From NCBI GenBank assembly GCA_965208325.1, contig OZ242326.1:2528001-2592000 (forward strand): a DNA stretch of 64,000 bases, given 5' to 3'. The translations under genes and the position numbers were made by a program. This DNA comes from Candidatus Poribacteria bacterium. GTDB lineage: Bacteria > Poribacteria > WGA-4E > PCPOR2b. Within the stretch, counting starts at the first letter, position 1, and the number at the start of each line of letters is the position of its first letter. The notes below the pieces were generated by a model that made no database searches, had not been told where the DNA came from, and saw nothing but the letters and a program-made list of their open reading frames with translations. Below, piece by piece: positions 1 to 64,000 of this stretch.

Positions 1-7
1 TTCGCCA

Positions 8-82
8 CGAGTCGGTCATCGCACACGGTTCTGACCGAAATTTTCTCAAGACCGTGGTCTCTGTTCTGCGGAGGTTGCGTAC
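8..82 (-). repeat. 75-bp direct repeat, copy A (hairpin-containing leader or promoter element)
   Basis: Aligns without gaps to 394-468. Shared core on the minus strand: CCGCAG-nnn-AGAGACC-n5-CTTGAGAAAA-nnn-CGGTCAGAAyCGTGTGCGATGACCGA, containing a CGGTCA/TGACCG stem. Confidence 0.85.
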
Positions 83-93
83 CCGGCCCGGGA

Positions 94-330
94 TTAACCC
101 TGATCCGAGTTATTGATGCCGCACGGGCAGATAGTGTTGCCGGGCGCGACATATGATGCCGGCATTTTTCCGCTAGCCGCGGGCTGTATTGGATTCTCAT
201 AGAATGCGTTCTCGACAACGCAGCGACAATGCGGGTTGGCCGGCTTGGCTGCGGCTATCTCCTTATGACTGGAACACGATGTACACATCAGAACTGCCGT
301 TATCACGAGGGTGATGCTTAATGTCTTCAT
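94..330 (-). CDS. small Cys-rich lipoprotein (78 aa)
   Basis: ATG at 330 follows an AAGGAG RBS. MKTLSITLVITAVLMCTSC is a lipoprotein-like signal; CRC and CPC motifs follow. The longer ORF start at 435 runs through the repeat and is unlikely. Confidence 0.6.
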   Translation of the reverse strand: MKTLSITLVITAVLMCTSCSSHKEIAAAKPANPHCRCVVENAFYENPIQPAASGKMPASYVAPGNTICPCGINNSDQG

Positions 331-393
331 GGAATGCTCCTTTGAAATAGGCCGCAAACTAACAGTTTGCGGTACAGTCCCTAGAGTTGGCGC

Positions 394-468
394 CGAATCG
401 GTCATCGCACACGATTCTGACCGGATTTTTCTCAAGTCTGCGGTCTCTAGGCTGCGGGACGCACGTAC
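394..468 (-). repeat. 75-bp direct repeat, copy B
   Basis: Aligns to 8-82. Followed on the minus strand by a perfect hairpin CCGCAAACT-aac-AGTTTGCGG (352-372) just upstream of the RBS. Confidence 0.85.
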
Positions 469-523
469 GGAACTGCGCCAACGAGTTGCAGAGTCCTCTA
501 CACCGTCCGTAGCCTAGCTCGTA

Positions 524-1015
524 TCAATTCAGTATATCCGTACGAGGGGAACCTGCCCGGCGAACGCTTGGCACGTTGAAGCTTTGCAAATCACGGGCCG
601 CTTGTTTTTTCTGAAATCGGAACGAGGGAGATCGAAAACGATCAAAACGGTGACTATCAAAGGCTGACGGCAACGGAAGCAGCGCATCTGTTCTTGCCAC
701 GGCGTCCGCCCAATCAACAAGCCGCGTATAGTGCAGATGGCGTTCTATCTGTCCTAACCACACGACGCCGTGCAGTGATGTGATACAGACGACATTTGCG
801 ACATCGCACGGTCCAAGGCAGCCTTCGTTGATTGTCAATGTTATTGAAGGGGACAGCCGCCTGTTCCGCCACTCCTGTTTGATCCATTCGACCGGTACCG
901 GCGGATTTCGTTTCTCTGTCACGCCGCAACAACAACCCTTACAGACCAGTATATGCGCTAAGACACGCCGCCTTGACGCCAGTTTGGGCGGCGATTTGAT
1001 TCCATCTGCTCCCAT
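524..1015 (-). CDS. thioredoxin-like (2Fe-2S) ferredoxin-domain protein
   Basis: VCKGCCCG ... GCLGPC motif pattern, typical of thioredoxin-fold 2Fe-2S proteins. Confidence 0.75.
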   Translation of the reverse strand: MGADGIKSPPKLASRRRVLAHILVCKGCCCGVTEKRNPPVPVEWIKQEWRNRRLSPSITLTINEGCLGPCDVANVVCITSLHGVVWLGQIERHLHYTRLVDWADAVARTDALLPLPSAFDSHRFDRFRSPSFRFQKKQAARDLQSFNVPSVRRAGSPRTDILN

Positions 1016-1098
1016 ACCTTGCTCCCGAATGTTACATCAGTGCGAATATACCGATTCATCACTACCCAATCAAGGGTAGTGATGAATTTTCTCGGCGC

Positions 1099-3027
1099 TC
1101 ATTTCAAAATAACCATCCGCTTCGTCTGATGGAAAGATGGCGTGGACAATCGGTAGAAATAGACACCACTTGAAACCGTCTCACCCGCATCATTTCGACC
1201 ATCCCAATAGGCGGCGCGCGCCCGGCCCTGATAGAAACCCGCTGGCTGGATGCCAATCGAAAGCGTTCGCACCGGTCGCCCGTTCGTATCGTAAATTGAT
1301 AGCGTCACAGGGGCTGACTCCGAAAGGCGATACGGAATCCATGTTTCGGGATTGAACGGGTTGGGATAGTTCTGCAAAAGTAGGCTCTGCTTCGGTATGC
1401 CAACCTCCTTAAGCGTAATCGGGAGAACTGCGTTTGCAAGCGTGTCTGGGGTCACAACGAACCTCAAACTCTCCGAAGCAATCTCTCCGGTTGCATCCGC
1501 AACGGTGACTTCCAGCGTGTCGCCAACGCGGACGACGCTCTGGCGTGAGAGATCGGCGGTCACTGCGGCAAAGTAGCCGCCTCGCACACGATTCGTCATA
1601 TTAGCGTTCGTCCGCAGGTTTCGTACAGTGACCAGATAACCTTCAAGGTTCTGCACGCCTTCTAATTGCCCGCTGACAACGAACGCCCAAGTGTTATCTG
1701 GCGAATCAATTGATCTTGCGACCGGTGCGGCAGAAACTTGCGGTTGATTGGTCCAAGGTGCCCCGACAAAGGCAACCTGTCGGGCGTGCGGCACGTTGAC
1801 GATGTATCCCTTTGCTCCTTCGATCGAAAACCCGTTGTCCGGTGCATCAGGCGTCCAGCCAACGAACTCTTGGTTGACATCATCTAGCCCAATTACTGTC
1901 GTGGCGCCAACCATCTCCCCCAACGACCGAGCGTTCACCTGCTGGCGCGGCTTCAGTGGTAAGGAGATCATGTTCAAGCCTTTGGAGAGAGATGCGAAGT
2001 AGACGTGACTGAAGTCATCCTCGTCTATAGGCATTGGCGTGGCAATGAAGCCGTGAATCTGATGTTCGCCGTCTTCCTCGTGAATTTCAAACCAGCCGAC
2101 AATGACGCCTTCATCGTTAATGGATTGTGCTATCGTGGCTTCTGCGCCGGGAATCCCGAACCGGTAGAACTCGCCCTCCGGAGTGCGTAGAAATCCGTGT
2201 ATTTCGGAGAAATCAAGCGGCGCGGTATGACCGACAATCCTCCCATGATTGTCTATGTCATCGGGGAGCGTATGCCGATCTGCGTCAATGGACAGAGTTG
2301 TGAACGCGCCATCCTCGTAAATCAGCCCATCAATTATCTGTGTTGGTGTAAATCCTGATTCAGGCAGATTCCAACCCGCCATCACACCGGCGTTATTGAT
2401 ACCACGAAAAACATTGCCGCCAACACCGCCCGAAGAGGGAACTTGCGCGAAAGTCCCGTCCGGTTCGCGAAGAAAACTGGTGATGACGATGTCGTTTTCT
2501 GTAGGAAAATCGAAATTATACGAAGTGAGTTGACCTGCGTCGTTGATACCCCATGCGTAGTTAAAGGCTGCACCCGGATTGACTGTGATAAACTCGCCGT
2601 CCGGTTCTCTCAGGAATCCGTGCTGCACGCCATCCGCATCTTTATACCGACCCGTGATTTGACCGGATGCATTGATTCCGAATGCGCGTGTGTCTGTTGC
2701 ACCTTCTGGGGCAATCGTCTCGAAGACACCGTTTCTCAGCCAGAATCCTTTCCGAACAGCGTTTGCACCTTCATAGCTCCCGACGATGTCTCCAGCGTTG
2801 TTGATACCGAAGAGTTCGGTCTCTGACGCGCCTGCGAACGGTACATCGACGACCGCAATATGATACGGAATACCGATTGTCAGGTGAATATCACCTGCCG
2901 GGAGGTCGGCGACATGTTCATGGTCGTGGTCATGGTCACCCTGTTGCGCGACGGCTTGCCATGAGATAGCCAAACAAAAAATCGAAACCGTAAGCAGAGC
3001 CAGTGCGGCTCTATTGTAAATACGCAT
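1099..3027 (-). CDS. secreted His-rich HAF-like repeat (propeller) protein with C-terminal FlgD-Ig/T9SS-A-like domain
   Basis: Signal peptide; GDHDHDHEH tract; repeated 'A.GINxxGxIVG...HGF' units; C-terminal LLQNYPNPFNPETWIPY...WDGRN...SGVYFY. Confidence 0.8.
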   Translation of the reverse strand: MRIYNRAALALLTVSIFCLAISWQAVAQQGDHDHDHEHVADLPAGDIHLTIGIPYHIAVVDVPFAGASETELFGINNAGDIVGSYEGANAVRKGFWLRNGVFETIAPEGATDTRAFGINASGQITGRYKDADGVQHGFLREPDGEFITVNPGAAFNYAWGINDAGQLTSYNFDFPTENDIVITSFLREPDGTFAQVPSSGGVGGNVFRGINNAGVMAGWNLPESGFTPTQIIDGLIYEDGAFTTLSIDADRHTLPDDIDNHGRIVGHTAPLDFSEIHGFLRTPEGEFYRFGIPGAEATIAQSINDEGVIVGWFEIHEEDGEHQIHGFIATPMPIDEDDFSHVYFASLSKGLNMISLPLKPRQQVNARSLGEMVGATTVIGLDDVNQEFVGWTPDAPDNGFSIEGAKGYIVNVPHARQVAFVGAPWTNQPQVSAAPVARSIDSPDNTWAFVVSGQLEGVQNLEGYLVTVRNLRTNANMTNRVRGGYFAAVTADLSRQSVVRVGDTLEVTVADATGEIASESLRFVVTPDTLANAVLPITLKEVGIPKQSLLLQNYPNPFNPETWIPYRLSESAPVTLSIYDTNGRPVRTLSIGIQPAGFYQGRARAAYWDGRNDAGETVSSGVYFYRLSTPSFHQTKRMVILK

Positions 3028-3065
3028 AGATGTAAGCTCCCATTCAATTGAAATTGTTAGTAAAG

Positions 3066-4193
3066 TTAAGAATCAGTTGGATCGTGTGAATTCGTTGGCG
3101 GTTCTTCCAGAAAAAGTTCCCGAAGTAATTCAAAATCGGCGGCGGCATCATGCGCGATAACCTGGTGCGTGTCATTTTCCGTTTCGCACGCATCAAATCG
3201 AGACTGCAACTCGCCATGGTCAATTCCACCAGGCTCACCGATAAAGACTAACTGCGTGCCCGGTTTCTCATCATCCCATGGCGCACCAATGATGACACGC
3301 GCCCGTTGGCCGACAACTTGGACGATTCCCTTTCGATCCGGAGTCTCTTTGAGATAGACAACCCCTTTGGCGCGGTAGATCGCCGGCGGCAAAGTTTTCA
3401 CCGCATGACGCACTGCCCGATGTGACAGCGGTTTCTCGGTCGTATAACTACACGTATTAAAGACCAATGTATGGTCGTGTTCGTGATGGTGTTCATCCTC
3501 GACGCCGTGCGCTTCCCCGTCGGGGTGGACGTGAACATCCAAGCCCGATTTCCCCGAAAAGCGGTGGAGGTCGTATTTCCCTACGCCGAGCACCAAATCG
3601 AGCGGAACCTTGCCGTGCGCGGCTTCCAAGATTCGCGCTCTCGGAACAAGGTTTTTGACGAAGTCTGCCAATTCCGCCCGTTTTTCATCATTGACCAAGT
3701 CAACCTTGTTCAGCACCACAATATCTGCCACAGCGATTTGATCTAACACGAGTTCCCGATGCTTTCTGTCTACATGATAGATTTGCTCGGAATCAACCAC
3801 TGTTAGCATACTGTCCACTCGCACGCTCAACCGCAATTCGCGCGCCAGGAAGGTCAATGAAACCGCCAAAGGGTCGGAAACGCCGCTGGTCTCAAGGACG
3901 ATATACTCCGGCGAATCTGGACTTTGAATCAATTCTACCACGGCCTCAAGCAGGTCGCCGCGAATTGAGCAGCAGATACACCCGTTGGAAAGGTTTATGG
4001 TAGATTCCCCAGAGACACCAGAGATTAATCCGGCGTCAATGTTAACCTCTCCAAAATCGTTGACCAATACCGCCACGCGCAATCCGTGGTCGGCATTCAG
4101 AATGTGGTTGAGCAGGGAGGTTTTGCCCGCGCCTAAAAAGCCGCTGATGATGGTCACCGGAATCGGTTCTTTGAAGTCTTGGATTTCAGCCAT
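3066..4193 (-). CDS. COG0523 (CobW/ZigA-type) G3E GTPase, putative zinc chaperone
   Basis: GFLGAGKT Walker A, VNDFG, GCICC (CxCC), ETSG and NKVD motifs; His-rich linker EHHHEHDH; CobW_C-like C-terminus. Confidence 0.92.
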   Translation of the reverse strand: MAEIQDFKEPIPVTIISGFLGAGKTSLLNHILNADHGLRVAVLVNDFGEVNIDAGLISGVSGESTINLSNGCICCSIRGDLLEAVVELIQSPDSPEYIVLETSGVSDPLAVSLTFLARELRLSVRVDSMLTVVDSEQIYHVDRKHRELVLDQIAVADIVVLNKVDLVNDEKRAELADFVKNLVPRARILEAAHGKVPLDLVLGVGKYDLHRFSGKSGLDVHVHPDGEAHGVEDEHHHEHDHTLVFNTCSYTTEKPLSHRAVRHAVKTLPPAIYRAKGVVYLKETPDRKGIVQVVGQRARVIIGAPWDDEKPGTQLVFIGEPGGIDHGELQSRFDACETENDTHQVIAHDAAADFELLRELFLEEPPTNSHDPTDS

Positions 4194-4205
4194 CTTCTTA
4201 TGTCT

Positions 4206-5186
4206 TCATTGTCTCCGATAAGCTAACTCAACTCTTAAGGCGTCCACGATGGTATCTATGTTGTGGCGTGTCATCCCGATATACGTCCCTTGAGGAGTTC
4301 CGGGCGTTCCCATCGCATCGGCGAAAAGCCTGCCGCCGATTTGGACCTCGAACCCTTTTGCGCGAACAGCGGCTTGAACAGCCTCTATGCCCTGAGACGG
4401 GGTTGAAGTTTCGACGAACATCGCGGGGATTCGATGTTCAATAATATACGCCGCTAGATCTCTGACATCGGCGACGCCCGCTTCCGTTTCTGTGTTCAAC
4501 CCTTGAAGCCCGCGCACCTCGAAACCGTAAGCGCGTCCGAAGTAACCGAACGCATCGTGGGTCGTGACGAGAACGCGGCGCTGGGCGGGAATCTGTGCCG
4601 CGAGGTATTGTAGGTCGTCATGCAATGTTTTCAACGCTGCCAAGTATCTCTTCGCGTTAGAAAGATAATATTCGGCATTATCCGGGTCGGCTTGAGCCAA
4701 CGTGTCTCGAACCTTTTCAGCTGCTTTCATCCAGAGCGACACATCGTGCCAGACATGCGGGTCGTAACCGCCCTGAAATTCAGATGTTGTGCGAAGTTGT
4801 GAGCGTAGAGTCCCAGCCGTGACGGCGACTGCCTTCGTTTTATACGTCATCTTATCGAGGACAGCGCCTATGATTTTCGATTCAAGATACAAACCGTTGT
4901 AGAAGATAATCTCAGCGTCCTTCAGCCGTTCGACATCTCCCGCTGTCGGTTTATAGAGATGCGGGTCAACGCCTTCACCGACAATCCCGGTGACGTCAAT
5001 CCTATCTCGGCCAATGTTTTCCACAATGTCCGTAATCATGCTGATTGTTGCGGCGACGCGAAGTTTTTTCTCTGCCGTAGGGTTTGCATTTGCGGGGTCT
5101 TCCGATTTATCCTTTTGACATCCACCGGCAACCACCAGCAGTAACACCAACAAACATAAACTCGTCTTGAGAATTTGCCGATCCAT
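4206..5186 (-). CDS. ZnuA/TroA-family metal ABC substrate-binding lipoprotein
   Basis: DPHLY, DPHVW and THDAFGYF motifs; lipobox AGGC. Start is placed at MDRQILK (RBS AAGGAG); the ORF extension to 5279 lies in repeat sequence. Confidence 0.92.
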   Translation of the reverse strand: MDRQILKTSLCLLVLLLVVAGGCQKDKSEDPANANPTAEKKLRVAATISMITDIVENIGRDRIDVTGIVGEGVDPHLYKPTAGDVERLKDAEIIFYNGLYLESKIIGAVLDKMTYKTKAVAVTAGTLRSQLRTTSEFQGGYDPHVWHDVSLWMKAAEKVRDTLAQADPDNAEYYLSNAKRYLAALKTLHDDLQYLAAQIPAQRRVLVTTHDAFGYFGRAYGFEVRGLQGLNTETEAGVADVRDLAAYIIEHRIPAMFVETSTPSQGIEAVQAAVRAKGFEVQIGGRLFADAMGTPGTPQGTYIGMTRHNIDTIVDALRVELAYRRQ

Positions 5187-5248
5187 GCTGTCAACTCCTT
5201 GTGAATTTGTTATAAAACCCAAGTTGCCGCCATTTTCAACAGGAGCAC

Positions 5249-5500
5249 AGAAACCGAGTTTTTTCCGATATCGAATCACGATATTGGCGCAAATCAGACC
5301 AAGGTACTTATAATAGGGCGAACCTGAACCAAAAACTCGGTTTCTCCGTAATAGGTAGCAACTTGCGTTATTTAGGACTTACGTAACGCGTTCATAAGTC
5401 CCCTTGATGAGGGATTTAGGGGGTTAAAAGTCAAATATGATAGAAAAACCGAGTTTTTGGTTCGCGTCTGCGAAATTTCGTTGTAATAAACTCGGTTTCT
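5249..5500. repeat. two AGAAACCGAGTTTTT...AAAAACTCGGTTTCT inverted-repeat elements
   Basis: Inverted-repeat pairs at 5249-5345 and 5442-5500; the same motif occurs at 14534-14590 and 55447-55479. Confidence 0.8.
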
Positions 5501-5533
5501 ATACCTCGTCGGACAAAGGTAGTAACTTGGGTT

Positions 5534-5580
5534 ATGCAATAGTATCACACTTGCTTTCAAATATGTTATATTATAACATA
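5534..5580. promoter_or_regulatory. Zur boxes (one perfect, one degenerate)
   Basis: TATGTTATA-T-TATAACATA palindrome at 5562-5580 matches the Zur consensus TGTTATA-N-TATAACA. A degenerate TGCAATA-G-TATCACA lies at 5535-5549. Both sit between the divergent znuA-like and zur genes. Confidence 0.85.
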
Positions 5581-5699
5581 CCATTTTCAAGAGTCAAGTC
5601 AAAAATGGTATCTTCTAGGTTAGAGGCGTTGACTCAACCTTTAACCGAGAAAACAAGACTCGTTCTTATTCCACTAAAAGGCAAGACGATTTGATTTCA

Positions 5700-5728
5700 T
5701 TGACAATCAAGGCGTTACGTCATAACAT
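5700..5728 (+). promoter_or_regulatory. zur promoter (-35 TTGACA) with degenerate Zur box
   Basis: TTGACA at 5700-5705 followed by CGTTACG-T-CATAACA over the expected -10 region. Confidence 0.5.
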
Positions 5729-5761
5729 AACGTACACCTTCAGTTACAAGGAGCTAGGGTT

Positions 5762-6259
5762 ATGTCTTCTACGGATTCGGAAAACACAACGTTTGAAACC
5801 TTTCCCAAGCCAACCCATGACCATTCTCGGTGCGTCCGAGACGCATTGGCAAACGGTTTGGCAATCTGTAAGGCGCGCGGCGTGCGATTTACCGAGCTGC
5901 GGAAACAGGTTTTTGAACTCGTGTGCGCCAGCCACAAACCCATCGGCGCGTACGATATTCTTGACACCTTTCAAAAACGCGGCCGCAAAACCGCACCGCC
6001 AACCGTCTACCGCGCCCTCGAATTTCTGCTTGAGCAAGGTCTGATTCACAGGATTGCCTCGTTAAACGCCTATATCGGGTGTGACTTCCCACAGGAACCC
6101 CATCGCGGACAGTTTGTCGTCTGCAAATTGTGCGGCGAGGCAACTGAGCTTGTCAGTCACACGATTGAGAAGTGTATCACTGCCGCCGCCGAGAAACTTG
6201 ACTTTCAGGTTCAATCCAGAGTAATCGAGATTCTCGGCATCTGCTCGGTCTGCCGATGA
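5762..6259 (+). CDS. zur: Fur-family zinc uptake regulator Zur
   Basis: HDHSRC N-terminus, AYDIL...PPTVYRALEFL, CKLC and CSVC; divergent from zinc-uptake genes, with a Zur box between them. Confidence 0.9.
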   Translation: MSSTDSENTTFETFPKPTHDHSRCVRDALANGLAICKARGVRFTELRKQVFELVCASHKPIGAYDILDTFQKRGRKTAPPTVYRALEFLLEQGLIHRIASLNAYIGCDFPQEPHRGQFVVCKLCGEATELVSHTIEKCITAAAEKLDFQVQSRVIEILGICSVCR

Positions 6260-6389
6260 GTATTTCGCGAGCACAACGCGTGGTAGGCGCGTCTCTCGTA
6301 GCGTACATTTCCGCGCATTGGTGGTTCGTTCAGGTTGCAGATAAGATGTATCTATTTCTCTCGAAATGCGTTTATTTGAAGCAAGGTTT

Positions 6390-6553
6390 GTAAACACCCA
6401 ATCGTCGGAGTCAAATGCGATCCGCGGCGGGTTGGTGGATTTCAACGAAACCGACATCGTCCTCGGAAAGTTTGCTTTCGGCGCCGATGGGGACGTGATT
6501 TGTGACCCGATTGTATTGATTGTGAAAGACGTTAATTTGAGGTCTTCGAGTAG
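6390..6553 (+). pseudogene. 3' remnant of a LivJ-like SBP paralog
   Basis: Encodes NTQSSESNAIRGGL...LGKFAFGADGDVICDPIVLIVKD, matching the array C-terminus. A 1-nt deletion precedes GAGGTCTTCGAGTAG (EVFE*). Confidence 0.85.
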
Positions 6554-6815
6554 TTGACTATTTATAAACGACTATTCTGTTTTTTTCCTGATTTTTGTTT
6601 GACAACCACTTTAAACTGTGGAAAAATATGATTTGGTTAAATTGTCCATAACGAAACGTCAAAAAGAATTGCGCTGTCCCGCGTTCTTTCTTATGGTAGT
6701 TTTCAGCTTGAACTAAATCCTAATCAATCGATAACGATCGGCCCGGGCGAGGTTTTCTAAATTTTGCCCCGCTTTATTTTTTTTTGAAAACTTTATAAAC
6801 AAAAGGAGATTCAAG

Positions 6816-7979
6816 ATGAATGTTAGTAGATTTACCAAGTTCACGTTTGTATTGGCGATTGTCGCGCTGATTGCAGGACTCTCCGCTTGTGACCAGCTTA
6901 ATCAACTCTTCCCGCCGCCCGAGATGGAGGGGCTTCCTGATGAAATTCTCATTGGCGTGGTTGTAGACGAGACAGGGGCGAACGCTACCGGTTATGGCAT
7001 ACCGATGAAAAAAGGCTTTGAGCTCGCTCGCGACCATATCAACAATTCAGGCATGCTCGGAGATTCACAACTCAAGCTCATCGTTAAGGATGACATGAGT
7101 TCCCGTGAGACTACCGTTGATGTTGTCGATCAATTGATTAATCAATATGGGGTGTCTGTGATTACCGGATTCGCTGTCTCCAGTCAACTCGAACAGGTAA
7201 CTCAAACTGCCCAAGACAGCGGGGTTGTCCTTTTTAGCTCAGTGTCATCTGCCCCGGTATTGGAAGGGCGCGGCAATTTTACCTTCCGCTCAGGACTCAA
7301 CTCAAGTCTGCTTAACCCGCCTCTTGTCCAAGCGACGCACGAGAGATTTGGGTACGAGACGGCAGCTACGATATACCTTGATGGCGATACCTATTCCAGA
7401 TTGAGCGACGAAGCATTCAGAGCTGCGCTCGACATGAACGGTGTCAACGTTGCGACTACAGAGGCTTACCCAGCCGGCGACTATGACGCGGCAGTAACTC
7501 GGATATCGGAATTAAATCCTGATGCCCTCTTTATCTCCACGCTAACAGGGGACATTCCTGAAATTATGAAAAAAGCGCGCGACCTAATGCCTTCGGTATA
7601 CCTAATTGTCCCCGAGCTGACCGATATTGAGGTGGCGGCAGGTGCGGGCGATGCCTCTGAAGGGACGGTTACTTCTATAGGTTGGTTCATCGAAAAGGAC
7701 ACGCCGGGGAATGCAGCCTTCATCCAGAGTTACACCGAGGCGAACAACGGGGAGGAACCGGTCGCTTGGGCGGCGCAATCCTATGCCACGCTGCGTATTC
7801 TCGCCGCGGCAATTGCGAATACACAATCCATTGAGGCAACGGCGATTCAGGGCGCTTTGGCGGACACCATGGATTTCACTACCATTCTAGGAAATTTCTC
7901 CTTTGATGAAGTCGGGGACGCAGTTTACGACCCAATACTGCTTACCGTCCAAAACGGCGAGTTTGTACTTTTTGAGTAA
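6816..7979 (+). CDS. LivJ/LivK-like ABC substrate-binding lipoprotein, array copy 1
   Basis: Lipobox LSAC; type I periplasmic binding protein motifs; C-terminal FSFDxVGDAVYDP...FE. Confidence 0.9.
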   Translation: MNVSRFTKFTFVLAIVALIAGLSACDQLNQLFPPPEMEGLPDEILIGVVVDETGANATGYGIPMKKGFELARDHINNSGMLGDSQLKLIVKDDMSSRETTVDVVDQLINQYGVSVITGFAVSSQLEQVTQTAQDSGVVLFSSVSSAPVLEGRGNFTFRSGLNSSLLNPPLVQATHERFGYETAATIYLDGDTYSRLSDEAFRAALDMNGVNVATTEAYPAGDYDAAVTRISELNPDALFISTLTGDIPEIMKKARDLMPSVYLIVPELTDIEVAAGAGDASEGTVTSIGWFIEKDTPGNAAFIQSYTEANNGEEPVAWAAQSYATLRILAAAIANTQSIEATAIQGALADTMDFTTILGNFSFDEVGDAVYDPILLTVQNGEFVLFE

Positions 7980-8142
7980 TCTTCATCGCCGGATGTGCAC
8001 GATCGGAACCCTGTCATCATTTTTTAGCGTATGACAGGGCTTCGGAAAATTTAATAACCTATTCCAATTATCAATCAACGGGGTTACCAATATAGTCTTG
8101 GTGCTGCCCCGCCTAATCCCTTCAAACCCAAGGAGGTTTTAA

Positions 8143-9303
8143 ATGAACGTTAGAAGATTCACGAAATTCGCATCTATATTGGCGATTGCCGCGCTGATTG
8201 CGGGGCTATCCGCTTGTGACCAGCTTGGGGAACTTCTCATCCCGCCGCCTGATATGGATGGGCTTGGCGAGATTACTATCGGCGTCTCTCTGCAGCTCGA
8301 AGGCGAAGACGCCGCCCGGTACGGTTTACCCATGAAACGCGGTTTTGAGCTCGCGCAAGAAGAGATTAACCAACTCGGCGGCTCGCAAATCACATTCATC
8401 ATTGAAGACGATCAGAGCACTATTGAAGGTGCGACTGCAGCCTTTAACAAGCTGATTCATGAAGATGGTGTTTCCATTATCACCGGTGTCACTTTCTCAA
8501 CTCAGCTGACAGCGTTAATTCCAATAATAGAAGAAAACGAAATTGTATGTTTTAGCTCGCTTGCTTCCGCTGCCGGTCTTAGCGCGCTTAGCGATTTTGT
8601 CTTCCGTACAGGGCTCCCCACAAATGTCCTAAATCCGGAGGGTATTCGGGTAAGTCAGGAGAAACTCGGTTACCAACGGGCGGCGCTGATTTATGATAAG
8701 GACGATGTCTATTCCACGAGTAGCAACGAGGAGGTGAGCAAAGCCCTTACTGCTAGTGGTGTCGATATTGTGATTACAGAGGCCTTCGAAGGCAAGCCTG
8801 CTGATCTTAGGCCACATTTAACTCGGATAATGGAGACAGATCCTCAAGCTATCTTTATCTCCGCCTTATCCGTCCAGATGACTGATATTATGACTCAAGG
8901 GCGTGAGGTCGGTATCCCTGCCTCTGTTCCGTACATTGTTCCCGATCTGACCGGAAACGAAGTACAAATCGCGGGAGAAGCCGCCGAAGGAGCGATTACT
9001 TTTACCAATTGGAGTGCGTCGTCTAACACACCGGGTAATCAAGCCTTCGTCGAGAATTACTTAGCGAAATACGGCATCGAAGCCGATCCCTGGGCGGCAC
9101 AGTCCTACGCTACCCTGTATATACTAGCGGAAGCAATCGGGAATGCACAATCCACCGAGGCAACTGCAGTTCGGGACGCGCTGGCGAATATCATGGATTT
9201 CCCCACCGTTATGGGGAATTTCTCTTTTGATGCAGTCGGAGACGCAGTTTACGACCCGATTGTACTAACCGTTCAAAACGGTGAGCTTGTGGCATTTGAG
9301 TAA
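8143..9303 (+). CDS. LivJ-like SBP lipoprotein, copy 2
   Basis: Paralog of copy 1; LSAC lipobox; AGGAGG RBS. Confidence 0.9.
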   Translation: MNVRRFTKFASILAIAALIAGLSACDQLGELLIPPPDMDGLGEITIGVSLQLEGEDAARYGLPMKRGFELAQEEINQLGGSQITFIIEDDQSTIEGATAAFNKLIHEDGVSIITGVTFSTQLTALIPIIEENEIVCFSSLASAAGLSALSDFVFRTGLPTNVLNPEGIRVSQEKLGYQRAALIYDKDDVYSTSSNEEVSKALTASGVDIVITEAFEGKPADLRPHLTRIMETDPQAIFISALSVQMTDIMTQGREVGIPASVPYIVPDLTGNEVQIAGEAAEGAITFTNWSASSNTPGNQAFVENYLAKYGIEADPWAAQSYATLYILAEAIGNAQSTEATAVRDALANIMDFPTVMGNFSFDAVGDAVYDPIVLTVQNGELVAFE

Positions 9304-9409
9304 CCTTCAGCGGTAGATGTACGTAACCGAAGAGCCTGTCATCAGCTAGCGAATGATGGCAGGCTCTTTGAGTTTAATAATGCCTTCAATAAAGACGCGG
9401 GGATTCTGC

Positions 9410-10567
9410 GTGAACGTTGGAAGAATCATATTAATCACGATTGCGTTGCCGATTATCGCACTGATTGTAGGACTTTCCGGCTGTGGGGAATCGCTCGACG
9501 ATTCGCCTCAGACCACAGGCATTGCTGGTGAAATTCGCATTGGCGTCGTCCTTGCCCTGACCGGGCAATTCGCTGACGAGCTTGGGAAACCGATGCAAAA
9601 CGGATTTGAACTTGCTCGCGCGGAGATTAACAGTTCAGGCCAACTCGGTGATGCAAAAATCAGGTTCATTACCGAGGACGATCAGAGCGTGAGCGCCGTT
9701 GAAGCATTTAACAAGTTGATACATGAAGACGGCGTATCCGTTATCACGGGGCTTGCTGTCTCAACCCAAGCCAAGGAAGCGTTTCCTATCACGCAAGAAA
9801 ACCGCGTCGTGGCGTTTAGTCCTGTTTCCACCGCCCCCGGCCTCAGCACGATTGGGGACTATATCTTCCGTGCCTCCCTCACCGTTGATGAGCTAAATTC
9901 CAATGGGGTCAAAATAACTCAGGAAATACTCGGCTATAAAAGAGCGGCAACCATTTATGATGAGACCGATCTCTTCTCTACGAATAGCAATGAAGCGTTC
10001 TTGGATGCGCTTGCGGAACACGGTGTTGAGGTACTTACGACGCAAACCATCCAAACCGGCAATACCGACTTTTCTGTACAATTAACTCTGATTAAGGAAA
10101 CAAATCCTGACGCAATTTTCTGCACAGCCCTACCAAAGGAGATACCCCTGATTCTCACGCAAGGCCGCGATCTCGGTATACCCAACTCGGTTCCTTTCAT
10201 TATACCTCAATTGTCCCAAGCGCTGGTACAAGGCGCGGGGCCTGCCGCGGAGGGTGCGATTTCCCTTATAGCGTGGTCTAGTATCAAACCGACACATGGC
10301 AATGGTGCCTTCGTCCAAAATTATCGGGCGGCATACGGCACGGAACCGAACGCATGGGCAGCACAATCGTATGCAGCGCTTTACATCCTCGCCGCAGCGA
10401 TCGCGGATGCCCAATCCACTGATTCAACTGCGATTCGAGACGCATTGGCAAAAACTATGAATTTCGACACTATTCTAGGCCAATTCTCTTTTGACGCCGT
10501 TGGCGATGCGGTTTACGACCCGCAAGTATTAATTTTCAAAAACGGGGAATTTAAAGCATTCGAGTAG
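9410..10567 (+). CDS. LivJ-like SBP lipoprotein, copy 3
   Basis: GTG start (VNVGR aligns with MNVxR of the paralogs); LSGC lipobox. Confidence 0.88.
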   Translation: MNVGRIILITIALPIIALIVGLSGCGESLDDSPQTTGIAGEIRIGVVLALTGQFADELGKPMQNGFELARAEINSSGQLGDAKIRFITEDDQSVSAVEAFNKLIHEDGVSVITGLAVSTQAKEAFPITQENRVVAFSPVSTAPGLSTIGDYIFRASLTVDELNSNGVKITQEILGYKRAATIYDETDLFSTNSNEAFLDALAEHGVEVLTTQTIQTGNTDFSVQLTLIKETNPDAIFCTALPKEIPLILTQGRDLGIPNSVPFIIPQLSQALVQGAGPAAEGAISLIAWSSIKPTHGNGAFVQNYRAAYGTEPNAWAAQSYAALYILAAAIADAQSTDSTAIRDALAKTMNFDTILGQFSFDAVGDAVYDPQVLIFKNGEFKAFE

Positions 10568-10767
10568 GCTCCGATCCAGGAAGAAACCTGGTAGTTGGTG
10601 TGTACAACCTGATTGCGGAATGGATGCAAATTAGATTGGCCGATCGAAAACTGTGAGATTTTTTCAAAACGACACGTGTTATCCAAAAAGAACATCGCTT
10701 TTATTGTGGGTGACTTTAAATTACAGCGTTATCAACTCAATCAGAAACCATAAAAAGGAGATTCAAC

Positions 10768-11949
10768 ATGAGTGCAAGTCCGATTAGATTATTAACATAT
10801 GTATTCGCCTTAGTTTTATTGATGATAGGACTATCCGCCTGTGACCAGCTAGGACAAATTCTAATTCCACCCGAACCGGAAGCGGAAGGGGTTCCCATTG
10901 GCGTGGTCTTGCCGCTCTCAGGTGACTATGCTGCCAATTTCGGTGAACCTATGTTAAACGGCTTTAAATTGGCGGCAAAAGAGTTAAATAATTCACGTGC
11001 AGCCGAAGAACAATTCAGGATTATCCCAAAAGATGATGGTGCTACTGTAGAAGGCGCGGTCACTGCCTTTAACGCACTTATTGAAGAGTATAACGTACCT
11101 GTCATTCTCGGTCCCGGTTTTTCATCACAGTTCGAAGAGACTTCCCTCGTCGCCAATGAACACGGTGTTGTAGGTTTTAGCTCCACCTCCTCAGCCTCTG
11201 GCATTAATGAAGCTGGTGATTTTAACTTCCGCGCCGGGCTAATCACTTTGCGGCTTAACCCTCCCGGGGTCATGATTACGCAGGAAGTGCTAAAGTATGA
11301 GCGGGCGGCAACCATATTTGATGGTGCCGATACCTATTCCACAATAGGGCATGATGATTTGACGGAAGCGCTCAATTCAAACAACGTCAAAATTGTTGCA
11401 ACAGAAGAAATCAACAGCAAAAGCGGGGAAATTGACTTTGCAGACGTATTAGGCCGGTTAATGGAATCTAATCCGCAAGCTATCTTTGCGTCAGTTTTAG
11501 CACGAGAGATGACTCCAATTCTGATTCAAAGCCGCGAACTGGGAATCACTCCTTCGGTGCATCTCATAATTCCTGAATTGTCTAATATTGAGGTGGACGC
11601 CTTGGTTGAGGCAGGTATGGCGGATTCCGCCGAGGGAGTTATCAGCTTTACGGGGTGGGGCAGTCATACGCCGACTCTTGGGAATCAAGAATTCGTACAG
11701 AATTACCGAGCGACTTACGACGCCAATCCCAATCCTTGGGCGGCGCAGTCGTATGCGACGCTCTACATTCTCAATGAGGCGATTACGAAGGCGAATGCGA
11801 CGGATGCAGTATCGATTCGTAACGCATTGGAAGGTATCAGCGATTTTGACACAATTATGGGGACCTTCTCTTTTGACGAGAACGGTGATGCCATTTATGA
11901 TCCCAAGATTCTGATTGTCAGGAACGGCCAATTGGAGGTCTTCGAGTAA
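10768..11949 (+). CDS. LivJ-like SBP lipoprotein, copy 4
   Basis: LSAC lipobox; paralog. Confidence 0.9.
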   Translation: MSASPIRLLTYVFALVLLMIGLSACDQLGQILIPPEPEAEGVPIGVVLPLSGDYAANFGEPMLNGFKLAAKELNNSRAAEEQFRIIPKDDGATVEGAVTAFNALIEEYNVPVILGPGFSSQFEETSLVANEHGVVGFSSTSSASGINEAGDFNFRAGLITLRLNPPGVMITQEVLKYERAATIFDGADTYSTIGHDDLTEALNSNNVKIVATEEINSKSGEIDFADVLGRLMESNPQAIFASVLAREMTPILIQSRELGITPSVHLIIPELSNIEVDALVEAGMADSAEGVISFTGWGSHTPTLGNQEFVQNYRATYDANPNPWAAQSYATLYILNEAITKANATDAVSIRNALEGISDFDTIMGTFSFDENGDAIYDPKILIVRNGQLEVFE

Positions 11950-12126
11950 ACCTCGACGACGGACGTGTGCGACTAGCGCTGGCCATTAGTAGGAGAAGGA
12001 TGGCGGGCGCCCCGATTTCAACACCCTATTCTGAATTTTAAAATCTCGATGAATCAGGATTGCGGGACGGGTTTCCTCGAACTGTCCCACGCCTGATTTT
12101 TTAATTTCAAAACAAGGAGGTGCAAC

Positions 12127-13299
12127 ATGAATGTCAGAAGAATAAAAATTTACGCCTATTTACTGTCAACTGTCTTCCTGATGGCGGGACTTTCCGCCTG
12201 CGACCAGCTTCAGCAACTTCTCACCCCTGCACCGCCTCAGATGGAAGAACTTGATGGTGAGATTCCCGTCGGCGTCGTCTTATCAATTACAGGGCGATTC
12301 GCCTCGACGTTTGGCAATCCAAATGAAAAAGGCCTTGAATTAGCGCTCGAAGAGGTTAACAATTCAAAACTCGGAGATAGGAGTATCAAGCTGATTATAG
12401 AGGACGACCAGAGCACTGTAGAAGGCGCCGTTGAAGCATACAATAAGCTGATTGAGCAGGATGGCGTGCCGGTTATCCTCGGACCTGCCACGTCAAGTCA
12501 GGCCAAAGCGGCGTTTCCGATAGCGCAAGAAAACCAGGTCGTAGCTTTTAGCCCCAGCTCCGCCGCGCGGGGTCTGAGCGCGATTGGCGATTTTATCTTT
12601 CGTGCCGCGCTTACCACAGAGGTGCTGATACCGAGCGGCATTGCGGCGACTTCGGCAACACTCGGCTATAAAACAGCGGCAACGTTTTACGATGAAAGCG
12701 ATGTATTCTCCACAGATAGCGATGAGGCGGTGAGGGAAGCACTTGCCGCGAACAGCGTCGAAGTGTTGCTCACAGAGACCTTTCGTGGCGGCGACACCGA
12801 CTTTAGCGAACAATTATCTCGGATAAGGGACGCGAATCCCGACATTATCTTTATCTCCTCGTTATCGCCGGAAAAACCGGGTATCCTGATGCAAGGCCGC
12901 CAACTCGGAATACCCGACTCAGTTCCGTTTGTTGTACGCACCTTGACCACGGCAGACGTTAGCGCGGCGGGTGATGCTGCAGAAGGGGCGATCACCTTTG
13001 TAGGTTGGGCAAGCACGGCAGACACGCCGGGAAATAGTGCCTTCGTCCAGAACTATAGCGCCAAATACGGGGAGGAGCCGAGCAACTACACGGCCCGTTG
13101 GTATGCCGGTCTGCACATTTTGGCGGAAGCCATTGCCAACGCCCAATCCACTGACTCAACCGCAATTAGAGACGGATTGGCAAATATAACAGATTTCGAC
13201 ACTGTTTTCGGTAAATTCTCTTTTGACGCGGTCGGAGATGCCATTTACGACCCGAAGATATTGATTGTGATGAACGGTCAATTGGTAATCTTCGAGTAA
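12127..13299 (+). CDS. LivJ-like SBP lipoprotein, copy 5
   Basis: LSAC lipobox; paralog. Confidence 0.9.
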   Translation: MNVRRIKIYAYLLSTVFLMAGLSACDQLQQLLTPAPPQMEELDGEIPVGVVLSITGRFASTFGNPNEKGLELALEEVNNSKLGDRSIKLIIEDDQSTVEGAVEAYNKLIEQDGVPVILGPATSSQAKAAFPIAQENQVVAFSPSSAARGLSAIGDFIFRAALTTEVLIPSGIAATSATLGYKTAATFYDESDVFSTDSDEAVREALAANSVEVLLTETFRGGDTDFSEQLSRIRDANPDIIFISSLSPEKPGILMQGRQLGIPDSVPFVVRTLTTADVSAAGDAAEGAITFVGWASTADTPGNSAFVQNYSAKYGEEPSNYTARWYAGLHILAEAIANAQSTDSTAIRDGLANITDFDTVFGKFSFDAVGDAIYDPKILIVMNGQLVIFE

Positions 13300-13371
13300 A
13301 CCTCCAAAACGTAGGAGGAGTAGAGTATATAGAATAATTGGGGTTACAGGAAAAAAGTAAGGAGGATTACA

Positions 13372-14511
13372 TTGAATTTTAGTAGTAGTATCAGATTCCT
13401 GTTTGTCTTGACGATTGTGGGGTTGATGATTTGGTTTTCTGGATGTGATAGTGATATGTCTCAAACGGATGGGCTCAGTGGAGAGATTAACATTGGTCTC
13501 GTCTACCCAGTCACCGGACGGCTGGACACCTTTGCCCTACCGATACAACGCGGCTTTGAGTTGGCTCTTGAGGAAGTAAACAACTCACAACTCGACGATG
13601 TAACGTTTAAGTTCATCGTTGAAGACGACCGAAGCACCGTTGAGGGTGCCGTCGAAGCGTATAATAAACTGATTGGTGCGGATGTCCCTGTTATTTTTGG
13701 GCCCACCACTTCAGGTCAAGCCGAAGCAGCATTTCCAATCGCGCAACAGAATGGGGTTGTGGCTTTTAGTTCATCCTCAAATGCAACAGGCCTTAGCGCG
13801 CTAGGGGATTTTCTGTTCCGCGCCGGACTCACTACAGATATTCTGCTCCCCAGCGGCGTTAAGGCAACGCATGCAAAACTTGGTTATCAGGGGGCAGCAA
13901 TTATATATGATGATATTGATTCCTACTCTATAGATAGCTACGAAAAGTTCAGAGACACGCTTACGGAGATTGGCGTTAAGATTTTGATTACAGAAACTTT
14001 CCAAAGCGGCGACACCGATTTTTCCGCCCAATTGGCTCGGATAAAGGAAGCAAATCCTGAAGCCATCTTTATCGCAGCGCAACAACCGGAGTTAATCGAA
14101 ATTCAGGTTCAAGGACGCCAGCTTGAGATTTCCACCGAAATTCCCTATATTACTAGTCTCATCAGCGATATCAAAAACGCAGGCGAGGCCGCCAAGGGAT
14201 CCATCTCTTTTGCGGGTTGGATTAGCACGGCGGATACACCGGGGAATGCTGCCTTCGTCGAGAATTACCGCGCGGCGTACGGGAGTGAGCCAAACGCTTG
14301 GACCGCGCAGTCGCATGCCGCTGTTCATATTGTTGCGGCGGCGATTGTGGAAGCCCAATCCACCGATCCAACTGCAATCCGGGATGCACTCGCGAACACA
14401 AAAAATTTCGACACGGTTCTAGGGGCATTCTCTTTTAATGATGTTGGGGACGCCGTTTACGACCCAATCGTACAAATTGTCGAAAACGGTGAATTCAAAA
14501 TTTTTGAATAA
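13372..14511 (+). CDS. LivJ-like SBP lipoprotein, copy 6
   Basis: TTG start after AGGAGG; FSGC lipobox. Confidence 0.9.
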   Translation: MNFSSSIRFLFVLTIVGLMIWFSGCDSDMSQTDGLSGEINIGLVYPVTGRLDTFALPIQRGFELALEEVNNSQLDDVTFKFIVEDDRSTVEGAVEAYNKLIGADVPVIFGPTTSGQAEAAFPIAQQNGVVAFSSSSNATGLSALGDFLFRAGLTTDILLPSGVKATHAKLGYQGAAIIYDDIDSYSIDSYEKFRDTLTEIGVKILITETFQSGDTDFSAQLARIKEANPEAIFIAAQQPELIEIQVQGRQLEISTEIPYITSLISDIKNAGEAAKGSISFAGWISTADTPGNAAFVENYRAAYGSEPNAWTAQSHAAVHIVAAAIVEAQSTDPTAIRDALANTKNFDTVLGAFSFNDVGDAVYDPIVQIVENGEFKIFE

Positions 14512-14533
14512 TCTCCTCGACAATCCAAATGAC

Positions 14534-14590
14534 AAAAACCGAGTTTTTGCTGTGGATCGACATTCGTGTCCGTGGAAAAACTCGGTTTTT
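14534..14590. repeat. AAACCGAGTTTTT inverted-repeat element
   Basis: AAAAACCGAGTTTTTG ... GAAAAACTCGGTTTTT. Confidence 0.8.
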
Positions 14591-14616
14591 CTAAGGATGA
14601 AAAGGAATCACAGTAT

Positions 14617-15786
14617 ATGGGTAGCAGAGACGATTTCGGATTTGCGTTAGTCTTGGTGATTGCGGCGCTGACTGCGATTTTTTCCGCTTGTGATCAGATT
14701 CAGCAATTTTTGCTCCCCGGAACAATTCAGATGGACGGACTCGGTGAGGAAATCTCCATCGGTCTTGTCTACCCTATCACCGGGCGGCTTGCGTCCGTTG
14801 GCATGGAAATGGAAAGCGGCTTTGAGCTAGCCCGCGAGGAGATTAATAATTCACTTCTTGGCGATACAAAACTCAGGTATATCACCGAGGACAGCCGAGG
14901 CGATCCGGAGGGCGCTGCCGAAGCCTTCAATAAACTGATTCAGCAAGATGGTGTGTCCGTTATCTTAGGTCCGGGCTCTTCAAGTGCGGCTGAAGCGGCG
15001 TTTCCGATTGCACAACAGTACCGGGTTTTAGCGATAAGCGCCACCGCCGCTGCCCGCGGTCTGAGCGAGATCGGTGATTTTGCCTTTCGCACCATTCTCA
15101 CCACAGACGTATTGATTACCAGCGGCATTGCGGCGACACAAGCAAAACTCGGCTACCAGAAGGCAGCGATCGTATATGATGAAACGGACCTCTTCTCAGC
15201 GGATGGCGCCGAGGTGATGCGGGACACTCTCACTAGAAATGGCGTCGAGATTCTGACCACAGAAACCTTCCAAAGCGGGGATTCCGATTTTTCCGCACAA
15301 TTGAGGCGCATCAAGAACTTTAATCCCGATGTCATTTTTGTGTCCGCGTTGCCGCCGGATAAACCTGAGATTCTGATTCAGGCTGACAAAATCGGCATAC
15401 CCGATTCGGTGACGTTTATCATTAACACGCTGACTATAGCCGATGTGCTAGCTGCGGGTCATTCTGCAGACGGTGCGATAGCTTTTACGAGCTGGGCCGA
15501 TACGGCAGACACTCCGGGAAATGGTGTTTACGTTCAGAAATACAGTGCGAAATACGGCTCCGCACCCAGTATTTGGGCGGCACAGGCGTACGCCACCATT
15601 CACATCTTGGCAAACGCAACCTCAGAAATCCCATCCACCGATTCAACCGCGATTCGTGACGCACTAGCGAATACCACAGATTTAGACACAATTTTAGGTA
15701 AATTTTCTTTTGACGCGGTCGGCGATGCTGTCTATGATCCCGTGGTACTGATTGTCGAAAACGGCGAATTGCGCGTCTTTGAATAA
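14617..15786 (+). CDS. LivJ-like SBP lipoprotein, copy 7
   Basis: Start at MGSRDDF (the upstream extension is repeat-derived); FSAC lipobox. Confidence 0.88.
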   Translation: MGSRDDFGFALVLVIAALTAIFSACDQIQQFLLPGTIQMDGLGEEISIGLVYPITGRLASVGMEMESGFELAREEINNSLLGDTKLRYITEDSRGDPEGAAEAFNKLIQQDGVSVILGPGSSSAAEAAFPIAQQYRVLAISATAAARGLSEIGDFAFRTILTTDVLITSGIAATQAKLGYQKAAIVYDETDLFSADGAEVMRDTLTRNGVEILTTETFQSGDSDFSAQLRRIKNFNPDVIFVSALPPDKPEILIQADKIGIPDSVTFIINTLTIADVLAAGHSADGAIAFTSWADTADTPGNGVYVQKYSAKYGSAPSIWAAQAYATIHILANATSEIPSTDSTAIRDALANTTDLDTILGKFSFDAVGDAVYDPVVLIVENGELRVFE

Positions 15787-15881
15787 GTCTCCAAATGTCA
15801 GAAGGATTCGTAGGAACACCCTCTGCCGGTGTTCGACTAGAGGAATAACACGCTCTTTTATAAAAAACAAGGAGGTACAAG

Positions 15882-17054
15882 ATGAAAACCCGAAAATTCG
15901 CCGCATCTGCGTTAATCTTGGTGATTGCTGCACTGATTGCGGGGTTATCTGCCTGTGACCAGATTCAGCAACTTATCCTCCCCGAGACGCCTCAGATGGA
16001 AGAATTTAGCGGAGAGATTTCTATTGGCGCCGTTCATCCTATCACTGGACGACTTGGCTTAGAGAATCCGCCGCTGGGACAGGGATTTGAACTGGCTGTC
16101 ACTGAGATTAATAACTTGCAGCGCAACAACATGAAAATCAAACTTATCGTCGAGGATGACCAGAGCACCGTTGAGGGCGCTGTCGAAGCATTCAATAAAT
16201 TGATTCATCAGGATGGCATTTCTGCCATCCTCGGCCCCGCCACCTCAATGCAGGCGCAAACAGTGTTTCCAATCGCGCAAAAGAATGGAATTGTAGCGAT
16301 AAGCCCCACCTCTGCCGCCCGCGGCCTCAGCGCGATCGGCGACTCCATCTTTCGCATCGCGCTCACCACGGATGTATTGATTCCAAGCGGTGTCAGAATA
16401 ACGCAGGAAAAACTCGGCTACAAAAAAGTAGCAACCATATATGATGAAAGTGATCTCTTCTCCACGGATAGCGAAGCTGTTGTGAAGGAAGCCCTCGCCG
16501 CGAACGGTGTCGAGGTTCTGACTACAGAGACTTTCCAGACCGGCGAGACTGACTTTTCCGCACAATTGACTCGCATCAAGGATTTAAATCCCGATGCCAT
16601 CTTTATCTCGGCGACGGTGATAGAGACCCCAGAGATCCTGATTCAAGGACGCCAACTTGGGATTCCCGCCGATGTTCCGTTCCTTATTATGTTTACGCTT
16701 TCCTCAGGCCAAATTCAACCTGCGGGCGATGCCGCCGAAGGAGCGATCGCGTTTACCACTTGGATCAGCACCGCTGATACACCGGGAAATCGAGATTTCG
16801 TTCAGAATTACCAATCAGCATACGGTATCGAACCGGACGTCTGGGCGGCGCAGGCATATGCCACTGTTTATATCCTCGCTGAAGCAATTGCCGATGCCCA
16901 ATCGGCTGATCCCAACGCAATCCGGGATGCGCTGGCAAACATCTCAGATTTCGACACCATTCTGGGTAAGTTTTCTTTTAACGCGGTTGGCGACGCCGTC
17001 TACGACCCGATTGTATTGATTGTCAAAGATGGCGAATTCGAAGTCTTCGAGTAA
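15882..17054 (+). CDS. LivJ-like SBP lipoprotein, copy 8
   Basis: LSAC lipobox; AGGAGG RBS. Confidence 0.9.
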   Translation: MKTRKFAASALILVIAALIAGLSACDQIQQLILPETPQMEEFSGEISIGAVHPITGRLGLENPPLGQGFELAVTEINNLQRNNMKIKLIVEDDQSTVEGAVEAFNKLIHQDGISAILGPATSMQAQTVFPIAQKNGIVAISPTSAARGLSAIGDSIFRIALTTDVLIPSGVRITQEKLGYKKVATIYDESDLFSTDSEAVVKEALAANGVEVLTTETFQTGETDFSAQLTRIKDLNPDAIFISATVIETPEILIQGRQLGIPADVPFLIMFTLSSGQIQPAGDAAEGAIAFTTWISTADTPGNRDFVQNYQSAYGIEPDVWAAQAYATVYILAEAIADAQSADPNAIRDALANISDFDTILGKFSFNAVGDAVYDPIVLIVKDGEFEVFE

Positions 17055-17085
17055 GCACCCTTTCCGTTATTAAACTTCAAGTGTC

Positions 17086-17228
17086 TGTAGGTTGGGTTAG
17101 CTGGGACTACCCAAACTGTTCACACGAAAATTACCGTTCAGAATGCCGAACCAGGCAATTCGCACAACACGCACATCGCATACAAAATAACCCGCGCATT
17201 TCGTAATCTCCGCTCAACCCAACCTACA
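17086..17228. repeat. GTAG-type REP/REPIN-like element
   Basis: TGTAGGTTGGGTT ... AACCCAACCTACA terminal inverted repeats. Confidence 0.8.
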
Positions 17229-17295
17229 AAAACTCTGCGATGGGAACATTTATAGGGACAGACTTTATCCCGTCCTAATTCACTGGAAGGAAGAG

Positions 17296-19547
17296 TTGAC
17301 GATGATTGAATACACCTTACGAGGTTTCCAACTTCCACCGGCTTTGACACAAGAGATTTTGCGCCGAATCCCCGACATCCCGGCGGCTACTGCACCAACG
17401 AGCAAACCACTTGTGCCGTGGATAACCGCAACCGCGCTGGCGGCGGTCATGTTACTCGTCGGTTTGGGAGTTACAACTACGAGATTCCAGTTGCCCTACA
17501 GCCTAATTGCACCCGAATCGGCGACGATGGTTGAAATCGTTGATGCGCCGATAATTGAAATACCGGTTGCAAAGTTCTCAAACGTCAATCGGACAGGGGG
17601 GCGAATGCAGGAATGGCGGGTAATGGAAACCGGGAAAATGATTCGGTTTGGGCGGCTGCGGCGGACTCACGAATCGATACGGAATCAGACAGAAGCGGCT
17701 GGACACAGACAAACGGGCCTTACGGTGGGGACGTTTCTGCCCTTCACGCCACACCCGAGGGAATGCTTTTTGCCGGGACATCCGAAGCGGGAATTTTTCG
17801 ATCGACCGATGGCGGCGAGACGTGGGTGTCTTCCAGCAAAGGCTTGCAAATCTATAAAAACAACTCGATTCCCGGCATCCTCGTATTGGCAAAAAAGGGA
17901 AATACCCTCTACGCCGGCACTGAAGGCGACCTCTTCTGTTCGACCAACGGCGGCGACTCGTGGCGACAACTGACACGGCTGAAGGATGGAGGGGTTAGGG
18001 CGGTGGCGTTGATGAGCGATGCACTTTACATCGGAAGACGCGAAAAGGGCGTCTTTCGCTCAGAAGATGACGGTGAATCGTGGACGCCAATCAACGACGG
18101 ATTGAACCACCTTGACGTACAACGATTAATGGTGAGTGGAGGGGCGCTTTTCGCAAAAACTCCCGACGGTATATTCCGCCTCAAAGCCGGCGCGAACTCA
18201 TGGACACAACTCGTCATCGCGGATGCGTGGAAACTAAATAACGCGGCGTCAGAAATTACAGGGTTTACTGTCTCTGGTGAAATTATTTACGCCGCGACAG
18301 CCGATGGCGATCTATTGCGCTCAAGGGATATGGGTGATTGGTGGAGGTCAATTAAACCCAAAAAATCGATTCGGTATTATGACGGCGAATTGGCGGCGGT
18401 GGGAAACACGATCTTCCATATCGGCTCAGGCTCTGCCGATGGCCGGGTGTATCGCTCGAACGATGCCGGAAGCTCATGGACGATGTTCAACACCAGTTTG
18501 ATTAATCAAACCATCCAATCCATAACGGCGTTATCGGAGAAGACGCTTTACGTGCGCACATTCGATGGTGTATTTCGATCGACGGATGGCGGAGAATCGT
18601 GGATGAAAATCAACACCGGTATCATCAATACATATATTGATAACCTGGTATTTTTCAGAAATGCTCTCTACACTATAATAACAGGAGATGGAATAGTCAA
18701 ATCAGTGGATGGTGGGAATTCGTGGGCGCCGGCGAATGATGGATTGATTGCCAGCTATGGGGGGACGCTGACAGTTTCGGACGGAAAACTCTACGCGGCA
18801 ACGGCTGAAACCAACTTTAGGTGGAACCCATCAACTTCCGGAATTTATCGCTTGGCAGACGACGGGAACTCGTGGCTGCCGATTCAGACGAACATGCAGT
18901 CGGCTAAGGAGAAGATGTATAAGGTTGATCAGTTGGCTAGCGCCGCAAAGACATTCTACGCCATCGCGCAAATGGGGCAGGGACAGCGACTTCTTCGGTG
19001 GCGAGCGGGGGAAACCCTGTGGACGGTTCTTGGGTTAAGGGATCTGCAATGGGGAACCTTGGCTGTATCGGACAGCACCGTCTACGTCGGCGCAGGGAAC
19101 GGGACACTTTTTCGATCGGTTGACGAAGGTGATACGTGGACAGATGTGAGTCAGCGCCTACCGAATTGGGAGTTGCAATCGAAACGGCGTTCCCAAGGTT
19201 TCCCAGAAGGCGGCTACGATCTGACTTTCGTCGGCGGGACGATTTATGCTGAAACTGATGATGGCAATTTTCACTCAAGGAATGGCGGCGAGACATGGAT
19301 GCCAATCGTCGACGGACCAGCCGACAGCGATGTCGACATACAACTTGTCGATGGCACAACACTTTACGGAACAAGCCCTCTTGGGGTCTTCCGCCTAACG
19401 CAAGGTTCTGGTACATGGGAGAAAATTGCATCAATGATACAACCGTATGTACCTTCAAGGTATGTCTATTCTCTGGCATATGATGGAACGACGTTCTACG
19501 TTGGCACGCCGGCAGAGGGGGTATTCCGGCTTTCGCTGGATAAGTAA
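17296..19547 (+). pseudogene. truncated, frameshifted TM + BNR/Asp-box (sortilin-like) propeller protein; likely remnant of an ECF-sigma fusion
   Basis: ORF 17296 encodes a linker and TM (LPPALTQEILRRI...WITATALAAVMLLVGLG) similar to the linker and TM of the sigma fusion on the opposite strand. ORF 17613-19547 has many SxDGGxxW Asp-boxes. One extra G in the G6 run at 17596-17601 joins them in frame. Confidence 0.75.
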
Positions 19548-19596
19548 ACTGTGCCCTACATCTCTATCCGTTCAAAATTGGCGAAGTTGATGTGAG

Positions 19597-22440
19597 TCAA
19601 TGGTCACGGAACCCGGAGGTGTCCCAGATTTGAATGGTGCCGCCTGAGTCACCCGAAACCAGCTTTTTGCCATCGTGGCTAAAAGCGAGCGAATTGACTC
19701 GCCCTGCAGATCCGTTAAGGGTTGTCACCTCTGTCCATGTCTTCATATCCCACACGCGAATCTTCGAATCGTCTGCGCCGGCAGCGAGACAACGTCCTTC
19801 GGGACTAAAAGCGAGTGCCCTAATCCATTCCCCTGTGTCCAATGTCCCAATTAACTTGCGCTCCGCTACACTCCACAATTGAATCTCCCTGTGCGTCCCC
19901 GCTGAAGCCAAGGTACTCCCGTCAGGGCTAAACGCTACAGCAAAAATATTGCCCGACTTAGTTTGTACGTGTGTGAATATTTCTTGTCGTTGTTGAACGT
20001 TCCATAAGCGAAGCGTATTGTCAATCCCACCCGATGCCAGCAACGTCCCGTCCGGACTGAAAGCTATCGACTGTATGATGCTGACATCAGGAATCGGCCA
20101 ATTAATCGGGTCTTCTCTGCGTATCCACTTTGAATACATCCTGTCCCAAAAACCGGTTCCTCGGCGTGGTGGTTCCTGTCCCAACACTCCAACGGCTCTT
20201 TTCCGCCGGGTGTCCCAAAGCCGAATGCACCTTTCATCGACTGTAGCCAGGGTCTTCCCATCGGGGCTAAACGCAACTGACCCCACAATCGTATAGCGCT
20301 GCTCAAAGACGGCTATCTGCTTTCTCTTTCGGACATCCCACAATCGAGCGCTGTCTCTCGCGCCTGTGGCGAGGAATCTCCCATCGGGACTGAACGCCAC
20401 AGATTGAACTGTTGCTTTGGGATTTTGCAGTGTCCTCAACCGCTTTCTAGTCTCCATATCCCAGAGTCCAACGACACCGTCTTGATATCCCGATGCGAGG
20501 AGTATTCCATTCGGACTGAGTGCCACTGATTCAATCCCCGCATTGTGGTTCTGCGCCACGGCGATTTGCCTCCGAGTTCTCACATTCCAAAGTCGAAGGG
20601 CCATGTCTCCACCTTTGTGGCCTGCTGTTGCTGCACCCCTACCGTTGAGAGATGCCAGTGTTTTTCCATCCGGGCTAAAAGCGATGGAATTCACACCACC
20701 GGCATCTGTATTTATCACACCAAGCCGCTTTTGAGTATGGACATCCCACAGCCGGATAGTGGCATCATCGCTAGCGGAAGCCAAGATTGCGCCATCCGGG
20801 CTAAAGGCGACGGTGTTTATGTCTTCTAATTCATGTGTATCTGACTGTAGCAACAGTGCGATTTGTGCCCGATTTGCAACATCCCAAAGACGTATAGTGC
20901 TGTCAATGACGCTTCCCGAAGCTATAGTCTTTCCATCCGGGCTAAAGGCCACCGACGATACCCCAGAATCAGGCACCCTTCCATCAAGACGAGGATGTCC
21001 ATCAAACGAGCCCAGAAGCGTCTGAGTTTGCACGTCCCACAAGTTAATCTTCGGGGTTTCGCATCCGCCTGACGCCAACAACCTTCCATCCGGACTGAAA
21101 GCTAAAGTCCATACGACACTTGAATCAGTGTCTAGGAGCGCACTTTTCTGTTGCTTTGCCGTATCCCACAAAGCAATATCTCCATTTGCGTAACCGACCG
21201 CCAAGGTTTTCCCATCAAGTGAGTAGGAAAGGGTTGTCACTCCGCTGCGACCCGGGAATAGCAAACTTCCAACTAGCTTTTGTGTTGACACATCCCATAG
21301 ATAAATGGTACGATCTCTATGCCCGGATGCTAGTGTACGTCCGTCGGGACTGAATGCGATAGTGCGTGCTCCACGCGCTATCATTCCGACCTCTGTAAGT
21401 GATTCGGCGTCATAGAGCCAGATACCGATAGCCCCCATGACAGCAATCAGCTTGCCATCCGGGGAATAGGTTAATTCGGTCACGATACCGTTGCCCAGAC
21501 GAGCTGTCGGCTTATTTCTGCTGTCCGTTTCCACTTCGGTATCAACGTTTGCCGCCCGCACTTCATTGGGCGGCCGAGAACCCTTGATCGGATCCTTTTT
21601 GCCATCGCCGCTTGAAACAACTGAAGTATCCGAAAGCATAACCACATCTACGGGAATCTCGCCGATTTCCGCGACTTTGGTTTCACTTGGCAGCGGCGTC
21701 CCAATCAACTTACCGACTGCCGGAACTTGCTCGAAGGACACGATGAGAAACAACATTGACAATGTCAGCAGGCTGACAGCGGCAATCCCTATGGGAACAG
21801 CGGGTGTCTGCGGACTCGATTGGATTCGTGTTCGCTGAATGGCTTCTACGATGTTAAGCGTAAAGGCTGGATGAAGCTTCCGTTGTTCAAAACTGGTATC
21901 CATCATCGTTAACATCTCCTTCTTCAATTTAGCGCGAGCGCGGTTTAGGCGCATGGCTATCGCATGGGGTGAGGCTCCGAGAAACTGGGCAATCTCTCTG
22001 CAACTCATCCCTCCCAAATAGTGAAGGGACAAGACTTGCCGATGTATCTCGGGCAACTCAGACAGGGCTTCTTGGAGCGTTAGATGGATTTCGTCCTCTT
22101 GGTAAGAGGACATTGAAATCTTGTCCAAGCACTCTTTTTCTTGGTCGGCAAGGTACTCCCCATCGGGACGGCTCGCCTTAGAACGCAAAAAGTCTTTGCA
22201 CGAATTGGAAGTGATCGCGTAAAGCCATGACAGAAATTTGTCGCACTGTTTCAACGTGCGAAGTTTCTGATATGCCTTGAGAAATACCTCCTGCGTTATG
22301 TCCTGAGCGTCGTGGAAGTTACCGAGTTTTGTATAAGCCAACGCGTAGACGCTGCCCTTGTATTTGTCGACGAGTAAGCCAAACGCAGCGGCATCTCCAT
22401 CAAGGCATTTCTGAATGATATAACCATCTTCCGTTCGCAT
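19597..22440 (-). CDS. ECF sigma-70 factor fused to TM helix and WD40-repeat domain
   Basis: Region 2 (DAQDITQEVFLKAY, FLSWLYAI) and region 4 (LPEIHRQVLSLHY..GMSCREIA...RLNRAR); hydrophobic segment; more than 12 'FSPDG..LASG..D..I.LWD' repeats. Start at MRTED after GGAGG. Confidence 0.92.
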   Translation of the reverse strand: MRTEDGYIIQKCLDGDAAAFGLLVDKYKGSVYALAYTKLGNFHDAQDITQEVFLKAYQKLRTLKQCDKFLSWLYAITSNSCKDFLRSKASRPDGEYLADQEKECLDKISMSSYQEDEIHLTLQEALSELPEIHRQVLSLHYLGGMSCREIAQFLGASPHAIAMRLNRARAKLKKEMLTMMDTSFEQRKLHPAFTLNIVEAIQRTRIQSSPQTPAVPIGIAAVSLLTLSMLFLIVSFEQVPAVGKLIGTPLPSETKVAEIGEIPVDVVMLSDTSVVSSGDGKKDPIKGSRPPNEVRAANVDTEVETDSRNKPTARLGNGIVTELTYSPDGKLIAVMGAIGIWLYDAESLTEVGMIARGARTIAFSPDGRTLASGHRDRTIYLWDVSTQKLVGSLLFPGRSGVTTLSYSLDGKTLAVGYANGDIALWDTAKQQKSALLDTDSSVVWTLAFSPDGRLLASGGCETPKINLWDVQTQTLLGSFDGHPRLDGRVPDSGVSSVAFSPDGKTIASGSVIDSTIRLWDVANRAQIALLLQSDTHELEDINTVAFSPDGAILASASDDATIRLWDVHTQKRLGVINTDAGGVNSIAFSPDGKTLASLNGRGAATAGHKGGDMALRLWNVRTRRQIAVAQNHNAGIESVALSPNGILLASGYQDGVVGLWDMETRKRLRTLQNPKATVQSVAFSPDGRFLATGARDSARLWDVRKRKQIAVFEQRYTIVGSVAFSPDGKTLATVDERCIRLWDTRRKRAVGVLGQEPPRRGTGFWDRMYSKWIRREDPINWPIPDVSIIQSIAFSPDGTLLASGGIDNTLRLWNVQQRQEIFTHVQTKSGNIFAVAFSPDGSTLASAGTHREIQLWSVAERKLIGTLDTGEWIRALAFSPEGRCLAAGADDSKIRVWDMKTWTEVTTLNGSAGRVNSLAFSHDGKKLVSGDSGGTIQIWDTSGFRDH

Positions 22441-22911
22441 GGCTACCTCCATTTACCGGAGCCGTGTGGATGTTAGACGTATGCCATCGCCGAAATCTCA
22501 CCTGCGAAACAAAATCTTTTTTGAGTCGAGAGCAAAATGGTATTTTGAATACGCACTCGGTACCGTCGAGTATTACCACATTATAATTTCTCTTGCATTA
22601 TACCGTCAAACGTGAAAGCGTCTGTTCACATGTCTGAATAACAGAGTTTTCCACAATGCCCAATGGAGTAACTGCCTAGGCTTTTTATGGTGCGTCAGCA
22701 ATCGGGAGTACATTCAGTTAAAAAGTCTATGGAAAGTCGTGACATTTTTGTGTATACTAACCTGGCGATTTACGGAATTAAGATTTCCGGATTTTATTAT
22801 GGATAGTTGGGATTCATCCACCTAATCACCGCAATTCACATCATTTTTCGTCGTAGGTTAAAAGAGGCAATAGTCCATTAACAAAGGGAGGATTAACCAA
22901 TAAAACACATT

Positions 22912-24180
22912 ATGCGACTCAACCGGGTAAGCACACTATTCACAGCGGCTTCACTGATTTTAATTTGTTGTTTAAGTAACAGCATGCTAACCACAGCATT
23001 GGGTGACGGCTCACGCGCCGAATGGCCTCAATGGCGGGGACCCAACCGGGACGGGGTTTCCCAAGAAACCGGGCTTCTCACTAGTTGGCAGCACGATGAG
23101 CCCAATGTCTTATGGAAAATCCCTTTTGGACACGGCTATTCGGGAATCTCCATTTCGGGCGGGCGTCTCTACACTATGTTCGCACAAGGGAATGATGAGT
23201 ACGCGGTTTGCTTGAATGCGTCAAATGGGGAAGAAATTTGGCGATTTCGTACCGGTTCAAAATTCACCAACAACCACGGCGATGGGCCGCGTTCAACGCC
23301 AACGGTGAATGGAGATGTGGTTTTTGTGCTGGGGGCGAAGGGTAAACTCCACGCTTTAGACGCAAGAACTGGCGAAAAATTGTGGGGACACGATTTGGTT
23401 CACGTGTTTGGCAGTAAAATCCCACGGTGGGGGTTCGCCACATCACCGCTTGTTGAAGCCAATCTCCTTGTGGTTGAAGTTGGCGGAAAGGACGGTAAAT
23501 CTGTTGTTGCATTTGACATGAAGAGCGGCGATGTGATTTGGACATCCGCTATTGATGCACCTGCGTACTCTTCGCCCATTGCCATTACATTCAACGGGAT
23601 ACGGCAACTCATAATTCTTACGTCAAACGGTCCGGTTTCTGTATCGCCAACAGATGGGCAGGTTTACTGGAAATATCACTGGTCAAAAGGTATAAACATA
23701 GCGACGCCGGTCTTCATTCCAGAGAGTCAAATTTTTGTCTCCGCCGCTTACGATAAGGGTGCTGCGCTAGTCAAGATGAAAGCCGACAGCGGTGCGGTGA
23801 CGGTTGATGAGGTGTGGAAGAGCCGTGTGATGAAGAATCATTTCAATGCATCGGTGCTACACCGCGATTACCTATACGGTTTTGACAACACCATCCTGAA
23901 ATGTATTGAAGCGAATACGGGCGAAGAGCAATGGGTAGCGCGCGGTTTCGGCAAAGGCAGTCTAATTTTTGCTGACGGTAATTTAATAGTCCTCGGCGAT
24001 GCGGGCAGGCTCGCGTTGGTTGAAGCAACTCCGTCGGAGTACAAAGAAAAAGGGGATATCCAATTGCTGCACGGCAAATGTTGGACGCCGCCAACCCTCG
24101 CTGGCGGCAAACTTTACCTTCGGAACCACGAGGAACTGGTATGTTTGGATGTGACAGGAGGAATTACCGCCAACGAGTGA
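22912..24180 (+). CDS. PQQ-binding-like beta-propeller protein
   Basis: WPQWRGPNRDG, STP, and C-terminal WTPP...GKLYLRN motifs; signal peptide. Confidence 0.85.
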   Translation: MRLNRVSTLFTAASLILICCLSNSMLTTALGDGSRAEWPQWRGPNRDGVSQETGLLTSWQHDEPNVLWKIPFGHGYSGISISGGRLYTMFAQGNDEYAVCLNASNGEEIWRFRTGSKFTNNHGDGPRSTPTVNGDVVFVLGAKGKLHALDARTGEKLWGHDLVHVFGSKIPRWGFATSPLVEANLLVVEVGGKDGKSVVAFDMKSGDVIWTSAIDAPAYSSPIAITFNGIRQLIILTSNGPVSVSPTDGQVYWKYHWSKGINIATPVFIPESQIFVSAAYDKGAALVKMKADSGAVTVDEVWKSRVMKNHFNASVLHRDYLYGFDNTILKCIEANTGEEQWVARGFGKGSLIFADGNLIVLGDAGRLALVEATPSEYKEKGDIQLLHGKCWTPPTLAGGKLYLRNHEELVCLDVTGGITANE

Positions 24181-24241
24181 ATGGCAGCAGTCGAATTGCG
24201 CTTTACTCTCAATTTTAACACGTTCGGTAAAACACACGGGT

Positions 24242-25066
24242 ATGACTGACAAAAGAAAAGTTCTAGTTACTGGCGCATCGGGATATATCGCAGGCCGGAT
24301 GTTACCTGCGTTTCGTGATCGGTACGATCTGGTGTTGCTTGATGTCAATACGACCAATCGGGACAATGAGACGGTCGATGGTATTCAGATTGTAGATTTA
24401 ACTGTCCCTGACCGTGACGCATACCGCCGTTATTTCAATGGCATTGACGCCGCCGTTCACTGCGCCTTCAAACGCGGCGGCTTTGAAAACGAGTTTGCGA
24501 ACGTGCAGATGGCGTACAATGTTTATCAGACGTGCCTTGAGGAAGACGTTCGACGGGTGGTTGTGTGTAGTTCAAATCACGCGGCGGATTACTATGAAAG
24601 GTTAATCTGGGCGGATGAATGGGATTTTGTAACGCCGGAGATGCGCCCACTGTCTGACAACTTCTACGGATGGGCGAAAGAGGCGTATGAACATCTCGGT
24701 TTTGTGTTCGCCGCGGGGCATGTCAATGGCAAAAAGCTGCAAAATGTTCAGCTTCGAATCGGCGCCCCGCGAGAAACAATCCTTGATGAAGTTCAACCTA
24801 GCAAACTGAAGCGTATTCACCGGGGGCTTGGCGCTTACTTGAGTGCGCGGGATCAGACTCAGCTTTTTATCAAAAGCATCGAAACCGAAAACATCGAAGA
24901 TGAGAATGCGGTTCCCTTTCAGATCTTCTACGGAATAAGCGGCAACTCGCACGGATTCTGGAGCATCGTAAACGCCCGCAAAATCATCGGCTATGCACCT
25001 GAAGACAACAGTGCAGTAAAGTTTGCTGAACGCATTGCGGAGTTAATGGCTGACAGCAAATCGTGA
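24242..25066 (+). CDS. NAD-dependent epimerase/dehydratase (SDR, uronate-dehydrogenase-like)
   Basis: TGASGYIA, SSNHA and YGWAK motifs. Confidence 0.85.
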   Translation: MTDKRKVLVTGASGYIAGRMLPAFRDRYDLVLLDVNTTNRDNETVDGIQIVDLTVPDRDAYRRYFNGIDAAVHCAFKRGGFENEFANVQMAYNVYQTCLEEDVRRVVVCSSNHAADYYERLIWADEWDFVTPEMRPLSDNFYGWAKEAYEHLGFVFAAGHVNGKKLQNVQLRIGAPRETILDEVQPSKLKRIHRGLGAYLSARDQTQLFIKSIETENIEDENAVPFQIFYGISGNSHGFWSIVNARKIIGYAPEDNSAVKFAERIAELMADSKS

Positions 25067-25135
25067 TGGTTCAGGTTTTGATTGAAAGTCCACGCTAAAA
25101 CACAACCAATTCATTTGTTACGCCTAGGGAGCTGC

Positions 25136-26107
25136 ATGGCAAAAATCAGAATTGGTATCGTTGGATCCGGCGGCATGGCGCGAAGCCACGCCGAACAATT
25201 CGCCGGGCTTGATGCCGCTAAAGTCACCGTCATCGCGTCAAGGAATGTTCACACAGGTACACAACTCGCGCAGCGATTCGATGCAGAATTTGAAGCGGAT
25301 TGGCAAGTTCTGGTTGAGCGCGAGGATTTGGATGGCGTAGTCATCACAACCCATAACGACAGCCATGGCGAAATCTCGATTAATGCGTTGAGCGCTGATA
25401 AACACGTTTTTTCCGAATATCCGCTGGCGCGGTCCATTGCTGAAGGCGAGAAAGCCATCGCTTTGGCGAAATCCAAGCAACGCGTGCTGCGAATCTCCCA
25501 TCCTGAAACTGTGTCAAACCTGCACAAAGCCATTAAGCGGAAACGCCAGAATCTCGGAAATCTGCTGTTAGCATCTTTCTTGCGCCTCACACCGGGGCGC
25601 GGCGGCCGCCCTGAAATCTTGTTTAACCTACCTGTGTCGGGCCCTCCGGCGCACTTCTTCATTTATCATATCTATCCGGTAATCGACTTGTTTGGCGGTG
25701 TCTCGTGGGTTGAGGCAGGCGCCGCTTACGAAGGTTTAACGAACCTTGGGACATACGATCGGTTTGCCAATACCGTCAATGTCGGGTTCAAGACTGGAGG
25801 CATCGGACAATGGACGTGGGCAGGCGGCATTGAGATTAGGGCGGCAGAGCAACGCCAGCACTACGTTATGGCAGACGGGACAATTACCAGCGAAGGCGGT
25901 TGGCGCTGCTCGACCGGATTGCAAATCGAAGAAATCCAGCCGATTGATGCACCGAGAATTTCACTCCAAGAATTGTGGCTGCGAGAAATCCTAGACGGCG
26001 ATACAGGCGCGGCGCATGCGGACGCCGAAACCGCACTTGAGGCAATTAAAGTTAGCCTTTCAGGCGAGCAATCGATACTCGAAAGCCGTCGAATCGTGTT
26101 GCCTTAA
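25136..26107 (+). CDS. Gfo/Idh/MocA oxidoreductase
   Basis: IGIVGSGGMA and KHVFSEYPL motifs. Confidence 0.85.
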   Translation: MAKIRIGIVGSGGMARSHAEQFAGLDAAKVTVIASRNVHTGTQLAQRFDAEFEADWQVLVEREDLDGVVITTHNDSHGEISINALSADKHVFSEYPLARSIAEGEKAIALAKSKQRVLRISHPETVSNLHKAIKRKRQNLGNLLLASFLRLTPGRGGRPEILFNLPVSGPPAHFFIYHIYPVIDLFGGVSWVEAGAAYEGLTNLGTYDRFANTVNVGFKTGGIGQWTWAGGIEIRAAEQRQHYVMADGTITSEGGWRCSTGLQIEEIQPIDAPRISLQELWLREILDGDTGAAHADAETALEAIKVSLSGEQSILESRRIVLP

Positions 26108-26361
26108 TTATTCGATCGATACTAAGTGAAAACTCGCCATTCCCCCTATTATGAAGTTGGCTGAGGCTTCTTGTTTAATCGTTGACAGTATTGTTACGCT
26201 CAAATATAATAGCAGGCGATCAAATATGTCGTTGAGATTAGCAACTAGGACACACTCATTCGAGATATAGAATATATTGCATCTAGTCTCGTGAGGAGAC
26301 ACCGTAAAGTTACTGTTCCAGCGATGCGCCAACGTTATCCGATAGCATGGAGGTTTCATCA

Positions 26362-27285
26362 GTGACGGCGACGCTCGAACTTCGCCCTTTCGGACGGACC
26401 AATGAGCAGGTCACCGTAATCGGCCTTGGCGGGGGCTACCTTGATAAGCACTCTTTGGCAGACGGCATTGCCACTGTACACCGGGCGCTAGACCTTGGCA
26501 TCAATTACTTCGACACCGCACCAGTCTATGGCCAGGGAGCATCGCAAGTGATTCTCGGCAATGCGCTCGAAAAGCGCACGGAGCCTTATTTATTGGCGAC
26601 GAAAATTGGCTTCCTTGCACAATCAGCAGACTATCGGTCGCCGGACGCGCTTCGATCCCAACTTTGGGAGAGCCTGCGAGCGTTACGGCGGAGTCATGTG
26701 GACATTTTGCAGATTCACCTCGCGGAAATGGCTTGTTGGTGGAAGTCCGGCGTTTCGGAAGAACAACTGTTGAACCCTGATGAAGCTTATAAATTCACAG
26801 ATTCCCCAGTGATGGAGGTACTGTACGAGGCAAAGGCACAGGGAATCTGCCGTTTACTCGGAATCACGTCGGACCACGCCGAGCAGATAACACATGTTTT
26901 GCGCGGGATCGAAGTAGATGCTTGTCTAGTGGCTTATGAATACACCCTGCTGCACCGCAATGCGCTTCGCACAGTGCTGCCGTTAATACGGGAAAAGGGG
27001 ACCGCTTATATTCCGGTAGGCGTGTTTAAAACCATTGGGGCAGATCGGGGACAGAGCCCCGTTCCCCGATTGAACGAAATACAGGAAGGCTGCGGTTTGT
27101 CTTTGATTGAACTGACAATCCGCTACCTAATCGCCGACCCGTGTATCACAACCATTCTTGTCGGTGCGTCCACACCGGAAGAATTGGAAGAGAGCGTCCT
27201 GGCAGCCCAGGCCGGTCCACTCCCACCCGATCTTCATCGAACTCTAGACGAATTGGAGACTCCTAATTCAAGCATTGAAGATTAG
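26362..27285 (+). CDS. aldo/keto reductase
   Basis: GINYFDTAPVYG, LATK and DILQIH motifs; GTG start after GGAGG. Confidence 0.88.
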   Translation: MTATLELRPFGRTNEQVTVIGLGGGYLDKHSLADGIATVHRALDLGINYFDTAPVYGQGASQVILGNALEKRTEPYLLATKIGFLAQSADYRSPDALRSQLWESLRALRRSHVDILQIHLAEMACWWKSGVSEEQLLNPDEAYKFTDSPVMEVLYEAKAQGICRLLGITSDHAEQITHVLRGIEVDACLVAYEYTLLHRNALRTVLPLIREKGTAYIPVGVFKTIGADRGQSPVPRLNEIQEGCGLSLIELTIRYLIADPCITTILVGASTPEELEESVLAAQAGPLPPDLHRTLDELETPNSSIED

Positions 27286-27677
27286 CGCCACAATACGGCG
27301 TGCTCATATTCAATGGCAGTCTAGGTTATCAGTGCGCAATACGAGAGCAACCTACGTCTCACGGACAGTCATGCGTAATTTTCAACAATCAATTACGGTA
27401 TAATCTCCATCCGACATTGGGAGAGGAGGATTTGACGGCCTCAACCAGCTTACGGATTCATCTAGAATTGGAATTTCATCCAGGGTACAGTTTTACGCCC
27501 CAACTCAGAGATGAATTCCCGGTATCACGCGCTATACAGCAAACAGGATGTTTTAAAACTCCTTTTGGCACATTTCCCATTTTTCAATGCACCTATTAAG
27601 TTCCAGAACACCGGAGAATCTGAATTCTAATGTTTCCTAGTGTCCATTCCCACGTATTCCTTAGGGAGGTTTGATAC

Positions 27678-28214
27678 ATGAAAAATAGAAAAATTCGTGG
27701 CTATTTGCCTTTTTTGTGGGCGGCAACCTACGCCATGATAGTTGGAGTTGGCTGTAGCCATTCAGGCAATACGCCCCAAATTAACAACAGCGCACCGGAT
27801 AAACAGCGTGTTGTGTCCGTAAAGGATTTTGAGCAGCCCAACATCAGCGGCGATTGGACCGGCACTTGGGGCGTATATAATCCGCAACAGACAAATAACG
27901 CCGCTCAGAATACTCAGCAGCTGTTAGACTGCCGCGTGGTGGCGTTAACTCGCGGCGAATGGCAAGCGACATTTGAGGGCGAGTGCGGACGCCCCTATAA
28001 ATACACAATACAAATGCTCGGGCGCCGGACCGGAGAAGTCGTCCTATTTAAAGGGAGTGTGGACCTCGGAGAAAAGGATGGCGGTGTTTACGACTGGATT
28101 GGTCGAGCTACAGAGGAAAAATTTATCGGTTTCTATACCAGCCAAAATTATACGGGGACCTTCCAAATGGCTCGAGTTACAGAATCGTCTGGCACGGAAG
28201 CCGGAAATCTATAG
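27678..28214 (+). CDS. hypothetical lipoprotein
   Basis: GGAGG RBS; lipobox VGC; beta-rich domain. Confidence 0.65.
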   Translation: MKNRKIRGYLPFLWAATYAMIVGVGCSHSGNTPQINNSAPDKQRVVSVKDFEQPNISGDWTGTWGVYNPQQTNNAAQNTQQLLDCRVVALTRGEWQATFEGECGRPYKYTIQMLGRRTGEVVLFKGSVDLGEKDGGVYDWIGRATEEKFIGFYTSQNYTGTFQMARVTESSGTEAGNL

Positions 28215-28356
28215 CTTCTCGGTACGTCAAAGTTTGAAAGACAATGGAGGAAGGTTCGCCACTGAAAGCTGTTGCTGATATTACCCACCATGCTTCATGC
28301 CTCCGTTCCCCTGAACGTCTAATGTCATAACTCAGACAAATTTTAGGTATCATGCT

Positions 28357-29388
28357 ATGAATAAAAATGATGTACGGCTTTTCGGATTTGTTTTGTTGTT
28401 AGGTTGGTTTTCTCCGATTAGCCTTGCAGAAGAATGGTCCAAGAAAACAGGTATGCCGACCCCAAGACTGTGGTGTGCCGCATGTACATTGAACGGCAAG
28501 ATTTACGCCATTGGCGGCTCAGCGGAAGGGCCTCCGCTTTCGACGATTGAAGAATTCGATCCGGTATCAAACGAATGGACGCAGAAACCGAATATGCCGG
28601 TGGCAAAAGCAAGCATGTCTGCCTGCGTCGTGGATGATGAAATTTACGTCATTGGGGGATGGGCAGCGCTGCCTAATGTTACTTTTCTTGCCACAACAGA
28701 AACTTACAATCCTGTCTTGGAACAGTGGGAAAATAAACGCAATATGCCAACTGCAAGAGCGTTTTTTTCCACGGGGGTAGTGAATGGGAAGATTTATGCG
28801 ATTGGGGGCGTTCCCGACCAACTTGGACCGGTACTCCCCATTGTAGAGGAATATGATCCAATGCTCAACATATGGAGGCGGAAAGCGGATATGTTGACCG
28901 CGAGAGCGGGTGCGTCTGCAAGTGTTGTTGACGGTAAAATTTATGTGATTGGAGGGGTTACTCAGGTGCAGGGGCCTGTGCTTGACACCGTAGAAGCGTA
29001 TGACCCAGTCCTCGACAAATGGACAATAGCGGCTGACATGCCGACCGCAAGGACCGCATTATCCACCAGCGTGGCAAATGGGAAGATTTATGCTATCGGG
29101 GGTACAGCCGAAGTGACAGGGCCGGGGCTTGCAACTGTAGAAGAATATGATCCAGCAAAAGATACTTGGACGAGTCATCCCGACATGCCTACTCCGAGAG
29201 TATTTTTGTCTACTAGCGCCGTAGATGGGATTATTTATGCTATCGGAGGTACTGCAGCAGGAGTCGGCCCGGGGCTTCCAACTGTAGAAAGCTATGGGAT
29301 TGGTTTAGGAGTTGAAGCTAAAGGCTATTTTGTGACATTCCTTGGAACGCTTAAGATGAGTGGAAAGACAGTGACTAGTGGAAAGTGA
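28357..29388 (+). CDS. secreted Kelch-repeat protein
   Basis: Six 'MPTxR...GKIYAIGG...VEEYDP...W' repeats; signal peptide; C-terminal GVEAKG..VTFLGTLK. Confidence 0.92.
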   Translation: MNKNDVRLFGFVLLLGWFSPISLAEEWSKKTGMPTPRLWCAACTLNGKIYAIGGSAEGPPLSTIEEFDPVSNEWTQKPNMPVAKASMSACVVDDEIYVIGGWAALPNVTFLATTETYNPVLEQWENKRNMPTARAFFSTGVVNGKIYAIGGVPDQLGPVLPIVEEYDPMLNIWRRKADMLTARAGASASVVDGKIYVIGGVTQVQGPVLDTVEAYDPVLDKWTIAADMPTARTALSTSVANGKIYAIGGTAEVTGPGLATVEEYDPAKDTWTSHPDMPTPRVFLSTSAVDGIIYAIGGTAAGVGPGLPTVESYGIGLGVEAKGYFVTFLGTLKMSGKTVTSGK

Positions 29389-29446
29389 TTAGTGGAGAGC
29401 AAGAAGTTTTCAACTCGTCACTCTTCATTAATCACTGCATTTCGAT

Positions 29447-30802
29447 ATGAAAACCAGTTATCTAGATCCTTATGTCGAGACGCTCAACCGGGAAGCGTTA
29501 GAACAAATCCAATTAGAAAAACTGAAATTGTTGCTTGCGCAGGTGTTGAAATCCAATACTTTCTACCAGCGAAAGTTAAAAGACGCCGGCGTAGAAGAGC
29601 CAGAGGACTTACGAACGCTAAAAGATTATCGACAATTACCATTTACCACCAAGGCGGAACTTTCCGCAGATCAGGAGGCGCATCCTCCATACGGAACAAA
29701 CATCACCTTTCCACGAAGCCAGTATATCCGAATCCATCAAACATCGGGCACAACCGGCGAACCTCTGCGTTGGCTGGATACCGAGGAGAGTTGGCGTTGG
29801 TGGGCTCGCTGTTGGGGCGCAGTGTATAACGCAGCCGGCGTGAAATCGGGAGATTCCATCTTTTTCGCTTTTTCATTTGGCCCCTTTATTGGCTTTTGGA
29901 GCGCCCATGAAGGTGCACGGTTAATGGGCGCGTTATCGATTCCCGGTGGAGGAATGACCTCTCTTCAAAGGGTGCGGGCAATTCGCTATAATGACATATC
30001 AGTGTTGATTTGTACGCCTACTTATGCGCTGCACCTCGCCGAAATCGCCGAAGCCGAAGGAGTTGATATCGCTAATTCCAGTGTCCGTATCACGATTCAT
30101 GCTGGGGAACCGGGTGCGAGTCTTCCAGCGACTAAGGCTCGGATCGAAAGCGCATGGGGTAGCCGGTGTTACGACCATACAGGCGCCACCGAGGTCGGTG
30201 CATGGGGATTTGAGTGCCAAGCCCAATCTGGGGTTCATCTGAACGAAGGTGAATTCATCTTCGACGTAATCAATCCTGACACGGAAGAATCTGCGGACGA
30301 AGGCGAATTGGTCGTTACCAATTTAGGCCGTGTTGGTACGCCGGTTATCCGCTATCGGACCGGCGATTGGGTGAAGCTGCAAACAGAGCCTTGCGAATGC
30401 GGACGCAGCTTTAGGCAATTGAAGGCGGGAATCATCGGACGCATAGACGATGTACTTATTGTACGCGGCGTGAATGTCTATCCCAGCGCAATTGAGAACA
30501 TCGTCCGCGGCTTTCCCGAAGTGGGCGAGTATGTTGTGGACGTTTTCCGCAGCGGAGAACTGGACGAAATGGAGATTCGGTTGGAAATCCGGGCAACCGA
30601 TACCGAAGAAATTTTAATCGCTGTCGTCCAAAGAATTCGCAACGCCCTCGGGTTGCGTGTTAAAGCTAAAACCGTACCTCACGGAACGTTACCCCGCTTT
30701 GAACTAAAAGCGAAGCGATTCACTGATCATCGCCGCCTCCATGACAATCACAGCCAGCGACCAGTCGCCAGTGGGTTGGTGACTAGAAAAACTAAACACT
30801 GA
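29447..30802 (+). CDS. phenylacetate-CoA ligase family (PaaK-like) acyl-CoA synthetase
   Basis: HQTSGTTG, AGEPG, GATEVG, RYRTGD and GRIDD..IVRGVNVYP motifs. Confidence 0.88.
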   Translation: MKTSYLDPYVETLNREALEQIQLEKLKLLLAQVLKSNTFYQRKLKDAGVEEPEDLRTLKDYRQLPFTTKAELSADQEAHPPYGTNITFPRSQYIRIHQTSGTTGEPLRWLDTEESWRWWARCWGAVYNAAGVKSGDSIFFAFSFGPFIGFWSAHEGARLMGALSIPGGGMTSLQRVRAIRYNDISVLICTPTYALHLAEIAEAEGVDIANSSVRITIHAGEPGASLPATKARIESAWGSRCYDHTGATEVGAWGFECQAQSGVHLNEGEFIFDVINPDTEESADEGELVVTNLGRVGTPVIRYRTGDWVKLQTEPCECGRSFRQLKAGIIGRIDDVLIVRGVNVYPSAIENIVRGFPEVGEYVVDVFRSGELDEMEIRLEIRATDTEEILIAVVQRIRNALGLRVKAKTVPHGTLPRFELKAKRFTDHRRLHDNHSQRPVASGLVTRKTKH

Positions 30803-30825
30803 CCACTGGTACTGCGTCTAGTTTT

Positions 30826-30992
30826 TGTAGGTTGGGTTGAGCGGACAATTCCAATATCGTTCCTACGGCAGTATCCGTTACGGACACCAAACATCGAACG
30901 TGGCAAAATACACGCAGCGTAACCCAACGCTGCTCTGTCGTCTAGAGATTTCAAAAACTTTGGGTTTCGCCGTCGGCTCAAACCAACCAACA
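30826..30992. repeat. GTAG-type REP/REPIN-like element
   Basis: TGTAGGTTGGGTTGAGCG ... GCGTAACCCAAC ... TTGGGTTTCG ... GCTCAAACCAACCAACA. Confidence 0.8.
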
Positions 30993-31022
30993 AGAGTTCC
31001 CCGCTAATCACCGCTTCTAAAC

Positions 31023-32297
31023 ATGAAAACGTCAAACACGTCCAAGAATAATATGTACGACGTAATCGTTATCGGCGGCGGACCTGCGGGAAGCACGGTT
31101 GCAGCATTAGTCGCAGACAAGGGGCACCGCGTATTGCTTTTGGAACGCGAAGAATCCCCGAATTTTAAGATTGGCGAGTCGTTGATGCCCGCGACCTATT
31201 GGATATTTAAGCGGCTGGGACTACTTGAAAAACTGAAAGCGAGCCATTTTCCGAAAAAGTACAGTGTGCAGTTTTATTCAAAATCAGGAAAAGCCTCCGC
31301 CCCGTTTTATTTCTTTGAAAACGATCCACACGAGGCTTCCGTTACATGGCAGGTGTTGCGCAGTGAGTTCGACGAGATGTTGCTCGACCACGCTCAGGAA
31401 AAAGGGGTTGAAGTTCGGCGCGGCACTCGTGTCAACGAGGTATCATTTGACGAAGACCGAGCAGTCGGTGTCCAAGCGAGAGATGCGGACGGTAGTATCA
31501 CCGACCTTGCAGCAAAGGTCATCGTAGACTCGACTGGCCAGAGCGCTATTGTCTCTCGAAAGTTGAAAATCAATATCCCCGAACCCGCACTGAAGAAAGC
31601 TTCGCTGTTTACTCACTTTGAAGATGGGGTTCGTGACACGGGGATAGATGAAGGCGCGACGTTAATCCTGCACACCGAAAATAAGGATTCATGGTTCTGG
31701 TACATTCCATTACCTTATAATCGTGTGAGTGTCGGTGTGGTGGGCGGACTCGACTATCTCATCCAGAATCGGCGGTTACACGGCGACGGGCTTGACCCGC
31801 AAAAGATTTTTGAAGAAGAACTTGACAAATGTGCACCATTGAAACCGCGTATCGAAAACGCAAAGCAGCTGTTTCCCGTCCAAGTGACCAAAGACTTCTC
31901 CTATCGCGCCCGCAAAATCGCCGGCAATGGTTGGGTGCTTGTGGGAGATGCATTCGGGTTCATAGATCCTGTTTATTCCACGGGTCTGTTCTTGGCATTG
32001 AAATCCGGCGAGATGGCATCGGACACGATCAACGACGCATTTGAGAATGACGATTTTTCCGGTGAGCAGTTAGGTAAATTCGGACCTGAGTTTGTCAAAG
32101 GACTGGAATCCTTTCGTAAGCTAGTGTATGCTTTCTATACGAAAGACTTCAGTTTCGCTCATTTCTTGAAACGCTTCCCGGAATGTCAGCAGGGAATAAT
32201 TGACATACTCAGCGGCAATGTATTTATCAGAGATGTTAGCGGAATCTTTGAACCGATGGGACAGATGTGTAAGCTTCCGGAAGAAACTACCTTGTAA
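31023..32297 (+). CDS. flavin-dependent halogenase-family oxidoreductase
   Basis: GGGPAG, IGESL, WFWYIP (WxWxIP) and GDAFGFIDPVYSTG (Fx.Px.Sx.G) motifs; Lys in FPKKY. Confidence 0.8.
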   Translation: MKTSNTSKNNMYDVIVIGGGPAGSTVAALVADKGHRVLLLEREESPNFKIGESLMPATYWIFKRLGLLEKLKASHFPKKYSVQFYSKSGKASAPFYFFENDPHEASVTWQVLRSEFDEMLLDHAQEKGVEVRRGTRVNEVSFDEDRAVGVQARDADGSITDLAAKVIVDSTGQSAIVSRKLKINIPEPALKKASLFTHFEDGVRDTGIDEGATLILHTENKDSWFWYIPLPYNRVSVGVVGGLDYLIQNRRLHGDGLDPQKIFEEELDKCAPLKPRIENAKQLFPVQVTKDFSYRARKIAGNGWVLVGDAFGFIDPVYSTGLFLALKSGEMASDTINDAFENDDFSGEQLGKFGPEFVKGLESFRKLVYAFYTKDFSFAHFLKRFPECQQGIIDILSGNVFIRDVSGIFEPMGQMCKLPEETTL

Positions 32298-32386
32298 GCG
32301 GTGACCAGTGGCCGGTGGAAAGCCAAAAGCAATTGTCTTTGCTCGCCGCTTGCCACCCACCACTGTTTTTGAATTCGGAGGTAACA

Positions 32387-33424
32387 ATGCGAATCAATGC
32401 AATATTGGAGGCGGACGTGAATCGAGTAACGGTCAAAAAAGCAATGCCAGTGGCTAGTGGGCACTGGTCAGTAAAAAGGAGGGCACTGGTCATCGCTATT
32501 TTTCTTTTCACTGCCTCCGGCTGGGCGGAGGATATTCATGACGAAGCCGGCACTACGGGCGCAGCTTTTTTGAAGATAGAGGGCGGTAGCCGGCCTGTTG
32601 GTATGGGAGGCGCATTTGTAGGGCTCGCCAACGATGTCAACACGATATTTTGGAATCCTGCAGGTTTAACTTCTGTTCACAAGCGAGAATTGACCGCCAT
32701 GCAAAATTTCTTGATTGCGGATATCAGCAGCCAATTTATTGGTTATGCCCAGCGTGTTGGAAAAAGCGTTTGGGGTGCTAGCTTACTCGGCGCATTTACC
32801 GAAATCGAACGCCGCACTCGTCCAACCGACGAACCTGACAGTACCGTTGTAGTGGGCGGATTCGCAGCGGGCGCCTCGTACGCGTATGCCGTTTTGCCGG
32901 AACTTTCGATCGGTGGAACCGCGCGGGGCATTTCCCAACAGCTTGATATTGAAGACTCATATGGCGCAGCGGTTGATTTGGGAGGTGTTTTGCGCATTCT
33001 CAACAATCGGTTGGGTATAGGGCTTTCCCTTCAGAATCTCGGATTTCTCAATACGGAAGAGAGTCTGCCGACGAACGTTCGCGGCGGCATCGCTTACCAA
33101 ATTCGGAAGGAGGTTTCGCCTGTAAATCCGAAACCGGCACGGGATTTTTTTGCAATTGTCGCCGATGTAGACATTCCAATAACAAGCGGTTACCCAACCT
33201 TCCATGTCGGCGCCGAAAATTGGTTCTACGATGTTCTCGCCCTGCGGGTGGGATACAGCATGAGCCAAGGGGAGAATCCGAAAAACGGCCTAACAGGAGG
33301 GATCGGCGTTCGCCGCAAGGGAAAAGCCTCCCTCGAAAACCTCCACTTCCAGTTTGACTACGCTTTCGTCCCAAACGAAGATGTAGGTGATGCGCACCGA
33401 ATCTCACTGCTCGTGCGATTCTGA
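32387..33424 (+). CDS. PorV/PorQ (UPF0164)-like outer membrane beta-barrel
   Basis: AGTTGAAFLKI...RPVGMGGAF...FWNPAGL; C-terminal FDYAF...HRISLLVRF. Confidence 0.85.
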   Translation: MRINAILEADVNRVTVKKAMPVASGHWSVKRRALVIAIFLFTASGWAEDIHDEAGTTGAAFLKIEGGSRPVGMGGAFVGLANDVNTIFWNPAGLTSVHKRELTAMQNFLIADISSQFIGYAQRVGKSVWGASLLGAFTEIERRTRPTDEPDSTVVVGGFAAGASYAYAVLPELSIGGTARGISQQLDIEDSYGAAVDLGGVLRILNNRLGIGLSLQNLGFLNTEESLPTNVRGGIAYQIRKEVSPVNPKPARDFFAIVADVDIPITSGYPTFHVGAENWFYDVLALRVGYSMSQGENPKNGLTGGIGVRRKGKASLENLHFQFDYAFVPNEDVGDAHRISLLVRF

Positions 33425-33483
33425 ACGGCAAGGATTATAAACAAAGTGAAATTTTTGCCGATTACGTTTTACGGGGAAATAGT

Positions 33484-34545
33484 ATGAACATCCTTTGCAC
33501 AGGCATCAGTTGCTCCGGGCGAAAAGAATTGATGGCGGACTTCGAATCGCTCTGCCGCAAGAAAGGTGTGCACATCGGATTTTTCAACGTCGGAGATTAT
33601 ATGGAACACACCGCCGCGGAATCTGGCGTCAAATTTACCGAGAAAGTGCTCGATTCCGATCACGCGGTGCTTTCATTAGCACGCCGATCTGCGTTCTATG
33701 AAATTGCCAATCTAGCGCACAATGCCGATCATGCTTTCGTCGGCCTGCACGCCTGTTTCCGTTGGCGCGGCGTGCTCGTGGAAGGAATTTCTCTTCGAGA
33801 AATCGACAATTTTCCAGCGGATATCTTCATCAATGTGGTGGACAACCTTGCTGACATCGAAACGCGAATGCAAGACAACCCACAATGGACCGGGATGCAA
33901 CGCGGGGAAATAAACGTCTGGCTTGATGAAGAGGAATTTTTGACCAAACAACTTGCAAGTTTCAAGGAAAAGCCCCACTACACGGTTTCCCGGCAACACA
34001 ACTTGGAAAATTTCTACGACCTGGTCTTTTCAGCCAAGCAGAAATTCTATTTAAGTTATCCAATCACGCTAATCCGAGAATCCGTGCATCAAATCGAGAA
34101 AATCCGCTCGTTTGGGGAGAAAATGAACGAGGATTTCATCGTGTTTGATCCGCTCTCAATCAAAGACATGGAGCTAGTGCATCAAGACGAGATTTTACCT
34201 TCGGACGCACAAGACGCAGCAGGCGACATCGAAATCACGACTATCAGCCGCCTCGACCAGAGTTCAAGTGAGCAAATTAAGACCCGTACCATATCAAGAG
34301 ATTATCAATTCATCCGTCAAAGCGATTTTGTGGTTGTCATTTACCCAACCGATAAGCTTTCGCCCGGCGTGTTGAGCGAGATGAATTTTGCGTCGCGGTA
34401 CAACAAACCCGTTTACGCTGTGCATGCTCATGAACGCAGCCTTTTCTTTGAAAACCTCTGTGAGGAAATCTTCGACACGGTTGAGGAACTCGAGGCGTTT
34501 TTGAAAAATCGGTGTGTTGGTGCATCTAGTTCATCAGAGCCGTAA
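33484..34545 (+). CDS. P-loop nucleotide-kinase-like domain fused to nucleoside deoxyribosyltransferase-like domain
   Basis: N-terminal TGISCSGRK P-loop; C-terminal RDYQFIRQSDFVVV...SPGVLSEM..A...KPVY. Confidence 0.6.
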   Translation: MNILCTGISCSGRKELMADFESLCRKKGVHIGFFNVGDYMEHTAAESGVKFTEKVLDSDHAVLSLARRSAFYEIANLAHNADHAFVGLHACFRWRGVLVEGISLREIDNFPADIFINVVDNLADIETRMQDNPQWTGMQRGEINVWLDEEEFLTKQLASFKEKPHYTVSRQHNLENFYDLVFSAKQKFYLSYPITLIRESVHQIEKIRSFGEKMNEDFIVFDPLSIKDMELVHQDEILPSDAQDAAGDIEITTISRLDQSSSEQIKTRTISRDYQFIRQSDFVVVIYPTDKLSPGVLSEMNFASRYNKPVYAVHAHERSLFFENLCEEIFDTVEELEAFLKNRCVGASSSSEP

Positions 34546-34587
34546 TTGATAAATTCTAGCAAAATGAACCACATCCAAGAAAACGCG

Positions 34588-35028
34588 ATGTCCCGAAAGC
34601 AAATACAGACGAAGAAATCGACTGAGCTTCCGGACAACCGAATCGGTGGGGATTACGGCGGAGACTACCCGATTGTAGCGGACGAACTCTATGATTTAGG
34701 ACTGAAATGGGTAAGGACAGCATTTTGGGGGGATACGGCGCTCAATTGGCACCGAGTGAGGAGGGCACCGGGAACATATGTCGTTGCGCCGGAAGCAGAG
34801 CAATATATTACCGAGTTAGCCAACGGCGGCATAAAGTTTATTTTGAATCTAGGGGTTGGATTAGGGACAGATCGCCCTAAAGACACATGGCTAAGAACCA
34901 CAGCGGAAATGGATGACTATCGCGAATACGCCCGTTTTATGGTGCGGCATTTTAAGGCCCGCGTCCAATACTACGAAATACGGAAATTAAACCCTCCGTC
35001 AATTCTGCTGAAGCGGCGCTTGCACTGA
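34588..35028 (+). pseudogene. truncated glycoside hydrolase (clan GH-A) fragment
   Basis: LGLKWVRT, W..V...PGTY and VRHFK.RVQYYEI present, but the sequence diverges where WNEP would be expected, and no downstream half is seen. Confidence 0.6.
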
Positions 35029-35162
35029 CGCCTATAATCATTGTGCAAAAGATATACCGGCAGCATATCATGCGATACCTCCATGGACCTAGACTTCAGC
35101 GTTGGAAAAATTGAATGGAAGCCCGATTTAGTTAGGGTCGGGCTTCCGTTCAAGTTCATCAT

Positions 35163-36014
35163 CTAGTACGTTTTCAGATTCGCCCAGATAGCAGCCAATT
35201 TCGCTTTCGGATCCACCCCAGTCCCAATCGACGCCGACATGAGCTGTTTAATTTCTTCCGGCGACAAGGCACGAGAGTAAATTACCGCGTCGTCAACCAT
35301 GCCGTCAATGAATGCCCTTCTTTCAAGCGGTCCAGGATCGTTAAAGGCGTTCCCGCCAAGCCCCTGACTCATTCCGATTCGAATCGGTTGGTCCGGAAAG
35401 ACGTTGTACGGGCCGGCGAGCGGCAGCGGGGCGTTCCCGCCAGTGAAACTGCTCTGTAACTCGATTCGCTGCTCACCGTCGAAATAGGCGTTGAGCTCTT
35501 TTCCGTCCGCAGTGGTCGCTACATGGTGCCACTGACCGTCGTCAACAGCGCCTTCATTTGTATTGAACCAGCCTTCAACGGAGTCGGTACAACTGCCGAA
35601 ATGGATGATAGCGGTGCCAGAGTGCCGAAAACTGATCTGAAACAGAAAACCGGGAGACCATCCAACTTGCAATCCTTTCCAGAAGAAGGATGGAAACTCC
35701 TGCGTGTTGCCGCGCACAAAGAACCAACAAGCAGCAGTTAACCCGTCAGCCATGGCATTCATCGAATCGCTATGCGGAATCTCGACGAATGCATCTGTCC
35801 CGTTCAAATTAACGGCTTTGCCATACCCGGCGTGATTGGCGTCTACAATTTCTGCCCCGCCCATGAGCGTGCCGTCATTATTGCCAAAACCATCGTTTGC
35901 CGTGCCATCGTCAAATGTCCAGGCGGAGATAAGCCCATCAGAAAGCGCAGCCGACGCCGCACTTGCGATAATACACAAGCAAATGGATACGATAACGTTC
36001 TGCCAGCGAAACAT
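35163..36014 (-). CDS. secreted LamG-like jellyroll protein
   Basis: WTFDDG, GQWHHVA and DDAVIYSRALSPEEI motifs; C-terminal GVDPKAKLAAIWANLK. Confidence 0.88.
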   Translation of the reverse strand: MFRWQNVIVSICLCIIASAASAALSDGLISAWTFDDGTANDGFGNNDGTLMGGAEIVDANHAGYGKAVNLNGTDAFVEIPHSDSMNAMADGLTAACWFFVRGNTQEFPSFFWKGLQVGWSPGFLFQISFRHSGTAIIHFGSCTDSVEGWFNTNEGAVDDGQWHHVATTADGKELNAYFDGEQRIELQSSFTGGNAPLPLAGPYNVFPDQPIRIGMSQGLGGNAFNDPGPLERRAFIDGMVDDAVIYSRALSPEEIKQLMSASIGTGVDPKAKLAAIWANLKTY

Positions 36015-36257
36015 GCCTCAATCCTCCTTCACGGATGAATATTAATCCGTGCGTTGAACACAACTTCGGTTAGTTTGTTGAAACTACATCTTCCCGATCT
36101 TCCGAGGAATTGAAGTGGATCAATCACTGAAACCACCTTTGTTACTAATCTAAGATCGGTTTGTATGGTCTATACTATCAGTCTCTTCTTGCCTTGTCAA
36201 CACGCATTTATATCTTTGGCTTGCCTCTGGGTGTCAGAAGATGCAGAGACATCGGAG

Positions 36258-37844
36258 TTAGTCGGAGGGCAATTCATAACATGCTGCTTCGCGGTCATTT
36301 CGCACAAGCAGATAGGAACCGGCGAGTGCGGGGCTATTCCACGTTTTGCCGTTCAATGCGGAAAAGCGCGTGAGTTCATGGTGCGTGTTTGGATTCGCTT
36401 CTACTAGGACAACATCGCCAGATTCGGTTTGTACGAGAAGCAGGCCGCCGACCAACATCACTTGACCATGGCCGTACCGCCCGCGTTTCCACGTGCGCTG
36501 GCCGTTGACAACATCCAAACACACCAGCACACCGTCGTCAAGCCCATAAATGTACCCATCTCGGAAAACCACGTTCGTAAACTTGGCTTTTAACCGAGGA
36601 GTTTCCCAAACGAGAGATACCCGTAAGCTGCTTAAATCCTCAATTTCGCCGGGATTACCCCTCTCATCCTGATGGATTTGAAAGAGTTTGCAACCGATTC
36701 CGTAACCACTCGAAACAAACACGCGGTTACCGGGAAGCGGAACAGGTTGAGCAACACATTCAGTACTCTTCGGCCAGGCGTGCTGCCATAGAATTTTCCC
36801 GGTTGCCGGTTGATGCGCCGAAACGCTGCCATAATTGAAAATGACGATTTGGCGGACGCCAGCGAGCGTTGTAAGAAGTGGTGAACTATATCCCGCCGGG
36901 TCATCGCCGGCACTCCAAACGTCGTCCCCGGTATGCCTGTTGAACGCAACCAAAGACCCGCCGTTCATCCTGCCGGCGCTGACTACAACGAGATTGTCAA
37001 AGACTAGCGGCGAACCGCTCATACCCCAATTAGGTACTTCCTTATCGGTGACGATATCCTTAGACCAAATCTGCCTTCCCGATGCGAGATCTAGACAATT
37101 TAGGATTCCGGTGCCTCCCAAGGAATAGACACGGCCTTTCACGATTGTGGGGGTTGCACGGGGACCAACACCTGCAGGCACAGTTTCGTACTTGGTTCTA
37201 TCTTCATGGCGCCACTTAACCTTACCGGTCTTCAATTCGTAACAGACAACCGTTTCTTGTTCACCGTGCTGTTCTTGCGTAACTGCAGATTCTCCAAATA
37301 CAGCGAAACCCGACCAACCGGCGCCGATGGGTTGGCGCCATATCAACCGGGGCGGACGCTTCGACCAATCTCGAGCTAATCGAATATCGCCCAGAATCGC
37401 ATTGCGATTCGGTCCAAGAAACTGCGGATAGTCCTCAATCAATGACGATTCACCCGTACTCCCTATTTCATTTGAATCGACCGAGGGAGTTGGAGAAACG
37501 GTCTCGGACGGACTCTTTTTCCACCGCCACTCCCATGAGGGCACCAAGTCCCCGCTAAATCCCTTAAATCGGAATAGCTTTGTTGCGCCGAACAGCACCA
37601 GGACAATCGCTGCAAATGAGATTAGCCGTATCTTCCACCGGAGCCGCGAGAAAAATAGTAGCCAAATCAACATCAGGGTGAACGAAACGAACACAGCAAG
37701 TGCTGTTTGCATGACCCGTTCTTGCCGGTGCGATGCCTCTGAGACCCAAATGAATATGATGGCGAGCGCGGTGAGCGCCACGACGACAGCAAGAAGCCAC
37801 CAACGCGCGCGCTTGCGCGACTCCCTTTGTGAACGAGAAAACAT
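36258..37844 (-). CDS. membrane-anchored PQQ-binding-like beta-propeller protein
   Basis: Three N-terminal TM segments; YPQFLGPNRN, PRATP and TWNSPAL...LLVRN motifs. Confidence 0.85.
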   Translation of the reverse strand: MFSRSQRESRKRARWWLLAVVVALTALAIIFIWVSEASHRQERVMQTALAVFVSFTLMLIWLLFFSRLRWKIRLISFAAIVLVLFGATKLFRFKGFSGDLVPSWEWRWKKSPSETVSPTPSVDSNEIGSTGESSLIEDYPQFLGPNRNAILGDIRLARDWSKRPPRLIWRQPIGAGWSGFAVFGESAVTQEQHGEQETVVCYELKTGKVKWRHEDRTKYETVPAGVGPRATPTIVKGRVYSLGGTGILNCLDLASGRQIWSKDIVTDKEVPNWGMSGSPLVFDNLVVVSAGRMNGGSLVAFNRHTGDDVWSAGDDPAGYSSPLLTTLAGVRQIVIFNYGSVSAHQPATGKILWQHAWPKSTECVAQPVPLPGNRVFVSSGYGIGCKLFQIHQDERGNPGEIEDLSSLRVSLVWETPRLKAKFTNVVFRDGYIYGLDDGVLVCLDVVNGQRTWKRGRYGHGQVMLVGGLLLVQTESGDVVLVEANPNTHHELTRFSALNGKTWNSPALAGSYLLVRNDREAACYELPSD

Positions 37845-38485
37845 AAGTCACACCTCTACGTCTAATACAGGCAGGCTGAATAAAGATTTACACCTATACT
37901 TACACACATTCAGGCACACCCTGATATGGGTTCAACAGAGCGATTAGCGAATGCGATAGAGCTCCCAAAGCGATAGTTTTAAAGTCTTCACTAACCCCCG
38001 ATTATTCATTTGCTTTTTGATGGCGCTTTGCTGCTGATTCACTTGCCGGAAGCGTTATTCCTGCGAACCCATCCCGGCGAGTTCCTTGTTTTGATCGCTT
38101 GTTGGCTGGATCACTTGGTCGGTGGCTACTTCAATCTCAGCTACTACGGTTACTGCCGCCGGCTTCTGATTTCGACGTTTCTTTTCGCGTACCTTCAGAT
38201 ATTATTCGTGAGTATAACAAACATTCAAAAGCAAGACAAACTTTTTGTTATTAACATTTCTCCCAGCGTGTTATAATTGGCAGCGCCGCAATTGGGCACG
38301 AGAATCTCTCGGATGCCAACCCCGGTGGTCGCTCTTGTCCTGCGGCGAATGGTTCTATAAAAACAAAAAAGTATGGGAGTAACACCGGTCAGAGTGGAAG
38401 ATTGGACAATCGGAGACATCGCTGTTCCAACTTTTCGAATCTTCCATCCATCAACTAACTCAAAAAAATGGGAGGTTCGACTATA

Positions 38486-39658
38486 GTGAATCCTATATCG
38501 AAAATCTGTTTATTGTTTATCAGCACCGCGCTCATCGTGGGGCTTTGCGGCTGTGAAGAACTAGCTACGCATTTGTCCGGCATCGAGACGCCGGGCACGG
38601 TTCGGGACGAACTCCTCATCGGCGTGGTAATGCCGCTGTCCGGTGACTTCGTTGACGGTCCCGACGATCCCGCCCTGGTCAGGTATCTAAACGGCTTCTA
38701 TTTTGCGCGTGACGAGATTAACAGCGCACAAGACGCGGCGCGGCATATCCGCTTCATCGTGGAGGACAATCAGAGTACGCCGGAGGGTGCGATCGCCGCA
38801 TACAACAAGCTAATCCATGAGGACGGAGTGGTTGCCCTGTTGGGTCCCGCTACATCAACTCTAACCGAGATAGCCTTCCCTGTGGCAGAGGCAAACCGGA
38901 TTGTGGCAATCGCGCCGACATCGGCATCGCAAGGATTGAGCGCTCTCGGCGACTTTGTGTTTCGCGTGAACCTGACTGTGGACAAAGTGATTCCGCGCGG
39001 CGTGCAGCTTACACAGGAAAGACTTGGATACCTAAAGGTTGCCATAATAGCTGACAGCTTAGACCTGTATTCCCGCAGCGCACACGCCGTGTATTCGGAG
39101 ACGCTCCCAGCGCTCGGCGTCGAGGTCTTGAGCACAGAAACCTTCACCACACGCGACGCGGATCTCCGCCCTCAACTGACTCGGATTCGGGATTTGAAGC
39201 CTGAAGCCATTCTTGTCGCGGCAAATACGTTTGACCAGCCGACGGTACTCGTTCAGGGGCGCGAAGTTGGGATTCCGGACGATGTGCCCTTTATCGTTCC
39301 GCTGATGAGTGTGAGCGAGGTGCAACAGGCGGGCGCAGCCGCGGAAGGGGCAATTACCTTTACGGTGTGGACGAGTACGGCAGACACAGCCGGGAATCAG
39401 GTGTTTGTTCAGGACTACATCGCGGCATACGGTGAACCGCCATCGGTTTTCAGTGCATTGGCGTATACTTCGGTGAAACTTCTGGTGAATGCCGTCTCTG
39501 AGGCGGACTCATTTGATTCGCATGCGATTCAAGAGACATTGGCTGCCACGAGCGATTATAAGACTATACTAGGCAGTTTCTCTTTCGACTCAGTCGGCGA
39601 CGCCGTATACGATCCCGTCATATTGATAGCACACGACGGAGAATTTCAAACGTACTGA
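38486..39658 (+). CDS. LivJ-like SBP lipoprotein, dispersed paralog of the array
   Basis: LCGC lipobox; same motifs as the array, including FSFDSVGDAVYDP. Confidence 0.88.
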   Translation: MNPISKICLLFISTALIVGLCGCEELATHLSGIETPGTVRDELLIGVVMPLSGDFVDGPDDPALVRYLNGFYFARDEINSAQDAARHIRFIVEDNQSTPEGAIAAYNKLIHEDGVVALLGPATSTLTEIAFPVAEANRIVAIAPTSASQGLSALGDFVFRVNLTVDKVIPRGVQLTQERLGYLKVAIIADSLDLYSRSAHAVYSETLPALGVEVLSTETFTTRDADLRPQLTRIRDLKPEAILVAANTFDQPTVLVQGREVGIPDDVPFIVPLMSVSEVQQAGAAAEGAITFTVWTSTADTAGNQVFVQDYIAAYGEPPSVFSALAYTSVKLLVNAVSEADSFDSHAIQETLAATSDYKTILGSFSFDSVGDAVYDPVILIAHDGEFQTY

Positions 39659-39991
39659 CGCATAATTTCGGGTGAGATGGGTAAGCCCAATGAAAAGCGC
39701 AGTGCGCGATTTCCTAACCCAGGAATCGGATGTCTCCTCAATGTCCCCTTTTTTTCCGCGGATCCGCTCTGGTAAGGGCTTCAGGTGATTCCGACTTAAA
39801 TTGAAACGTCCCTTTTTACTACCGGTTTATTGAATTGCCGAATTTATCAATCGTGTTGACTATCCCGCCGAAACCCATATAGACTAACTTTACCCTCAAA
39901 TCTCTGCTGCCAAAAATTGCGTAACTCCCCCATTTGAAACCGTGACCAGTAGCCCGTGGTTAGTGGCCTGTAATTTACTGACCACGGGCAA

Positions 39992-41053
39992 CTAGCCACT
40001 GGGCACTGATGTCAATCTGACCTGATATTTCGCCGCAACCGCTTGGATTGCCGTCCATGTGCTGTCATCGATTAAGATGCCCTCGTGACTTTGTCTATTT
40101 TTCTCTCGAAAACCGCGCTCGCCTGGAATGAGAATCTCCTCAACACCGGGTGATTTCTTTGCGGACTTTACATATGCAATAAAACGCTTAACCTCCTCGT
40201 TGAAATCGGAGACATCCGCGAAGCTAGCGATATTGATTGCCATTACGAATAAACCGTTGCCGACTCTTGCTTCACCATCTCGGCTGCAACCTGCGCCGGT
40301 CAATGCGCCCGATAGAATGTCTATGACAAAACTCAGTCCGAACCCTTTGTGGGCGGCAATTCCTCCGAAAGGGAGCAATGCGCCGGGCAGCACCCCATAA
40401 AAATCATCAACGTCGTTTGTCGGATTGCCGTCAGCATCAATAAGCCAGCCGTCTGGAACGGTTTCATGCCGGTTCTTTCTCAGCCTAATATTCCCGGAAG
40501 CAACAACACTAGTGGACATATCCAAGAGAACCGGTTCACACCCTACAACGGGAATTGCGCAGGCAATCGGATTAGTCGAAAGCCTGCCCTCAATGCCTCC
40601 GAACGGGGCTACACATGGGCCGCCGCCGTGGTCGTTCACAGTCAAGACACAGATCATGTGCTGCTCTGCGGCTTTTAACGCGTAGCCTCCCAACCTTCCC
40701 ACTTCATTGCAGCGGAAGGCAACGACAGAACTGATGTTCTGGTCTTTTGCTTTTTGCACAGCTAACTCCACTGCGCGTGTTGCGATTACGGGGCCAAACC
40801 CCCAGTTGCCATTTAGAACGGCTGTCGATGGAGACTCTCGCCTGACCTCAATATCCGCCCCCGGCTGTATTAAGGAAGCCTCTATTTCTTGGATATATTT
40901 CGGCAAATGAATGAAGCCGTGCGAATGGTGTCCAACCAGATTGGCATCAACCATTGAACGCGTCACCACGTCTGATTCCGCATCTGGGATACCGGCAGCG
41001 CGAAACACCTTCAGGCATATCTGCGTCAAGGTCTCTGCTGAGAAAATTGGCAT
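39992..41053 (-). CDS. Ldh_2 (malate/L-lactate/ureidoglycolate dehydrogenase) family oxidoreductase
   Basis: GHHSHG, STNPIA, DMSTS, HKGFGL and PGE motifs. Confidence 0.9.
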   Translation of the reverse strand: MPIFSAETLTQICLKVFRAAGIPDAESDVVTRSMVDANLVGHHSHGFIHLPKYIQEIEASLIQPGADIEVRRESPSTAVLNGNWGFGPVIATRAVELAVQKAKDQNISSVVAFRCNEVGRLGGYALKAAEQHMICVLTVNDHGGGPCVAPFGGIEGRLSTNPIACAIPVVGCEPVLLDMSTSVVASGNIRLRKNRHETVPDGWLIDADGNPTNDVDDFYGVLPGALLPFGGIAAHKGFGLSFVIDILSGALTGAGCSRDGEARVGNGLFVMAINIASFADVSDFNEEVKRFIAYVKSAKKSPGVEEILIPGERGFREKNRQSHEGILIDDSTWTAIQAVAAKYQVRLTSVPSG

Positions 41054-41100
41054 GGTGCACATTCTCTGTAGCTTGAGCGATTTCGATCGGTTGCACTATT

Positions 41101-41943
41101 TCACGGTTCAAGTTGATTCGGTGTTTCGATCGGCAAATCCAGCCGATCCCCCCATTCTTTCCACGACCCGATGTAGTTGCTGACCCTTGGATAGCCCAAT
41201 AACCTCAGCGCCAGATAGCCGTGGGAAGAACGGTAACCGCCCTGTCAGTAGCACATCACCCGCTTTTCAGGCGTAATACCTGCGGCACGGTACATGGCTT
41301 GCAACTCATCCGCCGGCCTAAACGCTCCATCCTTGTCCAGATTGTTTAGCCATTCGATGTGAACCGACCCAGGAATTGCACCGCCGCGGGCAGCTCTAGC
41401 GATGCGTCCATAGTGTTCATCGCCGCTGCGGGTATCAAGCACAGCGAAATCACGCTGATTCAACTGGTCGAGAATGCCGGCCGTTCCTATATGCGAGTCT
41501 GCTTGAGGATTAATCGGAAATGGAGGAACTTCATCCGGTGTTGTAGCCCCAAAGCTCACACCTCCCTTTGCGGTTATCCAGGCATTGTAACCCCCATCTA
41601 ATACCCGGACGTTATCATGTCCAAAATACTCACAGAACCAGAAGCCCCGCGCAGCGCGGACACCAGAGATATTCTCATACCAGACTATGGTTTTTCTGGA
41701 ATCAACCCCGCGCGCACTAAAGAGATGGGCAATCGTCCACATGAACGCGTTAAACGGGGCTTCGCTCGTATCATTGAGACTAATCCCGTACAGATCTAGA
41801 TGGATTGCATTCGGAATACGTCCTGTAACATTTTCATGTGTCGGACGCGTATCCACAATGCAGAGGTCTGTATCATCAATTCTGCTTTTCAACTCCTCGG
41901 CGGATATCAGCAACTGTGGATTAACATACCCCTTGCCGTTCAT
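41101..41943 (-). CDS. two-domain rhodanese/3-mercaptopyruvate sulfurtransferase, probable selenoprotein (UGA at codon 233)
   Basis: The ORF stops at ...VMCY-TGA (41245-41247), but the frame continues [32 protein letters not shown]...* to 41101, completing the active-site loop and the rhodanese C-terminal signature. Confidence 0.85.
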
Positions 41944-43229
41944 TCAATCCTCCCAACTCCACCCATGTAAGGTTTAAGAACTTCCGGAATGCGGATGCTT
42001 CCATCCACTTGTTGATAATTCTCAAGAATTGCGATAACCACTCGCGGCAACGCAAGCCCGGAAGCGTTAAGCGTATGCACAAATTCCGGTTTTGCGCCGG
42101 GTTCACGGCGAAAACGGATATTGGCACGGCGCGCCTGAAAATCCTCAAAGTTGCTGCACGAGGAAATCTCGAGAAATTTCTGCTCTGCGGCGGTCCAGAC
42201 CTCAATATCATAGCATTTTGCGGCAGCGAACCCAAGATCTGCCGTACAGAGCGTGATAACGCGGTAAGGCAGCTCCAGAGCTTTTACAACATCTTCAGCG
42301 TCGGTTAGTAAGCGTTCGTGTTCGTCGTAGGAGGTCTCGGGGAGAGTGAATTTTACCATTTCGACTTTATCAAACTGGTGGACACGGACCAAACCTCGCG
42401 TGTCGCGACCATACGACCCGGCCTCGCGCCGAAAACAGGGTGTATATGCGGTGTAATTAATTGGGAGATTTTTACCATCCAAGTATTCACCAGCGAAAAT
42501 GTTTGTGACGGGAACTTCAGCCGTTGGAATTAGAAAGAGATCGCCGCTCTCATTTGCTTCATCGCGGTCGCAACGATACATATCTTCCTCGAATTTAGGC
42601 AACTGCCCCGTGCCGGTCATTGTAGAACGGTTAGCGACAAAAGGCGGCGAGACTTCGGTATATCCGTGTTGGGACACATGCAGGTCGAGCATGAAGTTAA
42701 TCAGCGCGCGCTCTAGTTTAGCGCCTATCCCTTTAAACAGCACGAAGTTACTGCCCGCAACCTTCGCGCCGCGCTTGAAATCGATGATATCCAACGCCTC
42801 CGCAAGTTCCCAGTGCGGCTTGGGTTCAAAATCGAGAGTCGGCAGGTCGCCCCATCGTTTGACCTCAATATTATCCGCTTCGCTGTTGCCGACCGGCGTG
42901 CTAGAATGGGGCATGTTGGGGATGTTAACTAAAATCTCATCCATTTCACTCTTTTTTACTTGCGCGCTCTCATTTAGCTCCTTGATTTTTTGAGATACCT
43001 GCCTCATTTCAGCAATCTGTTCGGACGCATCACCCTTAGTTTTCTTGAGTTCGGCGATTTTCTTGGAAACCGTGTTTTGATAGCTTCTGAGCGACTCCGC
43101 TTCGCCCATCAACTCGCGCCATCTACGGTCGGCGTTGATGAGTTGGTCCAACGGTGCGTCCATCTTGCGCTGCTTTAGCATCGTTCGTACTGTGTCGGGA
43201 TTATCTCGAATAAATTTGAGATCTAACAC
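41940..43229 (-). CDS. serS: serine--tRNA ligase
   Basis: [44 protein letters not shown] and HTLNASG motifs. Confidence 0.98.
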
Positions 43230-43264
43230 AAAAACTCTCCTCCTTCTCCCGATCTATAGAAATG

Positions 43265-43300
43265 AAAAAACCACAGGTTGCTCGACTACAGCCTGTGGTT
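43265..43300 (-). terminator. rho-independent terminator after the tRNA pair
   Basis: Minus strand AACCACAGGCTG-loop-CAACCTGTGGTTTTTT. Confidence 0.7.
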
Positions 43301-43323
43301 GAGATAAATCGTAAAATATGTGT

Positions 43324-43402
43324 TGGCGGGCTCGACGGGATTTGAACCCGCGATCTTCTGCGTGACAGGCAGATGTGTTCGACCAAGCTACACCACGAGC
43401 CC
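43324..43402 (-). tRNA. tRNA-Asp(GTC)
   Basis: GGGCTCG...TCTGC-CTGTCAC-GCAGA...GGTTCAAATCC...CGAGCCCGCCA. Confidence 0.97.
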
Positions 43403-43420
43403 GATAAGTCTGTCACCGGG

Positions 43421-43497
43421 TGGTAGGCGGGACAGGGTTCGAACCTGTGACCTACGGCTTGTAAGGCCGTCACTCTAGCCAACTGAGCTACCCGCCC
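43421..43497 (-). tRNA. tRNA-Val(TAC)
   Basis: GGGCGGG TAGCTCAG...ACGGC-CTTACAA-GCCGT...GGTTCGAACC...CCCGCCTACCA. Confidence 0.97.
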
Positions 43498-43528
43498 AAA
43501 CTTCACTCCCGCTTTATGACGAGACTAA

Positions 43529-43557
43529 AGTATAAATCATAAATGCAACATTGTCAA
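43529..43557 (-). promoter_or_regulatory. sigma70 promoter for the tRNA operon
   Basis: TTGACA-17 nt-TATACT on the minus strand. Confidence 0.85.
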
Positions 43558-43624
43558 GTTAAAGCTGCGATTTTCATCTGCCGCATTCGGTGCAGTATTT
43601 TTCCTTCATATGTTTGGATATGCG

Positions 43625-49258
<5,634 letters not shown>

Positions 49259-49765
49259 GTGTCTCCTTATGTGGCGCCATGACAGGCTAATTTAATTCTA
49301 CGTAACTTGAGGACGGCGGGTGGCATTAACTCTTTCTCCTCACCTGTCGATTCTGCTTTGATGAGTCTTTAGTCCTTAACTTGCTAATTTCCCGTGGAGT
49401 TCAGGAGGGAAAGACTATCCTTCACCAAAGTTCCCTATTGTACGACCGACAAATAATCCGCAAGATCTACTCACAAAATCGAAAAAATCCTAGTCCGATT
49501 TTACCACAGTTTTTGGGTGCAAGCAACGTCTATTTCGCGTAAAGCAAAGCCATCTATGATTGCCCTGTACCCGTTCTCAATCGTTTAAAAACTCAGCAAA
49601 TGTAGCACGCATACGTTGTACAGTCAACGGTAGGTGGTGGAAGACGTTGATGATTTCTGTTGACTGAGCGGTGAAAACTCTGTAGAATGGGTTTTGTTTC
49701 CAACATGAGCGACAGAAGGTATCGACTTGCGTCGACGGTGCAGCGAGTCAGAAGGAGTTATCGGG

Positions 49766-51193
49766 ATGAAAAAAATATACGAACCGCTTGCTGATTTTAA
49801 GTCCGCGGACTTGCCCGAGAAAACAATGCCGTTTTGGAAGATAGCTGGACCAGGGGCAATTTTGGTCGGCCTCTCCATCGGAGCAGGCGAGATTGTGATT
49901 TGGCCGCGCATTGCAGCAGAGTACGGCGGCAGTATGGTCTGGGCGGCTGTCTTGGGCGTGTTTCTGCAACTATGGATTAACTTCGAGGTGGGACGCTGGA
50001 CAGTTGCTACAGGTGAAACGGTCTACACCGGTTACTGCCGCGTGTGGCGCGGGTTTGCACCGTTGTTCATCCTCATCACCGTGCTAAGCTGGATAGCGCC
50101 CGGCTGGGCGCGGGCTTCCGGGCTAGCACTCAAAGCCTTGCTGGTTGGACCGGTTGGTTGGGGAACCGACACATTCTGGACCGTCGTCACCTTTGGCACC
50201 GTCGCTCTACTCCTTTTTGGCCCCAAGATGATTTATCACTCTGTTGAGCGAACGATTGAGTTGCTCGTCATCATCGTCACGGTGGGGCTTATCGTAGTCG
50301 CCATCGCAGTCGGTTCGGCGAATACGTGGAAAGAACTGGGTGCGGGCATTCTGAATGTCGGTTACAAAGCGCCAAACATGACGGTGAAAGCCATGTTCAT
50401 CGCAATCGTTTTTGCCGGCGCCGGTGGTACGGCGAACCTCTTCTACACCTTCTATCTTCGAGATAAGAATATCGGCATGGGCGCGCGCCTTCCGCAGTTG
50501 CAAAATCCGCTTCGGGGCAGGACCGAGACCGTTCCATCGACGGGTTTTGTCTTTGAGGACACCGCACAGAATCGTGATCGGTTCAAGGCGTGGTGGAGTT
50601 ATATCAAGAAAGATCAGCTAATTTTCTTCTGGGCGTTGAACACTGTCACCATCTTGCTCTTCATATTCGGCGCACTCGCCGTTTTGCATCCTCAAGGCAT
50701 CGTACCCGGGAAGGGAACCCTCATCTGGGACGAAGCACAGGTGCTGGGCGAAGTGTGGGGCGGCCCCGGGCGCGTAATCTTTCTGCTCGTCGGCGTGGCA
50801 ACCCTCTTTGGAACGCAACTCGCCCTGGTTGATGGGGTCTCGCGGTCGATTGCCGACATCGTATACACCAATTTCAAGGGTGCTCAGAAACGCGAGTTGA
50901 GTTGGTGGTACTTGCTTGTGGCGGGCACTTGGATCGTTGCCGGCTGTTTGATAACCTTCGTAATGGAGCAGAAGGGTGTCAGTGAACTCGGCTTTCTCTT
51001 CAACGCAGCCTACATGGGCGGGTTCGCCATGGCAATCTATGTGCCGCTCACGCTCTATATCAATCACCGGTTCTTGCCGAAGGCTGCCAAGCCGAAAAGT
51101 GTCTCAACCGTGATTATGGTTCTCGCCTCGCTTGTCTACATTGGATTTGCAATTTCATGTGTCGTTTGGGAAATTGGACGGTTGATTGGGTAA
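49766..51193 (+). CDS. Nramp-like (APC superfamily) membrane transporter
   Basis: GPGAILVGLSIGAGE motif; about 11 TM segments; start at MKKIY after GGAG. Confidence 0.75.
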   Translation: MKKIYEPLADFKSADLPEKTMPFWKIAGPGAILVGLSIGAGEIVIWPRIAAEYGGSMVWAAVLGVFLQLWINFEVGRWTVATGETVYTGYCRVWRGFAPLFILITVLSWIAPGWARASGLALKALLVGPVGWGTDTFWTVVTFGTVALLLFGPKMIYHSVERTIELLVIIVTVGLIVVAIAVGSANTWKELGAGILNVGYKAPNMTVKAMFIAIVFAGAGGTANLFYTFYLRDKNIGMGARLPQLQNPLRGRTETVPSTGFVFEDTAQNRDRFKAWWSYIKKDQLIFFWALNTVTILLFIFGALAVLHPQGIVPGKGTLIWDEAQVLGEVWGGPGRVIFLLVGVATLFGTQLALVDGVSRSIADIVYTNFKGAQKRELSWWYLLVAGTWIVAGCLITFVMEQKGVSELGFLFNAAYMGGFAMAIYVPLTLYINHRFLPKAAKPKSVSTVIMVLASLVYIGFAISCVVWEIGRLIG

Positions 51194-51339
51194 TGGTAGA
51201 AGCGCCGATAGTAAGTAAAGTCTTGAAATCAGTTGATTGGGAAGGCGTACGATGACTATGAGTTGAGAAGAATGCTTTATCAGTGCGCCACCCGGCAACT
51301 GAATTGCCAAAGCCGCAACGCCCACTATGCCGCCACCGT

Positions 51340-52929
51340 ATGAAGTTTCGACATTTACTACCGATTCTCCTAATTTCGTCCTTACGAACCGCCGCAAGTT
51401 TCGCTGACCGCGGCGATGAAATCCTTCCCTTAGTCCAGTCAGAAAACCTGAAAGCGCACATCATTGCCTTGCAGGAAAACGTACAGCAGACGCCAACTCC
51501 TGCATCGGAAAACCTCCCACCCTCGGATGCATCGGCAAACAACCCTGTAGCCTACCGCACGCGAAGTTCCTATCATCGCGACGCTGCGGATAATGCAGCG
51601 CGGTACATTGTAAACCAGTTTCGCCGCTCGCCGCGATTGGAAGTCGAAATAGAAGAATTCAGCGGGTTGAAAAACGTCGTTGCTAGGCTGCCTGCTCAGC
51701 ACGGTTCAAAAAGCGATCGAATCTTCGTTCTCTGCGCCCACTACGACAGCATAGGCGATCGGGATTACGCGGGTTGGAATCCATTGATTTCAGACGCGCC
51801 CGGCGCGAACGATAACGCGACTGGCGTCGCCGCGATGCTTGAGATTGCCCATCTGTTAAGCCGGTATAATTACGATCACGAGTTGCGGTTCATCGCACTT
51901 GACGGCGGAGAGATCGGACGACAGGGGAGTCTGCATCACGCCAAAAATGCAGTACAGGCAGGCGAAAACATTGTCCTTGCCATCAATATTGACATGATCG
52001 GCTTCAACTGGATAACGGAGCTCGTCGAAGTGCTCGCGAATAATTCGGACGACTCCTCTGCCTGGATTGGCGAGATGGCGTTGATAGCAAATGAATGGTA
52101 CGATATTGGATTGGAGGTCCTACCAATTCGTGATGGGTCGCTCAGCGCCGGCGATCACAGCCCGTTTTGGTATGAAGGCTATCGGGCGGTCACTTTCACT
52201 GAAAACACAACGCCGTGGCGAGATTCCCCCGGCTATGAAGCGAATTCGTTTTATCATACCTTTCGCGACACGGTTGAAAAGGTCAACTTGCAATTGGTTC
52301 GTAAAGTTACTCAACTTGCGCTGGTTATGCTGGATGGCCTGGCAAACCAATCATTTCAAAATGCCTCCACGCCCAGCGTTACAATCGATCCCACCCCCGC
52401 CGCGAACCTTAATCCGGTCAAAATCACGGGACGGTTCGAGTCCACCTATCCGGTCGAAATTGTCCTGAGTCCAGGCAATGTCCTCGCTAACCTAGACCGA
52501 TTTAACCGCACCTATCAAGCGGAAGTAACGTTGCAACCGGGGGGAAACCTCGTTCGTGCAACCGTTGTGTATCCACTTGGCGCAAGCTCTGTTGAACGCA
52601 CAGTCCTGTTTGAACCTGATTTTGAATGGATTAGCGCGGCGGTGTTTCCGAATCCGGCTCGATTCACTGATGATTTGACTCAATTGCGAGGGGAAGGCAA
52701 TTTACCTATGGAGGCGTTAAATTTTTTCATCTATGCGTCTGACGGTTCGTTAGTGAAACAGAAGATAGGTGTGCCGGATGGAACCGATCCGCGTATTTGG
52801 CGAGCCTGGTGGAATCACCAGAATGCCTCTGGGCGGCAGGTCGCTACCGGAATTTACGTGTGTAAATTTGAGGCGTCAGTTAAAGGCGAGACGTATTCGA
52901 GAATCAAAAAGCTGGCAATCGTTCGGTAG
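51340..52929 (+). CDS. M28 family peptidase with C-terminal FlgD/T9SS-like domain
   Basis: AHYDS, PGANDNATG, NIDMIG, GDHSPF and YHT..DT motifs; C-terminal FPNP...W...GRQVATGIY. Confidence 0.85.
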   Translation: MKFRHLLPILLISSLRTAASFADRGDEILPLVQSENLKAHIIALQENVQQTPTPASENLPPSDASANNPVAYRTRSSYHRDAADNAARYIVNQFRRSPRLEVEIEEFSGLKNVVARLPAQHGSKSDRIFVLCAHYDSIGDRDYAGWNPLISDAPGANDNATGVAAMLEIAHLLSRYNYDHELRFIALDGGEIGRQGSLHHAKNAVQAGENIVLAINIDMIGFNWITELVEVLANNSDDSSAWIGEMALIANEWYDIGLEVLPIRDGSLSAGDHSPFWYEGYRAVTFTENTTPWRDSPGYEANSFYHTFRDTVEKVNLQLVRKVTQLALVMLDGLANQSFQNASTPSVTIDPTPAANLNPVKITGRFESTYPVEIVLSPGNVLANLDRFNRTYQAEVTLQPGGNLVRATVVYPLGASSVERTVLFEPDFEWISAAVFPNPARFTDDLTQLRGEGNLPMEALNFFIYASDGSLVKQKIGVPDGTDPRIWRAWWNHQNASGRQVATGIYVCKFEASVKGETYSRIKKLAIVR

Positions 52930-53120
52930 CGGACAGAAAATTCGCGAGAAAACTTTTGTGACAGCGGAACGCTTCTTAGGTATCACTAAAGAAACATGGA
53001 CAAAACGAGGTCGTCTATGCTATTATTTTAGAAATGCTAGCGGAAATGATTCCCCTAGACCGATCCATAGCGAATCCCAACCATCATATACATAATTGCA
53101 CTGGAAGGAGGTGACAAGAA

Positions 53121-53417
53121 TTGCCTCAAAGAGAAGGAAAGCAGACCGATTTTAGAAGAAAGTCTGCACTGAAACACCTTCGCGCCGACCCGAAGAAACG
53201 TGAGCGGAACTTTAGACAGAAATCTGCTATGCGGACGATGGTGAAGAAGACTGAAGCTGTAATTGAAGAAAAGAACTTAGAGCAGGCGCAGGAAATATTT
53301 CGGCAAGCCGCCAGCCACCTAGACAGAGCTGCACAGAAGGGCATTATTAAAAAGGGGACGGCGAATCGGAAAAAATCTCGCCTAGCTCGCAGAATAAATA
53401 GCATGACCGTGGCTTAA
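53121..53417 (+). CDS. rpsT: 30S ribosomal protein S20
   Basis: KSALKH.R...RN...KSAMRT..KK and LDRAAQKGII...ANRKKSRL; AGGAGG RBS with TTG start. Confidence 0.95.
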   Translation: MPQREGKQTDFRRKSALKHLRADPKKRERNFRQKSAMRTMVKKTEAVIEEKNLEQAQEIFRQAASHLDRAAQKGIIKKGTANRKKSRLARRINSMTVA

Positions 53418-53597
53418 AGTAAGGGCTGAAAGTTCCTCAATCGCAACAGGTTGGCAAAAGCAGTTTTATTGGGCTCTCAGAATCGAATCTTCAGGTCGCA
53501 TCCGAGATTATTGCCAACATTTCAAGTATCATCGTTTGTTAGGGTGAGTATTCTGCTTTCCCCTTTGCTCTAATTAGTATTACTTGGGCTGTTGAAG

Positions 53598-53996
53598 ATG
53601 AATAGGAAAGTTCATACGCTAATCGGTCAATTGAAGCGGTTAGCCAAAAACCCGCCGAAAAACGATTCAAATTGCAACAAGGAATTGGAGCAAATTTTAG
53701 AACCGCTACGAGTTGAAGTGCGTAAAAAACGCTGGCAAATTCAGCGTCAACAGAATTATTTGTCAAGTGTTGTTGGCGAAATACAGAATCTTAAGGTTCA
53801 AATTCAGGAAAAACGGCTGATTCAGAATTTGGCGGGGAAGATTGATAGAAAGGATGCGAAGGTTTATCCAAACTCGGTTACTGAATATTGCCCTAAATGC
53901 CAGAAGAATGCCCTTATAGATAAATTTCCGTTTTATGGCAAAGTAACGAAAACCTGTCAAAATTGTGGGTATGGAAATCAGGTTGACATGTTTTGA
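53598..53996 (+). CDS. hypothetical coiled-coil protein with C-terminal zinc ribbon
   Basis: CPKC...CQNC; AT-rich. Confidence 0.55.
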   Translation: MNRKVHTLIGQLKRLAKNPPKNDSNCNKELEQILEPLRVEVRKKRWQIQRQQNYLSSVVGEIQNLKVQIQEKRLIQNLAGKIDRKDAKVYPNSVTEYCPKCQKNALIDKFPFYGKVTKTCQNCGYGNQVDMF

Positions 53997-54080
53997 ACGG
54001 AAGAGGTTGTAGCTTGTCCTCTCCAATAACCTTATTTTACCTTGAACGTTTGGTCAATACTGAAATTCACGCATCGGATA

Positions 54081-55421
54081 TTAGCGCGAAAGCAGTTCTC
54101 CCTGAATAAATTCGCCGTCTAACGCCAACAACTTCACCGGCATAATCCGGTTAATCGCAGAATCGGTACAATCCAGTAAAACGCGCAAGTAATTCCCCGT
54201 AAACCCCGCTAGCTGTCGATTTTCACCTTCCCGGCTATCCTCGACTAACACATCCATTGTCTTGCCCAACATCCGACGCCGGAATTTGTCTCGAAGTTGC
54301 TTTCCAAGCGCAATCATCGCCTTGCTTCGCTCCGCCGATTTGTGCGGCGGTATCTGATCGGGATACTCTGCTGCTGCTGTGCCTTGCCGAGGGGAATATC
54401 GAAACACGTGCAACTGGCTGAATCCCATCTCCTCGACGAATTGGAGCGAATCGTCAAAATTCGCATCGGTCTCCCCAGGGAAACCGACCATGACATCGGT
54501 GGTCACGGCGACGCTCGGGAAAGCCAGCCGCAGCGTTTCCACTAGGCGCCCATACCCGTCTGTCGTATACTGCCGGCGCATGCGGCGCAGAATTGTGTCG
54601 CTGCCCGACTGCAGCGGCAGATGGAAATGCGGCATGCACTTTGGCAAGTCTGCCATCCTATCTACAAGGTCCTCAGGGAAATTCATCGGTTCAATCGAAC
54701 TAAATCGGATGCGTTCAATCCCTTCGATGGGATGCACCCTCTCCAGAACATCGGCGAACGTCGATTTTCTCCGGTTGTCCTTCCCGTAAGTTCCCATGTG
54801 CACGCCTGTGATAACGACCTCTTTGTATCCGTTTGCGGCGATCTGCTCTGTTTCTTTCACGATATGCGCTACAGGGCGGCTGGTCATGCGTCCGCGGACA
54901 TAAGGGATGATACAGTAGGTACAAAAAGCGCTGCACCCATCTTGAATCTTTATGAGCGCACGCGTGCGTTGCGTCAAACCGCTCACGCCCATGTGACTAA
55001 ATCGGGCATGTTCACGGATCGGGTCATGCTGCACAGGTTTTATTCGTAAGAGCGGTGAATCATCTTCAGCCGCCTCACCGCCGTGAATTTCATTAAGATA
55101 CGCTTGGAGACTGGCTTTTTCGCGGTTTCCAAACACGAACGATACACCGGGTATCTTTTCGATTTCCCTCCGGCCGCTTTCCGCGTAACAGCCCGTAACG
55201 AGCACCTTGGCGTTCGGGTTCTTTCGGATGGCGCGGCGAATAGCCTGACGCGCTTTTTGGTCGGCAACATGCGTCACGGTGCAGGTGTTGATGAAATAAA
55301 TATCCGCGGATTCATCCTCATCAACGACGGTGTAACCGTTTCGCCGCACGGTTTCCTGCATTGACTGCGTATCATATTGGTTGACCTTGCACCCGAAGGT
55401 GATAAGCGCTGCTGTAGGCAT
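54081..55421 (-). CDS. mtaB: tRNA t6A37 methylthiotransferase
   Basis: TFGCKVNQYD, INTCTVT, KIQDGCSAFCTYC radical SAM motif, and TRAM C-terminus. Confidence 0.93.
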   Translation of the reverse strand: MPTAALITFGCKVNQYDTQSMQETVRRNGYTVVDEDESADIYFINTCTVTHVADQKARQAIRRAIRKNPNAKVLVTGCYAESGRREIEKIPGVSFVFGNREKASLQAYLNEIHGGEAAEDDSPLLRIKPVQHDPIREHARFSHMGVSGLTQRTRALIKIQDGCSAFCTYCIIPYVRGRMTSRPVAHIVKETEQIAANGYKEVVITGVHMGTYGKDNRRKSTFADVLERVHPIEGIERIRFSSIEPMNFPEDLVDRMADLPKCMPHFHLPLQSGSDTILRRMRRQYTTDGYGRLVETLRLAFPSVAVTTDVMVGFPGETDANFDDSLQFVEEMGFSQLHVFRYSPRQGTAAAEYPDQIPPHKSAERSKAMIALGKQLRDKFRRRMLGKTMDVLVEDSREGENRQLAGFTGNYLRVLLDCTDSAINRIMPVKLLALDGEFIQGELLSR

Positions 55422-55446
55422 TTATCTTACTCTCGCTGAAATTTAC

Positions 55447-55479
55447 AGAAACCGAGTTTTGAAGAAAAAACTCGGTTTC
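55447..55479. repeat. AAACCGAGTTTT inverted-repeat element
   Basis: AGAAACCGAGTTTT-gaagaa-AAAACTCGGTTTC. Confidence 0.8.
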
Positions 55480-55529
55480 AAGTCACAGTTTGCTTGACCC
55501 CATTACAAGATTTACGTATACCTCGTCAA

Positions 55530-56147
55530 CTACTCAAGCCGTTGAAATGCGTAATCTGTGTCTTGGACACCCGAATGACAACCTTCGCAGAGCTTGCCTT
55601 TTGCGAGCACTGTAAATGCCGCGTCCCCTTCGCGGCGCGAGTATTCGATGAACGTCCAGTCATTGGCACCGGGATTACTTCCCGCCTCTTTCCTCATGAG
55701 GGCAAATATTCCGATGAAGTCTTGGTCGGATCGGTAAACGGGTTTAACAATGATACTTCCGTCCGGATAAGGGAACTTCTGCTTTCCGTCCGGTGCGAGG
55801 GCTTCGCGTTCCTGATTGATAAGGATATCCTTCGTGCCGAAGTGTGCGGGCGAGCCGCCTACAATCGGCTCCGCGTTCATCTTTAGCCAAGTCTCAAACC
55901 CGGCGGTGTAGTCTGGCAGTCCGGGAAGCGCTTCCGGTTGTTCCACCATCATGCCGTCCGGGTCTTTATCCCCGTTATCAGGTTGCATCTCTCCGTCTGT
56001 CATGGGAGATACCGGTTCGCCCTCATCGCCGCACGAGAGAAAGACCGGTGCCCCAATCAGAATCAGCGCAAGTATGAGATTCATCCGATAGTTATTTTGC
56101 CGTATTATGATATTCGCCTCCATTTCGTTGTTTGAATTTTTAGCCAT
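55530..56147 (-). CDS. cytochrome P460/c'-beta family lipoprotein (start uncertain)
   Basis: Lipobox FLSC; PDGSIIVK, MRK and W.F.EY motifs; C-terminal CEGCH...DYAF. Confidence 0.75.
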   Translation of the reverse strand: MAKNSNNEMEANIIIRQNNYRMNLILALILIGAPVFLSCGDEGEPVSPMTDGEMQPDNGDKDPDGMMVEQPEALPGLPDYTAGFETWLKMNAEPIVGGSPAHFGTKDILINQEREALAPDGKQKFPYPDGSIIVKPVYRSDQDFIGIFALMRKEAGSNPGANDWTFIEYSRREGDAAFTVLAKGKLCEGCHSGVQDTDYAFQRLE

Positions 56148-56492
56148 TTGATTACGCCGCCAGCGAACGCCGCAACCGCGCTGCACAGAACCACATGCAA
56201 CAGTGTGATTAGAACGCAGTTGTTTACCGCAGCGGCCCGTCAATCTGTCAATTGTAATTTGAGCCGCCTGTTTTGTCAATTAAAATCCCATAGTTGCCGT
56301 CAACGGATGAATGGATTTTACGCTTGACACCGGCGTGCACCTTTGCCAAAATTGACAATGGCGCGGTGGATAGCGCGTAGGCAGAAAAAGCGGTTGGACG
56401 AGTCCGGCATGATGAAGGATTCACCGCAATTCCGCGGCAAGGGTCTAGACTTTCCCTACCTTGCGGCAGTATACGGCTGAGGCTGAACGCAT

Positions 56493-57098
56493 ATGGCAAA
56501 ATCTGACGATTCAAAGGCACACACCAGACGATCCTTTTTTCGGGAGGCGCTGTCTAGGCTTGCGCAGCCGGTCGCAGAGTACGTGGATTCACAGATTGGC
56601 GCGTATATCCCCGCCGAAAAAGCATTGTTGCGTCCGCCAGGGGCGATTATTGAGGATGAGTTTTTGGATACGTGTGTGCGCAGCGGAGCCTGCGTAAACA
56701 GTTGTCCGGCTCGTGCAATCCAACCTATCAATGCACGCGATCCCGATCGGGCGGGAACCCCGTTCATCGATCCGGACTATCAACCGTGCGTGGTCTGCGA
56801 AACGCTCGAATGTATGAACGTTTGCCCAAGCGGGGCGCTGCAAAAACTGACGGTCAACGAGATTCAGATTGGGTTAGCGGGCGTCAATTATGATACGTGC
56901 CTTCGGACACAAGCAATCGGCTGCCGCGACTGCGTCGACAGTTGTCCAATCGGCGAGCGCGCGATTCGGATAGACGCACATAACCGGGTTGAGGTCATGT
57001 CGCCGGGCTGCGTCGGCTGCGGCGTCTGCCAGTATCACTGTCCAACCTCGCCAAAATCAATTCGCGTTGAAGCGATAAAGGCGGTGGAGAGTGGTTAG
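56493..57098 (+). CDS. NapG/MauM-like 4Fe-4S ferredoxin
   Basis: RRSFF, LRPPGA, multiple CxxCxxxCP clusters. Confidence 0.85.
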   Translation: MAKSDDSKAHTRRSFFREALSRLAQPVAEYVDSQIGAYIPAEKALLRPPGAIIEDEFLDTCVRSGACVNSCPARAIQPINARDPDRAGTPFIDPDYQPCVVCETLECMNVCPSGALQKLTVNEIQIGLAGVNYDTCLRTQAIGCRDCVDSCPIGERAIRIDAHNRVEVMSPGCVGCGVCQYHCPTSPKSIRVEAIKAVESG

Positions 57099-57118
57099 TG
57101 AAGAGTTAAAAAAGCTAT

Positions 57119-57260
57119 TGTAGGTTGGGTTGATCGGCGTGGACGAACCAAAGGAAGTTTGCTGCATGCGGTCGGTGTTTCGACTGCGGTCAAAATGTGA
57201 ACCGATGAAGCGTAACCCAACGTTTTTCAAACCTCCGGACGACAGAAAAGCGTTGGGTTT
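57119..57260. repeat. GTAG-type REP/REPIN-like element (partial)
   Basis: TGTAGGTTGGGTTGATCG...GCGTAACCCAACG...CGTTGGGTTT. Confidence 0.75.
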
Positions 57261-57278
57261 AGGAAATGCTTTCGCGTT

Positions 57279-57923
57279 CTAAAACCGGAGCGTTAATTGC
57301 GTACCTAACCCGTTGCGTGACGCAACAGGGTCCAAGCCAAGTGTGGCTCGGTCGCCGTCAAGCTGAAACAGGTGTCCGAAAGATGCAACTTGATTCTGCT
57401 GGTTGATTTTATTTGCTGACATCGGCGCATCAATCAGCGACCATATTGCTCCGCCGAACAAGAGCAGATAACCGGGAACTCTAACCCAGCCACCATTATC
57501 GCCGTCTGGGTTATCATCGGATTCGTCCTTGTTATCACCGCCCGCACTCAATGTGAGTCCCAAACCTACGATTCCCGCGCCGAATTGGATTGCTCCCTTC
57601 GCATATTGGCCGTTGTAGAATTGCCCGGCTCCAATGATTGGAAACGAAAGACCGAGCGCTACCATGGGATTTTTCTTTTTCTCAATTCCATGCATTCTCA
57701 TCACGGTCTCCTTGGAGATTTTTTCAATCTCTTTCATCTTGAATCGGAATGCCTTGCCGTCAAATCTTACTATATTCAGCGATTTTTCTGGAATCTGTTC
57801 AATGATTGTTCCGCGAATGATACCTCCATTTTTCAAATAAACAACATCTTCAAACTTCTGTGCAACCACCTGAGTCGTTACGAAAAATGCCACGGCGGAT
57901 GCAATCAATATAAATCGGTACAT
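57279..57923 (-). CDS. hypothetical exported or membrane protein
   Basis: Signal peptide; DVVYLKNG.IIRG.I domain; KNP..A..LS...GAGQFYNG motif; terminal Phe. Confidence 0.7.
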   Translation of the reverse strand: MYRFILIASAVAFFVTTQVVAQKFEDVVYLKNGGIIRGTIIEQIPEKSLNIVRFDGKAFRFKMKEIEKISKETVMRMHGIEKKKNPMVALGLSFPIIGAGQFYNGQYAKGAIQFGAGIVGLGLTLSAGGDNKDESDDNPDGDNGGWVRVPGYLLLFGGAIWSLIDAPMSANKINQQNQVASFGHLFQLDGDRATLGLDPVASRNGLGTQLTLRF

Positions 57924-58122
57924 ACCTTCCTCCTGAAGTCTTTGTGTTCGGACGCGCTCGTAGGTTAGAGCTGCTATCTTACCAAATGGAGCCGATTGCC
58001 ATTGAGCAGGGCAATTTTATCACGGCTAACTGGATGCGTCAATACTCGATTTTCAGACATTTCGCGGATTGTAGGTACGATGCAACCTACAGGATTTTAG
58101 CTGATAAACGTTAAGAAGCATT

Positions 58123-58481
58123 TGTAGGTTGGGTAGAGCGGGTTCAGCCAAAAATCGCCCATTATGACGAACCGCATCCGTCAATCTAACCACGCACAAA
58201 AGCCGATGAGTGTAGCGAAACCCAACGCTTTTAAAACCTCACCCATCCCAATTGATTTCCAAACACCGACACCGGGGCTAATCCCCAACAACGCTTCTGT
58301 TTCTTCTATTCCAATTGCATTAATCATTCCGACCGACAACCGGCAACCGAAACGCCTCAAAAACGCTGGGTTTCGGAGAAGATTGGAGAGGAGAGGAGAG
58401 GACTATAACGGGAGACAACTATCGCCCTCGTTATTCACTCGATTGATCCTTCGCTATTCGCTCAGTTGGTCCTAACCTACA
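58123..58481. repeat. long GTAG-type REPIN-like element with internal inserts
   Basis: TGTAGGTTGGGTAGAGCG...GTAGCGAAACCCAACG...GCTGGGTTTCG...CCTAACCTACA. Confidence 0.75.
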
Positions 58482-59027
58482 AAAACTGATGCCACTGTTT
58501 AAAAATTTGGGATATTTGATTTGCTTATTTCTTGAGCATTTGCAACATGCGAAAATTAGCGAAAATGGGCGCAACGCTAGACAGAGACTAGGTTTGCGGT
58601 GTTGAGTATTTTTGAGTATCAAAAATAATAAGTTGAGAACGCTCATTTTTGAATGCGCTGACAAGTTGATTGATTCAGCCATCATAGATAGCCTCTTAAA
58701 ATGTGCATTGGTTCGTCCGAATCGTCGTCGACTGGCATTCCGTTTGGGAGTTTTTCAACGGGGAAACGTGTGATCGGCAACTCGACCGCGCCCTGGAGCG
58801 CATAGGGACCGCCGCATAAATCGCCGGTTGGGAATTGCCGCATCTGGCACATGAACACTGCGGGAAGAGTTTCGTTGAACGCGATCCAACCATTGGCGAC
58901 AACCGGTTCTAATGCCGAGATAAGGTCAAACTTGCGGCCGCGTCATTTGTGGAATTAGGGGTGGACAGCGGGATTAATATGGCGTGTTTACCGTGATTCC
59001 TTGATAGGTCGATTGTTTCTTCAAAGG

Positions 59028-59480
59028 CTAAACGGTTGCAGGGTCAACAATCACGATGCCTTCGTCGTGGTAACGCTCAAAGTCATTTGTGTTGAAAGTC
59101 AATATATGTGTTACTCTGTTGTAAACCATTGACGCGACTAAACGGGCGTCGAAAGTCTGTATTCCCGATACGTCATATTTCACTACGAGGCGTCGCCATA
59201 TGCGATAGATAGCAGGTGAATCGGTAAGCAAAGGGAAGATTTTCTCTGCTCTTAACAAGAGGTGATCTATTTGGGAAATGTCTAAACCGTAGCCGTTTTT
59301 GACAGTCGATCGGGTTGAAACGGTCCAGAACTCCGCAAAATTCTGCGATGTGGTTTTCAGTACGTCGTTGTTCGCCCACAGTTTATTCACAGCGGATTGG
59401 ACAGTTGTATAATTTGGATCCGTCGTGTGCAAAAGCCGTAAGAGAACATTGGTATCGACCAGATAAATCACGACTATCAA
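59028..59480 (-). CDS. PIN-domain (VapC-like) ribonuclease toxin
   Basis: YLVDTNVLL, QNFAEF, FDARLVA and LTFNTNDF acidic tetrad; start overlaps or abuts the upstream stop. Confidence 0.9.
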   Translation of the reverse strand: MIVVIYLVDTNVLLRLLHTTDPNYTTVQSAVNKLWANNDVLKTTSQNFAEFWTVSTRSTVKNGYGLDISQIDHLLLRAEKIFPLLTDSPAIYRIWRRLVVKYDVSGIQTFDARLVASMVYNRVTHILTFNTNDFERYHDEGIVIVDPATV

Positions 59481-62479
59481 TCGTCCTCGTATATTCCTTC
59501 ACGGCTGACCGCGTGATTTGAGAGGGGTGGGGCATCAGGACCAGCGAATTCCATGAATTTGTCTGCTAGCTGGCCAGCCAATGCTTCTAAATCAAGCCTG
59601 CCTGTTCGGAGGAGATTTTCATGGGCGCGGGCTGCATGCCGACGTACGTTCTCATTGCGGCTTTCAATTCCGGCTTTCAGGATAGTTTCTGCTCCTTCAG
59701 TGTAAATGTCAACGGTGTCACTAGTGAATCCATCAGTTAGCTTTGCAAAGCAGGCGACGACTTTGGCAGTATAATCGGGAAGCATCTCGCACAAAGCGTC
59801 AATTTGAATTGCGACTGACATTTTTTCCGCTTTGCTGACGTCCAGGATCCTGGAGTACGCGTTTAATCGCCAGTGAGCATCTAAACACTTGGCTTTCAGC
59901 CAGAATGTGAACTTGCCGAGTTCCTTGGGTTCTTTACTAGTGAAACGCCAATTAAAAAAGTCTATAATTCTGGCCTTTACAATTGCATTAAGTTCGCCAT
60001 TGGTATCCCGCAAGATTCGACCCACGTGGTCAAACAAATTCTCCCAATGCTCAAGATTGTTGGCAGTAGCCTTGTAATAGTCCTCTAGCAGACTTGTGTC
60101 GCCTGTGAGGGGATACGTCTCCCACAAATAGAAGGTAAATAGTCGTTGGCCAAGTAGATAAATCAGTTGGGTGGCGTTGGATTGCCTCTCATTGAATTTA
60201 GCTAGATTCTGTAGCGCAAATTCAAAATCGCCGCGAAGAACCTTAAAGGTAGGTTTAAACGGTTTATTGCAGCTCAAGAAGCCGTTAAAGGCGGCAAGCC
60301 ATTTGGGGAACTCAGCGCGCGGAAACAAGTCTGATTTGTGTTCAGTCGCCCATGCCTCATTTAGGTAAAAAATTCGATTGTAGTTCTTTCCCAGAATAGC
60401 ATACTCTGGCTGGGTCACGGGCTGTCCCGTTTCCGAAGCAAACCGACTTTCAAGAATCGCCGTTAATTCAGAGACTTCAGATTCTGAATCATGTCTTCGC
60501 ACCCAGAATCCGAATTGAACCAACGCGTCGAGTGCACGGCTTCGCGTGTTATTGATTCCTTCGGTGATTAGGTCGTTTTGGTTCAAAAAGTGCCGCTTGT
60601 CTCGATCCAGCCATGAATCATATTGTGTGCAAAGCATCTTCAGCAGTGTGGAAAGTTGCAGCCGTGCGGAGATGGGAACGTTTACATCGTCTTGCAGGCA
60701 TACTTCGATAAAATCACAGACTGCCCGCCGGGAATTGTACCAGTTAGGGTTGTCTCGGGATTCGTCGCCTTGTTTACCTAGCCTATAGTCTTCCTTGAGA
60801 TCTTGGTCAGGGTGGGAAAGTACCCATTCGCTAAATGATAACCACGCGCTAAGCCTGTCGAAGTGCTTCGATTTTACGTCCGTTTGCATGGCGACAATCA
60901 TCATTCGCACGTAAATGGGTCTCTCAATTTTTTCGCGATTTTCAATCCAGAATTTGCGCCTTTTGAGATTCGGGATAATGTGTTGCGTGAAAAAAGTTTG
61001 AAACGCGACGCTGAGGCCTTCAATGTTGACTTCTATAAAATGATTACCTTTGTAAAGGGGCTTTTCTCCCTCGTACTTGTTTATGTAGGCGAGTAGTTCT
61101 TCATCGGTGAGTTTGGAAAGGTCGTCGGGTGAGCGTGGGCTACGACTAGAAACTGGTCCTCCTCTTGTCTTTATTAGCGGATAGTCGTCATCGGATATCT
61201 CATCCTCAGCCTGAGCCTCAGATTCTAACTGTTGCAAATAGGTTTCATATTCGCCGAATAGCACGGGCGCAAAAGGCTTGAGTTGCTTGCGATGGAAACG
61301 GAGCTGAAGTTGTCTAAACTCGTCCTGGTTAAGGGTATCTTTTGAGGGGCCGCTGCGGATGCAATCGAAAATATGTCTAAGCTCTTCCTTTGTAAGCAAT
61401 GCCGTACCAAACTGTTCACAAGCTCTTCGAATCATTTGTTGAAATTCATAACCGTATTCCAATCGTTGATAATCTTGATAATCTAGAATCATTTGCCGAA
61501 TCCACGGTTTGGTTTGCTCACTTGGATATTTGGCATAGAGGTGCTGGCGCAGGCGTTTGAATATACGCCAGTGCTGGTTGCGCAATGCTTCGTCCAAATC
61601 GAGAATTGAATCGGGTCTTTTTTCGTAAACCCGACGACAAGCGAAGGTGAGTGTATGAACCAGTGATTTATCAGGGGCTTCATAATCATCCTCAGATTCA
61701 TCGAGCCGTACACACCAGTAATCGGAATAGTCGACATCGTTGTCAAAGTCCCCTTGATGCGTTCGCACATCAATCATATTTGCGGCGGCATAGATGAGAA
61801 TGCACGCAACCTTGTAGGGTTCTTCCTCGGCAAGCGGACGAACGCCTTTGGACAATATCTCACCGTATTCCCAACTACCAATTCGAGGGGACGGTTCAAG
61901 TTGCGTCGCCGCTACCCTAGTTGCTATTGCGGCTAAATCTTGCTGATTCTCTCTCCGCCGTTTCCGCTTGTCCCTTTCTTGGGAATCAGGCAAAAACGCA
62001 ACTAGTATTTTTGAAAGTTCCAATGCATCCGATATCTGATTCTCCTTGGTCCAATGGGCTAACAAGTCTGAGTATTGATACGTCCAAACTTGGTGTTCTA
62101 GCTCTAGAGATTCAAGTATTTTCGGCATCAGTTTGGCGGAATGTTCTCCGCGGAGTTCCAATGCAATTTCCAAAATGTCATCATAAACGCTAGGATTGTC
62201 AACTTTAGGGAGTCCCAACACTAAATTAACAACTTGATCGGGCACATCGCACGACACATTTTTGAGGTATTGAAGTTCGGGCCAACGGGGGAATTGAACG
62301 TAGCCATCGTCAAAGTATCTAATTTTTGGGGGTGACTGAAAAATTCCGCGTTTGACGAGCGGTTGAATCCAGAGGGGATTCGACAACCTTGAGAAAAAAT
62401 ACCGGCGCCCGGTTCCTTTTTTGACCAGCCTTAAGGCCTTATCTATCATTTCATTCGTTGGTTTCTTCCAAGATTTCAT
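59477..62479 (-). CDS. 1000-aa alpha-helical hypothetical protein with C-terminal antitoxin-like tail; candidate defence protein
   Basis: Long intact ORF with no signal peptide and no NTPase motif seen; ends ALAGQLADKF...PPLSNHAVSREGIYEDD. Confidence 0.75.
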   Translation of the reverse strand: MKSWKKPTNEMIDKALRLVKKGTGRRYFFSRLSNPLWIQPLVKRGIFQSPPKIRYFDDGYVQFPRWPELQYLKNVSCDVPDQVVNLVLGLPKVDNPSVYDDILEIALELRGEHSAKLMPKILESLELEHQVWTYQYSDLLAHWTKENQISDALELSKILVAFLPDSQERDKRKRRRENQQDLAAIATRVAATQLEPSPRIGSWEYGEILSKGVRPLAEEEPYKVACILIYAAANMIDVRTHQGDFDNDVDYSDYWCVRLDESEDDYEAPDKSLVHTLTFACRRVYEKRPDSILDLDEALRNQHWRIFKRLRQHLYAKYPSEQTKPWIRQMILDYQDYQRLEYGYEFQQMIRRACEQFGTALLTKEELRHIFDCIRSGPSKDTLNQDEFRQLQLRFHRKQLKPFAPVLFGEYETYLQQLESEAQAEDEISDDDYPLIKTRGGPVSSRSPRSPDDLSKLTDEELLAYINKYEGEKPLYKGNHFIEVNIEGLSVAFQTFFTQHIIPNLKRRKFWIENREKIERPIYVRMMIVAMQTDVKSKHFDRLSAWLSFSEWVLSHPDQDLKEDYRLGKQGDESRDNPNWYNSRRAVCDFIEVCLQDDVNVPISARLQLSTLLKMLCTQYDSWLDRDKRHFLNQNDLITEGINNTRSRALDALVQFGFWVRRHDSESEVSELTAILESRFASETGQPVTQPEYAILGKNYNRIFYLNEAWATEHKSDLFPRAEFPKWLAAFNGFLSCNKPFKPTFKVLRGDFEFALQNLAKFNERQSNATQLIYLLGQRLFTFYLWETYPLTGDTSLLEDYYKATANNLEHWENLFDHVGRILRDTNGELNAIVKARIIDFFNWRFTSKEPKELGKFTFWLKAKCLDAHWRLNAYSRILDVSKAEKMSVAIQIDALCEMLPDYTAKVVACFAKLTDGFTSDTVDIYTEGAETILKAGIESRNENVRRHAARAHENLLRTGRLDLEALAGQLADKFMEFAGPDAPPLSNHAVSREGIYEDD

Positions 62480-63107
62480 CCATACTCCTTATCCGCTCAA
62501 GTTCGCTGCTAGCAGCGGTGTATAGAAAGTCATCAAGGTTCTGAAAATGTCTAACTACTTCAGAGGATGCAGCCATGTCAAATTCGCCATCACGTAGATG
62601 GGTATGTTCCAAAAACCACCGTCTTGCGCGCTTCCATTCTGTCAGAAGGTTTTGGGGAATCTCATCCGCGTCGGCATAATCCAAAAAGGTTGTGAAGAAT
62701 AGGCTTTCTGCTTTTGAGGCTCGGTGACGTCCATCTCTGTGTTTATTGATTAGAACCTGTATCTTTTCACAAATTTCATAAGGGATTAAATTTCCAATTT
62801 CGGTGTTATCTATATTACTAACAACTTCCACTCCCCATTCGTCTTCCCAATGATTTTGTATTTCACCCACAAGTTGCACATATTGAACCGACTCTGGCTG
62901 GATTCCCAACCGGGGAAGGCTGTTCATCAAATCCCTGCCGGTGTGGGATACGAACGTAATGTAGCCCGGCAGTTTCTTTTCTAGGAGATTTAATGCACCT
63001 TTGTAAGCTTCAGCAAATACCGGTAACTGGAGTTCATCGTTAATCCAGTTAAATACTGTCTGCTGATCTGTCGAAAGCGTAACGCCCTCATTGCTTGTAT
63101 GATTCAA
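62451..63107 (-). CDS. hypothetical helical protein, HEPN-like candidate nuclease
   Basis: SHTGRDLMNSL and W...RRWFLEHTH motifs; overlaps the next gene by 29 nt. Confidence 0.55.
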   Translation of the reverse strand: MNHTSNEGVTLSTDQQTVFNWINDELQLPVFAEAYKGALNLLEKKLPGYITFVSHTGRDLMNSLPRLGIQPESVQYVQLVGEIQNHWEDEWGVEVVSNIDNTEIGNLIPYEICEKIQVLINKHRDGRHRASKAESLFFTTFLDYADADEIPQNLLTEWKRARRWFLEHTHLRDGEFDMAASSEVVRHFQNLDDFLYTAASSELERIRSMDEILEETNE

Positions 63108-63561
63108 AGTAGAAACTCTCTAATGGGTTGAAAACCTATATGTCATAAAATGCACGATTTTACGCCTAATCTCCCACGCTGACACCGAAATCCTCGTCCC
63201 CTATCTCTGTAACTTTCACATACAATCGGTTCTTGTCCACTAGGTTCGCCGTGAACTTACCCCCATCCTATGGACAGTGATGAATACGACTTAAGCTGGA
63301 AAACCTTCACAGTTTGCCCTGTTTCAAACGCTGGAATTTATTGGTAATATACCTTATGCAGCGTGTGAAAGTCAAGCGATTGAGCGATAGGTAAAGCACT
63401 TTTGAGTTGGGTTGAGAGGGCTATCGAAACCAAACTTCTTCTTCGATTAAACTGTTTTTGGCGAGTGATTTAAATTGAAGTCGGCAGGACGTTTTGATAG
63501 AATGACGCGGATTATCCTCTATTTTCGATACGCCAAGTGTATAGTAAAGACTGATACGCCA

Positions 63562-64000
63562 ATGCCTATGAATGCCAAAAACCTGCCTGGTGCGGTAAAC
63601 AACCAATCACTGTTTTCGGATTACTACCTCGACTCCCTGATCATTGACCAGCCGCAGTGGAGGAGTACACCGAAAATTGAATCGGATTACGCCGCAATTA
63701 AAGCCCGCGTTGACGCCGTCGCCCCCAACGCAGAACACCTCAACGAGTCACAAACTGAACGCGAACTCATCCAACCGCTGCTCGAACTGTTAGGGCACGT
63801 TTTCGAGGTGCAGCCCGCACTCCAAACATCGTTGGGCACCAAGAGACCAGATTACGCCTTCTTCGAGTCGACAGACGCGCACGATACGTCGAAACCTCAC
63901 ATCAACACCAACGAGTTCTTCAAAACGGCTTTCGCCATCGGGGATGCGAAAGCGTGGTCACGCAATCTAGACCGGAAAGCACAGGGACGGGGCGACCCGT
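63562..64000 (+). CDS. N-terminus of a type IIG (Eco57I-like) restriction-modification enzyme (runs off window)
   Basis: Manual translation: MPMNAKN...LFSDYYL...NESQTERELIQPLLELLGH...RPDYAFF...IGDAKAW..NLD, a PD-(D/E)xK nuclease core. Absent from the ORF track because it has no stop within the window. Confidence 0.8.
   Translation, partial: MPMNAKNLPGAVNNQSLFSDYYLDSLIIDQPQWRSTPKIESDYAAIKARVDAVAPNAEHLNESQTERELIQPLLELLGHVFEVQPALQTSLGTKRPDYAFFESTDAHDTSKPHINTNEFFKTAFAIGDAKAWSRNLDRKAQGRGDP

Follow-up and report, generated by a model that had tools for sequence, protein, structure and literature searches.

The Avs7/Dsr1 sensor class, described in 2026, carries diverse and exchangeable N-terminal effectors (PMC12803255). 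According to section 5 of that preprint the sensor binds the phage major capsid protein, and capsid-protein binding with defence via the attached effector is known there only for SeAvs7 and EcDsr1. The anticodon nuclease PrrC is held latent by the type I restriction-modification (R-M) enzyme EcoprrI, according to the discussion section of a second preprint (10.1101/2024.01.29.577857). We have analyzed a locus of a sponge symbiont, Candidatus Poribacteria bacterium (GCA_965208325.1, contig OZ242326.1), in which a protein related to the first of these ends in an antitoxin-like peptide, followed by the gene for a PIN domain toxin.

The window, i.e., the whole stretch of 64,000 nucleotides that was analyzed, contains the following features.

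59028..63107, minus strand: operon of ORF A, ORF B and a PIN/VapC-like gene, overlapping
62451..63107, minus strand: ORF A, 218 aa, TTG start; all-helical putative effector subunit
59477..62479, minus strand: ORF B, 1000 aa, ATG start
59591..62479, minus strand: residues 1-963 of B, alpha-solenoid, apparent sensor of the Avs7/Dsr1 class without SIR2
59477..60430, minus strand: C-terminal third of B (approximately residues 684-1000), recombinant from its identity pattern
59480..59590, minus strand: antitoxin-derived tail, residues 964-1000 of B
59028..59480, minus strand: ORF C, PIN (VapC-like) toxin gene, 150 aa, starting at TTG 59480 or GTG 59471
63145..63258, minus strand: degraded type III R-M mod gene, of which a 3'-end remnant interrupted by in-frame stops is left
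63475..64000, plus strand: 5' part of a type IIG-like R-M gene of 1316 aa, continuing past the window end

The initial annotation described three overlapping, co-directional genes divergent from a type IIG R-M gene, with the stop codon of the large protein overlapping the PIN start. The coordinates agree with this. ORFs A and B overlap by 29 nt, and the TGA stop codon of B (59477-59479) overlaps the TTG start of ORF C at 59480. An alternative GTG start five bases past the B stop would give the typical VapC start MIYLVDTN, and the PIN protein is 147-150 aa in length depending on the start. The divergent gene (L061:1476-5426) contains the domains Eco57I (1.6e-32), N6_Mtase (2.5e-14), MmeI_Mtase and TaqI_C, and because these occur together the 1316-aa product is, by its domain content, a type IIG-like R-M protein, as had been proposed.

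The suggestion that the large protein might be a phage sensor is borne out insofar as it is related to a known phage-sensor domain. B matches the PADLOC profile PDLC04166 (Dsr1) with E = 6.8e-24 and 81.7 bits, residues 5-765 aligning with positions 302-1026 of 1227; from position 302 on, the alignment covers the non-SIR2 part only. The same profile is matched by the B relatives P0003, P0009 and P0011, and Pfam detected no SIR2 family in A, B or the fused relatives, in contrast to DSR1 proper (defence-associated sirtuin 1), which has a SIR2 NADase domain at its N terminus. Sensors of the Avs7/Dsr1 class are bilobed, sharply bent TPR/alpha-solenoids. The AF2 model of B is an all-helical solenoid (pLDDT 83.3, pTM 0.54) for which Foldseek returned generic HEAT/ARM solenoids, with Avs4 at rank 35 and no Dsr1 or Avs7 chain among the matches listed. 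From the profile match, B appears to be a sensor of the Avs7/Dsr1 class that lacks SIR2.

ORF A has 242 homologs and lies upstream of B in 21 of 29 other B loci. It is a separate gene in the window; P0009, P0091 and P0096 have it fused to B as an N-terminal domain. The family alignment has four invariant residues, H55, R58, N62 and H170. In the initial annotation A was called HEPN-like, HEPN being a fold of four helices in an up-down bundle. The AF2 model (pLDDT 74.5) gave no match at E ≤ 0.001 in a Foldseek search of the PDB. HEPN chains were frequent among the matches of the VIA wide search (1ufb, 1wwp, 8xdj, 1jog, 2hsb, 5yep, 3o10 and 4nqf, these at 6.2-7.3), at Z scores of only 6-7.4, which are under the level at which the tool is reliable for helical bundles. 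R162/R163 followed by H168 fits the Rx4-6H spacing in the window's protein; H168 is conserved in at least 90% of the family and the arginines are outside the columns conserved to that level, while the invariant H55, R58 and N62 are located in an earlier helix. Could A be related to the pP_pnuc_1 domain (PF18165) instead? A Pfam search of A gave no match to this family. The N terminus of the fused relative P0011 passes the cut-off (28.2 bits against 26.3), and those of P0012, P0014 and P0015 fall slightly under it. Comparison of the A family with these pnuc-type N termini by hhalign was collinear, with a probability of 2% and E = 0.025, and BLASTP aligned A with P0015 at the corresponding N-terminal place (E = 0.009).

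The third gene, put forward initially as a PIN toxin, does encode a PIN domain. ORF C matches PF01850 (PIN) with E = 3e-10, and TIGR00028 (VapC-family) with E = 6e-11, the latter under the cut-off of that model. The acidic residues D6, E47, D108 and D130 are invariant in 26 members of the PIN family, and all four are kept in the window's protein. H107, present in at least 90% of the family, is replaced by F. The window's PIN clusters with other B-associated PINs (support 94/97), on a branch of 0.49 compared with 0.13-0.18 for those of loci L009, L010 and L021. For the PIN pN/pS is 0.30-0.35, within an overall range of 0.29-0.42. The family is present in 87 of 176 genomes, most copies being found with small antitoxins and far from B.

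B terminates in precisely the sequence quoted in the initial annotation, and these last approximately 37 residues (964-1000) are homologous to the C termini of the small antitoxins that precede PIN relatives. The upstream ORF ends in a tail-like region at all 30 PIN-relative loci, and the motif P/S-LSD-x-A/S-x-SR-E/A-x-IY is clear in 28 of them and degenerate in L053 and L058. This ORF is small (74-116 aa) at 29 loci, the thirtieth being a fusion of 664 aa. Compared with the final 45 aa of free antitoxins the tail has 32-62% identity, with S32, R38, I41 and Y42 invariant. The resemblance noticed in the initial annotation thus proves to be a genuine one, and its statement that there is no separate antitoxin gene holds for both window and genome. 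A tblastn search of the 4.7-Mb genome with the tail found B's own end only, and the tail profile gave a single match in G000, within a frame of 1003 aa. The N-terminal approximately 50 residues of the antitoxin, present in L021, L035 and L039, are absent from B, and no Pfam or NCBIfam model matched the free antitoxins of the PIN family. When B is modeled alone by AF2, residues 979-1000 have pLDDT values below 50. For the tail dN/dS = 0.02-0.15 and for the 83 codons before it 0.13-0.34, where dS is at least 0.3; because of its low ratio the tail is, on this codon comparison, under purifying selection.

Modeling the tail with the PIN, a check that had been suggested at the outset, sets the tail upon the active site of the toxin. 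The complex of the PIN with B residues 886-1000 scored 0.80, and the best of three controls 0.00; the score is a model confidence and may owe something to the way in which VapBC pairs bind in general. Of 157 solved complexes 116 attained the mark of 0.80, as did 2 of 215 mismatched pairs; both counts are rough, since our own alignments were used. The runs share at least 88% of contacts, with partner pLDDT of at least 60. In the modeled interface residues 964-1000 of B lie against PIN residues including 7-8, 47, 107-108 and 130, so that by prediction the tail would lie over the active site. Solved relatives of the PIN are distant at best (E ~1e-3), and for the tail there are none.

How widespread is the fusion? 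It is not confined to this assembly, the question that had been raised about it. The tail is found in 19 of 119 B homologs among the matches listed and is absent from the other 100, and the fusion occurs in six other genomes of the phylum. Among 30 B loci eight have the tail, fused to B in seven and as a separate antitoxin in one. That one is L021, an unfused intermediate, where B has no tail and a separate antitoxin of 91 aa comes next, then the PIN. The PIN is intact at five of the eight tail-bearing loci, frameshifted at one, reduced to a 26-aa remnant at one and absent from one, and there is no PIN within 1.5 kb of any of the 22 tail-less B loci. We regard the PIN as accessory, because most members of the family lack both tail and PIN (100/119 homologs; 22/30 loci). 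It is broken or missing at three of the seven fused loci, so that selection for it is not universal. In L007 and L011 a broken PIN lies next to an intact B, and in L008 the PIN is lost and there are two stops within the tail. Across 176 genomes the tail profile gave 110 matches, eight of them in frames longer than 250 aa (seven B and one HsdM) and the others in frames of 19-203 aa. The HsdM case is a single one, a type I HsdM in L044 that has this same tail attached. Large-protein fusions of the tail are therefore restricted to defence proteins, B and HsdM.

The junction of the B tail and PIN is spanned by contig X4 from another sample (835 nt, 0 differences) and by contig X6 from another study (928 nt, 20 differences), and it is therefore no artefact of assembly. 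Along B, identity to the tail-less P0003 drops from 98-100% to 28-68% in the C-terminal third, where identity to the tail-bearing P0011, P0012 and P0015 climbs to 64-94%. Contig X5 matches the window at 60321-63200 only and beyond that is unlike it. Sponge metagenomes contain tail-bearing alleles side by side with tail-less ones, and there is a within-species pair of alleles of which one has the cassette and one does not. Judged by these identities, the window's B is a recent recombinant whose C-terminal third arrived with the tail, and the PIN was probably acquired along with them; the C-terminal third, tail and PIN behave as one transferable piece. As to the proposal that a deletion accidentally fused B to a vapB remnant, deletion is retained as an origin, L021 keeping the unfused state, and the conservation of the fusion speaks against its being accidental.

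Relatives have an intact Mod gene at the position corresponding to 63145..63258. By tblastn this segment is 53-67% identical over 30-38 aa to the Mod proteins of G021 and G031, and the DNA alignment shows it interrupted by stops at positions where relatives have the residues D-K-A-L-N-R. Within 1.5-kb flanks, type III Mod and/or Res occur at 23 of 30 B loci, and both at nine. In G024 and G021 the order is mod, (A-)B, antitoxin tail or separate antitoxin, PIN, res. In the window the type III R-M context is lost save for the Mod remnant, and the type IIG gene now adjoins.

The reading we prefer, to which we give roughly an even chance, is that a two-gene defence module captured a VapBC-like pair, the sensor doubling as the antidote of a latent PIN. 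ORF B would sense phage proteins, and ORF A would be the effector, helical and putatively of the nuclease type. Situated inside a type III R-M operon in relatives, the module would have captured a resident VapBC-like toxin-antitoxin pair; the N-terminal half of the antitoxin would have been deleted, and its toxin-binding C-terminal ~37 residues would have become the C terminus of the sensor. By lying over the active site of the PIN RNase, the sensor would hold this co-translated enzyme in an inactive state, and the PIN would be a second, latent effector. Triggering, inhibition, degradation or stopped synthesis of the sensor during infection would free the PIN, which would then cut RNA and halt growth, as a guard or tripwire. 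Homology of the tail, its co-occurrence with the PIN, conservation and selection, homology of the sensor, the R-M context and the mosaic origin are all observed. The binding of tail and PIN is predicted by the model, and we infer the toxicity of the PIN, its release and a role in defence. Against this reading, a large, stable carrier would differ from a labile antitoxin, and the binding of the tail could be permanent. The window's PIN is long-branched (0.49) with F in place of H107, its type III R-M context is lost, and both the PIN losses at three of seven fused loci and the 22 of 30 B loci without tail and PIN count on the same side.

Rather unlikely, in our estimation, is simple addiction, in which the toxin-antitoxin pair is a selfish stabilizer and deleting, silencing or truncating B would free the PIN and lead to arrest, with no role in phage sensing; loss of the defence gene and its island would then be difficult. 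As a module standing on its own the PIN-antitoxin pair is common (87/176 genomes, mostly far from B), the fusion strips the N-terminal domain from the antitoxin so that neutralization alone remains, and the coexisting tail and no-tail alleles accord with a fast turnover of defence islands. However, such a lock is easily lost, as at L007 and L011, where broken PINs stand beside an intact B. Moreover both of the large-protein fusion events among the 110 tail matches are onto defence proteins (B and HsdM), and a functional link to defence fits this better than stabilization of a random neighbor, with n = 2.

A neutral accident of deletion, heading for decay, that joined B to a vapB-like remnant, and was kept merely since loss of the tail is lethal while the PIN is intact, would explain the unfused neighbor state in L021, the broken or missing PIN at three of seven fused loci and the two stops in the tail of L008. 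We consider it improbable, given that the fusion has been kept across lineages with saturated synonymous divergence (tail dN/dS 0.02-0.15), that 19 of the 119 listed homologs retain the tail, that recombination brought the fusion into the window's lineage only recently, and that the PIN has pN/pS of 0.29-0.42. Still less probable is that the tail serves as a tether, docking the PIN on the sensor complex as a working nuclease that is active only upon assembly on a phage target. The effectors of this family are exchangeable and may be fused (with pP_pnuc_1-type or A-type N termini) or separate, and docking through a C-terminal peptide would add another route of attachment. Yet the modeled interface would cover the PIN catalytic residues 7-8, 47, 108 and 130 in the manner of inhibitory antitoxins, and the tail is conserved at the positions shared with free antitoxins, whose established role is inhibition.

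A more general proposal, possible although we would put it forward as doubtful, is that the tail graft is a portable tripwire tag that wires a suicide RNase to the integrity of a defence protein, a covalent counterpart of PrrC-EcoprrI. One and the same tail of ~40 residues would then have been joined, in two independent events, to a capsid sensor of the Avs7/Dsr1 type embedded in type III R-M and to a type I R-M methylase, and phage action on the guarded protein, be it inhibition, degradation or shut-off, would set off the PIN. The locus bears on the coupling of toxin-antitoxin modules to phage sensing and how it arises, and every stage is preserved in nature: the free pair, the pair located after a sensor gene as in L021, the sensor-antitoxin fusion together with a PIN, and decayed copies. 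It offers a case open to direct testing, that of a sensor from a known phage-protein-sensing class which may at the same time be the antidote of an RNase toxin, the two linked solely by a short transferable peptide. Should the PIN be freed by sensing or by an attack on the sensor, the arrangement would amount to a simple rule of design for layered or guard immunity in bacteria, and to a tool with which toxins could be tethered to chosen proteins.

With Avs7/Dsr1 the locus shares a region that aligns with the non-SIR2 part of Dsr1 and is modeled as an all-helical solenoid, in a family with exchangeable N-terminal modules, pP_pnuc_1-type or A-type (fused or split). Unlike those proteins, B has neither SIR2 nor a STAND NTPase, its effector is a separate gene in the window, and it bears a C-terminal antitoxin tail with a PIN downstream. 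The operon had been thought undescribed; the sensor class with swapped N-terminal effectors already figures in the 2026 preprint, and the claim stands for the antitoxin tail and PIN on such a sensor, of which we found no description in the literature searched. The words PIN, antitoxin and VapC are absent from the main text of PMC12803255, whose supplementary tables could list such architectures. Like a type II VapBC pair, the locus has the four acidic PIN residues, an antidote region directly upstream with stop/start coupling, a C-terminal peptide predicted to lie over the active site, and free two-gene versions of its PIN family that are common. It differs in that the N-terminal domain of the antitoxin, which in such pairs serves in DNA binding or dimerization, is replaced by a sensor of 963 residues, and in having no small antitoxin gene of its own; with that domain gone, VapB-type autoregulation and a labile small antitoxin are therefore not to be assumed. 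In CapRelSJ46 (PMC10865869) an antitoxin element is likewise contained within a phage-sensing protein, and both sensor classes are reported to recognize the major capsid protein. Toxin and antitoxin of CapRel are one polypeptide in which the antitoxin domain itself senses, whereas in the present locus toxin and sensor are two proteins, and the antitoxin peptide is appended to a large sensor to which it is unrelated. PrrC/EcoprrI is comparable in having a latent RNase in or beside an R-M operon, restrained by a defence protein and proposed to fire on disturbance; in relatives the B operon is flanked by type III mod and res, and L044 carries the tail on a type I HsdM. The RNase here is a PIN and not an ABC-ATPase-linked anticodon nuclease, the neutralizer is a covalent antitoxin peptide of traceable toxin-antitoxin origin, and no Stp-like trigger is known. 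HEC-03 (10.1101/2024.01.29.577857), an ABC ATPase with a VapC-like PIN, also places such a PIN with a large non-VapB partner inside a defence system; the partner in the present locus differs in carrying a bona fide antitoxin-derived tail.

The locus contains three ORFs on the minus strand, which together span nucleotides 59028-63107 of the window, with a gene remnant and a divergent gene beside them:

62451-63107, minus strand: ORF A, 218 aa, a putative helical effector
59477-62479, minus strand: ORF B, 1000 aa, the large protein
59028-59480, minus strand: ORF C, 150 aa, the PIN toxin
63145-63258, minus strand: remnant with in-frame stops, all that is left of a type III methylase (Mod) gene
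from 63475 and extending past the window, plus strand: divergent restriction-modification (R-M) gene, 1316 aa

A overlaps B by 29 nt, and the TTG start of C overlaps the TGA stop of B; an alternative GTG start five bases beyond that stop yields a typical VapC N-terminus. The PIN domain of C was recognized by Pfam (E = 3e-10) and by the VapC-family model TIGR00028 (E = 6e-11, below the cut-off of that model). Because the divergent gene has Eco57I, N6_Mtase, MmeI_Mtase and TaqI_C domains, it is taken to encode a type IIG-like R-M enzyme, in agreement with the initial annotation. The ~1.1 kb 3′ of the PIN gene (57924-59027) contains no convincingly long ORF, and resembles neither res, A, B, PIN nor the flanks of related loci. 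Rfam gave a single chance-level lncRNA row at E ≤ 1 between 57900 and 63600, and there is no tRNA between 52000 and 64000. Promoter-like sites (10, against 6.8 ± 2.5 in shuffled sequence) and terminator-like sites (5, against 5.3) did not exceed expectation.

The initial annotation had likened the C-terminal tail of B (residues 964-1000) to the ends of small antitoxins preceding this PIN family. We examined 30 loci with PIN relatives, drawn from Poribacteria, cyanobacteria, Acidobacteriota, Latescibacterota and other groups. Each has an ORF that terminates where PIN begins, 74-116 aa long in 29 cases and 664 aa in the other. The tail motif clearly ends this upstream ORF in 28 of the 30 and is degenerate in two (L053 and L058). 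Over the last 45 aligned residues the tail of B shares 32-62% identity with the free antitoxins, S32, R38, I41 and Y42 of the alignment being invariant, and the proposed likeness is thus borne out by sequence. Neither Pfam nor NCBIfam has a model that the free antitoxins match. No paralogue of A, B or PIN, and no second copy of the tail, was found in the genome of the window, consistent with the claim that there is no separate antitoxin gene.

The fusion is not confined to this assembly. Among the best 120 of 916 matches to B, the tail is present in 19 of 119 non-self homologs, all 19 with a fused N-terminus of the pP_pnuc_1 type (P0068 being N-terminally truncated). It is absent from the other 100, nearly all of which stop ~31 residues earlier with ...DLLDLDD or a close variant. 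Of 176 genomes of the phylum, 62 have B, 87 have PIN and 94 have the tail motif. Just 8 of 110 tail matches lie in open frames longer than 250 aa, the remainder being in frames of 19-203 aa; seven of the eight are in B (G000, the genome of the window, and G020, G022, G024, G025, G026 and G028) and one is in G074. Three contigs also bridge the junction between tail and PIN: X4, which is from a second sample (835 nt without a difference), X6 from another study (928 nt, 20 differences) and X7 from a more distant relative (506 nt, 46 differences).

Tail and PIN are closely linked. Among 30 B loci, PIN follows B solely where the tail exists, and none of the 22 tail-less B loci has a PIN gene in its 1.5-kb flanks. 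An intact PIN gene lies behind B in L001, L009, L010, L016 and L021. Elsewhere it is frameshifted (L011) or reduced to 26 aa (L007), and L008 has no PIN and a tail that itself contains two in-frame stops. The unfused state was seen in a single arrangement:

L021 (G021:C5), ~668-1500, minus strand: tail-less B, ~110-nt spacer, separate 91-aa antitoxin, PIN; all between mod and res

This separate antitoxin keeps its N-terminal half, and L021 is the informative intermediate toward the fusion. In a PIN tree the window, L009, L010 and L021 cluster with 94/97 support, L016 is unresolved, and the PIN of the window has a long branch (0.49). Its residue 107 (59151-59153), adjoining the catalytic D108, is F; in at least 90% of 26 family members this position is H.

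Selection on the tail was estimated from codon substitution. dN/dS is 0.02-0.15 for the tail codons against 0.13-0.34 for the preceding 83 codons (dS from 0.3 to saturation), so that the tail is the more strongly constrained; pN/pS of PIN is 0.29-0.42.

The B of the window is a recent recombinant. Residues 1 to ~690 are 98-100% identical to the tail-less homolog P0003. From around residue 700 this identity falls to 28-68%, and that to the tail-bearing homologs P0011, P0012 and P0015 climbs to 64-94%. ORF A is 100% identical to cluster P0124, which probably derives from the same close relative as P0003. A 9.5-kb sponge-metagenome contig (X5) matches the window at 60321-63200 only; its differences are concentrated at 60353-60429, after which at least 255 letters are unlike the window. 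From the switch in identity and the break in X5, the C-terminal third and the tail, and presumably the PIN gene, entered this lineage as one piece, and alleles with and without this piece coexist.

The surroundings place the family in type III R-M operons. Relatives conserve the ~130 nt upstream of A, which in them form the end of the Mod gene. Within 1.5 kb, Mod upstream and/or the Res subunit gene downstream was found at 23 of 30 B loci (9 both, 11 Mod only, 3 Res only), and the A-B(-PIN) module is thus nested in type III R-M. Longer fetches gave the gene order in three genomes:

G024: mod, B with tail, PIN, res
G021: mod, A, B, separate antitoxin, PIN, res
G031: res, unknown ORF, mod, A, B, integrase

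The window has exchanged this type III context for a type IIG neighbor. In G021 an ABC-type ATPase (AAA_15/AAA_21) and DUF4435 pair lies immediately upstream of mod (L065:14620-16544, minus strand), probably a further defence system of the same island. In G031 a phage-integrase-family gene directly 3′ of the tail-less B (L063:13922-14905) suggests that the module there lies at the edge of a mobile island.

What kind of protein carries the tail? B belongs to no Pfam or NCBIfam family; weak Pfam rows (REV, TFIIE, DBL_C) were below their cut-offs and were dismissed, as was a chance-level phmmer match to PDB sequences (E = 0.43). Its closest homolog, which is 86% identical, and most of the related loci are labelled Candidatus Poribacteria, and the window probably belongs to a member of that group; its DNA occurs in sponge-metagenome runs, with no RNA run listed among them. 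Residues 5-765 match positions 302-1026 of the 1227 in the PADLOC profile for the phage-sensor defence protein Dsr1 (E = 6.8e-24), corresponding to the region behind the SIR2 domain, and the relatives P0003, P0009 and P0011 match this model too. A preprint of January 2026 (PMC12803255) describes one TPR sensor common to Avs7 and Dsr1, reported to recognize the phage major capsid protein and found also without the STAND NTPase, attached to diverse N-terminal effectors that include a HEPN-like RNase. AF2 predicts B, from a 55-row alignment, to be an all-helical solenoid (pLDDT 83.3, pTM 0.54); with B modelled alone, its last 22 residues fall below pLDDT 50. Foldseek retrieved HEAT/ARM solenoids of a generic kind, and the sensor Avs4 came at rank 35. 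From profile and model, B belongs to the described Avs7/Dsr1 sensor class.

ORF A is one of a conserved group of proteins ~210-220 aa long (242 matches), in which H55, R58, N62 and H170 are invariant. It lies directly upstream of B at 21 of 29 other B loci, and an A-type domain forms the N-terminus of a ~1170-aa protein in P0009, P0091 and P0096. Since A is fused to B in these relatives and adjoins it elsewhere, it is a split-off module of the effector position. Of the 26 listed relatives longer than 1150 aa, 23 have a different N-terminus at this position; that of P0011 passes Pfam pP_pnuc_1 (28.2 bits, cut-off 26.3), and A aligns with this type of domain collinearly but weakly (BLASTP E = 0.009; hhalign probability 2%). 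A literature search on pP_pnuc_1 or PF18165 gave zero matches. A weak Methyltransf_11 row for A was below its cut-off and was dismissed. A may be HEPN-like, as proposed. Its AF2 model is a helical bundle (pLDDT 74.5), and an exhaustive VIA search returned many HEPN chains; however, their Z scores are only 6-7.4, a level common for helical bundles, and Foldseek against the PDB gave no match at E ≤ 0.001, so the assignment is a lead only.

We have also modelled a complex of PIN with the segment 886-1000 of B, from alignments of 26 and 21 rows respectively. Three runs scored 0.81, 0.80 and 0.80 (median 0.80), and the highest score among three controls was 0.00. Of 157 solved complexes 116 attain this mark, as do 2 of 215 mismatched pairs, counts that apply only approximately here, custom alignments having been used. 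At least 88% of contacts are common to the runs, with partner pLDDT of at least 60. The confident interface joins B 964-1000 to PIN residues including 7-8, 47, 107-108 and 130, surrounding the catalytic D6, E47, D108 and D130. The PIN family has only distant sequence similarity to VapCs of known structure (E about 1e-3); no solved relative of the tail was found. The general VapBC binding mode is all the same familiar to such models, and the predicted complex supports binding of the tail to PIN short of proving it.

The 664-aa ORF among the PIN loci reveals a second fusion:

L044:1126-3557 (G074:C535): 664-aa type I HsdM with antitoxin tail, ahead of PIN

The protein matches Pfam N6_Mtase (1e-63) and HsdM_N, and PADLOC MTase_I (1e-242, residues 33-511). 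Its C-terminal helix continues in frame into residues ~22-76 of a 76-aa-type antitoxin. As antitoxin subtype, junction and carrier protein all differ from those of the B fusions, this fusion arose independently. Only one case was seen, on a 3.7-kb contig from a MAG of 73% completeness. Recurrence was sought with phmmer in 1.84 billion representatives, with the last 165 aa as query; of 2862 matches none of the best 150 spans the tail part (query 111-165), the furthest reaching residue 132, although recurrence might be masked by the 50%-identity clustering.

An antitoxin-derived, conserved tail is thus carried by a sensor-class protein, strictly linked with PIN and embedded in R-M operons. In the mechanism that we propose, the sensor B would hold PIN inactive, and PIN would be released once B is triggered or disabled. 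Against a necessary role for PIN, most family members do without it, it has been lost in 3 of 7 fused loci, and that of the window lacks the near-invariant H107. The tail might alternatively tether an active PIN, a reading that the predicted interface around the catalytic residues speaks against. Addiction of the cell to its defence gene is a further possible explanation, to which the losses of PIN run counter. The fusion might also be a neutral accident, a reading favoured by those losses and opposed by the constraint on the tail codons. Release of PIN from a sensor would have analogues in PrrC, kept latent by EcoprrI (10.1101/2024.01.29.577857), and in CapRelSJ46 (PMC10865869).

DSR1 proper has a SIR2 domain; B is without one, and is therefore not DSR1 proper. 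In our literature search neither a Dsr1/Avs7-type sensor nor an HsdM was described with an antitoxin tail, and the papers searched or read, the main text of PMC12803255 among them, report no defence sensor or R-M methylase with such a grafted tail as sole PIN antidote. Precedents exist for the sensor class, for VapBC modules and for the guard idea; what is new relative to the literature searched is the grafting of an antitoxin tail onto a defence sensor or an R-M methylase as the putative sole antidote to PIN.
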